A stretch of DNA of 64,000 nucleotides from Klebsormidium nitens (lineage: Eukaryota > Plantae > Klebsormidiophyceae). The notes beneath the pieces are model-generated. The model was not told where the DNA came from, searched no databases, and saw nothing but the letters and a program-made list of their open reading frames with translations. The stretch spans positions 62,001-126,000 of the forward strand of contig DF236983.1 of assembly GCA_000708835.1 (NCBI GenBank). The letters run 5' to 3'. Of the stretch, positions 1 to 64,000 are shown in pieces. A program made the translations under genes and the position numbers. Within the stretch, counting starts at the first letter, position 1. Every line of letters starts with the position of its first letter.

Positions 1-133
1 AGAATCTCCAGCCTATCTTGTGTTTGAACTCCTAGTCCGGTTGCATCCGGTACAACTCAGAACTTTTAAGTCCCTTGCCGTGTCGGGGTCCTTTTTCGTC
101 TTTTTACAATTCCTTTTCTTTGATTGTGCTCAG

Positions 134-3100
134 GTCTGTTCGTCATCCTGCTCTTGCTCTTCTCGGGCTTCCTCATCGTAAAGAACAAGATCCCCCCATG
201 GTGGTGAGTCCCAGCTCGTTTCTTTCTGTTTTTGTTTTTCCTTTCTTTTCTCCTTTACTTTCTTCCTTTCGTTTTTCTTTTTGATTCTCCCGCTTCCCTC
301 CTGATCAAAACGCGTTGAATGCCCTAACAATGAGCAGTCACGAAGTTTTTGGACTATTCAACACGCGAAAGAGGGAAGATGCCATGGTGCCTGCATTGCT
401 AATCCAGATTGTTTCAGCTGCCTGTCTTTCAGACACTGGCTTGCCTGACTGCACCCCAGTACCGCAGGAACCCGCGGAGCTGACGTCGCTGCTGACGTCT
501 TTTTCTCCATCGTATTTCCCACCCCCAGGATCTGGTTCTACTACATCAACCCGCTGCAGTACGCCTACACGTCGATCGTCCTCAACGAATTTCTCTCGGG
601 TACCTACGACTACCCCTGCAGCGATCCACGTGTCGACCTGGCAACCGCTTCTTTCTGCCGCGGCAAGCCGGACACGAGTGTTGCGGAAGCGTACTTGGCA
701 ATCTACAAGTTCCCCAAAGGTTTCGGCCAAGTCTGGCTGGGCATCGGCGTGCTGTTCGCGTTCTACGTCTTCTTCACGATCCTCACCTTCATTGCCATGG
801 AGAAAGTCAGGTGGGCTCATTGTGCTCGAGGGTTTGGCAGGGCTTTGACGCTCGACGTTCAAATACTCCGACGTTTTAACGCTAGCAGCAATTCAAGGGC
901 CCTTTCGAAGAGAATAGCGCACAATCTCAAACCTTCGGAGATTGATACAGGCGCTTCTGCTTTGCACCACCCAACTGAAGCCGCTTGGAAGTACTACTAG
1001 CCGCTATGGTAGCTCATGCGAAGGCACGAGAAGGCTTCTGCTCTGTCCAGCTTTACTTCCTTATCGCAGGCGGACCTAGTTTTTAGCAGATTGAGGAAAT
1101 AGAGCGAGCGGCATCGTACGTCAACTGATTCAACTCTCCGCGTAAATTCTCGTTTGCAGGTTCCCCGACCAGAAGAACCCCCCCGCGCTCGCACCCTCCC
1201 GGCAAAAGAAGATGGTGATGCAAACGAGGCCGCCCCCGAAGCCATCGAAGCCGCCCCGACTGCTTCGACAGTGCACTCTGGCAATGGCGCCAACGGCGCT
1301 ACAAACGGTCGGGAGATCGAAGTGAGCAACGGCGGTGATGTGGAGCTGGGCGAACTGCCTGCCGGGGCCAAGTCCCCGGTGAAGTCCTCCGGGCTGGCGT
1401 TCCTGCCCATTACGCTCTCCTTCCACGACATCGTGTACGAGGTAACTCTCCGACCCTTGGCTGCAAATTCTGACAAATTCTTGACAAATCTTGGCCAGGT
1501 AACCAAAGATGGAGGCGCGGCGGAGAAGAGAAAACTCGTAAACAGCACAAAGGTATCGGTGGCTCTGTGCTCGACTGTGAACCCCTCCAAACGTAAGGAG
1601 GCAGCAAGTGCGACCAGCCTCATCCCTGGATCTTGGGGGGTGCCCGCGAGTTTGAGGAGTTGTCTATCATTGATGAGCGTTTTCGTACTTAGGCTCCCCC
1701 TGTCCATTGAATCCACTCCAACGCTCCCCTCGGCCGAAGGCTTTGACGGCTGTCTGCAGACTGCATCGAGGCGGCCAGGTTTGACATACTCTGCGATTCT
1801 CCTTCAAGCCAACGGCTCTCGCACTGATCTCTTCGCCCCGGTTGTCCAGATCGACGTCCCGGGCGCGTCCGAGCCTCGCGTGCTGCTTAACTACGTGTCT
1901 GGTTACGCAAAACCGGGCACCATGACGGCGCTCATGGGCAGCTCGGGGGCGGGCAAGACGACTCTGCTGGACGTGCTGGCCGGGCGGAAGACAACCGGGC
2001 GGATCCGGGGGGACATCCTGATTAACGGCTACCCGAAAGTGCAGGAGACGTTCGCCCGGGTGATGGGGTAAGGTCACCGGGGGATCGTTTTTTACAGGAG
2101 TGCTCACTCGTCGGCACCTCTCAAACTTGTCCGCTGTATTCTGTTGCGAACGCGTTCTTTGGGAATTAGAACGCCGGCCTCCTTCAGTTTCCCAGTCGGA
2201 ATGCAAATATGTCTGAGCTTATGGAAACTCCCCCTTCTCTTCGGCTACTGCAGATTGCCGTTTCCATCATATCCACTTCCATCTCAAAGCCCACCTTAAA
2301 GTAGGATCCAGTTCTTTATGCTTCGGTCCAAAAGCCCGTTATTCGTAACCCCGTGACTCGTGACCCATACTCAAAATCGTAACCATGACCGTAACCTGTT
2401 ATCTGTAATCCGTAGAATCAAGATTCCTGATCCTGCGACCTTCCCAAGAGGTACTGCAAGCAGAACGACATCCACACGCCATACGCACCGTTCGAAGTCC
2501 CTTTACTGCTTTCACAAATCGCTCTTTTCGTGCCCTGAAAGCGTAATTCCAGTTTTAGCAATTCTTTTAATCCTCAAAATCTGCTGTTTTTCAGTTACTG
2601 CGAGCAGAACGACATCCTCACACCGTCCGCTTCCGTCTCAAAGCTTCATCCTAACCCACAACTCAGTCCCTTATGCCGAAAACCCAGTGTTTGCAGAACT
2701 TTAAGACCCTAACCCTGACACCCTAATCCTGCGAACTTTCTCCCCAGCCACCGCAAGCAGAACGACATCCACGCACCATCCGCTCTTGTCTCGAACCCCA
2801 CAACTCGTCCTTTTATGCCCTAACCCAAAACCCCTGAAACCCTAACCTTACCACCCTGTTTGATTTCAATTATTGCGAGCAGAACGACATCCACACGCCT
2901 TAACCGACCATGTTGAAAGCTAAGCCTTCCTCACGCCTCGCCCATGTCTAAGTTTCACATTGAACTCACAGACCTAAAAGCGCTAAACCCCTGAAAACTG
3001 TGTGTCCAGTTACTGCGAGCAGAACGACATCCACACGCCGTACGCGACAGTGTACGAGTCGCTCCTCTTCAGCGCGCACCTGCGGCTGCCGCGCACCACC

Positions 3101-6100
3101 ACCCCCGCGCAGCGCATCCAGTTCGTCAAGGAAGTGATGGACCTGCTGGAGCTGTGGCCCCAGGCGAACGATCTGGTGGGCTTCATCGGATCGGGGGGGC
3201 TCAGCGTCGAGCAGGCCAAGCGGCTCACCATCGGCGTGGAGCTGGTGAGGACACGTGGCGGCCTGTCGTTGGTTGCATGGGCGGAGTAGAGGTAGCAGTA
3301 TGAGCGTGGTAATTGGAATTTTGCAACGCGTATTGGAGTGGAATGAAGCAGACATGAAGTCCAAGGAGGTAGAATCACTTGCCTCCAGGGGTAACATATC
3401 GTGGGTGAGGTTACGGGTGTACTTTCGCTCGTAAAGAAGGACCTGTGAGAAGAGGCTCTGACCTGAGACCGGTGGGAAGACTGACGAGTTGGCGCTTTGT
3501 CTTGCAGGTATCGAACCCTTCCGTCCTTTTCCTCGGTAAGACCTTACTCTTAGCTTACAGCTTGCATCAGATGGCAGAAGCTTCTGAACAATCCGACATT
3601 GCGATGACGGACACCCAACATCAGAATCTCTTTACACTGCCTTCACCGCATGATAGGCTGTGTCGGTGCCTGGAATCCAGATGTCCGCGATCCGGAAAAA
3701 GGTTCTTGGTAGACTGCTTTCGTCTCCAGATAGTCGACTTGCAAATAATGGTGATTGCCTTGCTTATCCCGATTCTCAACCAATCTTTGTGTATTCGTCT
3801 TACTCGACCATTTACCTTTGAAGCCAAAGTTGCTCAGATTTTGTTGGAAGGTCATTCAGCCTGCCTCTTCACAGAAATCAGCGGTCACCGGTCTCGTGCC
3901 AATTTGACAGAGTCAAGGAGGGCCTTAGCCAAGCCTTCGCCAAACTTCATCAGACCAGCGGTAAGCTTTAAATCAAACCCTTGCAGATGAGCCCACGTCG
4001 GGGTTGGACAGCCGCGCCGCGCAGCGGGTCATCACGGGGATCCAGAACATCGTCTCGACTGGGCGCAGCGTTATCTGCACCATTCACCAGCCGAGCCGTC
4101 GCCTGTTCCTGGCCTTCGACAATCTGCTGCTTCTCAAGCGGGGAGGGGAAGTCGCTTTCTTTGGGGAGTTGGGCTTTGAGAGCAAGAACCTGCTGGTGAG
4201 AGGACAGACTGACGGTGCTTTTCTGTTGGGAGAGAGTCAACGGCACTTTCGTCCCTGCGCAACATATACATATTGAAGAGCTCCTCGCGAGAATACTCCG
4301 TTAGGAGCTATAACACAGTCGGTCGCTAAAAGCAGGAATGGTCGAGGTTGAGGAGCAGTCTAATTTCAGGAGCGGCGCGTTTCGCATATGAGTAGAGCTC
4401 ATTCGAAGGTTGGGTTAGCGTACTCTATTTGACACTGGTGCAGGCCTTGCAAGTCCTTTATACAAGCCAGGAAGCTCGGAACCGAGCCGCTAAACCGGAA
4501 CCTCAACAACGGAAAGAGCAGAAGGACCGCAGCACGTCTAGTGCCACCTTCCGTGTGATCCGGAACCTATTTTGAATATATGCTAGCTCACCACGTCGCC
4601 GCAATTCCCCGCAGGCGTACTTTGAGTCGCTGCCCGGCGTGCCCAAGTGCGGCGACCACCAGAACCCGGCCACGTACATGCTGGAGGTCATCGGCGCCGG
4701 CATCGGCCACGACGCGCTGCGCGACTTTGCGCTCGATTTCAAAAACAGGTAATGCGCATCTATAGTAGCGGCCCTGATGTACTCAGCAAAAATGACGTGC
4801 ACCCCGTGTCGGTCGTTGTTATGGTATCCACTGGTTATGCAGCAGTTCGCTGACGAAGCGGGCTTGACGGGCGTGACACGTCAAAGATGCCACATCTCGA
4901 GCCGCTTTTTGGGCACTCCGAGAGCTCATGCTGACGCAAGCCTGCCGGAGTACCAACGCCCGAGCCTACTCCTACTCTGATCTTTGGGCTCGTGGGTTGT
5001 CAAGCTGCCGCCATGGCTTTTCGCTGACAATGCTTCCAAAGGGCGACTCTGACATTGATTCGCGTGATGCATGCCATGTCACATCCAGATTGGCGTGCTG
5101 ACGTCTCTCTAAGTAACTCTGTGCTGACGTCATGTCCCCCCGTTCTGCAGCGAGTTGGCCGAGTTGAACTACGAGGAGCTGGAGCAGCTGCGGTGGTCCG
5201 CCGGGAAGGCTGGCCCCAACATCACGGAGAAGGGCTACGCGGCGGAGTGGGGCCTCATCGCGCGCCAGGTGCTGCTGCGCATGCAGACCACCTACTGGCG
5301 CAACGTCAGCTACGTGAGCACCGCTTTCTCTCGCGCCCCTAGTTTCGGTAGGGCCGCTCTTTCTCGCCTCGACTTTGTGTAGGGTCACTTTCTCATCAGA
5401 GTCGGCTGCGCACGCAGACCAACTATTGGGTAACGTCAGCTACATAAGCGCCGCGACCTCTATTAATGGCTTCAATTTTCAATCAGTGAATTATGCGTGA
5501 AGTTTGTTCCTAATGGATACAGAATTCGAGAGCAGGTTCGTACTGAATGCACTAGTTGTCATGCTGGGCAGTAGTTTCTTCCACTTGTAACCACCGAGTC
5601 TCAACGAAATCCATCAAAACCACTCGAGAACAGGTTCACAGGGACTATTCGGTCCTGTTGCTTCTCATTCCCGCAGAACTTCGGCCGCATCAAGTTTGCG
5701 TTCATCTTGGGCGGGTCGCTGAAAAGCATCAATACCTGTTTCAAATCGCTAACTCTCTTCTAAAGTTCAAACCCTAAACTCGTTCATTTTCCTATTTCCC
5801 GCAGAGCTTCGGCCGCATCATGTTCGCGATCATCCTTGGCGTGTTGCTGGGCAGCATCTTCTGGCTGGTCAAGTACGACACCGTGGCGGGCGTCGCCTCG
5901 CGCACCGGCATGATCTACATCTCCGTCGTCTTCTACTCGGTGAGGGGGATCCCTCTCTTATCTCCTTTCGTGCAGTGCCCTTCAAAATCGATCCCATACC
6001 GGGGTCTTCAGCCGAAATCGCGCACAGGAGCCGCCCTGCGTATTGGCGTGCTTTACATTTGATGCGTATGCCATTTGTCTCATATTGTTGATGTGGTCAT

Positions 6101-9100
6101 TTTCAAAGCTCGAGCGCGGTCGAGCGGCGTGCGGTCGAGCGGCGAGCCTCCTGTCCTTGAGGATGTTAGATCGTTCGATCTGCCACCTCAAAGCAAGTGC
6201 ATCGTTCCCGCTCCCTTCCGCGCGCAAGTTCGAGATTCAAACGGTTGCAAAGATGGACTGCCCTTACCTGAAAGACAGCGCAACGAACAGGAGGAAGGAC
6301 ACACTTTAGTCTGCGGCATGCTCACTGGTTGTTGTGTCGCTCCCCTTTGCCAGATCATCAACGCCAACAACGTCATTCCGCAAGTGAACGCGGAGCGGCC
6401 GCTGTTTTACCGCGAGAAGGCCGCACAAATGTACCCCAGCGCGCTCTACAGCATCTCGTGGGGCCTCGCTGAGGTGGGGACTCGACTTCGAGTTTCTTTG
6501 TAGCCCTACGGAATGTGAAAGATATTTGCGACTCGGATTGTTAAACCCTTCTTCATTGGAACGGGTTGAGGAGCCAGAGTTCGCGCCAAGAGTTCCTTTG
6601 TTCTTGTTACCTGTGCGTTTGCGCTTCTCGCCGCTCTTGTCAAGTGGTGTGAATGAATGCTCCGTCAGTACGTCGATCGTTTTGCGAGCACAGCGCCTCA
6701 AGACTTTTGCTAGGCAGCTCAGGATTCAATCTCGAGCATCCAAATCTCGCTTCGAAGCATGCAAACATTCTGAAGATGCATCTTATCGTCCTCTTCTTTG
6801 ACAAAGCATTTTGCACCCGCCTGAACGCAACAATGCTGGCCACACAAAGGTAACCCTTCAATTACCCCTCTGCTCCAAAGCAACGCTGCTTACGTAAGCC
6901 CATCTGCCAGATTTCAAATCAGAACCAACCTACAGAACCCCCCAGTCTCAGTGCGCGAAGTCAGTCGCTGGCAGGATCAAGACCTTGCTTTTATCCGCAC
7001 GGGGAGCACAACATGGTTAAGGTTAAACCCTTGTTAATTGCAAACCCTTTTCAACCCATTTTTGCAGATTCCGTACCTGGCGTTGTCCACGCTTATCTTC
7101 TGCGCCATCGCCATGAGCATGGTCGACGTGGCCATGAACAGCGCCTCCGACTTCTTCGCCTTCTGGTTCCTCTTCTTCGAATACGCAGCGTCCATCACCT
7201 TCTTTGGACTCATGCTCGCACATGCCACTCCAAATGCGGAGGTGAGAGTTTTGGATTACGGTGCAAAGCGGGTTGAGAAGTCGGTTTTTTTTAGTCGGTG
7301 AATTCTTGCTCCTCTTTCTTAATACGCAGCGTCGATTCCCGCCTTCGGCCTCCTGCTCGCACACGCCAGCAAATGTAAAGGTAAGAATTTCGGTTTACCA
7401 TTTCCCGGGTTAACTGGGTTCTGTTTCGGTTGGAGATCTCTTTGTCAGTCCGCAGCGTCCATTATTTGCTTCGCCCCTCATGCTCGCGCACGCCACGCCA
7501 AATGTTGAGGTGAGGCTTCCGGGTCATCGAAAAAGCGGTTCAAGAAGTGGGTTCCCTTCGGGTTGCTACTCCGTTTTCCTCTTTGCTGATACGAGGAGCG
7601 TCCATCACACTCTCACATTCCTGCTCGCGCACGCCACGCCCAATGCCGAAGTTAGGTCGTCGGGTTACGTGAGATCTGGTTCGTGAGTGTCCCACTTTTC
7701 GGTTTGTGAAGGCCGTGTCAGCCACTCGTGATGGTGGTTGGGAGCACTGGGCTTCGCGTCTGAGGTTTAAATGCTTGCGGATGAAAGGGTTTGACGAACA
7801 TGAAAGCAGACCTTGCTGATGCAACATAGCCATCGTTGTTGGATTCCTTGGTTGGAAGTGTGTCGCAACCGTTGAAGAAAAGAGTTATTGCAATCGGTCT
7901 GTAGGTTCTTCGTTTGAGCAATAATCTCGTTGTCCTGAGGCTTCCTGATTTTGATTGTTTAGAACTTGAGGCGTCGGCAATCCTTCCACTCGGCTCGAAC
8001 AATAGAATATCGACAGTTGCAGAGTCCGCCGGACTTGCGAGTCTTTTCAAACGCTCACGGACCACGTCGTTGCAGTGATGTACACCAGGGAGGCACTCTG
8101 ACTCTCTTTTCCTGTTTTTGTCTGCAGACGGCCTCTATCATCATTCCCCTCGTTATCAACGTCTGGTAAGACTCATACGCCAACTTGTGCGGAGTTCATC
8201 TAGGGCATGCTGAATTTTCCTTCTCGAGACTTTGCCCCGTTTTTGCTGCCGTTGGTCTAGTTGACTGGAGCTGTATGCTTCTTGGTTTTCGTCTCGCTTG
8301 CTGCCCGTAGCTTACGGGTATCCTTCTCTGATGCAGGAACATCGTCTCCGGTTTCATGATCCCCAAGAACAAGATCCCGGTCTTCTGGCGCTGGCTCTAC
8401 TATCTCAGTCCAACGGTAAGCCCCGACTCATACTACCCCCAGAGCGTTGGACGCAACTCTGATAACAAAAAGTCAATAGCTTCTGCTCACATCGTCTCAC
8501 CTGATGAAGACTTGTTCAGCGTCAAAAAAAAGAGAGGTCCGAGCCTGGCGGGCGATTCCGGTCCTTTACCCATCCAGTCACATATGCAATCCAGTTTGAT
8601 TTTACCCCCTCGACGACCTATCATCCCCAGGTGCTCTTCGAGCGCGGACTTGCCAGCTCTCTGACCGTAAACTCGGGCCACTCTCTTCCGAAGTTAGCCC
8701 ACCGAACCGCGAAGTCCCTTTCCAAGGGTGCCGTTTGCAAGGTCCACGACGCTGTCCTGCGTCTTCTGGAGCCGTCACTCAGGGCTGGAAGCGCGCGTTG
8801 CTTCAATAACTAAGTCTTTATTTCGTTACCCTTCCCTCTGTCTCGGCCTTCTCTCTCCACGTTCTTCTTCGCCGGGGGAGCTCACGCTTTAGAGGGCAGC
8901 TCAGTCATCGGGTCGATCTTGTAAATCCTTTGAATCTCCGCAATTCTACCCTCGCAGGCATACACCTTAAACGGCCTCCTCTCGGTTGCATTTCACTGCG
9001 ACACCTCCACGCCCGAGTGCTCGATCGCCGGGTGCAACAACAACCCTGCCGTCTGCCCCGCCTGCACGTGCCCGCGGATCACGGATCAGGGCAACGTCAT

Positions 9101-9242
9101 CGTCTGGAACAGTCTGACCTCCCGCCAGAGCCTCGACTACGGCCAGAGGTTCCGAGACATGGGCGTGTTGATCGTATTTATTCTGGCGTTCCGACTCGCC
9201 GCATACCTGGCCCTTGTGTTCATTAAGCACAACAAGCGGTAA
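134..9242 (+). CDS. Full-size ABCG/PDR-type ABC transporter, C-terminal half (end of TMD1, NBD2, TMD2); 5' part lies upstream of the window
   Basis: Exons by eye: 134-203, 529-810, 1160-1441, 1850-2067, 3010-3244, 3508-3535 (28-nt micro-exon), 3987-4195, 4615-4748, 5151-5313, 5805-5939, 6354-6473, 7068-7241, 8128-8165, 8337-8415, 8958-9242 (TAA). Motifs: Walker [32 protein letters not shown] signature [15 protein letters not shown], Walker [14 protein letters not shown]-loop [28 protein letters not shown]. One frame inconsistency at 810/1160 (see findings). Confidence 0.95.
2451..3060 (+). repeat. Degenerate ~140-bp tandem array: four intronic copies of the 3' splice site plus start of ABCG exon 3010
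   Basis: Core TACTGCGAGCAGAACGACATCCACACGCC of the true exon (3011) recurs at about 2452, 2596, 2749 and 2871; spacings 144/153/122/140 bp. Confidence 0.9.
5270..5455 (+). repeat. Intronic copy of the end of ABCG exon 5151-5313 and its donor site
   Basis: True GCTGCGCATGCAGACCACCTACTGGCGCAACGTCAGCTAC|GTGAGCACCGC versus copy at ~5405 GCTGCGCACGCAGACCAACTATTGGGGTAACGTCAGCTAC|ATAAGCGCCGC. Confidence 0.85.
5660..5845 (+). repeat. Intronic copy of the acceptor and start of ABCG exon 5805
   Basis: TTCCCGCAG|AACTTCGGCCGCATCAAGTTTGCG (5677) versus true TTCCCGCAG|AGCTTCGGCCGCATCATGTTCGCG (5805); 128 bp apart. Confidence 0.85.
7180..7665 (+). repeat. Degenerate ~140-bp tandem array: three intronic copies of the end of ABCG exon 7068-7241 plus donor
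   Basis: GCAGCGTCCATC...CATGCTCGCACATGCCACTCCAAATGCGGAG|GTGAG recurs at ~7322, ~7451 and ~7597, each ending in a GT (GTAAG, GTGAG, GTTAG). Confidence 0.9.
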
Positions 9243-10586
9243 AGATAGACACAAGGCAAAGATAAGCAAGCAGTCTGCTTGAACAAAGGTTTCATTTCTC
9301 GAGTGCACGACCCGAGAGACCAGGCCTTTTAATAAGATCGATAGGCAGCAAGCAGGTTTCGCAGAACGGTGCACGCAGACTAGCTTCTACTTGCATGTGG
9401 TAGTCTGATCAGATTCGCCGCTGTCAAACTGATTTTAGATTGCAGTTCAAACAGTGAAGGAAGCCCATCTTCGATCATGGGGAGACTATCTTGTACTTTT
9501 GAAACTCATATCGACAGGACTAAAACTTCACAAGTGCTGCCTAAAAGCAAGATTTATCAATCATCTTTCCTTTTTTAAGGATTTTGCGGGCTTGAAGTAT
9601 GATGCCGTACTATCTCTTCGGTGGATCGTCTGACAAGTCGGATTCGTCGACCTCAAATCTTACCGGGCGGCCCTGCCCGGCTGGTGTTTGCGAGCCTTCA
9701 GATTGTCTGAATTCAAGCTGGTATAGGCAGGGCTGACAAGCACGGCCTTTAAATTTTGGCACGTTGAGTCCTGCGGGTTCTTCATTTTGTCCTTTGATCG
9801 ATCGCGATCGATTGAACCCACCGTGCACGAAATTCATGGCAAGAGAACCATGCCCGTCCGCCATGTGAACATGTTCAGTCTAGCTTCCTTAGTAGCAAGT
9901 TCCCACCTAGCAACATGTGCGCGCAACTTAATTAAGGTGGATATCGCGGAGTTGGATATACTGCACGGCCAAATAGGGCCTGTATCTCCCGTTGTGGCTC
10001 ACCACTGTCCACTTCCAATGTGACTTTTATTTGGGGTCAGTATACAGGTTTATGCTTTTAAGAATCCATACTAACGTAGACGGAGCTAACGATATGACGA
10101 AAACTTTTATCCAGATCGACTGTCTGCAGCTACCGCTCGTCCGCATGTCGATCTATGTTGAACAATTTTAAAAGCTCGAGGATCCGACATGATCACGTCA
10201 ACCAGTATGCATGTTTATATACGCTATCCGGCACTGGCAATTCTATTCAAGCATGAGATTAGGGCTACCTAACGTAGCTAAACACCGTACTTTCTAACTG
10301 AAAGGTATCGCTGAAAGTGCCATTATTGTTGTTACTTTCCGCGGAGCTAGAGTGAGTGGCATGCTTAGGACTGTACCATGATATGTGATAAGATATCAAC
10401 TTCGTGTCAAGAACAAGATTGTGAAGCTGCGAGCTATATCCTCCATGATTCAGCGACCAACGGGCATGAAAAGATGGGAGTTAGGGCTCTTGATGCGCTG
10501 TGAAGAAGCAACAAATTCTGAAATCTGCAGGTGTTAATCGCATTGTTTTATATTGCATGACTAGCTGCTCCAATGCTGCTGATTGC

Positions 10587-11954
10587 TCAATTGTTCGAGT
10601 TCTCAATGCTTATCAAGCGCGGCTCCTCCACGACTATTGTAAGTCTTGGCTTTCGCTTTTGCAGATTCAGGAAGCTTGTTACCATGTTGACTAGGGGACC
10701 GTTTACACCTCTCAGGTCGATTTTCAAGTGTGTGAGCACTTGGCTTGCCTCAGCAATCTTGACGCAGAAATGTACTTCCTCCATACTAGTAGCATCTACC
10801 ACCAGCTTCAAGAGGTTCCTAAACGACAGCGACACGATCCTCTCTGAGGACTGATCTACAAGGGCTTCCAAAAGCCTGATGCTCGTATCCAATGTCTTCA
10901 ATCTCCGCAGGTACATGAGGATCTCTGCGGCTTTCTCGATGTTGCTATTTTCGAATGCCACATCCTCGAGATCAAGTATTTCTAGGTCCCTTGAAAGCTG
11001 TAGCACCTGGAGAAAGGGCTCCTCTTTCCACGTGTTGGACAGCCTCAGTTCTCTCACCTTCCAGGGCGTGGATCCATGAATTGGTCCTTCTGGCGCCCGT
11101 TGGAAGTGCAGATTGCACAACTCTGGAGCATTGATGCATGTCTCCCGGCTGTCAGGCAGGTGCAGCCTTTTCAAGCGTGGCGTGTCTATTTCCAGTTTTG
11201 TCAATATTTCGTTTGATGTGGCGTTGTCAAGCACAAGAGCAGTAAGAGTTTGCGACTCCACCCTCAAGCTTGCAACACCACAAAGTCCTCTGATTGTCAG
11301 CTTCTCCAAAGCCGGAGCCACCTGATGTAGCAAGTGGTCCATTGCAGCTCTGGTGATCGATAACGAGTTTGTCAGGGCCAGTGCTTTCAGATGGAGAAAA
11401 GGCGTCAGGTTGCGCACAGGGCTCCAGATAGGAACTCTGCAGCGCACAAGCTCAATGGACTTGAGCAAAGGGCACCTAGACAGAGCCCTGAACAGCTGTT
11501 GTGTCAGCTCGTCAGCCTCATTTCCTAGATCACCATAAGTCAGGCGGAAGCGTTCCAGCTTTGGAGTGGAATTCAGCGCCCCTGCGAGCAGACCACCAGA
11601 GATGGTCATAAGGGTAGTACCTTTCCGCTTGCAGATCAGGTTCATCCTTCTCAGATCCTCTGCCTCTTGCAGGAAGAACAGGAGCCGTGCGTCCATTGTC
11701 CTGGCTGCATTCAGCACGCAGACGACCCCTTCCACCTGCAAAGCAAGCTGGTTAAACCGTCGCGACACCGGCCTCAGCCGTGCAAGCTTCTTGAAGTCTG
11801 CGGCCGGGTCTTTAGAAGTGGGACTCTCAGCAGGTCTCCCGGACGCCGCTTTAACCGGCAGGTCTCCCGGACGGACGATGATGCGACTCAGCAATGTATC
11901 TGGCAGCAGTTCAAGGGGGCAAGTGGCACCAGATCTTGCTGACGTGGCGGCCAT
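10587..11954 (-). CDS. Intronless F-box/LRR-like protein (455 aa)
   Basis: Uninterrupted ORF from ATG; N-terminal F-box-like LELLPDTLLSRII...LRPVSRRFNQLA; then repeated LxxLxL segments (LERFRL, LKSIEL, LKALAL, LEKLTI, LEILDL). Confidence 0.75.
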   Translation of the reverse strand: MAATSARSGATCPLELLPDTLLSRIIVRPGDLPVKAASGRPAESPTSKDPAADFKKLARLRPVSRRFNQLALQVEGVVCVLNAARTMDARLLFFLQEAEDLRRMNLICKRKGTTLMTISGGLLAGALNSTPKLERFRLTYGDLGNEADELTQQLFRALSRCPLLKSIELVRCRVPIWSPVRNLTPFLHLKALALTNSLSITRAAMDHLLHQVAPALEKLTIRGLCGVASLRVESQTLTALVLDNATSNEILTKLEIDTPRLKRLHLPDSRETCINAPELCNLHFQRAPEGPIHGSTPWKVRELRLSNTWKEEPFLQVLQLSRDLEILDLEDVAFENSNIEKAAEILMYLRRLKTLDTSIRLLEALVDQSSERIVSLSFRNLLKLVVDATSMEEVHFCVKIAEASQVLTHLKIDLRGVNGPLVNMVTSFLNLQKRKPRLTIVVEEPRLISIENSNN

Positions 11955-13337
11955 TGCAGCTTCTGGTTCTTGTAGCTGAGTGGATGAGAGCTCTAGCTCT
12001 TGGAAGACGGTAGAAGTAGCTGGATGTTGAGTGGGTATGAAACTCTGAGTGGCATGGCGGGAATAGAAATAAAGACAGGCCGTCCGTTTGGTGCTACGAC
12101 CTCCCTACGACGCTAAATACCTGTTGCTTGGAAGAATTGAAAGCATTCCTAGAGCAGAAGGACTCGGTGGAGGCCAGGCGCTGGCGTGCCCAAAAGGTGT
12201 GCAGTGCAAGTTGGCCCTTTGAACACATTTGTCGCGGCAGCCTGCATCCATCCAAGTTGCACGTAAGGATTATACCAGAATGCAAGCATGCGTAAAGACT
12301 CAAGCAGACCAGCTCTACCTAGGTTTCCAGCAAGAAATGAGCAAGATTCACAAGTTGCAACCGGCAGGGGTCGTTCAAGCATCAGCACGGGCGGTTGTAC
12401 CGGCCAGGTCCCCTCTGTCTCTGATCCGACCTACCTAGGTATCACAAAGATACCTAACTTTGACGGGACGTACGTTGCAACGTTTCAGCCTGAGGTGGAC
12501 ACGCCATGGTGTGATTGCAACGTTCTTCAATTCCTGCAGTTGCTTTCTTTCTCGTCCGACGAGTCGGACCCGGCCCCGGCGAGCCACAAATGATGGATCA
12601 CTGGGGGATCACTGCCAATTTGGTCAGCGATCTTGCCCGAGTCGTCACTGCAAACGACCCGGGTCCAAATGGCGACCGGGAAAGTAAGGCCGTCCGATAA
12701 ACAGCTTGCAAGCATCTGACGGTTAAGCTGACCCAGGGATCAGGAGAGATAAGCTTCCGGTAGGCCGCTCAGCAACCGTCAACATACAAAAGCCGCGCGC
12801 GCACAAAAACTGGCGCTGGACTCGGACAGCTGCACTTGAATGCCCATGCAATGCATGATGGCATTGATGCAACAAAATGGCGCGTAAATCTGAGAACCCT
12901 GCTATGTTGCCTGTCACGTGGCAGTGTAGGCAGCTTTGAGCAAGCTTGCTGCTTGAAGTTGAATGAAGGCAGATGTTGGGATTGAAACTTTTAGTGAGGT
13001 TGTCGCCCGCATCACAGAAAGCAGCAGCCGCCATTTTGCATTTATGTCTGTGTTGAGGGCGTCAAACTTGTTGATTGCAGCGCTTCTAATGGTGGTAGTT
13101 GATGAGAAAAGTAGTTGCAGCTGGGGGCATCAGCAGCAATACTATGAGCACAAAACTAAATGAGTAGCTTTGGCGCTCCCAAGCATCGACACGTCGTCTA
13201 TTGCTCGACATATGTAGCACTAGAAGAAGAGTCTGCCACAAGGTGTGTTGTAAAGGTGTGGATTGATGTTGCAATAACATTCTCTGAGTAGGACTGATTC
13301 AAGGATCTGAATTTCTCCTTTTGGTTCCAGACAAGCG

Positions 13338-16300
13338 ATGATGCAGGGGCGGCCAGACTTTTGGGACCGACAGATTGCGCGCCCGCCAAATGAGCACTGG
13401 CGCGAGAGCACCTCCTCACATCAACCTCTTCCCCGTCCGATCGGGATGTCAATCGCTGGTGGTGACTGGTCATCTTATCATCAGGGGTCTCCAGATCTGC
13501 CCTTTCAGCCCCACGGCACGTTTGCATATCAGACTACCAGATCCGGCCCTCCCGAACTCGGTCTTAATGGCGCCTTCTCACATCCGCTCCCTCACCAACC
13601 GGGTCCGCCAAACCACGGGCCTGTTCGCACTCCATACCAGCAGACACCTGAACACCACCAGCCCCTTGGACTGGGAATGAACCAGATGGCAGACCAAACG
13701 CTTGCAGGGTTGGGCCCGCGCTTTGGCCTCCGGCCTGGGGGTTCATTTGCCCCCCGACCATACCCCCCGATGCATGTGAGTGGTGCCGATATTGGTCAGC
13801 AGCAGCTGGGACGGGAAGGCATTCTTCCGACGCCTGTTCCAGGGACATATAGTTCCGCTCCCGGTTGGCACCGGCCAGTTAGCGCTCAGTTGATGCAGGC
13901 TGCACCGAGGGCTGTGCGGCCACTTGTCTGGGGGCCGAACGGGAGCGGGGTCGTTTTGGTGCACGGCGCTGAAGGGAGGCATGGTAAGGGGATGTTATTC
14001 ACGTGTTCCTTGGCTCTCAGTCATGATGGTTCAATAGTGTTCGCACAAAGCTTCCCTAGGAATTACTCCCTGCTTTCACATGTACCCAATCTCGAACTGA
14101 ATCCACCATGAAAGGTGTGTTGGTCTGCTGATTGTCACAACGCGACTCTGTCAGTACGGCAGGGAAGCTTTCTGACACTGGCTCGGTGTCTTTTGCCATC
14201 GCACGATTACTCTGCACTAATGGCTCCTTCCCCCATTGAAGAGTCTTGCAGCTTTTGAGCTTCCGGTTCCTGTAGCTTACGTACAACCTTTATCCATTTG
14301 AGCAAGCCAACCAAACTTCCATTCAAACCTCACAGGTCCCAACCCCACCTCTCAAAGCGGCAACATACGCCAATTTCGACAAGAAGACTCGCGTGCTGGA
14401 GCCTCCAGTGACAAGCCGCCATCCGATGCAAAACGATCCAAAAATGGTTACAACCACGGTTCATCATCTCTCTCATTTCGAGATGTCCAAGCTGCTTCGC
14501 AAACAGACATAAAGCCTCCGATCAAGCAATCTCTGGAAAGGCGAGAGGTAAACCCGGGGGGTGGAGTAAAACGGCCGGCCAGCGCACAAGGAAGGGAGGA
14601 AAAGAGGCAGCGAACGGAGGCGCCGCGGGTGCCTGGGTGGAAGGCAAAAGCGGCGGAGGCGGTAGACGTTACAGACCAGTTTGCACTGGAGGATGTAAAC
14701 AGTGAGTGGGCCAATTTTTGGAATTTCTTTTTCGAGGATTATGTGCAAGCAGTGTTGTTCCTGCATCTGAACCCCTTTTGCAATCATGGGACCTCCACAA
14801 GGCATGTGAAGGTGCTGTTGACATGTGTATCTGGGCCATACTTTGCAAGATTGTTCAGCGTAAGAGGTGATTACGACTTTGTGGTAAGAATCATTGTTCC
14901 GTTGATTCCCTGGTAAGAGTCGCCTGGTTGAGTATAAGCCAGCAATTCAACTCTTTTAAAAGGAGCACAACCATCGCGCCAGTGATGATCAAACCGACAC
15001 TCTAGTGACGACCAAACCGACACTCTAGTGACGACAAATCGGTGCAAGTTTGTCAAGCCCCGCTCGTTCCACAAAACATGTGCATGCACTCATCAGTACA
15101 GGAGATTGAATACTGCATTGGTCTGTTACCCTGTCCTCACTTCAAATAATTTCACCTTTGAAGCATCTCATTCCTCATCTCTAAAGCAGCGTCCTCCTTC
15201 GAAGTATACTTTACACGCTTATCCTCTCTTCCAGACTCGTTAACAGAGATCCGCAACCCTTACATTTCTTCTCCATGCTTCTAAATTTTTCTAGCCGTTT
15301 CCCGAACCTCTAGTATCTCCTCCGCTACCAAGCACATCCCAAGCCGACCCGTCAAGCAGAAGACGTGGAACTCCCCACCTTAAGTTTCTTCTGCGGACGC
15401 GCTTGATCGGATCCCCGGTCGAGATCGGAGCGTCCTCTACGGTTCCGTTTTCTCTCCCCTGCTTCCAACCCTGTTCTTGCCGGCCCGTCGAGCAGAGGAT
15501 GCGTTCAAGAAGAAGGTGGAGCGCGAGACGGATGCGCACCGCCTGGCGCAGCGCCAGAAGCAGATCGACTTCGGCAAGAACACGCTCGGCTACGAGCGTT
15601 ACCTCGAGGTCACCCCAAAGTAAGCGGACTCCCAGAGTTGCAAAAAGCCCACTTTGGCCTTATTGTATCCCGCTTTTAATCGTGGACGCTTACCTTTGCT
15701 TTGATATGCGGTTGTCCGGCTTTTGTTTGCATCCAAAGGATCGGGTAATTGGTTAGATCTTAGTGTATACATTAGACTCCTCGAGCCTTGAACCGATCCC
15801 ACAGATTCTTCTGAGCTGAGGACCCGTTTTGGGCGAAGCGTCCTCCACGTGTCTCTATTTTTATTCCCCTCTAGTTTCTACTGCACAGACCACAAGACAG
15901 CGTTCACTCGCCGAAAGATCTTGCATTCCTTCCCCTGAAGCGCCGTCGAGCTCGAGCCCTGGTGAACCGTCACAGTTCCGCCTTCAACCAAAGAGGAAAC
16001 CGCGCCATGAGTTGACACGCCTACATCCGTTGTTTCTGCTCCTGACAATCTGACGGGCAAATAGGCTCAAATTGCCCACACAACTAGACAGGCAATACGT
16101 AGCGAACAACCAGCAATGGAGTTTCTTGCAAATGCAGGGCCAAGCGGCAGAAGGGCGACCCGACCACCCCGAGGATTCACCAGGTGTGCAGCAAGCGCAG
16201 CTGGGACGGGCAGATCAAAAAGTGGCGCCGATTCCTCCACCGGTACGACCCCCCGGTTGACGACGAGGCGGAGTTTGCGGAAGAAGAGTACGTACCGGGT

Positions 16301-16441
16301 TACCGGGATAATGCCGGCGGGGTTAAGGAGGATGAGACTGGTGCTGAGGGTGCCCCAGAAGAGAGTGCGGAAGAGGAAGAGGCGGAAGAAGTTAAGGCTT
16401 CGATTTTCGAGGATGATGAGGATGAGTTCGTCGGGTTGTGA
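13338..16441 (+). CDS. SLBP: Histone mRNA stem-loop (hairpin)-binding protein, ~479 aa
   Basis: Exons 13338-13983, 14336-14701, 15496-15619, 16138-16441 join in frame (1440 nt). They encode [70 protein letters not shown], matching the SLBP RNA-binding domain as recalled for human (RRQKQINYGKNT..Y.RY...P..TP.K....SRRSWD.QIK.W...LH.WDP), followed by an acidic tail. A strong acceptor at 13330 means further upstream exons are possible. Confidence 0.9.
14990..15035. repeat. Perfect 23-bp tandem duplication in an SLBP intron
   Basis: CAAACCGACACTCTAGTGACGAC x2. Confidence 0.9.
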
Positions 16442-18178
16442 GTTGAGCGGCCGAGTCCATGCGATGCTGTTGAGTTAGACCTGCTTTGTCCAGTCGATCA
16501 GACCGTACGAAAGTGCGGCGCGCTCGAAGGGAACTGCTGAGGAAGTAGTCTCGAGTTGCCAAATCATGACCGTCGACAGCACGAACGTTTCTTCCGCTGC
16601 TCATGTGAATCGATTTGCGTTGAGCTCATAGCCTGGGCGGCTCACGAAGCCCTCGCAGATCGATCTGCGAGAGTGGTCTCTGCAACAAGTCACAGGGTCA
16701 ATGGCAACCCCATGCGCGCCACGTTCGAAAAACGTTGGCCGCCGCCCTGTTTGAAGGGGTCTGAAAGAAGATCTCATGTGCGAGCGACTAAGTTCTCAGC
16801 AGTCTCACTTGAAAGCATGATGTACAAAGAGTGATCGAGTACGTACGAAATTGAAGCCACGTGCCGGCTTTGATCGAGCTAGGGCGATCGGTGCATTCTG
16901 CGAGCCCATGCGTTCATACAAACGCGATTCAATTCTTCAATTGCGGAAGTGAAATCTGATACATACGCGCGCGCTGTAGCTGCTTCATGCTCGTCGGATC
17001 ATGGTACGTCATGCACATATATGCACGTGCAATCGGTACGCAACATTGCGCTTGCAGCACCCATGCAGACAGCATGGCATGTCAACCCCAGGTCGGACCA
17101 ATTGCCAAGTTGGAAATCTGCTAGCTGTATGCATTTGCGTCGTGCCGTAGTATGACGGTCATGCATGTGGGATATTGGTACACGTCAATTGTGTGGATAT
17201 ATATGTGTGGTCCCGCGTACGCCTATGCCAGCATCATGGCATGGCGGCACTGCATGAACCCTCGGGGCGCTGATGTCGATGAACAATTAAGGTTTGCTGG
17301 CGGCAACGCATATGCAAGCATGATACTCTTCATCGTCCGCATGATATGATTCTGCCGAGTATCAGTCCTGACTCTTTATCAGGTATGCGTCGATTCAGAG
17401 TGGTAGTGCAAGCTCGTCATGCATGCTATGCACACAAAACCGGGGCTGCACGCCAATCACTCAGCTGAATCCATACTTCGGACAAATTGAAGAACAAGTA
17501 ACATCCACCACATTCAGTTAGTTTTGACTCAGTCTTCTCCGTCTTATCCCTGTACCTTCACTGGGCTGATTGTGATCGGCTTGTATTCACTTCCGAGCTT
17601 GCCCTTCCACCTTTCTACGCTGGACAGCTTTGGTACACTTCTGTGTGTTCGACCCAATGAGTCGCTGTTTGTACGCTGCCGCGGCCGACCTTGCAGTGAC
17701 GCGCTATTTCTAAGCGCTATTCTAAATTTTTTGAGATCTCTCCTCATCCGGTTTACACATATTTCCTAGATCTAACTCGGCTGCAGTTAGTTTCCTACAA
17801 ACCCCAGCTTTATTATTACCTTCTTAACGACACGTCTGTAAGGATAATGTTACACGTTTACCGTCTCGTCAGAGACTCTGCTCCTGGGGAATGGCCAGCA
17901 AGTTGCCAGCTGTCGAATATTGCAATCTCTCGAATCAACCACCAAGACCCGACTTGATCTCCTCACGCCCATGACTCCCCGTCATGGGCCAATAGCTCGC
18001 TCCCACGTACTAATGGTGTTTTCATTTTGCGCCGCGGGGAGCCATCAAATTTTCACCTATCAATGACTGGAAGCCGCCAAGACCAATGCTGAAAACGGCC
18101 TTTGAAACGAAGTGGGGCAGTAACTGTAACCGCCCCGTAACCAACCCTAGTAACCCAGTAAGTAACCCAAGTCAGCAA

Positions 18179-21100
18179 TCAGGACGCAACCAGGGGAGGC
18201 CGGTCCGGTTCTCCGTAAGCGCGGCGTCTATCCGACTGTGCGCGCGTGGCCAAAAGGTGGTACGTGGCGGTAAAGTACGTGTGTTCGCCCCGGAGAATGC
18301 TCTCGCTCAGGGACTGGGTGTCAATGCGCTTCGAGATGCAGTTGAGGATCGCCGGGTCGAGCGGGGGGCGACACTCGAGCTCGGTGGGAAGGCCGGGGAG
18401 TCGCCAGCACGGCACGGACTTGCCGCGGACCCAGGGGTGGTCCGCGACCTGCAGAGGCGAACAGCGCGAGATGACGTCAGCCAGAGGCTCCTTCTGAGGT
18501 CGCAAATGGGATGCTTAAGTAAAAGGAAGTGCGGACAGCAACTGTTTCGAAGCTTATCAAAGCGAAGCTTCTAGCGAAGCCAGTTCTCCTTTCAAGAGAT
18601 TCGTACATCCAATGTTCGTTCGCGCAGAAGAGCTCTCGCTTCATCCCTCGAGCTCGTTTGAGGTGAAACAAAAGGCAAAGCCCAATACCATGAACAAGTG
18701 CCCACGAAACCAAAAAGCTTGCTGACCTGCTCGAGCGTCAGCCGCCGGCGCGGGTCGGTCGTCAGCATGCCGCGCAGCAGGTCCTTGCTCTCGTCCGAGA
18801 TCCAGTCCGGCGTCTTATATACGCCGGCGATGATCTTCTGGCACAGCTCGTCCTTATTGGAGCCGCTCGCGTGGAACGGGAGGTAACCGGTGATCATGGC
18901 GAATAAGACGACGCCCAGGCTCCATACGTCGACGGGGGGGCCGTCGTAAAGCTGGCGGGAGACGATCTCGGGGGCGGCGTATGAGGGGGAGCCGCAGTGG
19001 ACGCGCAGCTTCTTGCCAGGGACCTGGAGGAAAGCGGATGGAAAGGACTTGAACAGACGGTTTGGAAACACATCGACAAAAAGGACCCGCTTAAAGGGAG
19101 GATACAGAATCTGCTGAGAACAACTTTTGAGTCAATGGCGGAATCGTCTTGAAAACTCGAGTGGGGCAGTTTCGACAACGAACGGGAACTTGACGTTTGA
19201 GGGAAAAACGAGCGCGCGAGCTTCACGGACTTTCTTTGCGAGCTGCGAGACTTTGAAGCAGCACGATTACCAGAAAACGGAGTGTGAACGGATAGAAAAG
19301 AGAAAGCACAAAGACAGGAAACGGAGTGCAAAAAGGAGTGGAGAAGAAAACAAGCGGTTCTAAATGTCTCACCAGGATGGCGCTGAGTCCGAAGTCGATG
19401 ATCTTCATCTGGCGGTCCGCGGTGAGCAGCAGGTTCTCCAGCTTGATGTCGCGGTGGATGACGCCCTGCGCGTGGCAGTACGTCAGCCCCACCAGGATCT
19501 GACGTAAGCAGTCACGTGCCTCCGGCTCGGGCAGGCGCTTCTTCTTGCGCACGTGGTCCAGCAGGGTGCCCCCGCTCGCGTGCTCCATGATGACGTGGAT
19601 GCGCGACGAGGCCTCGCCCACCTCGAGCAGCCGGATGATGTTGCTCTGCTGGGAGGGAAAGCGGGGGGGTGACGTCAGCAATCATAGAGTTGATGAAGTC
19701 AGACGGAATCGAAGCTTTTTGAAAGCGAGCGGTCGGAACGAAGTCGTCCAACCAATGGAAGCGGTCGGGTAGATCCACCGGAATGCAAAGGAAAAGAGCA
19801 CTTCTGGAGCTGAAGATTGACAACAAAACCGAGTTCGCGGTCTTAAAGAAAGTAGCCTTTTTCTGACCTGCTTTGCTTTCAACGGTTGAAACGAATTGCA
19901 AACGAAAAGGGGAACGTTGGCAGCTCCGCCAAAGCGGTGCAAGGATTGAGTCGAGGTGTTCCGAGGATGGCACGTGTCCGCACCTGATTGAGCTTCTTGA
20001 GGACCTTGATCTCGCGCGCCACTCGCTTCCTGTCGGTGGGATCCGTGAGCCGCGTCTTGTCGATGACCTTGATCGCTACCTTCTCTCCGCTCACGAGGTG
20101 AGTGCCCAAACGGACCTGCAGATTGGAGCGACATCAGAGTGAGCTGAAATTGTTGAAAAACTGCAGACTGAAGAAGGGACCTTTCACGAGATCACCCGGG
20201 GCTGAAGATTTGAATGCCTTAGCTTAGCTCTTGTTCGAGAGCTAGCAGCTGGAGCTGCTCCAATTCCAAGTGGAACGAGCTGCGGTTCCTTCTCTTTCAC
20301 GAAGTCATCAGCTGACTTCTCTTGCTCACGTCGATCTAAGTTACGATCACAGCTCCAAAGCTTCTTTGAACTGGACTGTACAAAGCAGCTCCTTTTCCAG
20401 CTTGGGTCGACCAATTGCAAAAGAATCACAACAAATGGAGCTTCACTATCTCACCTTGCAGAAGCCACCCTCGCCAATGACCGGCCCGACCGAGTATCCT
20501 GGAAGTGCGTTCGGGTTGTTGAGGCTCTCGTGCAGCTGTTGCGCGAGCCCGGGGCGGGGGATCCCTACGGAAGGAGTCGCCCCATTGTTGACGCGTGTCG
20601 CCAGGGGGCCATCCCTCTCAGGCGCGCACTCTGGCGCTGACGTGTCAGACGCTGCGCCAGGAACGTGGCCGTCGAACTGGCCAATCATGAAGCCCCTCGA
20701 GAGGTTGGGCGAGCAGGGAGTGGTCGCCTGGATGAAGTGACGTGGCAGGTTCGGGGGGCTCTGGACCAACGGAATGCCGGCACGTGTCACGTCCTGGGCG
20801 GGGCTGGCGGGGATGATCACCGGGTTGGACCGCAGGGAGAACGGGGTGGCCTTCAGCTCGTCCTGGTGGGCAAAATCGGACGAGGCGCCGCCGAGGACCG
20901 TCCGAAACTCGTGCGCGCTTTCTTCTTCGGACGCCGTCGCGGAGCTCAGGCGGCCGAAGCGGTGCGGGGACGACGACGCAATGTAAGAGACGCGGCTAGG
21001 GTGGGCGGATCCGAAGCTCATGTGAGCTTGGAAAGCGTCCGTGGTCTGAGCGACTCGGTCATCCTCAAGCGAGTGACTGGCTCGAGGGGGGAGGGCGCTC

Positions 21101-23252
21101 TCCGTGTGGCGCCGGTGGTAAGGCAACTCGTGAGGCCGTTGGCAGCTGTCGTGAGACCGCTGACAGCTGTCGTTTCGCTGCGGACAGCTGTCAGAGTGCT
21201 CGTGGGCGAGGTCGAGGCTGCCAATGGACGACGTTGGTGAACCGGGGTTAAACAACACAGTGGGGGGGGAGGGGGACTGCTTCTCGTGGAAGAACGGCTT
21301 GTGATCCCCTCCATCTTTAGCAAAAGTGCGCAGCGCACGCATCGGGAGGGGGGGCTGCCAGTCCCCCCAGGCGGGCTTTGCGAGCGGGTTATCTCCAATG
21401 TAGGAGAACACGGTTCTGTTAGCAGGCTGAGAGGGGGGGACGTCAGGGAGACGGGCGGCATCGCGGGGGGGGACTGCGATCCTCAGGCTCTGCACAGCTT
21501 CCCGGGCGCTTTGGGGCCGGGGCTTGACGGCTGTCAGCTCCCGATTGGTTTCCTCGTTGCCCTGCGCAGAAAGGACCGCTCTTTCTGCCTTTGAATGCGG
21601 CGCCTCGAGTTGGGGTGTTCTTGCCGCCTGCTTTCCCGCGCCGCTCTTACCACTGTAAAACGCCTCCGCAATCTCCTTTGAGCACTGCACCTGCTGCAGC
21701 CGCAGCGCCTGCGGGGGGCTATTCTCACCAGCATCCAGCACCTTTGCCGACCGGGGGGTCCTGTGCGCGCTCTTTGCAACGGCGGGGGGAGCACTGGGGG
21801 CGTAGTGCGGCTTCAGGGTTCGGGGGATATGGCTTGATGCGAAAATGTTCCCAAGCAACTTTAAGGGGGGGATTGCCTGCTTGCTTTGCAGAGGCTCTAC
21901 TGCCCCACTGACCGGCCTTCCGCTGGCAACCCTCCCAGACTGTTTCAGACCTTTCTCAATCACGTCCACCTGCCTGAAACCACCAATCTGTGGCCTCTCC
22001 TCAATTGTCACCCCCCCTTCCCGGCTCAGCTCCAAACTCGAACTCCTCCTCTGCTTTTCCGGTGAGCCAGAGGCGCTCTCATGATAAGCGGACGGCAACC
22101 AGCTGTCCGTTCGTCTTCTCCCCCGCCTTTCCCCATTGCCGGACCTCGCGTCCCCCTTTGAACTTTCAGTGTCTGAAGTGGAAACGAAGGAGCCCCTTGG
22201 GCTCTCCCGCTCCTTCTGCGGGCTCCGAGGCGTGTGAAACCGCCCCTGGTAGACTGCAGCAACAGTGGCCGCTGCAGGAAAGAGAGTGTATCAGCAATAA
22301 TGGATTGTTGTCTGCTTTCGAATCCTGATCAGAGTATTCAGGCTGAATGTAGATGAGTTTCGTGCGTCGCTGTCTGACAGGTGAGAACACTCACAATTCA
22401 AATTAGTCTGAGGCTGTCTATTGAACAAACCCCATGAAACCTCGCAAGTTCCTGTTGAATTGAAAGGTAAGGGCTTGGCTTTGAGAGCAGAGTACAACTT
22501 CTAATGGACAAACGCTGGACAGCTGTCATGGCGCTCTGCAACAGCTGTCTTTCAAGTATGGCAACAGCTGTCTTCACACTCATCGCCAACTGGCATAACT
22601 ACAGTACAGGTGTCATCAGCGCAGGTGTACATGAGCAGCAATATCCAGTTCTCACCTTTATCCGAAATGGGAGCCTGTTGACCATGAACAACCGTGTCTG
22701 TCTTCCTGCCGCCAGGGGTCCGTCCTGCATTGTGAGGCCTGGCAGTAGCAGGCCTTGCAGTACGAGTGTACCCTGTCGGTGCAAGACTGGTACCTGACAG
22801 AAACGTTGTGAACAAGCCTTTGAGTATCCTCTCCTTGCCTTAAATCATGCAAGTCTGAGCGCATAACTGAGTATCCTCAATTCCAGGTTCGTGCAAGTCA
22901 CTGGTGCATTGCCTTCACCTGCCTTCAATCATGTGGGAGCACAAACTCGCCAGAGAGAAGATGGTAATTCAGCATCAAAGACAATAAGATTGAACAAGGG
23001 GGACTGAATAAGTTAGAAAGTTTCTGAATGCATTGAAACTGAAGTGCATCATGGCATAAAGCATCCACCTCCAGAAGGACGACTTAAACTTCTCGTGCGC
23101 AACTTCGATTGAGAGCCAAAAACAATCCTCAACGCACCTAGAAACTTGATATCCACTGGTGTGGCTGCATTTGTCCTGCCAATTGGTGCCTTGGCCCTCA
23201 GGTGGGACCTGTCAGTCTGGGCCCCTCGCCTATCCCCGTGTGATTCCTCCAT
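18179..23252 (-). CDS. CAMK-group (SnRK1/MARK-like) Ser/Thr protein kinase with long disordered N-terminal extension and C-terminal UBA-like segment
   Basis: Exons (minus): 23252-23138 and 22793-22656 (tentative, phase-compatible), 22271-20455, 20115-19984, 19648-19373, 19023-18727, 18448-18179. Motifs: IGEGGFCKV, VAIKVIDK, HRDIKLEN, DFG, CGSPSYAAPE, DVWSLGVVLFAM; UBA-like LDPAIL...TATYHLL. Confidence 0.9.
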
Positions 23253-24080
23253 CGTGTGTCCCAATCAAAGCATGGAACACATGCAACAGCTACTCCAGAA
23301 CTCGCTGGGCGGCGGGATAAGATACCGTGTGCAGTGTTGCCTGCATCAAGTCGTCCTCAAAGTTGACCATGATCTCTCGACTCTTAGACAAGCTCGGGAC
23401 GATCGCCAATGGCACAAGAATGCCGCGACCCTTGAGCTCTGTGGTCAGCATGCGCTTTCAAAGTTTCACATTCCTGGGTAGGGCGCTACTGTCTTCCTGC
23501 GCCAATCTCCTGAACGACGTCTGCTCTACGTAGGTTCCAACTTGTTGTCAGAACAGACTGTCAGGCCCGCCAGTTCGTGTCCTCCAGTTCAAAGAGCAGA
23601 GGTTACACGGACCTACAGAGAACTGCCAGTGTGGAAGATCTCTGTCAGGCGCCTAGCGGCTGATGTTTGTGGCCGGCCTGCCGCCGGCGCCAAGTTCCAC
23701 TCCAACTTCCAAGTTGGACTGGCGGAACTGAAATTCAAAATCAGTCCAGTGGCGCGTGCAACTTGTTATAGGATGCACATGGCAAGCTGGCAATAGCCGA
23801 AGTTCACTTTGCCACAGATGATTGCCAGTCTGCGCAGTCCGCTCTTGCAAGTGAACATTCTAATTTCTCAGGCATGCCGCGCTTTGTTATGCCAAAGGGT
23901 CATGATGACTTGACTCACCAGTTCAGTTGAACTGGTCACCGTTGGGGTCACCGTTGGGCTCACCGTTGCGGGATCCGAAAGCATCCCAACTTCTTTAACA
24001 GCTGGCTCCACTTGCTGTGCACTGCATCATCAGCAATGTTGATCTGTCAGCTGTAGACTTGGCGTGCACGGTGCAGCAAG

Positions 24081-25039
24081 CAGGTACCTAAATGCAGAGC
24101 TCTTACAAGTACCCCTAGGTGCGGTAGCTAGGTACCCACTTCCCAGTCCTGCGGTCTACCCTAAGCACTGTACAAGTACCCAAGTACCATTTGCGCAGTT
24201 TTCATGCAAGTTAGGTGCCTACTAGGCACCGTGCAGGTAACATTTGCAGCCCAGGCCCGGTCGCTACACAAATCTGTACGGTACTACGGACACCCTGAGT
24301 AGAGCCTGCGACGTTCTCGGCCATGGCCCGGGCGATGCCCCAGGTGGACTGGTGAATCGGTGATCACGTGAAAGTGGTCGGGTGACACCACTTGACTGAC
24401 AGAGTGAGCTGTCTAGACCGTCCTTCACACGAGCCGGGGATCTCTGATTCAAGGCGGTGAAACGCACCCACGGGAAGTCTCCCCGGGAAGCAGGAGCGCT
24501 GAAACTGATTCTATGCATACTGACGTGTCACTGAGAAGCGTTCTTATTGGTCGAAGGTCCAAAAAACAGTTTCAACGACTTAGATTCTCCTGTCAAGCGC
24601 CGCGTTCTGATTCGCCCGGCGCTTGCCCTCCCTCGTGATTCATTCGTGCGCAACTGCTTCCAATGTTTGCACGCACGTTGAATTCTGGCGCGCACTCCGA
24701 AGTCTGCAGGACATTGGTCATACATTTACTCCGATTATCCAGATATAAGATTGCCCGTGTAAAACTCCGTTTATTTCGCCCCTTGTCAGAATTGGTATCT
24801 GAACCCATGTGACCTTCCAGAAGTACGGGTCGCCTGTGACCTGTCACAGTAACGCACAGTACCTGGCAGCTGCCAAAAAAAAGGATGAACAATCTGAGGA
24901 CACCACGCTCATCAGCTGGAGACGTGGGACTCCTATACCTGGCGATTACCTGGCAGCTGCCAGCGTCCTAAGGTACGCGTGCAGGTACCTACCTCGTACC
25001 TAGTGTCAAAAGTTTTGCCTTCTAGGTACCGGTACCCTG
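24081..25039. mobile_element. Candidate old non-autonomous DNA transposon with GTAC-rich imperfect terminal inverted repeats
   Basis: Left GGTACCTAAATGCAGAGCTCTT...TAGGTGCGGTAGCTAGGTACC aligns with the reverse complement of the right end, CAGGGTACCGGTACCTAGAAGGCAAAACTTTT...TAGGTACGAGGTAGGTACC. About 8 GTAC in 24084-24284 and 7 in 24824-25035. No target-site duplication recognised. Confidence 0.4.
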
Positions 25040-27100
25040 GTGGCCATGCCGGCACGGTAATATTCCGAATGGTCAAAGTTGACAACTAACCTAATACGGG
25101 GGCTACGATGTGATACTGAACTTGGCTTATAGATTGCCGGCGACCAAGGTTGCCGGAAGCGTTGATCTAAGAACCGATCTCATGTACCGGGAAGTTTGAA
25201 CCAGCTTTTGAAGGTAGTACTGTGGTCGGTTAGCTTGATAGGTCAACCGGGATGGTCGACCGGGTCAACGCGACTTATAACCTTGAAATTCCAAAGTTAG
25301 TCCAATTCTACATTCGGCTTGTTGTCCCGAGTATGTGGATGCGGCGACCCATTGTGTGCAATATACGGTGGCAGAGTCGCTATAACAAGCCCCCCCGAGG
25401 AGTCGTTTTCGACGGCCTTGTCAATTGGGAGTAGATTCCGTTCGATAAAGTGCTGTACGTGCTAATCCGTCAAAAGATTCTGCCGCACTTGCCCGCGCTC
25501 CCGTCACCAAATTCCCCGGTTTCGACGATAAACGGCCATTTATGTAGAAACAGGGCAATATTCTAGGTATGGCGTGTGCTGAGAAGTTCAGTAAATATTC
25601 AATTAGATACGACCAATTTCGGCGACTTATGTGACGAATCCGAATCATCCCTGGAGGGCCTTCCGAGCACTCTTTTGCCCCATAAAAACCGCTTTTGGAG
25701 TCACCAGTTGCTGGAATCTACCGTTGTGGTCGCCTAGCAGTCACTGGCCAAATTCCTCGCAGCAAGTTTGTCCGTTTGCGCAGCACTGGCACTGGCCGCT
25801 CAGCGTTGACAGTGCCAGGCGTCAAGGGAAGCATCATTCAAATTTCACGATATATTAGATCACTTGTCCTTGCATGTGCACTTGCTCCGAACAAATGCAC
25901 GGTTTGCAAAACATTTGACTTGCAGATCCATGCATTGGTGCAGACGTTTCAACATTCAAACGCGGTTCAAACTTGGAGCCGACCATTCATATCACCACTA
26001 GCTTAATAGTGTGTCTCTGATTATACAATACTCTTGAATCGTCGATCCACGACAGTAGTCTCGACATGATGGCAATTGATCTCTTATGCATGTGATTCAA
26101 AGGAGCGTGTGACGGACAGGCTAAGATTGGAGTCACACTGACACGGATGGGTGCCTCGAAATCTAAAAACAGAATCATGTTTTAATTCAATGAACCAGAA
26201 AAACTTGCGCGCTTTGCATGCCCAACCTACCCTGGAACCACCGAACTAAAACATCATCCTATACCCGCCTTTCCAACACGTCTATTCGTAAGTCACATAT
26301 AAGAGTTGCTTTTGCGTACCATGACGGACTTCATGTCGATCCAGAAACTTTACCAATTCGCTATACAACAAAGGTCACATGCTATTGCAACTACAATATG
26401 GAGGGTTCGATTAAACATGCAGTCCTATTCGTTGACGTGTTTTGTGTCCAAAGTATATGCAAGTAAGACAAATATGAATGACTATTGGTTATTATCATTG
26501 CAAATGTCAAAGTTGAAGGGAAGCTTCATGCAAAGGTGTGCCGACTGCGCACGATCCGACTCAGTTGTGAATTCAACAAGCTCGAATGATGAGCAAGAGG
26601 GATGACAAAGCTATAGCCTTGCGCATGGCCTCATGTGTTCAATTCACCATCAACTCAGCACAGTTACAATAGGCCACGAACAGTAGACGATAATGCATAG
26701 TAAGCTTCCTACGTGGTGACTAAGCTGTACCATATCAACCATATCATTCATAGCAACGATACCCACCCAATCCCTCGTGCGCTCAAGCCTCCGCTCTCTC
26801 ACCAACTGAGTACCACCAATACTAATGTGGTGGTGCGATGCACGTGCTACTTGTCGTGCCACTTTGAGAACATGATGCAAAGAGACTGTTGATAAACACT
26901 TTTTATTATGCGGCCTCTAACAGACACAAGGCCCTGTAGCCTAGTAGAGATGACAAAAGTGCCCAAATGTGGCTGGAACGGCTTCATCAAACGGGTCTTC
27001 TTGAGCGCTGCTGATGCAATCCTGGTCCGTACTCGCCGGCATAAGCGGCTCTGATGTGAACCTTACCAAGCCTCTAAGCAAGCACGCATGACTCATGGCG

Positions 27101-30100
27101 CTATTGTTGCGTGTTTGCGACAAACCCAACCATGCACCGCACGTTTTGGAACAGCTGGTCGAGCTTACCCCAGCTTTCGGATTGGAGCTGCAGAATCAGC
27201 GCCGCCTTCGCTTGCAACTGCGGAATGCTGATGATAGCGTCCCCGTGCACCTGCAGAGAATAAAGTGTACCTCTCTTCCAACACTTGTGTACAAAAGCCC
27301 ACGTCAAATGCAGAAGTGACGCAAGCGGCGCAACTCCGGGTTGCATCATACCAGCTTGCATTAGCATCGACATCAAAATCGACATGCTCATGATTCGGAC
27401 AAACCAACATCAAAGCTGACGTAAACAGTACGCAGGCGTTCCTTTCCCATAATGACTTCCATGTTGACGCGTGCAACGCAATTCCGATGAAGAAGCGGCA
27501 TCCGAGCATAATTTACGCAGCTGAAGGGAGCAGATAGAAGATCGGCCAACCAGTCCTTTTGCACTGTCGCAGAGTCGAGGGGCCTGCACCGCCCCGGTGA
27601 AAAACATTGAACCAAAGAGAGAAAGAGGCTAGTTAACGGACGCAACAGCGTCTCATGACGTCATGACACGTCCCGTCCGCCTGCCACGTGGCCCACCTTG
27701 AGCGCGAGGTTGAGCAGCGCCTGGATGAGCTCGAAGTTGCGCTTGGCCGCCAGCTCGTGCGCGATAAAGTCCAGCAGGGCGCCCACGTCCCTGACGTCAT
27801 CCTCTTGCTCGCTGACGTCAGCATCTAGGTTCACGATCTCCATGGCGCGCAGCTCCGAGTCGACCGCAGAGGGGGCCATCTCGCGCAACAGCGCGACGAG
27901 CGGAGAGTCTGCAGCGAAGCTCACCCGTCAGACACCGCACAATGGTTGTTTGCCATGTACTTGTTAGTCTTTATGAAGTGATAAAAACAGTTGCTCAGCT
28001 CTTTCCTATGGTCGACCACAGAGCGACGCCATAAATGAAGGAAACCTGCCCAAAAATCATACACCCGCAGAGGGGATTCCAGCGGACTTCCACTAAAGGT
28101 CAAGACCGAGAATCGCCCAAAAGCAGAGCAAACACGCCATCCTTCGTCTCAAACGCCCCGATTGTTCTTAGTAGCCTCTCGGCTTACCACGAGAAGCGCA
28201 CTGGTAAGCCAACGGACTCCCGTGTCCTACGGTCCAAACTGCCAAATGACCCGAGTTGCCCCCGGAAGTGACACAAACACCGAAACGGAGAGTGTAACGA
28301 TCGAGAAGCCCGTGGGTCCAGACTGTCATCGGGCAGTACGAACCGGTCAGTCGGACCGATTATAAAGATGGTCACGATCGACATTTTGACATCGTAGCTA
28401 GCCTTTTGTTGGCGTAGCACAATGGCTAAGTCGTTAGCCATACGCTACAGTGACATCAGCGTTACAGAGAGAGAGCGCAACTCACAGTCCCCACTCTCCG
28501 CTCCTTCGTGCAGCCGCCGTACAAATTCGGACCGGTAGTCGTCGTCCGAGCTGTGCTTGAGCACTCTGGACGGTGCGCGCTTCTTCCCGGTAGACGGTTC
28601 CGCCCCCTCCGTTTCTTTTTCGGCAGCGATAAACTGCGGCACCCCCGAGACGCTGGGAAGCGTGGGGAGGAAGAAGGGCGCTTTCTCCGGCTTCTTCGGG
28701 GGCTCGATCGGCTTGTTCCTCTCCTGAACAAAGAAGGGTTCGTCGTAAGTCTCCCTGCTCCTGTCACTGTGATGCTTCATGATGAAGATTTCTGACGCGA
28801 ATCTTGTGGTCCAAAGGGTTTTGCGGTTATATTGAGGAATAGTAAACCCCGGAAACCTCGATGTTGAAGAAGTTCTGGGATTGGGTACGAACCATAATTC
28901 GTGCTTCGAACCATTGTCCACGGGCGACACAGCTGTGCAATGCTGATCTATCACGTCAGCCAATGACGCTGAATTCGACAGCAAATGCGCTTTTAAAACT
29001 GAAAAGGTTCTCAACAAAGACAACAGGACAGCAAAATGGATAACCAACGAAGACTGCAGCAATAAAGAACGGAAACAACTGACGTCATCGCACTTGCCTT
29101 GATGACGTCAAGGTTCACGAGGCCCTGCCACTGGGCTCGCGGGAGCATTGCCAGGGTTATTAGCTCCGGGGTCAGCTGCTGAACAGGGCCCCGCCCGCTC
29201 GTCTCGCCGGGCAGGTCGCGCCTTTCACCTGCGGGGACCGGAGGATCGGTGTCAACGAATCCGCTCTGAAAAAGAGTCCAGCAATTTTAACAGTCTTTTC
29301 TGGGGCAAACCACCAAGCTAGTGACGCATACGCCCCGGCAAGTGGCGCCGTTCACCTGCGAAATTGGGACTAGTGACAGCGTAATTACTCGACAGGCAGT
29401 CTGACGACTTCAACAGTCTTTCTTCCGGTAAACCTTTCAGGCGAACGATGCCTGGGCAAACAACCACTGCCAATAAGATGCAAACTACAAAACAACAAAA
29501 GAGTAGGAATCTGCATCGTCTTGCAGAGAATTAGTATTGCGGATCGTCCCCAGTCTGATCCATGACATATAAAAAGACCGAATGCATACTTCCGGGCAAA
29601 GACGATGCACACGCTGCGGCTGTGAAACCCTTACCTTCGTTGGTGATGTGCGGGGCATCTTGAAATAAGGTAGGAGGCTGCTGTCTATCCGAGGGGCCGG
29701 CCCCTGCCGTTCCGTCCCGTTCTTCCCGACCTGTTCCGTTCTGGTCCGGCTCTTCCGAAGGGTCCGCTGACACGAGCGGAAGGCGGACTTGACGGGGCTC
29801 GGAGCTGCTGAGCGCCTGGCCCTCGGTGGTGCCCAGGTACAATAAGCGATTGGCCCTGCGGATGGGTTATGAGCAGGCTCCATAAGCAACTGGGCGTTGG
29901 AGAAAAAGCATGAGATACGAGATTGATTCTTGAGAAAGTGAAACCTACGGAAGACAAGTGCAGAAGGCAAAGATGATCTCACTGGAGTTTGTCACAGAAA
30001 CTTTATGGGCAGTAACGCTTTACCAATCGGAAGCGTCGTCCTAGCGTTTGACGCAGTCACGTAACTTCTCTCCCTTACCACACCAAGACACCAAGGACGT

Positions 30101-33100
30101 CGCGCCTCGCAACCGATTCCTCGTAGATCGCCACGTGGCGCCCTGTCAGCGCTTCATTTCGCACATGGACAGACGTATCCAGATCTGCAACGTGGCGCTG
30201 TCACCGGTCCGTTTGCGGATTGGCAACTCACCAGAGGTAGATTCCGTTCCGGTTTGCGTGAGTGGTGGCTAGCATGTCCATGCCAGGACTGAGCGACAGC
30301 GCGGTAATTGGGACGTCCAGTTTCATTGCATCCAACAGTTGCGCCGCGACCACGTCCCATACCCGGAGAGTGGCGTCCATTCCTGCGGACAGCAGCCACC
30401 TACGGAGAACGGAGCCCTTGAGCGTCGGAAATGGTGGCCTGAGCATTTGGAGATCGCCCTCAACCGGTGTGCTTGTCCCAAAAACCAAGACCGACTACCG
30501 CTCATCAAATTCCTTAAAGATCTGTTGGCGTAAGTCTCTGCCTTCTCCCTAACGAAGATGCGCCCATCGATAACCTGTTTTAACAACAGCTTCAAGGAAG
30601 ACCGCCTGCCGTCACCCGTTCTGCTGACGTCACACGTTCTAGTGACGTCACCCGTTCTGCAGACGTGACCTCACCTGCCGTCCTCGCTGAAGCACATCCC
30701 CGTGATGCGATCCGCGTGGCCCGGAAACTTGCGCACCAGCCGGTGCGCCGCGGCGTCGTACACCCGGATCGTGAGGTCATCGGAGGCGGCGGCGATCAGG
30801 CCGTTCCCCCGGTGAAACGTTATTTGCACCAGGGGGGAGCCCACAGGCCATGACGCAATCAGTTTTCGCGTCTTGAAGTTCCACACCTGGAGGGGAGTGG
30901 GTGGAGGGGGTTGACAAGCAGTTTCCCCAGGTGAAAGGTCATTCGCAGTAGGGGGAAAATAATCAGCTTCCGCATCATGTCAANNNNNNNNNNNNNNNNN
31001 NNNNNNNNNNNNNNNNNNNNNNNNNNNNNNNNNNNNNNNNNNNNNNNNNNNNNNNNNNNNNNNNNNNNNNNNNNNNNNNNNNNNNNNNNNNNNNNNNNNN
31101 NNNNNNNNNNNNNNNNNNNNNNNNNNNNNNNNNNNNNNNNNNNNNNNNNNNNNNNNNNNNNNNNNNNNNNNNNNNNNNNNNNNNNNNNNNNNNNNNNNNN
31201 NNNNNNNNNNNNNNNNNNNNNNNNNNNNNNNNNNNNNNNNNNNNNNNNNNNNNNNNNNNNNNNNNNNNNNNNNNNNNNNNNNNNNNNNNNNNNNNNNNNN
31301 NNNNNNNNNNNNNNNNNNNNNNNNNNNNNNNNNNNNNNNNNNNNNNNNNNNNNNNNNNNNNNNNNNNNNNNNNNNNNNNNNNNNNNNNNNNNNNNNNNNN
31401 NNNNNNNNNNNNNNNNNNNNNNNNNNNNNNNNNNNNNNNNNNNNNNNNNNNNNNNNNNNNNNNNNNNNNNNNNNNNNNNNNNNNNNNNNNNNNNNNNNNN
31501 NNNNNNNNNNNNNNNNNNNNNNNNNNNNNNNNNNNNNNNNNNNNNNNNNNNNNNNNNNNNNNNNNNNNNNNATAATCAGCTTCCGCATCATGTCAATCCA
31601 CACCTGGAGCGGGGTGCGTTTGAGGGAGTTGACAACCACGCCGCCTGGTCTCTTTTGAGCAATCGAAGGAGATAGATAATAGGTCATTGAGATACAGCGG
31701 AAAAGCAAGCCACTGGCATCCAGTGGGAGCGAACTTCACCCTTCTGTGACTACCGAACCCCGACCAGAGTAAGATCTGCTGCTGAGTCAAACTTCTTTAC
31801 AGCGCAAAACTCCCGGCAAAAAGGGCTAAATAGCCAAAGAGGGGACCTAAGAAGTAAAATCAGGGGGTACCTTTATCCGGCCGTCGTACCCCCCGCTGAC
31901 AAGAATCTTATTGCTCCCGTCGCACTCTACCCCGACCACCGCCCCCTCGTGCGCCGGGCTGAACTGCGCCTTCTTCTCGCTGTACCCCCCCCGGTGAATC
32001 CCTGACTGCAGATTAAACCGGTCGATCCGCCCGTTCGCTGTGCCGATCACCGCAAAGTTTCCGCACGCGCTGATGGATGCCGCCTGGGAAAGAAGGAAGG
32101 ATGAGGGGCTTCAGACTGGAGCTGGAGCGCAGCTGAGAAGGGCGCCGGGCAGAATGCTTTTTCCGGTATTCTGCGGGTGCGTACGAACGCTGCGCAAGAC
32201 TGGTTGGAGGTGCTGGGGGGGTGAACGCAGTGCAAGAGCAAATCAGCCAAAACAAGAGCGATACTTTCAAGCACCGGCGATCTCAACCCATTGTTGCAAT
32301 TTTTCTCAAGAATTAACTGACAACCCTACGGATGATTCTCCACAAACGCGTCTACCGCCCTCCAAACAGGTCCTGACGGGCCCGTTTTGGCGTCAAGCGC
32401 TTCCATGGAGGAAACGCCATTACAGCTGTTTGTATCAAACGTGCCACCGGAGCCCCGACGTTTCAGTGCGGTTCTCCATCGTGAATTTCAAGTTCGGTTC
32501 CCAATCTTGGACGGGGGTACCCCCTGGAAAGGCATTCAAGAGTCGTAACCGGCCCGTGATTCTCACTGAGGCCGTTTCTGAACTTCTGACTAGCCCGGGA
32601 ACTCTTGCGAAGCTCCCGGCTAATTACCCTCTTTGAATGGACATGCTAGGGGTGTGCAAGTATCGAAGATCAGGAACCGAAGTCGAAACTCAGAAAAGGA
32701 GAACCGCAAAACTCGTGTTGGAGCTCCGGCGGCAAGTTTGACGCAAAGAGCTGTAACAGAGAGTCTGCTCCACGAGAACGGGCGCTCCACCAAGACCAAT
32801 ATGTGAACGTCCAACACCACACGTTGCTTCCACGCACGCTTCCAATCAAACCCACGCTCCTCCGCACAACGAAGTTCAAGGATCTACTGTGGGTGAAAGC
32901 CGGGCTTTCAAGGTAAACGGGCCTCTTATTATTATGGGCTTCTTATTCCAGGCGGCTTTCAAGGTAAACGTATCGTCTGACATCCAAGGCGCCCAATGTC
33001 TTCGAAAGACCATGATCACCTCGCACGATCCCAAAAAGAGAGGGAAGACAGATAATCGAGTGTCCCTTCGATATTGATGCATCTGGTCTTAAGTAAGAGA

Positions 33101-36100
33101 AAAGCGGGGTAACTAGACGTGTCCTCACCCTGACTGGCGACGGCGTCCCCCCCGGCGCCCGCAGCACGTGCTCCCCGATCACGTAGTTCTGGAGGCGCCA
33201 CGTGTAAGCCTGCGGGTCGCCCTCGTGGCACGTGACCACGTTGCACCAGTCGCGCGCACGCACCTCCGACACCGCGAAACCCGTCACTCGCGCCAACTTC
33301 AGTTCTTCTTCCCGCAGCTTTAATCGTTTCGCGCGCTTGGCCAGGTGGCCTTGGGACAGCTCGCGGCTCTGTTGGTCCTAAAAAGAGGAATACAACAACA
33401 ATGGTGTGCGTTAGTAGACGAAGGTCTGTACCGGTTGACAGCCGAAGAAGCATCGGAAAAGTGTTGGCTGTCGTCCTTAGAAGTTCGACTCACGGAAAAA
33501 GCGACCGGGAAAAGTTTTTCAAAAGGAAAGCAAAGCGGTGCGGGATTCAACAGGTTCTGAATTATTGTGAAAGAACGACCAGCAAAGCACGAAGACGAGC
33601 TGCGGAGGGACTCAGGCATCCGGACAGGCTGCGCTCAATGGGGCTCTTGCTCGAGATAGAAAATGGAAGCTGAGAAGGAGACGTTGCAGCGGGTTTCAAG
33701 ATCGTAGAAAGAAACCCTGCACACTCGATTAACGACGGGACAGAGAACCATGAAATGAAAGCGGATAACCGGACTACGACAAGCGGACCTCAACATTTAT
33801 GTTTGCCTAGAACGCAAACGTTCGACTTAGCTCGCCCTTCTGCCCGTGACGAAGTACGCTGCACCCGTACCTGGATAGTCGAGAAGAGCCGGAACGCCCG
33901 GTCGTTCCCCGCCGACAGAATATGCCTGCCCGAAGCGTAATACTGAATGGCGCACGGGGGCGCGCTGTGCCCCGACCGAAACCTCAGCAATCTCGCCGCC
34001 CCGTCCTCCTGGTCAAAGATCCACATCTTGAGCGAGTTGTCCGCCCCCGCTGACATCAGCACGGGCTCGCTCGGGAAGAAGTAGAGCGCAGTCACGGGCC
34101 CATCGTGTGCGTCCTTGATGACCGTGCTCAGCTGCTTCTTTTCAAGGTCCCAAACCGTTACCATACCGTTCCCGTTCCCGGCGGCCAGCAGCGGCCGGCC
34201 GTCGGTGCGAAAGGAGAGGGCGTTTACGGGGCCGCCGAAGGTGTGGGTTAGCGTCATAACCGTCTCGTTAAACTTGAGGTTATGGACGATAACTCGACCA
34301 TCGGCGAGGCCGACGCCGACGACGTCGAGTGCAGGTGAGGGAACGGCGCAGCGCACGGGCGATTTCCAGCCGTCGAACTGGAAGACCATCTGACGGCTAG
34401 AAATGTTCCAAAGCTGGAGGCGGCCGTCTTCGCTGCCAATGAGGACCTGTAGGGGGAAGAATTTGCGGAAGTGTAAATCAAATGAGCGCTTATCACCGCA
34501 AGCTATTTTGAAACAAAGAAGGGAAGGGAGGAGGAGTTCGTTAGACGTTCAAAGTTTCACTGAACAAGGATATTGATCAAATCAGCAACAATCTCTAAAG
34601 TATGTGGAGATTGGATAGCGAGAATGAGCACCTGCAGAGGGTGGAGTTATCACACACCGTTTGCAGCACGTCTACGTGAGTCCCTAACCAATACACTCTG
34701 GTGGACGCAGGCGCCCGCCCCACCAGGACCAGTTCGGAACGAACTGAATTGCACGCTTCGAAGAACCAGGGGAAAACGCCCAGGGGGAAACACATCTACC
34801 AGCACGATTCATATCGTCCTTCATGAAATAATAACCACCAAGGACTAGCACAGATTGCAGGGCGCAGTCCAACACAGACGCGAGGGCAGCTGCATCAAAG
34901 AATGAGCTCTACGCCGGGAGCAAAGGCAGATGGTCTGTACCAGATTAGCGCAACCCCCGCAGCACTTCATGCTGCAACATCCGATGGCCCTCGTATTCAT
35001 TCAAGTGGCATGAATTCAAGATCAAAGGTAGACTGAGCCTAAAGTGTGTGCTTGTGTCTGTTTACCTTGTTCAAGTATGTGTCGGGATGCATGATCGTTG
35101 TTGGCTGGAAACCGTCCTCTAGTTCGATTTCGGCCTCCGGCTCCGTCACGTCGGGCCTCCCGAGGGGCCATAAGAGCAGCTTGCGGTCATCGCCTATGCT
35201 CAAGAGGTGGCTGCCCAGAACCAGGAGCTGGACGATCTTGCCGGTGTGCCCCTCCCAGGTTGCCACCTGCCAAAGCCACAAACAGTCACTGTCTACGCAA
35301 AGATGGGGCATTGTAAAGGAGCAGACAATTACAAGTACAGAATTCAAATTTCTAAAGTCCCAGAGGTGGCCTATCTAAACTGAACCGGTGTTGACACAAC
35401 TCTCTGCTCGATGATTGTCCTTTGGTACTCCACATTCCAGAATACGGCCCCGCTGCCCAGCCCATGAACGACGTACTTCAGAATGGGTGTCACAGAGCTC
35501 GAGAAAACCACCTGCCTGATCGCAGTACAAAAAGTCGAATGCCTTCTGGAAGATGAGAGAGGATTCTGCATCCCGACATATAACAGGATTGACCCGTGGC
35601 CGGGTCATTCAGCCAGCAAGAGTACCCAATCGTTGCATCTTGAAATGCCTTCGAAAGATTAAACTGGACGGAGTAAAGCTCAGGCAAAAGCACCACCATC
35701 TCATTGTCGAGCAATTCGGTCAAAAACCTGTGTTTGCAATCTTTAAAGGTGCCACTTTCCTTAACAATTGGCTTTGGTCAGAGCTTGTAGGTGCGTGCGC
35801 CGAGAGCGCTGCAACCGTTGAAGGGCGGCAGGGAGTGCTTAACATGTGGGCAAAGTGAGAACCTCTAGATGATGGGAGATGTAAGTTCCACGACAAATGG
35901 GGTATACGAAAACCCTAGATAAACTGCCCCCAAAACCATAAAACTTAAAAACTCTACAAAGTGTCGCTTGCTTTCAATTTACAAGCGATGGCGGTGGTGG
36001 TGGTCGAAGACAGCGAGGAAGGAGCAATCAGCAGAAGCAAGAAGAAGCCCATTGTAAGACAGAATGAGCATGTTCTCTCACTGGATCAAGCTACATACTG

Positions 36101-36541
36101 AATCCACAAGTGAATGGTGGTAAAGGTGGCCAAACAATGGGCGAGCTATCTGAGCGTTTCAGAGCACCAAAACAATCTTATCTGAACAGAAACCCAAACC
36201 AACCCCAGATGGCGCTAGTCACCAGAAAAGCACCACCAATCTACAAGAATGTCCCAGAAAGTTGCTGACTGACACAGTAATCGCACCTGATGTGCCCGAT
36301 TAAAGACGCCAATTTTGCGCCCATACGCCGCAAAAGTGACGTCCCTGCGAGAGGCGAGCGCCCTGATATTTTTCTCCAAGGGGGGGCCTACGAATGTCAA
36401 CTGCAGCTTTCCGCACTTGTATATCTGCCAGGCCTTCCCAATGCTGACTGTCACGTAGACATCTTGCCCACGCTTTTGGACGCTGAATGGCGTCGACTCC
36501 GTAATGTACCCGAGGGCGCGGTATGGCTGGAAGATCGGCAT
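27101..36541 (-). CDS. UTP21: U3 snoRNA-associated protein 21 / WD-repeat protein 36 (SSU processome)
   Basis: ATG at 36541: MPIFQPYRALGYIT...VTVSIGKAWQIYKC; multiple WD40 exons (LRFRSGHSAPP, GHADRITGMCFSEDGR, DATLRVWDV); Utp21 C-terminal LVNLDVIKERNKPIEPPKKPEKAPFFLPT and NFELIQALL; stop at 27101 (…GFVANTQQ*). Multi-exon; spans the N gap. Confidence 0.93.
28724..29097 (-). other. Non-canonical GC-AG intron in UTP21
   Basis: Donor ATCAAG|GCAAGT and acceptor TTCAG|GAG join LDVIK to ERNKP in frame. Confidence 0.75.
29205..29365 (-). repeat. Intronic copy of a UTP21 acceptor plus exon start
   Basis: True CGCAG|GTGAAAGGCGCGACCTGCCCGGCG (exon starts 29228) versus copy CGCAG|GTGAACGGCGCCACTTGCCGGGGC (29355); 127 bp apart. 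Confidence 0.75.
30984..31571. other. Assembly gap (588 N) with an identical 25-bp sequence on both sides
   Basis: ATAATCAGCTTCCGCATCATGTCAA abuts both edges; both flanks are degenerate copies of the UTP21 exon starting at 30886. Confidence 0.95.
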
Positions 36542-37546
36542 GGTGGCGCAGCCAAACCGTGATGAATAACTTCTTTCCAAAATTACTCCATGCGGTCTCC
36601 ACAATTCAAGCAGAGCTCAGCTTGAGCCTTGAGCCTTTCAAGTTTCACTATTGATCAGTAGAACTGGCATTTGCAGCCCGCAGGCTCACCTAGCGCCCCT
36701 TCTCGCTTGCCGAGCTGCAGCCGCCACAAGAAAGCGCAGCGCTTTTCTGTCAGTGTGGGCGCTGGCGGCCAACTGAGCAGCTACCTACTAGTACTACTAC
36801 AGTGCTAGATATCGAGTACCGTATATCCTGACCCCGCTCTAGATAGATACTGGGCTTATCCAAAGGAGCTCCCATAAGCTATTGACTCAGACGCTGATCT
36901 ACTGGTAGCGGTACCAACCATACGGGGTTCGAGGGGTGCGATGGCTGCGTACCGGGAACCTTATGGGGTCAATTATCAAGCACTTATGCGGGATACGGTA
37001 TGTGAAACAGTCAGCTGCATTCACCTGGCACTGGCAGGTTCTGCTTCTGCCGTAGGTCGGTTGGCTTCTCTCTGTGTCTCTGCAGCGCTGTATCATCAGT
37101 GGTGCATCAGTGTATGGTTGCATTTGTGGCTTTCTTGCTGCCAATTACGTAGGACACCATCGCTGGCACTGGCAGGGGTCTGCCCTTTCTAGCGAACCGG
37201 TCTACTAATGTCAGTGAAAGGCAGAAGCTGTTGAAGGCTGAGGGAGCCCAAGAAGTCAAATGCAGTGCGCCGAAATTTTGCTTTTTGGACAATCGTATGT
37301 AGAGGAACTCAGGTGGCCAATTTCAGGAAGTTCCAATCTCCTTGCAGAAGGTTGCTCACTTCCTTGGAGGTGCAGGAAAAAACGTGGCAGTGTCCAGTTG
37401 AAAGGCAGCTGATTAAGAGTTGCTTAAGACTCCTTATCCAAAATTCACATCAGATCCACTTCTCTTCCTGAGCCCTTCCTTACCCGTCAGCTGCTCATCC
37501 TTGATTCACTATCAGAAGACCTTTGTAGTGGCGCCTGTCCCGTGTA

Positions 37547-40500
37547 ATGGAGGCGCAAGTCAGACTGAACGGTTGCGGCATTCCGTCTGTTTCAAGACAG
37601 ACTCCCAAGGCACAGCATTCACCTTCCTTTAGCTGCCACCAAGCTGTTCCGAGGCTTCCACGATCTCAAAGATGGAGATCTTTCCACAATGCTTCTGCTG
37701 TTGAGTTGCACCGCTGCTGGCGCTGCCAAATGAGCACCTCCCAAAAGATCTCATCAAGCTCTTCATTGGGCAACCCATCCGTCTTTAGTCCTTCCAATAA
37801 CCAGAGGCAGTTGCCCAGAAAAGGTGGCCTGATTCGGGCGCTCGATGCGGCGATGCCGTTTGACTATGAGTCAAAGAAGCAACGAGAGCTGAGGGAGAAG
37901 AGCAAGCTGCTGATTGGGGTGGTCGGCTTTGGAAACTTTGGGCAGTTCATAGCGAAGCGCATGATCCAGCACGGCCATACGGTGCTGGGATACAGTAGGG
38001 GCGACTACTCCAAGGTTGCTGAGGACATGGGGGCGCGCTACTTTAGGTGAGGGGGTGGTCTGCAATTCTCCTCGTATACCAAAAAGCAATGTGCATCCCC
38101 ATTATTCACACTAGATTGGGTCCTTCTACTTATCTTGACCTTCTCCCTGTACATGGACAAAGCACAGAATGACCGTCCCATATATGCCCCTCTTTAGCAC
38201 TGTCTGCTCCTCCAGTCCCAAACCCACATTCAAAAGCCCCTGGAATTTTCTTCCCTTTTCCCCCTAAGAGGCCACTCTAACGCGCTGCTTCTCAATCCCA
38301 CATTCTCACCCGCCTGGTCTCCAGGGATATTGATGACTTCTGCGAGGAGCACCCTGACGTCGTCATCATCTGCACGAGCATCCTCTCCACCGAGCGCGTG
38401 CTGCGTGCCGTCCCCTTCCAACGGCTCCGGCGGAGTACCCTCTTTGTCGACATGCTGTCCGTTAAGGAGTTCCCCAAGGCCCTCTTCCAACAGGTGGTGC
38501 ACCGGCTGTGCTCCTTATTATTCTCGCTACTCATCCAGATGAAGCGCAACTGAGCAGTTGCACAAACTTCCGTTTTCTGGCCAGGTTTCTTATGAATCAG
38601 AGGGAGCTGCCATGACCCCCGGTCCGTGAACATTCTCTCCCTTCGGTATAACTCAGCAGTGGCCTTCGATTGCGTACCCTAGCTCTTGGCGTGTGGTCAA
38701 ACTGTGAGTAGTTTTCCCCATAATCATCCCCTCCCTTCTAATCTACAGGTGCTCTTGACGCAGACAGCTCTTCTCAAACATAAGCAGCCTCGGCTTTTAC
38801 TCCTGGTGACATTTGCCCCCTCATTTATATAGCATACAAGAAACTCAGTGGCAGGACCCATAGTTTGCCATAAGGCACCCGGTTCTCTCTGTGCCAACCC
38901 CGGCCCTGATCTTAACCACTGAGACACATATCTCTTGCTTCTCTAGCTGCTTCCCAAGGACTTCGACCTACTGTGTACGCACCCCATGTTCGGACCAGAG
39001 AGCGGGAAAGGCGCCTGGACGGGGCTCCCATTCGTGTACGACAAGGTCCGCGTCGGCAAAAATCATGCGCGTCAGGACCGCTGCGAGCGCTTCCTCAAGG
39101 TCTTCGAGCAAGAGGTACGTTCATGATGTTTGCCTCCTGGTCCCCTTCTTCCCCGTCTTTTCTCTTCGTCTCCTTCAGGCTCCCTGATTCAAGCAAGACA
39201 GCCTAGAGCCTTCACGGCACGGTTCAGCACACTGCTTTTTGAGGCTGCACGAAGATGTTTGCGAAAGGTAATACGCTTTTGGATCATCGGCGCTTCCTTG
39301 AAGGGCTTGTAGAGCAGGCACGTCTGACGCTTGTGGAAGAGGTTGATTCCCTTGCAATCATTTGCTTGGTCCACGAACTTAATTGATCGAGGTTACTTGT
39401 CGCTTGAAAGGACGAGTTCAAAACTGAGCATGCTGATACTTTTTACACTGTTGATCCAATGTAGTGTCCTGACTCTAACCGTCCTGACTCTAACCGGTCA
39501 ACATTCAGCGGGAGGGATGTGTGATACTGAAATTCCGAAACATCGTTTGGGTTGCAAGTCGAACCTCTCCAAAGTCGCTCTATTGCAATACGGTCTTGCA
39601 CGCCATCGTTGTCTGCCATTTGTCTGCCGGCATGACGATCAGCCCGTTCGATCACCGGAAGCCTCAGTGAACAAGCAGAAATAATATCCCGTTTCCAGGG
39701 GTGCCGCATGGTGGAGATGACATGTGAGGAGCACGACAAGTACGCGGCCAGCAGCCAGTTCATCACGCACACCGTAGGGCGGGTGCTGGGCCAGCTGGCA
39801 CTGGAGTCGACGCCGATCAACACCAAGGGATACGAGACGCTGCTCTCGCTGGTGAGGCAACAATCTGTGGTGTCAAGACGTCAAGGTCGGGGTTTGAAGC
39901 GGTGGATGCCGTGTATATCTCGTTTGGAAGAGCGCAACCGGTTCGGTCCAAGCGCATCATCTCAGGCCGTTGAAAGGCCGCTGTGAGCTTTTGTCAGCGT
40001 TGGATGATATGAGAGACTTTAACCGCGACCGGAGTCCATGGCAAGATGGCTTGATACAGAACGTGTCCGGGCGCTGCCAGATAAGGTTAGGACTGGATTG
40101 AGCGGGAAGGCGAACACTGAAACGTGTATGCGACAACCGTGATCACTACAAGGGCTTGAGAAATCAATCAAAGCAGGAGAGCAACCGCCATTACGGACTT
40201 AAAACCTGCGCTTCTGACACCTCACCTGAGATGCATGCAGGTGGACAACACGTGCAAGGACAGCTTTGACCTGTACTACGGACTGTTCATGTACAACATC
40301 AACGCCACGGAAGAAGTGAGCCGCCTTGCCAATCGGTCAAAAGCACATCAAGGATGAGGGCTGCTTTGCTGCTCCTTTGGCAAACGCTGAAGAAGTTTCC
40401 CAATGAGGGGACCTCGGAGCTTGTATTGTCCAGATTGCACAGAGGCGACTGTGGTTAGAACAATCTCATTGCCAATCGTGTTTCTCCAATTGAGTTCTGG

Positions 40501-40922
40501 TCAAAGCTGCAATACTTCGCTAAGTGAGCGCAGTTCTTGGCAATTGCACCAAGCTTTCATAGGATCTCTCTTACGGTGCGCTTAACTAATTCACAAGATT
40601 GTCATCAAGGGGATTCCCATCCAAAGGCTCTCCTCTTTCTCTTCAGCTTGAACGGTTGGAACGGTCGTTCGACGCTGTCAAGAAGCAGCTCTTCGACCAG
40701 CTTCACGATATCCTGCGGACCCAGCTCTTTCAGAGCACACCGGCCAAGCGGGCGCCTCAAGAGCTCCCCCAAATTGCATCCACGCCGCGACCCCTGCTGT
40801 TGCCGGCTACGAGCTCAAACGGAGGTGCTTCTAATGGCGTGTCATCGAACGGAAGTGCCTCAAATGGCGCGGCGGGGCCTCATTTATCGAAAGAGGACGG
40901 GGTAGTCAAAGTTTCTGAATAG
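37547..40922 (+). CDS. TyrA: Arogenate dehydrogenase (plant TyrA, single domain) with plastid transit peptide
   Basis: About six exons (37547-38046, ~38327-38493, ~38947-39115, ~39698-39852, ~40241-40315, ~40649-40922). Motifs: Rossmann IGVVGFGNFGQF, DMLSVKEFP, CTHPMFGPESGK, EHDKYAASSQFITH, NTCKDSFDLYYGLFMYN. Confidence 0.93.
39466..39495. repeat. Perfect 15-bp tandem duplication in a TyrA intron
   Basis: GTCCTGACTCTAACC x2 (contains a branch-point-like CTAAC). Confidence 0.85.
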
Positions 40923-41773
40923 GAATTGCTTCTAAGAAAAGCAGGGGTCTGATTGCAAGAACCTTCTAGAAGGTGTTGGCGCAGTAGTCTCGTGCCAGTT
41001 TTTGAAGAAGGTCGTGTCTGCATCTTGACACACCCTGTCCGTTGCTTTGCGGGTCAAAGCATTCCGACGTCTTCAATGGTTTCCGTGTTGGGCTTATCCA
41101 CATTGTCTATGCCTCTTGATGTGAAACATCTTGCGTCCAATGGTTGCTTGAAGAATCTGATTTGACACAATGCTGATGGCAGATATTACGATACACCTTT
41201 ATACACCTTTGATCCTTCGGAGAAAACTCATGTGACACCGCCGATCCATCGGGTCGACTCCCGCCATTTATGAGTGGCGACGTGAAACCGCCCATGATGA
41301 TCCCGACTTCTGCACTTTAAATGCTAACACTTCGACGATCCAATAAATGCATGCCGTGTACCGCGACCAAGGCCCTAGCTGGATTAACTTTGATATTCCA
41401 TGAATCAAGCTACTAGCTGTGTAAAAAAGCTGGCACGCATACTATGATCATTGGTAGTACAAATTCAATCAACAGGAGGAGCTACGCCGCTGGGTGATAG
41501 AACGGATGCAATTTGCAGTGGCAGCAAAGGTGCGCCCGCATGCTCGCGAGCACTTGCAAATCTCGATTCTTGGATTCTCAGCCACGTGCCTCCGTCTAAA
41601 GCTTGCTATTGGTTAGCTTCAGTGGGACCGAATCTCTCGTCTCCTTGTCAGTCCCGCTCTAGTTCAGAAAGCACTGTTACGTACAGGGGGGATCTAGCAT
41701 TTCAGCCTGAGGAGTCAGCCTTCACTGTCAGGGCCAGGGATCTCAAATTCAATGCCATGAAGGGCGCTGATCA

Positions 41774-44700
41774 ATGCTGCTCAGGGTCGCAGGTAGGGTG
41801 AGCAGAAGGCAAGTTGGAACATTCTTGGTGAGGCGTCTTTCCCAGGGTTTTTACGCTGACAACATGGCTACCGCACAGGTGGATGCAAGCAAAGTCAACG
41901 GGACACCCAGCATTATGAACACATTGGGCACATCCGATCAGATTGTGAAAGATGCTCTGGAAGGGAAGCACGTCCTTCAGAAGCTTGGCAAGGATGACAT
42001 TCTCGTTGAAGACGAGGAGCTCCTGTCAAAAGAGTTTATCAACATTCTCAGGGAACTGAATGGGGAGGACATCGCAGAGGTGGTAGGTGACATTGGCCCT
42101 CGATGGAGTGTCAGCATGCTGACAACAGCTCACTGAAAGGAATCTGCGTTCCATCAATGGACATGCTGTTGATGAGAGATCCAGTGCAGATGATTATGCC
42201 AATGGATGCAAAGGATCCGAGTTTGTTGCCATCCGTAGTTTGTTATTATGAGCACAAAATCCTCAACTTTACAGTCAAGTCAGATGCAAAGTTGATACAC
42301 GGTCTTCCTGATGCAGGTCAAAGAATGCCACACCCTTGCTGCAAGCTACCAGACTTCAGGCAAAGTGGAAGATCTCAAAAGACTGGAGAAGATCATCAAT
42401 GAGCTCTCGCCTGGCGAGTCTATTGTGGCGACAAGTGCATTCAGCCACATTTTGCAGGTGCAATTTCATCTCTTGGTATCTATTTGACACGAAACTTCTA
42501 CCTCGACGACTTGACTGATAATGCTGTGATAGGTCCTTGGTACATGCACTTTCCCGACCAGAGTACTTTGCTGATCGACCTTCTCAACAATCCCATACCC
42601 CATGATTGAGCTCCTGAAGCCTGGCAAGTGAGATGCACCATCAACTGGAGGAAGAATGGCTGTACAATTCTTATGTCCTCATTGCTGTTCTACAGCTCTC
42701 CAATCTTGCCGAGGAGGTCCAGATCGCACTCCGACAGAGGGCACAGAAGAAGTCAGGTCACTTCTCTGATGAAGCACATGGAATGACAGAGTCGACAATC
42801 CAGGTAAGCTGCGCACGCGGCACCAACATATCTTTGCATCAACTGTGTCAGTGGCCGGGGCAAGATTGGTGCGAAACTGCTGTGTAGGCTCAAGCATGCT
42901 CTGAGTTTTCAATGCTCTCTGATGAAATTTCAGGGCAGGATTGTAAAGAAAGTCAAGCATTGGCTGAGTGAATGGAGGCACCAGGTGTAGCTACTTGAAT
43001 GCTGCAATTGACATTCAGAAGCGTTGAGCCGTGCTGCAACGTCTACATTGGAATGTGTACCAAGCTCGCAACATTTCATGCAGGAAACATTCGGGAAGCT
43101 GCTGAACTCTGGGAAGACTAAAGAGGATATCCATGCTGCTTTGAAAGCCCAATGCGTGGACCTTGTCTTCACCGCGCATCCCACTCAAGCTGTGAGAAGG
43201 TATGTTCATTAGATGGACTCCATATGTCACACGGCTGGCAAGGAATCTTCTGGCCACATGCTTCGACATGTGACATGATGTTTGCACTTATTTCAGGAGT
43301 TCTGATCAGCCTCCCGCACCTTGAAAGGCTGGTTCAACAACGGCGTTGTTCTAGTGCAAGCAGAGTTATGCCTGGGAATTCAACTCATGCCTGTCTCCTG
43401 CTCTATCCTGCAGATTGCGTTGAGCCACATGCCTGATTGCTACACTGTCCTGCAGATCTCTCTTACAGAAGCACTTCAAGATCCGGAACATACTGTCCGC
43501 ACTGCATTCGTCTGCTGTCCTCTCAGAGAATGAAAAGAATGAGTTATTGGAGTCTTTGAGGAGCAGCATGCAAGGAGGTACGCCAACTTCTTCCTCTTCT
43601 GTCAGGTTTCCTCCTCCTTGCCTGTTACTTCTTTTGAAGATGGTAATATGTTCCTGTATAGCTCGTTGAAAGATTTGTGGAAGACTGCTTCTGAATGCGA
43701 AACAAGCGGACAGTGTGCTGCATTTAGTCGAAAGAAGTCTCTGATATATGAAGTACCGTTTACGAGACTTTTGCAAACATTCATGCAAAGTCAGTGCAAG
43801 AGGACACTCATGGCTCCCTTGCATCTGCTTCAACCAGCCTGGCGCACAGACGAGATCAGGAGGACACCACCAACCCCCCAGGATGAGATGAGGGCTGGAA
43901 TGAGCTACTTCCACGAAACAATCTTCCACGGGCTGCCACGCTTCTTGAAGAGGGTCGATACAGCACTCTTTTCGATCGGTATTGAGGAGCGGTTGCCTCT
44001 GGACACCCAGATCTTCAAGTTCAGTTCCTGGATGGGTGGAGACAGAGATGGTGAGTTTCGTCACCACGGTTTTCTCAGGTCATAAGACAAGGGTTTGCCG
44101 TTCGCAAGAAAGTCTACTTATTGGAGAACGATGGTCCAGTGCCTGTCTGTGAAGCCTATGCGGCTCCTTTATTACGAGATTCTGGACGAGTTCTCTTAGT
44201 TTTCCGCGTATTCTGCACAGGGAACCCCCGCGTCACTCCTCCGGTGACCCGCGATGTGTTGCTGCTGTCTCGACTCATGGCAGCCAACCTCTACTTCCAC
44301 GAAATCGAGTGAGCTGCCGTTTCATGGAGCCAACACTTTCGACCAAAGCTACTTGACATCTTTCCAAACCTGTAGTAGTCTGACGAACCTTAGGAAGACT
44401 ACAGGTGCTCGCAAGAAAAATCTCCGTTTGATGGAGGTTGCCTCAATGCTGGTGTAGCTGTTATAACTCATTGCAGCACTCAATCATACTCAATCATTTA
44501 CGCTTGTTAGATGGAGTAGCACATAGTCAATATCACACACCTTCGAAACCATGTCACGTAATTAGCCCCAGGTTCTTCGACCCTTTTTGTATCCTAACAG
44601 TTGCATCCGTTTACTCTTGTAATGCCAGGGGCTTGATGTTCGAGCTGAGCATGTGGCGTTGTAGCGACAAGATGAAGCAGGTCGTCAAGGAGGTTGTTGC

Positions 44701-47700
44701 GAAGCAAAGCGGAAAGGAAAACGTGCAGCGACACTACTCGGGTAAGTCGCCCCTGGAATGCGGTGCGTCTGGGTCACAGGCCAGAGCTAGACTTTTAACT
44801 TGGTCAGGACCATTTTCCTGCGGTCCATATATGCATGTGCATCTTAGAATTTAATCGTAAGAAGCGCTTGACTTCTTATTGGTTCACTACCACAACAAGT
44901 TACCTTTTTCAAAATTGCTATTACTGTTTGCAGAGTTCTGGAAATTCATTCCCCCGACCGAGCCCTACCGAGTCCTCCTGTCGGAGGTCCGCGATAAGCT
45001 GTACTACACACGAGAGCACTTCCAGGCACAGTTGGAAGGGCGGCAGTCATACACGGACGAGGCCGAGCTTGTCTTGCGCACCGATGACGTAAGCAGAAGA
45101 CAGACTGTGGTGCTTCCTTTCAGGCCGACTGCGAAGTAATTTGCACCGTAGGCTGCATGCTGCGTTGGACAGAGTGCTTCATCATGAAGAGGCCTTCAAA
45201 GTACCGACACGAGTTTCATGTGCACCGTGTTATGCTTTGCAGTTGCTGGACACTCTGAAGGTCTGCTACGACTCCCTCTGTGCCACTGGGGACAAGGCCA
45301 TCGCTGACGGACGTCTTCTAGACGTTATGCGCCAGGTGGGTTTAACTTCCTTGGAGACACGTTCCTGCTCCATGAAAGCGAGGATCTGATGGCCGGTATC
45401 CGAAAGCGTGCATGACATTCATCGCTGAACTGGTCGCAACCCATATTGTCCCTTTTCATGAAGGCACAACCACGAGTTAGTACCAATTCAGGATTCTCAA
45501 GCAAAAGTGTTGAACTGCATAAGTTGGTCTTTCTCGGACCCCTGATTGCTCTCCCGGCTTGCTTCCGCTTACCCGTCGAGAGACATTTGGCCAATTCTAA
45601 TTCCAGAGGTTTTTATGAACCCCAGGTCCAGGCATTCGGTATGTCCCTGGTGAAGTTGGACATCCGCCAGGAATCCGAGCGCCACACGGACGCCATCGAT
45701 GCCATCACGACGTACCTGGGCATCGGTTCGTACAAGTCATGGTCTGAGGAAGACAAGCAGGCCTGGCTGCTCAAGGAGCTGCAGGGGAAGCGGCCCCTGT
45801 TTGGGGCGGACCTAGAGACGAGCGACGAAGTGAAGGAGGTGCTCGACACGTTCCGCGTGATTGGCGAGTTTCCAACCGAGTCGTTTGGGGCGTACGTCAT
45901 CTCCATGGTGAGTTGTGGACCGTGCTCGTTGTGGCAAAGAGTCAAGAGGAAAGGTCGCAAACGAATTCGAAATACGAGGAAAGACGCTGAGGACCAATCA
46001 TCATCCTTCAAAAGAAACAACGTGTACATAGGTTCTGGACATGAGGGAAGAAGTGCGAAGGACAAATATTCTACTTCGCGAAGGGCTTTCAGGCCCAATT
46101 TTGCATTAGCCTATAGGGACGCGTTCGTGTTTGGGTCGGGCTTCAGAATTATCCGAGTATCATCCGTCTATTTCTAGCGAAACCTCCCGGTCCGTTTCTC
46201 CACCACCTTGACGCCCTGCCGCGGCGGCCGTGCAGGCGACCTCGCCTTCGGACGTCCTCTCCGTCGAGCTCCTGCAGCGCGAGTGCGGTGTCAAGACGCC
46301 GCTGCGCGTGGTGCCCCTCTTCGAGAAGCTGGCCGATCTCCAGGGCGCCCCTGCGGCCGTCGAACGGCTCTTCTCGGTGGACTGGTACCGCAAGCGCATC
46401 GACGGGAAGCAGGAGGTCATGATTGGCTACTCGGACTCTGGCAAGGATGCCGGGCGGCTGTCCGCGGCCTGGCAGGTGTACGTTGCACAGGAGGACCTGG
46501 CCAAGGTGGCCGCCAAGTATGACGTCAGGCTGACGTTGTTCCACGGCCGAGGCGGGACGGTCGGCAGAGGAGGGGGGCCCACGCATCTTGCCATCCTGTC
46601 CCAGCCGCCAGGTAAGCGTGCAGTGGTCGACCCCTTTGAATCGAAGATGCATCCTGCTCCTTCAGTCTGCTGCCTCTACCTCACCAACATTTTCTTCCCA
46701 AGCCTGCTCGCTCCACCGGTCAGGTGTCCGGTGTCTATTGAGGATCCCTTCGGTGTTCGACTGTTGCCTCCGGTGTTTCCATCTTTTGTGTGCTTCTCAG
46801 ACTCACGTCCCCTCCCCCGACTGACGCCTCCCATTGTTTGCCAGGCACCATCAACGGCTCGCTGCGCCTGACCGTTCAGGGCGAGGTCATCGAGCAGTCC
46901 TTCGGCGAGAAGAACCTGTGCTTCCGCACCCTCGAGCGTTTCACATCCGCCACGCTGGAGCACAGCCTGCACCCCCCCATCTCGCCCAAGCCCGAGTGGC
47001 GTGCGCTGATGAACGAGCTTGCCGCCACGTCCGTTGTTGAGTACCGCGAGGTTGTCTTCAAGACGCCCCGCTTCGTGGAGTACTTCCGCTCGGTAAGGCC
47101 GCCGTTCGCTTATTACCTCTTAATGGACTTCAACCCCTGAGCAGTGCACCGTGCTGTCGAGATTTACCTTACAATAAGATTCTCGTCTAATATCTCTTTG
47201 CTCTTGCGGCGGCTTGTCACTTTGGGGCTCTCTTTCTGTTCTGACAACCCCTGAGGATATAGACTTTGGTCGTGCCGCTGATGTCGTCGCTGGGTAATCT
47301 CTCTGCTGCGGAATGGAAGCTATCATTTGCGAATCGCCATTTAGAGACTGTATGAAGGAAGCTGTCATTTCTGAATGGCCGTCTCGTGACTTTTGAACGC
47401 TTGTTGGGCTTCGAAAAACCTCGGCAAGGCACGCCACGGGTGTGATGCAAAGACTGAGGAGATGCAACAAGAGTCTCTGTTGAACTTTGCAATTGATCTA
47501 AAGTGTTCTCCTCTTAGGCGACACCCGAGCTGGAGTACGGGCGTATGAACATTGGCAGCCGGCCAGCCAAGCGGAAGCCGTCTGGCGGCATTGAGTCGCT
47601 TCGGGCCATTCCCTGGATCTTTGCGTGGACACAGACGCGCTTCCACCTCCCCGTCTGGCTTGGGATCGGTGAGTTGCAATTTGTCCGTCGTCAATTTTGG

Positions 47701-50305
47701 TGATTAATATTCCAAGAACGATCATATGGACTCACATTGCCGAGCACATGCTTCGAGTTTTGCCTCGCCCTGTTGCAGGGGTACCTCACGAATTGGAGCG
47801 TGCGGCCATGAGGTTCACTTCGTATCCGTAAAGGTAGCTTTACTGATATTAGACCTAGAGTCAGAAAGGAATAGAGAATCCCAGTGACCAGATGTGCTGT
47901 CACCCGTAAGCATCCGCGCACTTCCAGCACACTTGCTCCGTCGGCAATGAGCTACCTGAGAACGAAACAAGGGTCGAAGTACTGTAACTTTCCTGTCCCC
48001 TGTTTCGTTTCCACCATTCCACTGGTATTTCGGTGTGTGAAAGTCCTCTGATGTACAGCAGCTACGATTTCCCGCAAAACGGATCCCGTCTCCCTTCTCT
48101 GCTAGGTGGCGCAATCAAGCAGTCCCTGGAGAAGAACCCCGACAACCTGGCGCTGATGCGATCCATGTACAACGAGTGGCCCTTCTTCCAGGTCACCATC
48201 GACCTTATCGAGATGGTCTTTGCGAAGGCGGACCCGCGCGTTGCTGAAATGTACGACAGGCTCCTGGTGAGTATTCCCGACTGCACGAACTTTTCCTGTG
48301 CGAGATGTCTTCCTCGTTCATGTCGGCGCTTTCAAGCCATATTCTTGGAAAGGAGAAACTTTGAATGAAAGCGATGGAAGAGGAAGCAAATTGCTCTTCA
48401 AGAACCCTGACTCTGGCAAGTTGGGCAGCCTCGTCCATTCATTTGTCGTTGGCAACGATGTATTGGCTGCAGATGTTGCGATTATTACAGACGCATGGAA
48501 AGCTGAAATCTGCAAGACTTTTATGTCCAGGTGAACTCCGAGCTGCAGCCGTTTGGGGAGGAGCTGCGGAACAAGTTCAGGGAGACAAAGGACTTTCTCC
48601 TCAAGGTGAGCTTTTGATCCGCTTTCTGATTACGCCATTCACTTTCAATAAGCTCGTGCGCAATTGCTGGCGAATTCCTGAGCCTCGCCATCTCTTTCCC
48701 TTGCTGATCTCTGACAAAGCCCTGTTTTTCTGAACGTCTGCAACTTCGACGTCTGCTGCATAATTTAGACACGAAGAAAAAACCAAAAAGACCCAGACGA
48801 CTTCGCATGTGGACTGGTCAACATTCCTGCCTAGTCAACCTAAAGTATTCGCGTTACTCACACGAGCCTTGTATAGGTTCAGCAGGACACAAACGATGTT
48901 CTGTACGCCAATCGAACGGTTGCTTCATACATACATACATCGCCCATACAGCTAAGCGATGACGGTGCCAGTGTCTGTCTTTTGCGCACGTTGGTCAACT
49001 CTCGGATTTGGCATGAATACCTCGCCTAGAGTCCAGTGAGGGGGACATCCTTGAAGCACAAGGTTAAACGAGCCCGCCAACATGACTGGTTGGCATTTTG
49101 CGGCTGTTTGCAGATTGCGGGGCACAACTTCGTTCTGCAGCACAACCCGCAGCTGTTCCAGAGGCTGATCATCCGCGATGTGAGTCGCCCGTTGCGCAAG
49201 CCTCACCCCAATATCTGCCCGACTGGAGCTCTCTCTTCAAGCTTCGCGGTTCTAATCTGCCCTGCATGCATCTTCTTTGAGAAGCAAACTGAACAGTGCC
49301 AGTGGTACGCTCCTCTTGACACCGAAAATCGTCGAGAAGGACCCAGATTTGTCACGGTCTGCTGGCGGCAGTGAGTTCTCGGAATGGGTGGGCGCGAAAC
49401 CCTTGTCAGAGACGTTGTTCGTCAGGTCCGAAGCCCCACTGACCGTGACAACGTAGAGGGCTTGTTTACGTTCACCAACCTGACGAGTCCGACTTGGAGA
49501 GGCCAGATTCTGGAACAATTACTAATGATGTTGCGGCCTTACCTCGGTCAACCTTACCTTTCCACGTCCCTGTTTGGACCTCAAGAGTTTCGATTGTTTA
49601 GCACCAGAATCTATTTTTACTCAACCTAACCCAATCTGGTTAACCCGCTCCTTCCAGCCCTGGATCACGTGCCTCAACGTTCAGCAAGCGTACTGTCTCA
49701 AGCACATGCGCGACCAGGGCCACCAGATGAGCGTCAAGAGCCCGCTCGCTACTGCCGTCAACCCCATCTTTGGAACGGCAACGGCCCCGCCCAAGAAGTC
49801 CGACGAGCTGTTGCAGCTGAATCAGACCACCGAGTTTGCCCCGGGGCTCGAGGGTAGGTTTTCGTCCTTGAGAATGGCCGCAATCTTGTTGACTTCTGCT
49901 CTACATTCGGCCGGAGATAACGTCGTAGCGGAGCAGATTGATAGTGCATGATCCTTCAGACGTGTCGGGTGCCAAGCCGATGTTGGATTGGAATCCGAAG
50001 CTTAATGCGACAGAGAGCCATTTGGAATGTCTACTGCGTCCATCTTCGGCTGGCCTTTTGAGAGAACAATTGCGTCTCAGGTAGCAGCGGCAGACATATT
50101 GCAATACTGCTTTGGGAATCTGAGACACTTTCGAACCAGTTCTGCTCGAGACCATGCGCTTCTTGGTGCATCCTAGTCACGCTGCAGTGGATTTCCAAGT
50201 GCTCGCTGCTCCCCAGCCTGCATCATTTTAACCGCTTTCTTCCCTGCAGATTGCCTCATCCTCAGCATGAAGGGCATTGCTGCCGGGTTGCAGAACACGG
50301 GTTAG
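41774..50305 (+). CDS. PPC: Phosphoenolpyruvate carboxylase, plant-type (C-terminal QNTG); start at ATG 41774 or 41864
   Basis: Multi-exon. Motifs: [78 protein letters not shown], final exon 50250-50305 [16 protein letters not shown]. Confidence 0.97.
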
Positions 50306-51703
50306 GCAAGAGGGTGTCTCACGGGGAAATGGAGTGGGGCCGGAGAGGAAGGAAGGTCTCCCCGGATGCTCCCTCCCTCAATATACTATTTTACACTTAC
50401 TGCTTCGGTGGCCTGTATATACATATGGGTTCAATACCAATTTGTTTGTGCACGGTTCGAAATTTAGCGTAGTCCAGCTTGGGAAGACGCTGTGTTAGAC
50501 ATTCGCTGTTGTAAGAAACCATACAAGGTACCTAATCTGCTTGATGTTTGCTAAATGCAGCAAACAGTGTTCAATGCTTATTTTAACATAAACGGTGCAA
50601 TGGAAAAATGCCAGAAGAAAAGTATTTGCAATCAGTGTGCATGGCTTGTCCAATTTGTGGCTGAGGCCAATCGATGTGTCGCATACACCTTGAAGCATGT
50701 GCAAACATTGTTGTCGGGAAGGCCCTATTGGTGCTTGCGTGCATGTGCATGACTTTCACTTTTCGATTTGTTCGGTCTTGACAACAGTGTTCTTTTCAAG
50801 CAAAAGGCCGTATACACTAGGGCCCCTGCGACATGCATGCATGCAAATTCGACAAGCATGCGGCCACTCAGATCGATCCTGGTTCTGATGGCCCAAAGGC
50901 ACATGTGCGCGACCGCATAACATCGCGATCACGCGTATGGACCTGCGCCATGGACCATGCGCGCGCATCGAAGTAAACTTTGCAGTGACTTCGCACTCTA
51001 CCGTAAACGTTGTAGCAATATCATTGGTGTTAAAAAACCTGCAACAAAGGTCTGATAGCCCGAAATTACCTGCGTGGTAGGAAGCGACCATAGACGTGTG
51101 TTAACAAAGGACGACTCCCTGGACTAGCTTGCAGGGAAGTTCTCCTAGTTCCCGACGGACTAGCTCGAAGTTGCGTTTCGATGTGGGCCCCGGTCAAATC
51201 GTCATTGCGTGCGTTTCGACTCTCTTGCTACACACCCTCTCCCCCGGCTTCCTCAAATGGTTTCAACAAGCGGACAGGAGTTGGCCCGAACAAGCGCCGC
51301 GTCCGAAACATGACGGCATCAGCACTTGCAAAGCGATCGAGGCTCGAGTGCAATGCAGAGACTACATGCCAACTAGCCAGGCCAACTGCACTACCGGTCC
51401 TCCATGGACCTCTCCCCCAGATAAGTTCAGCGCAGCCGGTGCGCAGTGTCTTGGTTTCGGACGCCGTGTGTACGGTATGGTCCTTCAGCGTTCCTCCGTC
51501 GGAACCTTCGGCGTCCGAAACCCCTCAACCCTCATCAGCTGCCTGGCAGGCCGGCGCCGGGCGCTTTCGCGATACACGCGGCCGCGGCAAGCCATGACCT
51601 GCTTTCTTTAGTTACAGACGCCTCGAAGCAGCAACTTGAAGGACTCCAAGTAAAAAGCAGCGGGTGTACTTGACGGATCCCCGGTCCAAAGCGTCCGCAC
51701 TTG

Positions 51704-51944
51704 AGAGTATCGGCCCTTATTCCGGAATTCTGCAATTCCGGACGGGTAAAGCAAAAACCTTATTCCGAACCTAACAAGCAGTTTACCGAGCACGCTGGGA
51801 CTTTCACCTGTTCCGAGTCCGGATGGTATGAACGCAATCCAGGAAACTGTGTGTCAACTTACCGACTGAATCTGTTATGTCCGAAATAAGGTCTTTGCTT
51901 TACCCGTCCGGAATGCAAAATTCCGGAATTAGGGCCGATACTCT
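51704..51944. mobile_element. MITE-like element, 241 bp, with ~65-85 bp terminal inverted repeats
   Basis: Left AGAGTATCGGCCCTTATTCCGGAATTCTGCAATTCCGGACGGGTAAAGCAAAAACCTTATT versus reverse complement of right AGAGTATCGGCCCTAATTCCGGAATTTTGCATTCCGGACGGGTAAAGCAAAGACCTTATT; no coding capacity. Confidence 0.85.
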
Positions 51945-52024
51945 TGTATTCTTGTAATATTAGGTTGGACACGCGAGGGAAAAGTCTTGGAACCTGCGTC
52001 CTTGTTCAGTGTGCCTGGCGAAGG

Positions 52025-52602
52025 ATGATGCAGGACCTTCCGGGCAACGTGCTTCAGGTAATCCTCCACATGCACTACAGAACCCGTATGCCCTGGTCGC
52101 CGCCACGTGCTTCTGCAAAACCTCTCGCCGCGCACCCGCGGAAAACCCGGGCGTCTGGAAGTAAGCGTTTTACGGCGCAGGGACTGGGAGAGGCGAAGAG
52201 CCGCTCAAAGACCATTGCGCGGAGCAGAGCGCACATTGGAGGCGGAGGTTGAGCACTTGGGGGGCTACCGTTAACATAGGCGAACGCATCTCTGAAAACG
52301 ACGGAAAGTGAATATCATCTTCTGTGAGGAGCATGAATCTTTCTTTCGGAGGTCGATTCAGGCTGGCGGCGTCACTACTAAAGACACCAAATAGATCACG
52401 AGAAGTACGTTGCCCGGAGTTCCAGCTGTTCCTGGGGCCGAAATTACGTCTCGGGCCGGGGGCCGAGGCCCAGTATATCGATCATCATGTGGCAGCCGTT
52501 CCATTGAGATATGATAGCATCGGCCGATTGAAAAAAGAAATCCTCGATGAGCTGCGGACGCTCTCTTTAGCGAACATGGCTCGTTTACTTCTAGAGTATT
52601 GA
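52025..52602 (+). pseudogene. F-box pseudogene fragment
   Basis: MMQDLPGNVLQVILHM, then after a 1-nt frameshift near 52073 LQNPYALVAATCFCKTSRRAPAENPGVWK*AFYG (F-box consensus spacing). In-frame stops TAA 52162 and TGA 52309; the same frame continues into the 52324-52602 ORF. Confidence 0.6.
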
Positions 52603-53010
52603 TCACTGTACTATATTCTGTTTAAGACGTAAACGCACACTTTAGCAACCATAACGCATCTAGGCTACTCACATATTGATCGGCCAGTGCTCCTTGACTG
52701 AAACACGACTTTCTACACTAAGAAAAAAGTTAGCCCCGGCCACCCTTCCGTCAACCCTCAAACCTGCCAATGCCGCCTTGCCTGCAAAGCTAAGCTGCAA
52801 GTTGTCTATAGCTCCGGCTCTAAGCAAACCAATCCTCGAGAATATGTGTATCCAACGCACTCACTCATAGCACTTCGTAGCAAACAATCTCACAAAGTTT
52901 TCAAGACTAGCCTAAGCACAACAAGGCAAGATATATAGATTACGCCTATCAAGGGTGGAACAAAAGCCGCCTGCTGCCAAAATCACCCAGCCCAACCCCA
53001 AGCCGCGCGC

Positions 53011-56000
53011 CTAGGGTCGTAGGATGGCCTCAATCGATTTGTACTCGAGATCGGGGTACAGTTCTGCGGTCGAGAGGTCGCCCTCCCGTTTCGGCTGAGT
53101 GTGGTCGCCGGAGATCCAAAACGCGTACCGCAGGCACGCGAAGAAGCTGACCTCCTCATTGGAATCTGCGACAAATGAAGAGGGCTTAATCAAGACAAAC
53201 TTCCGTTCACCCGCAATCGCAGGCTGTCAAACTAGTATGTGATGGAAACGAGCTTCTTCCAAGCTATGATCTGAACCCTTCAAACTAAGATTTTGCCTTG
53301 CTAAAAGACTAGTCACAAGGCAGATGGTTGGAACCGGAGTCAAGCGAAGTCGGAGTCGGAGGGCAGCTGTCGGCAGATCGGAACCCGCAAAAGACAAGAC
53401 GAGTAGCAGAGGCTCGCCCTCGACACTGTCGTATAAGAATCTGTGTTCGGTCCTGCAGGTCGGGCAGAATAGGCTACTCCTATCACAGATGCACTCACGG
53501 ATAACGCATTGCAGCCTACTTCGGTCACAGACAAGGAACTCCCTTTCACAAGCCAACGAGTCAGCTTCCCCAAGAGCTGCGTAGAAGTTGACAACTGCCT
53601 GGATCCACTCACTCTTGTACTCTTCTACGAGCATCTCCGCAGTTGCGTCCCGCTTCTTGTACGTCTTTCCCCGGAGCTTCTCGCAGAGGGCAATCAGCTC
53701 GCTCTGCGTGACTGCGTTTCTGGGCGGCTCCAAGCGCACCGTCTTGTTCGCCGCCCGGGGGTCGAGAGCCGCCTTGATGGTGTACCGCCCGATGTCGCCT
53801 TCGTCGACAGCGACGACTGCGAACAAGGGGAAGCGTACAAGAATGTTGCAGACTGACAATTTGATTGCGGAAGGTATTTGTCACCGTCCTGGACATCTTC
53901 TCCGTACCAGTTGCGTGGGACTCGGAAGGACAGCCTGATTGTCTAGGCTTGTCACCAGTCAGCGATCGTGAAAACAGCCGATGTTAAAAAATCCGATGCG
54001 ACCTCTTTCGCTGAGCGGAGCGCCTCCAAAGTGGCTCTCAAAAACTTTCAAGAATGAGGTCCGTATGTTTGACGATCAGCCGCTTCTCCTTGTTGACTCC
54101 TTTCCGCACTGTAAGGGATCGGTCATCAGCAACCAAGGAGCGGCCAGATTAGGTGACGAGGCCCATAACCACTGGAACGATACCTCGACGTCTTTCAGCC
54201 ATCTCCATCATAAGCAAAGAGACGACAGATAAAGGTGACAATAAACGATTTATTTTCACCTCTACATGCTATTGAGACTCTCTCTTTGGAAAGCCACTAG
54301 AGAAAGAGAAGGTCTGTTAAACACGCGCGGTCTGTGAAGAGCACCTACAACCACAAGACACGTTTGGCTCGAACAAGCACGAGAAGGGACCTCACTTTTC
54401 TTGTCGGTTCCATACACGTCGATTTCGTCATTCTGCATTGGCATCTGCCGGCCCAGAGCCATCTCGGCATAGGCACCAAACAGGTTTGCCCAGATGAACG
54501 TATACGGAATCCCCGATTTGTTGGCCGCCTCTGCTGTCGGCTCCTTGAGAGTGAACCGGGGATGAACGTCTCCAAATGCGGCGATGGTCTCCTTGCTGCG
54601 GACACCAAAAAAATGCACTTGTTTTAAGTTCCTTGATAGTCCCTGAGCAGCTTGGTCCACGTCATTCCCTTTTCGATTCCCCTTGCAAAAGGGCGATGGT
54701 TTTCAAAGTCCCTAGACCAAGTGAAGGAAATGAGAGCCTCAGCACAAGTTTGACAACAAGGATGCGCTCTCTGGAAGAAGAAAGCGCTGAGCGTAGTAAG
54801 ACTGTCGGAGAGTTCATGCCCTGACCTCAACTTCACGATCACCTACGTGAGTCCTAAAAGGCAATGACTGTGCACTCAAGAAAACCATCCTGTACTAACC
54901 ACATTGGAAGGCAAGAGCGCGCCGTTGCAATCAAGAAGTTAATCCAGGCATCGCCTGTCGGTGTGAACTTGCCGTTGTCTTTTCGGCGGGAAAGCAGGCT
55001 GAAGAGTGTCGTCCTTGAGCTGCTGGTGATCGAGCAGACACATACGCCCAGAAAAAGTCGGAACAGATTCTATGAGCGCTAGGAGGAGTTCAGTGACTTG
55101 TAGATTGACCTTCTCAGCTGTAGCACTTGATGCATACATAGTTTCTGAAGGCATGTTGCCTTAGGAAAGTGAAGCATTGAGCCCACTTCTCCAAAGCTGG
55201 TGCGCGGTCACCACTGCGATGTTGCTGCGATACTTCGATTCAGACCCCGACCTTACATGCTACTCATTATAGTAAGTGTCACTTTTCAATTGATTGACCG
55301 TAGAGACCCACCTGAGGGCGAAAGCAAAGTCGGACGGCAGGAAGCGTGTGATGGTCCCCGCTTCTTTCGCTGCCTCCAGAATCTTGGGCTGGTCGTTATG
55401 AGCGGAGAAGCCCACACAGGAGATGACTACAGTTACTCTCTTGAGGGCAGCCACCAGGCTGGCGTGGTCGTTGATGTCTCCCTGCAGGCGGATTCTTAGT
55501 TGCCCTTGGATAGGAGAGCAATACTCATTTCAAGAGAAGCACGTGAGCTCACTTGGATTCGAGACTGAAGTATCGCAGCGCTGTATCACAGTAGTTCCAA
55601 CGATGCAGAGGCTTTGGAAAGGATTGCTGGATGCTGGTGAGTTCTTTTGAGGGGAAAGTGAAGCTGGCTTGCCAAAGAAGCGCTGGCCTGTTGAACATAC
55701 GATTTTCTTTTTAAAAGTCGAGCTGACTGTGAGCAAGTGTTCGCCCGACAATGAAGTCCTACTGTAGGCTTCAACAGCGTTTGTTTCGGATGTCTTACAA
55801 GGCTCATCGGCAGTCAGAGGGGCCACTAACCTCCCCATAGCAGGTCAGACTAAGGCAAGTTCTCCGGAGCTGCTTTCAGTTGTGCCCCTTCTTGACTGAC
55901 TGTGCATATTTGTGCAGTACCTATTCTGTGCCTTTTCTTGTCACAGCTGACCTCATTCTCATACACATATTCTTCTGTCCTGATGTGAGCTCCGAGAAAA

Positions 56001-56337
56001 CGACCTGCACTCAGGACAGTGTGCAGTGCAAAAGTACACCAATATTCCCCCTCATAATCGCCAACCACAGGAGTTTCAATCCTATAACTTATTTGTTTTC
56101 CAGCTCATGCTCGGCAACCACACAAGTTTCGAACCAGCTTTCCCAGCTCACCTCCAGGAACTGAATCCCTGCGCTGCGCAGTTTTTGCAGCACCTCAGCT
56201 CTCTCAGGCTTGGCCTGTGTGGCTTTGCTGACAAGGGCATATGCCTTCACGCCAGATTCCGCTGCCGCCGCCAGGGCCACAAACTTCCCAATGTACCCGG
56301 TAGATCCCAGTATCAGGACTCCAGTTTCTACCGCCAT
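53011..56337 (-). CDS. NmrA-like / isoflavone reductase-like (PIP family) NADPH-dependent reductase, ~304 aa
   Basis: Exons (minus) 56337-56152, 55481-55312, 54595-54396, 53816-53613, 53165-53011 total 915 nt in frame. Motifs: ILGSTGYIG, GDINDHASLVAALKRVTVVIS, RFLPSDF, GIPYT, DEGDIGRYTIKAALDPRAANK, ELYPDLEY. Confidence 0.9.
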
Positions 56338-57095
56338 GGTTGCTGGCAGGGTCGGTTCGCTTCTTAGATCTTCCTCAGTTCAGATGGCGGTTCAATGGCT
56401 CAGTCGCATTGAGGAAGGGGCGCAAACTGACCTGCTTTAAATACTTCAAAATCCGCTCGGATCAGTAGGTATCCAGAGGTGGGCTTCATCCAGTGCTGGT
56501 TTTATCAGGAGGATATGTCTGACAGGACGTCTACGGGAACTGGTCTGCACCCGATCGGGTGATCATTTGCAGGACTGCATGCAGCCCAGACGTTGACTGC
56601 ATGCAGAAGTGAAAACCAGTCTAGCGGATCATGCATGCAGCGGGGAGGAGGCATAGAAGAAAGATGAGGATCCCTCTTTCTGTCTTCGGTGCGAATGAAG
56701 GCTGGAAGAAGCCTGGAGGCCCAAATTACTGAAAGCACATCGGTACACTGCTTTTGAAGTTCTTCCTGTGAAGTTATACTACCTACAGCAACTTCATTCC
56801 AAAGAATCTCAGAAAACGGGCCTACCAACTCTTGTCCTGCAGCGTCAGGTTATGATGGCTACTGCATACTACAGTATTAGCATGCCTGCTCTCATGCAGA
56901 CGGATTCGCATTGTGGACCATGAGTCTGTATAGATCTTGGGCGCGCGCTGGGCGGCGCCGGCGCCTTCGGCGCGGCCGCTGTGAAGCGGGGGGATCATCC
57001 TTTTCGCCACATGGGTTTGCAAGGGTTCTGATCATTCGGGCGGCCTCAGCGCGGCCGCGTGGCATCAAAACAATAGAGTTGCATGCGTTGGATCG

Positions 57096-57104
57096 AAACC
57101 CTAA
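57096..57104 (+). promoter_or_regulatory. Telo-box-like motif AAACCCTAA ~70 bp upstream of the putative ribokinase start, in a divergent promoter
   Basis: Exact match to the plant telo-box; position fits, but a single short motif. Confidence 0.3.
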
Positions 57105-57174
57105 TCAGAGCAACTGTCCCATGGCCCTGGGCGCCCTCTCGGAAAGTTACATAAAGCAATGGCTCTAGAAGATT

Positions 57175-60100
57175 ATGGCTCCTTTAGGCGTGCTGGAGCG
57201 CAGCACAACTTCAAGAGCTGCCTTTAAAAACTCGCCATTGGTAGCATGCAACTCCTCAACAGACAGCGTCTTTCTTTGGAAGCGCCATGGGTGGATGCGT
57301 TCCAGCCCCCATTGGCATGTGTGCTTAGCTCCGCGGAAGCGCGCCCAATGTGTTTTGGGAGCTGAGAAGGTGGGTTTATCACGTTGTTGCCCAATTGCCC
57401 TCTCAAGTGAACCACTTCCGCTCCGAAAAAGAGGTTCTGGTCCTTCTCAGGCATGCAATTGTTGGGACTGACAGGTTTCAATCTCAAGCTGATGGATTTT
57501 TACTTTTCCTTTTGATTTCGGTGGAAGCAGCACGGGAGCAGCACATGCTGCATTAGATGCTCGCTGCCCACTGAGCTGCCAGATCATTGTCCCTCTCGAC
57601 CCTGACAGTTTCCATCTTCTACTCAGCAATTTTTGGTCTAGGCGCATGCACCACCTTTCTTTTGGACACTGGACGTGCCCTTCTGTGTGCAGCAAGCTTC
57701 GTCCTTCGCTCGCCCCATTCGCCCCAAGAAGCCCACCGAGATGGATCCTCTCCGTGCGAAAGCTACTCCTGCGGGCAACTCGCAGACCGAGTGAGTTTCC
57801 AAGCCTGGTACAACTAACGCCTTTTTGAAGCCATGTCTGTTTGCAAGTAAGAGTTTGTTTACTTGATCTAGATAATGTTGCAGCCTGCATGGCTCAGCCC
57901 TCTCAGTGTTGCAATCCAGAAAGCAAGCTGGGAGAGTGAATCTATTCATATACATGATGGCAAGCTTGGATTTACAAATCTGGACATCGGTTATCTTTTG
58001 TTGGGCGATGGTCCTCTGAAAGCTAGCGCAATGCTGGTGGCACCACGTATGGATATTCGCTTTCACCAAGCTGATCAAATCAAATTGAAAAATCGTTTTC
58101 CAAGCTTGGCTTCATCAGTGATCCTGCACCACTCAGTATAGTGTACTGCACAGAAGGGCACCACAGAAGCAGCGTTGGCATGGCTTAGTCAAGTCAGTGA
58201 CTCTCACATACCATGTTCTTTGCATCACAGAAGCGCCCCTTCGCAGCTTCCCCTGAAGCCCCTGGTTGTGGTGGGTTCAATCAATGCTGACATCTATGTC
58301 GAGGTTGACCGATTGCCGAAGCCAGGGGAGACTTTGGCAGCCGGCAGCGGGTATACTCTGCCTGGGGGGAAAGGAGCAAACCAAGCGGCGTGCGCAGCGA
58401 AGCTGGGGTATCCGACTTACTTTGTGGGTCAGGTGAGAACCCCAACAATTTGATTGCTTTAAAGAGTCCGCCGAGCGGGGTTAAGAAGCTATATAAACAA
58501 AGGCACCTCAGGCTGCGAATGAATCAGGACTAAACCAGGCACCATCTGGACTGATCCCATGACTGACACAGTCGGGGCTGGTCAGCGTATAGCTCCCTAC
58601 TAAATGCAGACGTGAGCTTTTGGAACATGTTTTCGCAGCTGTGGATTGGCTCCTCTTGAGACTTCGGGAGAGGCGGAATGCAACGGACCAATACCAATCG
58701 CACTGGCACGCTGTGTGGCATGGCAGTAGAATGCATTCGCTTGATGCAGCATGTCAATCAACTCAAGAGTAGGACCAAGGAGAACCTCAACAATGAGTGC
58801 AGACAACAAAGACAAGTCTCTCTCCCTGGAGATGAAATTCTCTCTTTCCAGAAGGGCCATTCAAGCTTCCAAGAACCCCCAGAACCAAAAACCTGATTCT
58901 CTCAGGTGGGTGAGGACGGCCAAGCGATTATGCTCCGCGACGAGCTCCAGCAGTGCGGCGTGCGGACCGACCACCTGCGGTCAGTTTCCGGGCCCTCCGG
59001 CCAGGCCATCGTGATGCTCCAACCGGGCGGCCAAAACTCGATCATCATCGTGGGCGGGGCAAACACAGCGTGGCCGGAGCTTTCCCCCGGGCAGCGGTTG
59101 ACGAGCGAAGCTAGGAGTTTGATACGCGGAGCGGGCGCGGTGCTGCTGCAGCGGGAGGTGCCAGAGGAGATCAACTTGGAGGCGGCCGCAGTGAGTTGCG
59201 ATGCTGTCGGATTTAAGAGTCATTGTGAGTTGAAGAACGAAACGGATACTGAACGGAATGTGAAATATGAAAATGAATGCAGGTGGAAGCCGAGCTGAGT
59301 GAGACTGGTAAAGGTCGACATGGGTGCAAAACGTTACTTCGGTGCGACTCGAGCATTCAATCGCACTCCCGGATACAAGATCAGCTGCAAGATTTGTCAC
59401 TTTATTGCGCGAACCTTTCGAGAAACACTCGAGTGTAGGTCGGTTCGCCCAATTCTTCTTATAAGAGGCTCCTGCTGAAAGACCAAGGGTTTCTTTCTAC
59501 CTTCCCAGCCGGCAGAACACGGGACCGTTGAAAATCTTCTGGACCTTAGAAAGCTGTTTTAAATGTTGCCCAGATCCTCCTTGTCATTTGTAGCAGGCGA
59601 GGGACTGAAATGCGTCCCGGAAGACCAGTTCTAAGTTGATGCGTACTGTTGGGGCACTCGAAATGGAACATTCCTACCGGTCGAGGACTGCTCATACAAT
59701 GAGCTCAAAAGTCACACAGCCAGAACTATTATTTTCCACACGATGGGTCAATCCCCTGGACGCTTTGCACCTAGTCAGCAGAACTAGGTGCGAAGCTTTT
59801 CTCAGTGGGCCGTCCTCTGCAGGTGGCCGAGTCCGCGGGCGTGACGGTGGTCCTCGATTGCGGGGGCGCGGACGGCCCCGTGTCCGAAGCGCTTCTCCAA
59901 AAGGTGTCCGTCATCAGTCCGAACGAGACGGAGCTCGCGCGCCTCACGGGACGGCCGACGGACACGCCGGATGAGGTCAATGGCGCGGCGGGTCTTCTGA
60001 AACGACAACAGGCAAGCGAAGCCGAGCTGAACGGTGGCTTGAATCTGTCGGGTCGAGCTGTGTTTACCAGGGACACCTCATTACTTCTGGGTCGGGTTAC

Positions 60101-61209
60101 CCGTTGGCATTTCACGTGTGTGTTAAAATTCTTCGAGTTGTCGATCCCCTTGGCCTCATTGACAGCCGTTGCTGATAAGACTAAGGCTCGAAAATGGTCG
60201 AAGGCGGATTCTAGTATGTCGTGTGCGAATGGAAGTCAAAATGACCATCTCGACCAATCAATACATCCGACCCTTCAATCAGTTGATAAAGATGACAACT
60301 GAGGTTGCGATTCTACTTTTGCCCTGTCTGGCGTGTTGCATTTACGTGGTCTCCAGTGTTCAGATTGATTCGAACGCAGCGAAAGCATCTCAACAGGGGT
60401 GTCACGCCCAGCATATTTCCAGTTCTTCCGACCTCTTCTTGCTCACCATTTCCGTTCGTAATGTCACCTTTTAACGCATCTTCTTCCTATCTGCAGCACT
60501 TATCCGTGCTCGTCAAGCTGGGCGAACAAGGCTCCCTTCTGTTCCCCGCTGTCGGAGAGCCCCTCCGGCAACCGGCCGTTCCCGCTCCGTCAGTTGTCGA
60601 CACCACGGGGGCCGGAGACACTTTCACGGCGGCGTATGCCGTTGCCACGTTGGAGGGGAGGTCGTCCAAAGACGCCCTCGCGTTTGCGGGTACGTCGGAA
60701 GCGCTCCCCCTGTCTTGGTTAGAGAGTTTGGTTTGGAGAATCTCGAGAAGATCAGCGAAATCAGCGCTGAGCCGCTATGGAGCTGCGTGGCCCAAATGTG
60801 CCAGCTTTTTATGAGTATGCTTCTGCCGAACCGATTGCTGCGTCCATCCCTGGCAGGAGAGTCGATCTCGTTAGTTCACTATGTTTCACCGTGCTGCGTT
60901 TCTCTCAACTTCTTCGAAAGTTTGTAGAGGGGTACACTATTTCAGAGCGAGATAGCACGTGGTAGTGATGCGTCGTTTCCCATCCGATTCTCAATTGTCG
61001 CTATCCAAATTGCCACGTTATTAACCGTGCCAGTCTTCCACTGGCGTTTCCGCGTTCTTGCTTGTCAAAGTTGGAGGCTAACACTCTTGTTCATTTTTCT
61101 GCCAGCTCTCTGCGCCTCTCTGTGCGTCCGCTCCAAAGGGGCGATGCCCAGCATGCCAGACCGGGCCACCGTCGATAAGGAGCTCAAAGCAACTCAAGCC
61201 GTTGCTTGA
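57175..61209 (+). CDS. RBSK: Ribokinase (pfkB family) with probable plastid transit peptide
   Basis: Exons 57175-57369 and 57642-57790 (tentative, phase-compatible), 58231-58432, 58906-59190, 59823-60011, 60497-60689, 61106-61209. Motifs: VVVGSINAD, PGGKGANQA, LLQREVP, PNETEL, VDTTGAGDTF, KGAMPSMP. Confidence 0.92.
60012..60496 (+). other. Non-canonical GC-AG intron in ribokinase
   Basis: CAACAG|GCAAGC donor and CTGCAG|CAC acceptor join LLKRQQ to HLSVLVKLG in frame. Confidence 0.65.
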
Positions 61210-62578
61210 AAGCCCGGGATGAAGTTGGTGCTGCAAGAAGAATATGAAATAAACTCAGAAGCGCGCCGAATTTACAAAAACTGGGGGCTTAGATTTCGTG
61301 CTTACTTTCCTGTACGTGCGCACGCGTGATAAGGCCGTTCAAAGGTGCTTAGCTCTTTTGCAAAAGTTGACTTCCGAAGACAGAAAAGTACCCGCGCAAA
61401 TTGCAGATTTCGACGTTTCGACTCGGTTCCTGAAGCTTCGAGCCGGTCTTCTCACATACACTTAACGATTCGAACTTCGCAAGGTTGCTCGCTGCTTCAC
61501 ATTCACACATCCTCGCATCAACGTCGCCCACTTGCTTTAGCTCCATTCTGGTCGTCCTTGCTAAGACACAATCCAGTACATCAATGACTGCTGCTGAGCG
61601 CAACCAAAACAATCACTAGGACGGATCCCGCGTCCTAATGATTATGCTCGCATGGGCTTCTATGTATTATCCCCTTGTTACGCGCGTAGGGTGGGAAACA
61701 GGTGTCTCATATGTTGTACGAGTGACAGCTCTAGCTTGGCATTCGATCTTGTGAATAGTAGATCCCGGCAGAAGGCGATCTGCGATTTGATCCGTTGAAG
61801 TTGGACCTGCAAGGATCTAAGCGCAGAATTACATGCATTCGAACACGCCAAATGACCATGTGGTGACATTCTATGGCCGGCCGGCACCAGATCATTGTCG
61901 GCAGTCGGGCAGCCGCCAGCCCATATCACGACATCATTGCTCGCGCACAGTATTGTAGGCGGGAGGATCGGATGGCCGCGGCAATCCGACTGACCGCCTT
62001 TCTTCAAACGTCTGATGTATGAAAGGTTATGCACAGCGAAGTTGCCAAGATGAATATACGACATGTTGAGTCACTCCGCTTCACAGCTCTTTAGCTCTTT
62101 ATAGATAGTTTGCAAACCGACCGGCCTTCAAAGATACCTCAAAAGATCCTTAAAAACAACCAGCGCACAAGCTGGCCGCACCCCCAGCACGTAAACTGGA
62201 AAGGGGCAAACCCCAGCCGCCGGGCGGCCGCTGCAAAACCACAATGAGGCCCGTCGACTGCGGGCCGCGTGCAGCCTCCGACCGTCGGTCCTCATGTATG
62301 ATCTGGCGGCCGCGCAGGCTAAGCGCCCGTCAAAAAGTCCCGCGGCCGGGCCGCGCCCGCGGTTCGGATCAGTAGATCCAGAACCCCGAGCCTCAGCTTC
62401 TGGTGGTCGAAGCGGCGGCCGCACCTCGCGCTCAGATGAACAAAGGCAAGAGCAGAAACTTGCTCCTAATCAATTTGCAAGATCGCTTAAGACGAGAGCA
62501 TACTTACTATAGTCTTGTAGTAGCCTGTCCCGCCAAATTCTCCATCGTACCAGCTATTATCTTCCCAGGGAGGGTTGG

Positions 62579-63586
62579 ATGGCGAGGTGTCATGAAGCAA
62601 GCGCTTTTGAGGCGCTGTATCCTGAGCTTATAGACCACATTCTTGAGAAAGTTGTAGCCGAAGGTGGATCCGGATGGGAGAATCTCGCACCGGTAAACAA
62701 AGCCTTCTTGGACTCTTTTCGCCGCTGCAGCACAATTCTGGTGATCAGGAGAACGGAGAGACACGCAATAAAACCAGAGTTGTTGAGATCGGACCTGCGC
62801 CTAGACGCCTTGTCTGAAAGGCAGAAGAAGGCTAGATCCAAAGCTCGTGTTAAAGAAATTGGACTGCGGCCGGCCCTTTCAAAACTAGTCATATTTGAAA
62901 GACCAGCTTCAAAGGAGCTTACGTCAGCCTTGTCCCAAATCCACTGGAGCAGCGTGACGACGCATCGTTGTGACGTGTGGCATCTTTTCAAGTATCTCTC
63001 TGGGTCCAAGTTCTCCCTGAAGAAGCTGGATCTGAACGTTATAACTGCAGGGGCATACCTTCCCCGCCGTGATGTTCACGACGACATCCAGCGCATTGTG
63101 CACGCTTTCCCAGCCTTAGAGAGCCTCAACCTCCACGTCACCGACGAGTGTAGCTACTCAGTCGAAGGGCCCTGGAGACCTGGCACTACTCTCAATAAAC
63201 TTACGGACTTGGCAATCTCAGGCGTTACTTTCTCACCTTGGTGGGATGCTCTCAGGGCTCTGCCGGCGGGTCTTACTGGCCTATCCAAGCTTGCTTTCCA
63301 ATGTGACGACAAGTCTAGTTCCATCCTTCCTCCAGAAGTGGACATTTGTTGCTTTGGCTTCACGTGCCTCCAGACACTCTCGCTAGAGGTTCGAACCCTG
63401 CATTCGACTGCTGCGGTGCTTGAGAGCGTGACAGAGCATTGTCCGTATTTGCGCGACCTCCAGGTCTGTGCCATTCCCCAAGGTTTCGAGCGCGTCACAG
63501 CACCGGCATTCGAGAAGAAGCTTCATCTATCAGCACTCGTCAAGAGCTGTCCAACGCTAGAGCGGCTCGTAATCAGCTGGGGTTAA
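62579..63586 (+). CDS. F-box/LRR-like protein (335-aa ORF; a 3' exon near 63631-63886 is possible)
   Basis: FEALYPELIDHILEKV...LAPVNKAF (F-box-like), then LKKLDL, LESLNL, LTDLAI, LSKLAF, LQTLSL, CPYLRDLQV, CPTLERL (RNI-type LRR pattern); no intron within the ORF. Confidence 0.65.
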   Translation: MARCHEASAFEALYPELIDHILEKVVAEGGSGWENLAPVNKAFLDSFRRCSTILVIRRTERHAIKPELLRSDLRLDALSERQKKARSKARVKEIGLRPALSKLVIFERPASKELTSALSQIHWSSVTTHRCDVWHLFKYLSGSKFSLKKLDLNVITAGAYLPRRDVHDDIQRIVHAFPALESLNLHVTDECSYSVEGPWRPGTTLNKLTDLAISGVTFSPWWDALRALPAGLTGLSKLAFQCDDKSSSILPPEVDICCFGFTCLQTLSLEVRTLHSTAAVLESVTEHCPYLRDLQVCAIPQGFERVTAPAFEKKLHLSALVKSCPTLERLVISWG

Positions 63587-64000
63587 GTTTTAGCGCCTAG
63601 AGACTTCTTAAGCCTTCTCCTCACCCGTAGGTTTGAAACAGATGCTCCTTATATGGTGTACCGGGTTGTTCTCTTGTCGATTATAGCTCTTCTCAGAGAA
63701 AGCTCTATGGAAGCAGAGCTCCTGGAGCTGTCTACCTCGTTGAAGATTGTATCGCTTTTCCGCTTCGTCGTACCAGCTGGCTCGCCCTGGTCTTGCCTGC
63801 GCCTAGACGATCCGCAGTTCAAGAAGTGGTTGCTGGGAGAGCAATGGGACAAACAACTCTGGTGCCAGACATTTTGCAGGGGGTAACGTCTGAATGGGCG
63901 ACTTCGATGTTTTTTCTGTATATATGCCAGCTTCAGGCCTTTCCGAAGCAGGCCGTCTGTTCACAACCTTTGCTCAACGAATCAGGATGTTAAAGACTGG

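Follow-up and report, generated by a model that had tools for sequence, protein, structure and literature searches.

The window, which is the whole stretch of 64,000 nucleotides that we analysed, contains a gene for a histone stem-loop-binding protein (SLBP) on the forward strand at positions 13338-16441. In our refined model the gene has four exons and 479 codons and ends with a stop codon at 16439-16441; all three of its introns are of the GT-AG type and every phase fits (Table 1). The sequence-only reading of this DNA had tentatively placed the gene in a streptophyte alga, and this is what the host proved to be. The DNA belongs to Klebsormidium nitens (Klebsormidiophyceae; assembly GCA_000708835.1, scaffold DF236983.1), and one neighbouring gene matches KFL_000340090 of this species with 100% identity. 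The scaffold is 323 kb long and carries ordinary nuclear genes around the SLBP gene. A related alga has a syntenic SLBP orthologue, which we used for comparison throughout.

Table 1. Positions, in window coordinates, of the exons, key residues and motifs of the K. nitens SLBP gene
Feature	Position	Strand	Description
Exon 1	13338..13983	+	Begins with the first in-frame ATG past the stop at 13308; 215 codons and 1 nt
Exon 2	14336..14701	+	Basic region (KRPAS...) with a conserved block at its end
Pre-domain motif VDVTDQF	14662..14682	+	Counterpart of [VL]D[VYF][TS][NH][KR]F in other SLBPs
Conserved block in intron 2	14990..15066	+	91-100% identity to the relative
Exon 3	15496..15619	+	First half of the RNA-binding domain
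Exon 4	16138..16441	+	Second half of the RNA-binding domain, acidic tail, C-terminal motif and stop codon
Thr-Pro of TTPR	16166..16171	+	Aligned with human Thr171-Pro172 (TPNK)
Arginine equivalent to human Arg181	16196..16198	+	SKRSWD versus human SRRSWD in the 4L8R_C alignment
C-terminal motif	16400..16438	+	Klebsormidium form of the sI[YF][DE][DG]W tail motif, without the Trp

The reading frame of exon 1 is uninterrupted from 13311 to 14108, and its GC content by codon position is 0.70/0.56/0.56, compared with a flat 0.45-0.51 in the introns. It encodes a Pro/Gly/Gln-rich N-terminal region that is probably disordered and in which no Pfam match was found. At the corresponding place the relative has a reading frame that starts with MQGRP, stays open for 234 codons and is 29% identical. 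Exact look-ups of the exon 1 reading frame and of an F-box reading frame each returned no record. The acceptor of exon 2 is cacAG/G at 14334-35, and its donor, CA/GTGAGT at 14702, was set at 14701/GT by alignment with the relative, which has GTAAGT. Exon 3 begins after a cAG acceptor at 15494-95, with a tandem gAG at 15491-92 that is likewise in phase, and exon 4 begins after gcAG at 16136-37.

The gene is already annotated, SLBP Pfam domain included. In the public annotation of this scaffold, positions 13893-16441 of the window are assigned to a product of 294 residues that carries PF15247. This product equals our 479-codon model without its first 185 codons, so the three junctions are independently confirmed. 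The two models differ in the start codon, which is at 13338 in ours and at the internal ATG at 13893 in GenBank, and the annotated product is probably 185 residues too short at its 5' end. The longer gene model is a modest but useful outcome. The K. nitens entry was not among the matches of a representative search, nor among those of a word search that started from the Adiantum SLBP.

The RNA-binding domain is divided between exons 3 and 4. Taken alone, exon 3 matches positions 1-31 of the PF15247 (SLBP_RNA_bind) profile with 43.1 bits (E = 4e-11), and exon 4 matches positions 33-70 with 54.7 bits (E = 1e-14), so that each exceeds the Pfam cut-off of 27 bits on its own. Profile position 32 comes from the split codon, and the two halves are colinear and joined in phase. 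With four open exons, this makes the domain complete and the gene intact, as had been proposed from the sequence. Both exons also match the chains of human SLBP (4L8R and 4QOZ) and of Drosophila SLBP (4TUW, 4TUX and 4TV0), with about 45-60% identity in the domain halves, and this likeness is far beyond chance. The K. nitens protein and these animal SLBPs (the human one is also called HBP) share a domain of about 70 residues with the motifs RQKQIxYGKNT, TP, SRRSWD and W..LH.WDPP in the same order, followed by an acidic stretch. They differ in the N-terminal half, which is unrelated, and in that the metazoan SLIP1-binding motif is not detectable in K. nitens.

Residues with known roles in human SLBP are kept almost throughout. 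The alignment to chain C of 4L8R pairs TTPR with human TPNK and aligns the end of the domain with human SWD, ALH and WDPP, so that both the TP motif and the SWD...LH.DP end named in the sequence-only reading are present. K-R-S-W-D pairs with human R180-R181-S-W-D, with Trp183 and Asp184 kept; FLH pairs with ALH, with His195 conserved; and YDPP pairs with WDPP, which keeps the DPP end. TPRI stands in place of human TPNK, and QIDFGKNT has Phe for Tyr144, as do the SLBPs of Diphasiastrum and Cymbomonas. The relative has the same Thr-Pro, as do nearly all of the 150 matches listed; SP, IP or VP stands there in a few. The roles of Arg181, Thr171-Pro172, Trp183, Asp184, His195 and Tyr144, including that of TPNK phosphorylation, have been described for the human protein, in which Arg181 makes the sole base-specific contact to the stem-loop, at G7 (PMC10388802).

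Comparison with the syntenic orthologue revealed strong purifying selection on the gene. In the domain omega is about 0.03-0.07: exon 3 has 0.026, and the part of exon 4 that belongs to the domain has 0.065. In the tail it is 0.09; pS is about 0.66, and synonymous sites are near saturation. Exon 3 has 38 of 40 residues identical to the relative, with 84% identity in DNA. Exon 2 is 43% identical overall, and its last 35 codons are near-identical with an omega of 0.10.

We put the probability that the K. nitens gene is a working SLBP at about 0.88, with the conserved domain as the observation and the histone stem-loop role as the prediction drawn from it. The domain would clamp the stem-loop at the 3' end of replication-type histone mRNAs. 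Its arginine equivalent to Arg181 would read the second guanine of the stem, and the Thr-Pro site, if phosphorylated as is probable, would stabilise the complex. By analogy with animals and Chlamydomonas, the bound SLBP would then support the 3'-end processing, stability and translation of histone mRNAs that have no poly(A) tail. The disordered N-terminal half, the VDVTxxF motif and the C-terminal acidic aromatic motif probably recruit partners. The window contains no histone gene or histone stem-loop, and a scan of it with Rfam at gathering thresholds, RF00032 included, was empty. Elsewhere in K. nitens, stem-loops are reported to follow H2A, H2B and H4 genes; they are described as divergent and without the canonical loop uridine (preprint 10.64898/2026.10.14.759114), so recognition might differ in detail. 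In Chlamydomonas, a moss, a fern and a cycad, poly(A)-less histone mRNAs occur together with SLBP (PMC13130582).

It is improbable that the protein has been repurposed in Klebsormidium, to bind other RNAs or to act outside histone mRNA metabolism. The loss of the Trp from the otherwise conserved C-terminal tail motif and the fast evolution of the N-terminal half would suit such a change, but the residues with a known part in contacting or stabilising the histone stem-loop are kept, apart from Phe for Tyr144, and the low omega of the domain also argues against it. We know of no ligand class for the PF15247 domain besides the histone stem-loop, which we likewise count against repurposing. The preprint that reports the K. 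nitens stem-loops bears on both sides: their divergence and the proposed 'decoupling' of SLBP from the stem-loop in plants favour repurposing, but the very presence of stem-loops at K. nitens histone genes speaks against it (10.64898/2026.10.14.759114). The strong constraint on the gene argues against decoupling in Klebsormidium, and a working SLBP remains the reading that we prefer.

Among named sequences, the closest matches of the K. nitens SLBP are from land plants and green algae. Those of land plants (Adiantum, Ceratopteris, Ginkgo, Sphagnum, Ceratodon and Diphasiastrum) come closest, with 58-71% identity in the second half of the domain. They have in common with it VDVTxxF at the same spacing, an acidic DPPxxDxEE stretch and a C-terminal motif equally far from the domain, whereas the N-terminal regions do not align and the Klebsormidium tail is without the Trp of sIY[DE]DW. 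The green-algal SLBPs of Cymbomonas and Chromochloris share the domain and its presumed role with that of K. nitens, although they belong to Chlorophyta and K. nitens to Streptophyta; in Chromochloris, unlike in K. nitens, the domain is at the N-terminus. Among plants, an SLBP together with non-polyadenylated histone mRNAs was first known from the Chlamydomonas/Volvox lineage.

These matches change what the K. nitens gene can say about the switch to polyadenylated histone mRNAs. The sequence-only reading had held that land plants lack SLBP and that an SLBP in a streptophyte alga would date the switch. Our searches contradicted the first statement, as complete domains were found in all six land plants named above. 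Land-plant SLBPs have also been treated as a group (PMC13130582; preprint 10.64898/2026.10.14.759114). Direct RNA data from 2026 show that hairpin-ended histone messages persist in mosses, ferns and some gymnosperms, and the histone stem-loop system has been lost in Selaginella and angiosperms, from which SLBP is absent (PMC13130582). Since SLBPs are kept in land plants, the loss must have occurred within land plants, at least twice, and phylogenetic bracketing leads one to expect an SLBP in a streptophyte alga. As had been proposed, the stem-loop pathway persisted into the streptophytes and its loss came later; because mosses, ferns and gymnosperms keep SLBP, however, the K. nitens gene does not date the poly(A) switch, and it adds nothing to the dating of SLBP loss. 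That SLBP is absent from land plants, and that the switch fell at the transition from algae to land plants, is thus highly improbable: the host does belong to the streptophyte algae, and angiosperms and Selaginella are without SLBP (PMC13130582), but complete SLBPs occur in mosses, a lycophyte, ferns and Ginkgo. The K. nitens gene instead fills an expected slot among streptophyte algae, the broad question having been answered in 2026. As the lycophyte Diphasiastrum has an SLBP, the published 'loss in lycophytes' does not hold for the whole group.

That the gene is a decaying relic or a mis-assembled SLBP-like gene that makes no working protein, as the annotated model, shorter than the reading frame suggests, might hint, is barely credible given intact reading frames in four of four exons, canonical splice sites throughout, strong purifying selection with synteny conserved in the relative, and a 323-kb scaffold with ordinary nuclear genes as neighbours.

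Two short conserved motifs flank the domain, and we regard them as minor new points. The pre-domain box, [VL]D[VYF][TS]x[KRQ]F at 36-39 residues ahead of GKNT, is seen in streptophyte SLBPs. In the form [VL]D[VYF][TS][NH][KR]F it stands 36-38 residues ahead of GKNT in 19 SLBPs that we fetched, the named ones among which come from mosses, a lycophyte, ferns and Ginkgo; the spacing in K. nitens is 39, and the chlorophyte Cymbomonas has the box in a looser form. The tail motif, sI[YF][DE][DG]W, was seen in about 40 SLBPs that we fetched, among them those of mosses, a lycophyte, ferns, Ginkgo and Galdieria, a red alga. It lies 54-99 residues past the domain and 3-21 residues ahead of the C-terminus, and would be at least as old as the ancestor that red and green algae share. 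Its Klebsormidium form is nearly identical in the relative. Several marine matches (ENA/Tara/JGI) have SIYDDWEGSDDDFGGV at their end, similar to the EDEFVGL with which the Klebsormidium protein closes.

The SLIP1-binding motif of animals is defined as W-G/A-D-x-V-E-x-x-E (PMC3763545) and was not found outside animals in a previous survey (preprint 10.64898/2026.10.14.759114). Reading the four exon translations by eye, we likewise found no W-[GA]-D-x-V-E-x-x-E. We considered the C-terminal motif as a candidate for this site and rejected it, as by the published definition it is too near the end and lacks a hydrophobic residue at +4 (PMC3763545). We found no description of the two short linear motifs of plant-lineage SLBPs. 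Our tentative suggestion, for which the odds are well below even, is that they could be docking sites that replace the SLIP1-binding and processing motifs of animals, and that Klebsormidium, without the Trp in its tail, may have rewired the contact. The two motifs could guide a search for the partners of plant SLBPs.

The non-coding parts of the locus were also inspected. An E2F-type promoter site, TTTGGCGC at 13169, lies 165 bp upstream of the ATG; it was rejected because the sequence is no commoner than chance (8 found against 12 expected), nor is the site conserved in the relative. Neither TGTAA nor AATAAA poly(A) signals occur within 960 nt 3' of the SLBP stop codon. Intron 2 contains a single block that is conserved in the relative; the remainder of the intron does not align. 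The block has no D box, folds no better than shuffled sequences and has no match in Rfam, two sub-threshold matches in the scanned stretch falling outside it. It starts with a box-C-like GTGATGA and includes CAAACCGACACTCTAGTGACGAC, a 23-nt unit of which K. nitens has a duplicate, and we consider this conserved intronic block a further minor new point.

The gene for the histone stem-loop-binding protein (SLBP) of Klebsormidium nitens, traced by DNA reading and frame translation, has 479 codons in four exons, and every intron is GT-AG. We set the junctions by splice consensus, phase and alignment to a related alga that carries a syntenic SLBP orthologue (contigs L001, L002 and L003). The donor of intron 2 reads CA/GTGAGT in K. 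nitens and CA/GTAAGT in the relative. Its acceptor is a tandem, GAGCAGAG (15491-15497), which is also kept in the relative. Because both the cAG (15494-95), chosen for the model, and the gAG (15491-92) are in phase, two isoforms that lie one residue apart are possible. The public annotation of scaffold DF236983.1 (323,557 bp) contains a 294-residue product with the SLBP domain PF15247 at 13893-16441, which is the present model started from an internal Met (91 + 366 + 124 + 301 nt = 294 codons). This exact match independently confirms the three junctions, including the choice of cAG.

In the public annotation, translation is set to begin at an internal ATG, 13893. Several observations favour the start at 13338. 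The frame stays open from 13311, and the first ATG to follow the stop at 13308 is the one at 13338. The GC content by codon position across 13338-13892 is 0.70/0.56/0.56, and it is flat at 0.45-0.51 in the three introns. The relative has a 234-codon open reading frame at the place that matches exon 1, which starts with MQGRP as in K. nitens, the remainder being only 29% identical. The true start is thus probably 13338, as the sequence-only reading had placed it, and the public model would be 185 residues short at the N terminus.

We scored exons 3 and 4 separately against Pfam, and each exceeded the PF15247 cut-off of 27 bits: exon 3 covers profile positions 1-31 (43.1 bits, E 4e-11) and exon 4 covers positions 33-70 (54.7 bits, E 1e-14). 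The codon split by intron 3 (AA/G) supplies the position between 31 and 33, so the two halves join in phase as a complete domain. Each of these exons also matches solved SLBP chains from human (4L8R and 4QOZ) and Drosophila (4TUW, 4TUX and 4TV0). When exon 4 is aligned with 4L8R chain C, TTPR falls on KTPN of the human protein, where Thr171-Pro172 of the TPNK phospho-motif lie; phosphorylation of TPNK strengthens the SLBP complex (PMC10388802). SKRSWD falls on SRRSWD, making the second basic residue the equivalent of Arg181, FLH falls on ALH (His195) and YDPP falls on WDPP. A 17-residue stretch of the first half of the domain (exon 3) aligns on RRQKQINYGKNTIAYDRY with a Phe in place of Tyr144, as in the SLBPs of Diphasiastrum and Cymbomonas. 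By eye, the exon translations contain no SLIP1-binding motif as defined in PMC3763545, in agreement with a preprint that saw none outside animals (10.64898/2026.10.14.759114). In the SLBP of Chromochloris zofingiensis (P0192, residues 8-22), the N-terminal SSWADEMSVGDTE is a weak match that fits part of the animal motif: it has the Trp and Ala at +1, with hydrophobic and acidic residues at +4 and +8, respectively.

Coordinates of the SLBP exons and neighbouring genes in the window
Feature	Position	Strand	Basis or identity
ABCG-type transporter	window start		
F-box/LRR gene, single-exon	10587-11954	-	KFL_000340090
SLBP	13338-16441	+	
SLBP exon 1	13338-13983	+	splice consensus, phase, alignment with related alga
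SLBP exon 2	14336-14701	+	splice consensus, phase, alignment with related alga
SLBP exon 3	15496-15619	+	splice consensus, phase, alignment with related alga
SLBP exon 4	16138-16441	+	splice consensus, phase, alignment with related alga
Protein kinase	18.2-22.1 kb	-	
Utp21/WDR36	28-34 kb	-	
TyrA-like dehydrogenase fragment	37.5 kb		
PEP carboxylase	45-47 kb		
NmrA-like gene	53 kb		
PfkB kinase	60 kb		

The surroundings of the gene are ordinary nuclear DNA. The F-box/LRR open reading frame (10590-11954) is 100% identical to the hypothetical protein KFL_000340090 of K. nitens, and scaffold DF236983.1 of assembly GCA_000708835.1 matches the window base for base, which bears out the earlier view that the host is a streptophyte alga and places it in the class Klebsormidiophyceae. 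The annotated KFL_000340090 product has 487 aa, with a gene range of 3.2 kb, whereas the plain open reading frame has 455 codons, so the two differ at one end. An orthologue with 80% identity was found in a Logan assembly (P0194).

A representative search with exon 4 as the query returned 862 matches at E ≤ 1e-3, the top one, with 70% identity across the whole exon, coming from metagenome and Logan contigs of the related alga. The locus is syntenic: in both algae it is followed by a protein kinase gene on the opposite strand. At the DNA level, only the end of exon 2, exons 3 and 4, and a single block within an intron are conserved. From Nei-Gojobori counts between the two algae, omega was 0.026 for exon 3, 0.065 for the domain part of exon 4, 0.10 for the last 35 codons of exon 2 and 0.09 for the acidic tail, with synonymous sites near saturation (pS about 0.66 over the SLBP domain). 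Pooled dN/dS was taken from counts summed over the two exon segments. These comparisons indicate strong constraint on the gene in both algae. Together with the domain matches and junctions, they show that the gene at 13338-16441, which the sequence-only reading had called intact, is indeed so, is under constraint and encodes a complete SLBP domain with its key contact residues. Judging from the solved SLBP structures of human and fly and from published data on plants, the protein would bind the hairpin at the 3′ end of replication-type histone mRNAs in K. nitens and, once bound, would support the processing, stability and translation of these mRNAs without a poly(A) tail. No histone stem-loop was found in the window, in which Rfam reported no RNA family at gathering level.

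The same reading had held that land plants lack SLBP and that the algal gene therefore dates the switch to poly(A) histone mRNA. Close named relatives of exon 4 in the representative search came from the lycophyte Diphasiastrum complanatum, the ferns Adiantum and Ceratopteris, and Ginkgo; a search seeded with a fern SLBP added the mosses Sphagnum and Ceratodon, more Ginkgo paralogues and many protists. The domains of the land-plant and other relatives from both searches are all complete. In published work (PMC13130582, Genome Biol, March 2026), SLBP is likewise described from green algae, Physcomitrium, Adiantum and two species of Cycas; histone mRNAs that end in a hairpin and carry no poly(A) tail are reported from Chlamydomonas, moss, fern and Cycas debaoensis, and loss is reported in Selaginella and angiosperms. 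The switch therefore falls inside land plants, not at their origin, and phylogenetic bracketing predicts that a streptophyte alga should have SLBP. The evolutionary significance first attached to the gene is thus partly mistaken. It is also pre-empted: a eukaryote-wide SLBP survey (preprint 10.64898/2026.10.14.759114, October 2026) reports that in K. nitens stem-loops follow H2A, H2B and H4, and both the gene and the stem-loop pathway were already known. Selaginella is the sole basis for the 'loss in lycophytes' of PMC13130582, and this loss is not true of all lycophytes, because D. complanatum keeps two loci for long SLBPs of 786-868 aa (P0003, P0012 and P0153), whose domains are complete.

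This Diphasiastrum SLBP may be a new point, as may three conserved elements outside the domain. One is a block in intron 2 (14990-15066, about 50-75 nt) that is 91-100% identical to the relative (L001:3688-3740), the remainder of the intron not aligning. In K. nitens the first 23 nt of the block (CAAACCGACACTCTAGTGACGAC) form a tandem duplication with GTGATGA ahead of it; the block had no Rfam match and folded no better than shuffles. Another is a pre-domain box, [VL]D[VYF][TS][NH][KR]F, which 19 fetched SLBPs (among them P0013, P0015, P0159, P0160 and P0003) carry 36-38 residues before GKNT; those with a named source are from mosses, a lycophyte, ferns and Ginkgo. We found no description of this box in the literature examined. 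The K. nitens form is VDVTDQF at the end of exon 2 (14662-14682), and its position 39 residues before GKNT also supports the exon 2-3 junction. The third is a C-terminal box, sI[YF][DE][DG]W, which about 40 fetched SLBPs carry 54-99 residues past the domain and 3-21 residues from the C terminus; proteins of land plants, of unnamed marine clusters and of the red alga Galdieria share it. C-terminal motifs are not mentioned in the preprint. In Klebsormidium and its relative, a Trp-less 13-residue form takes this place (16400-16438 in K. nitens). Another set of SLBPs ends in [RK]xLVF instead.
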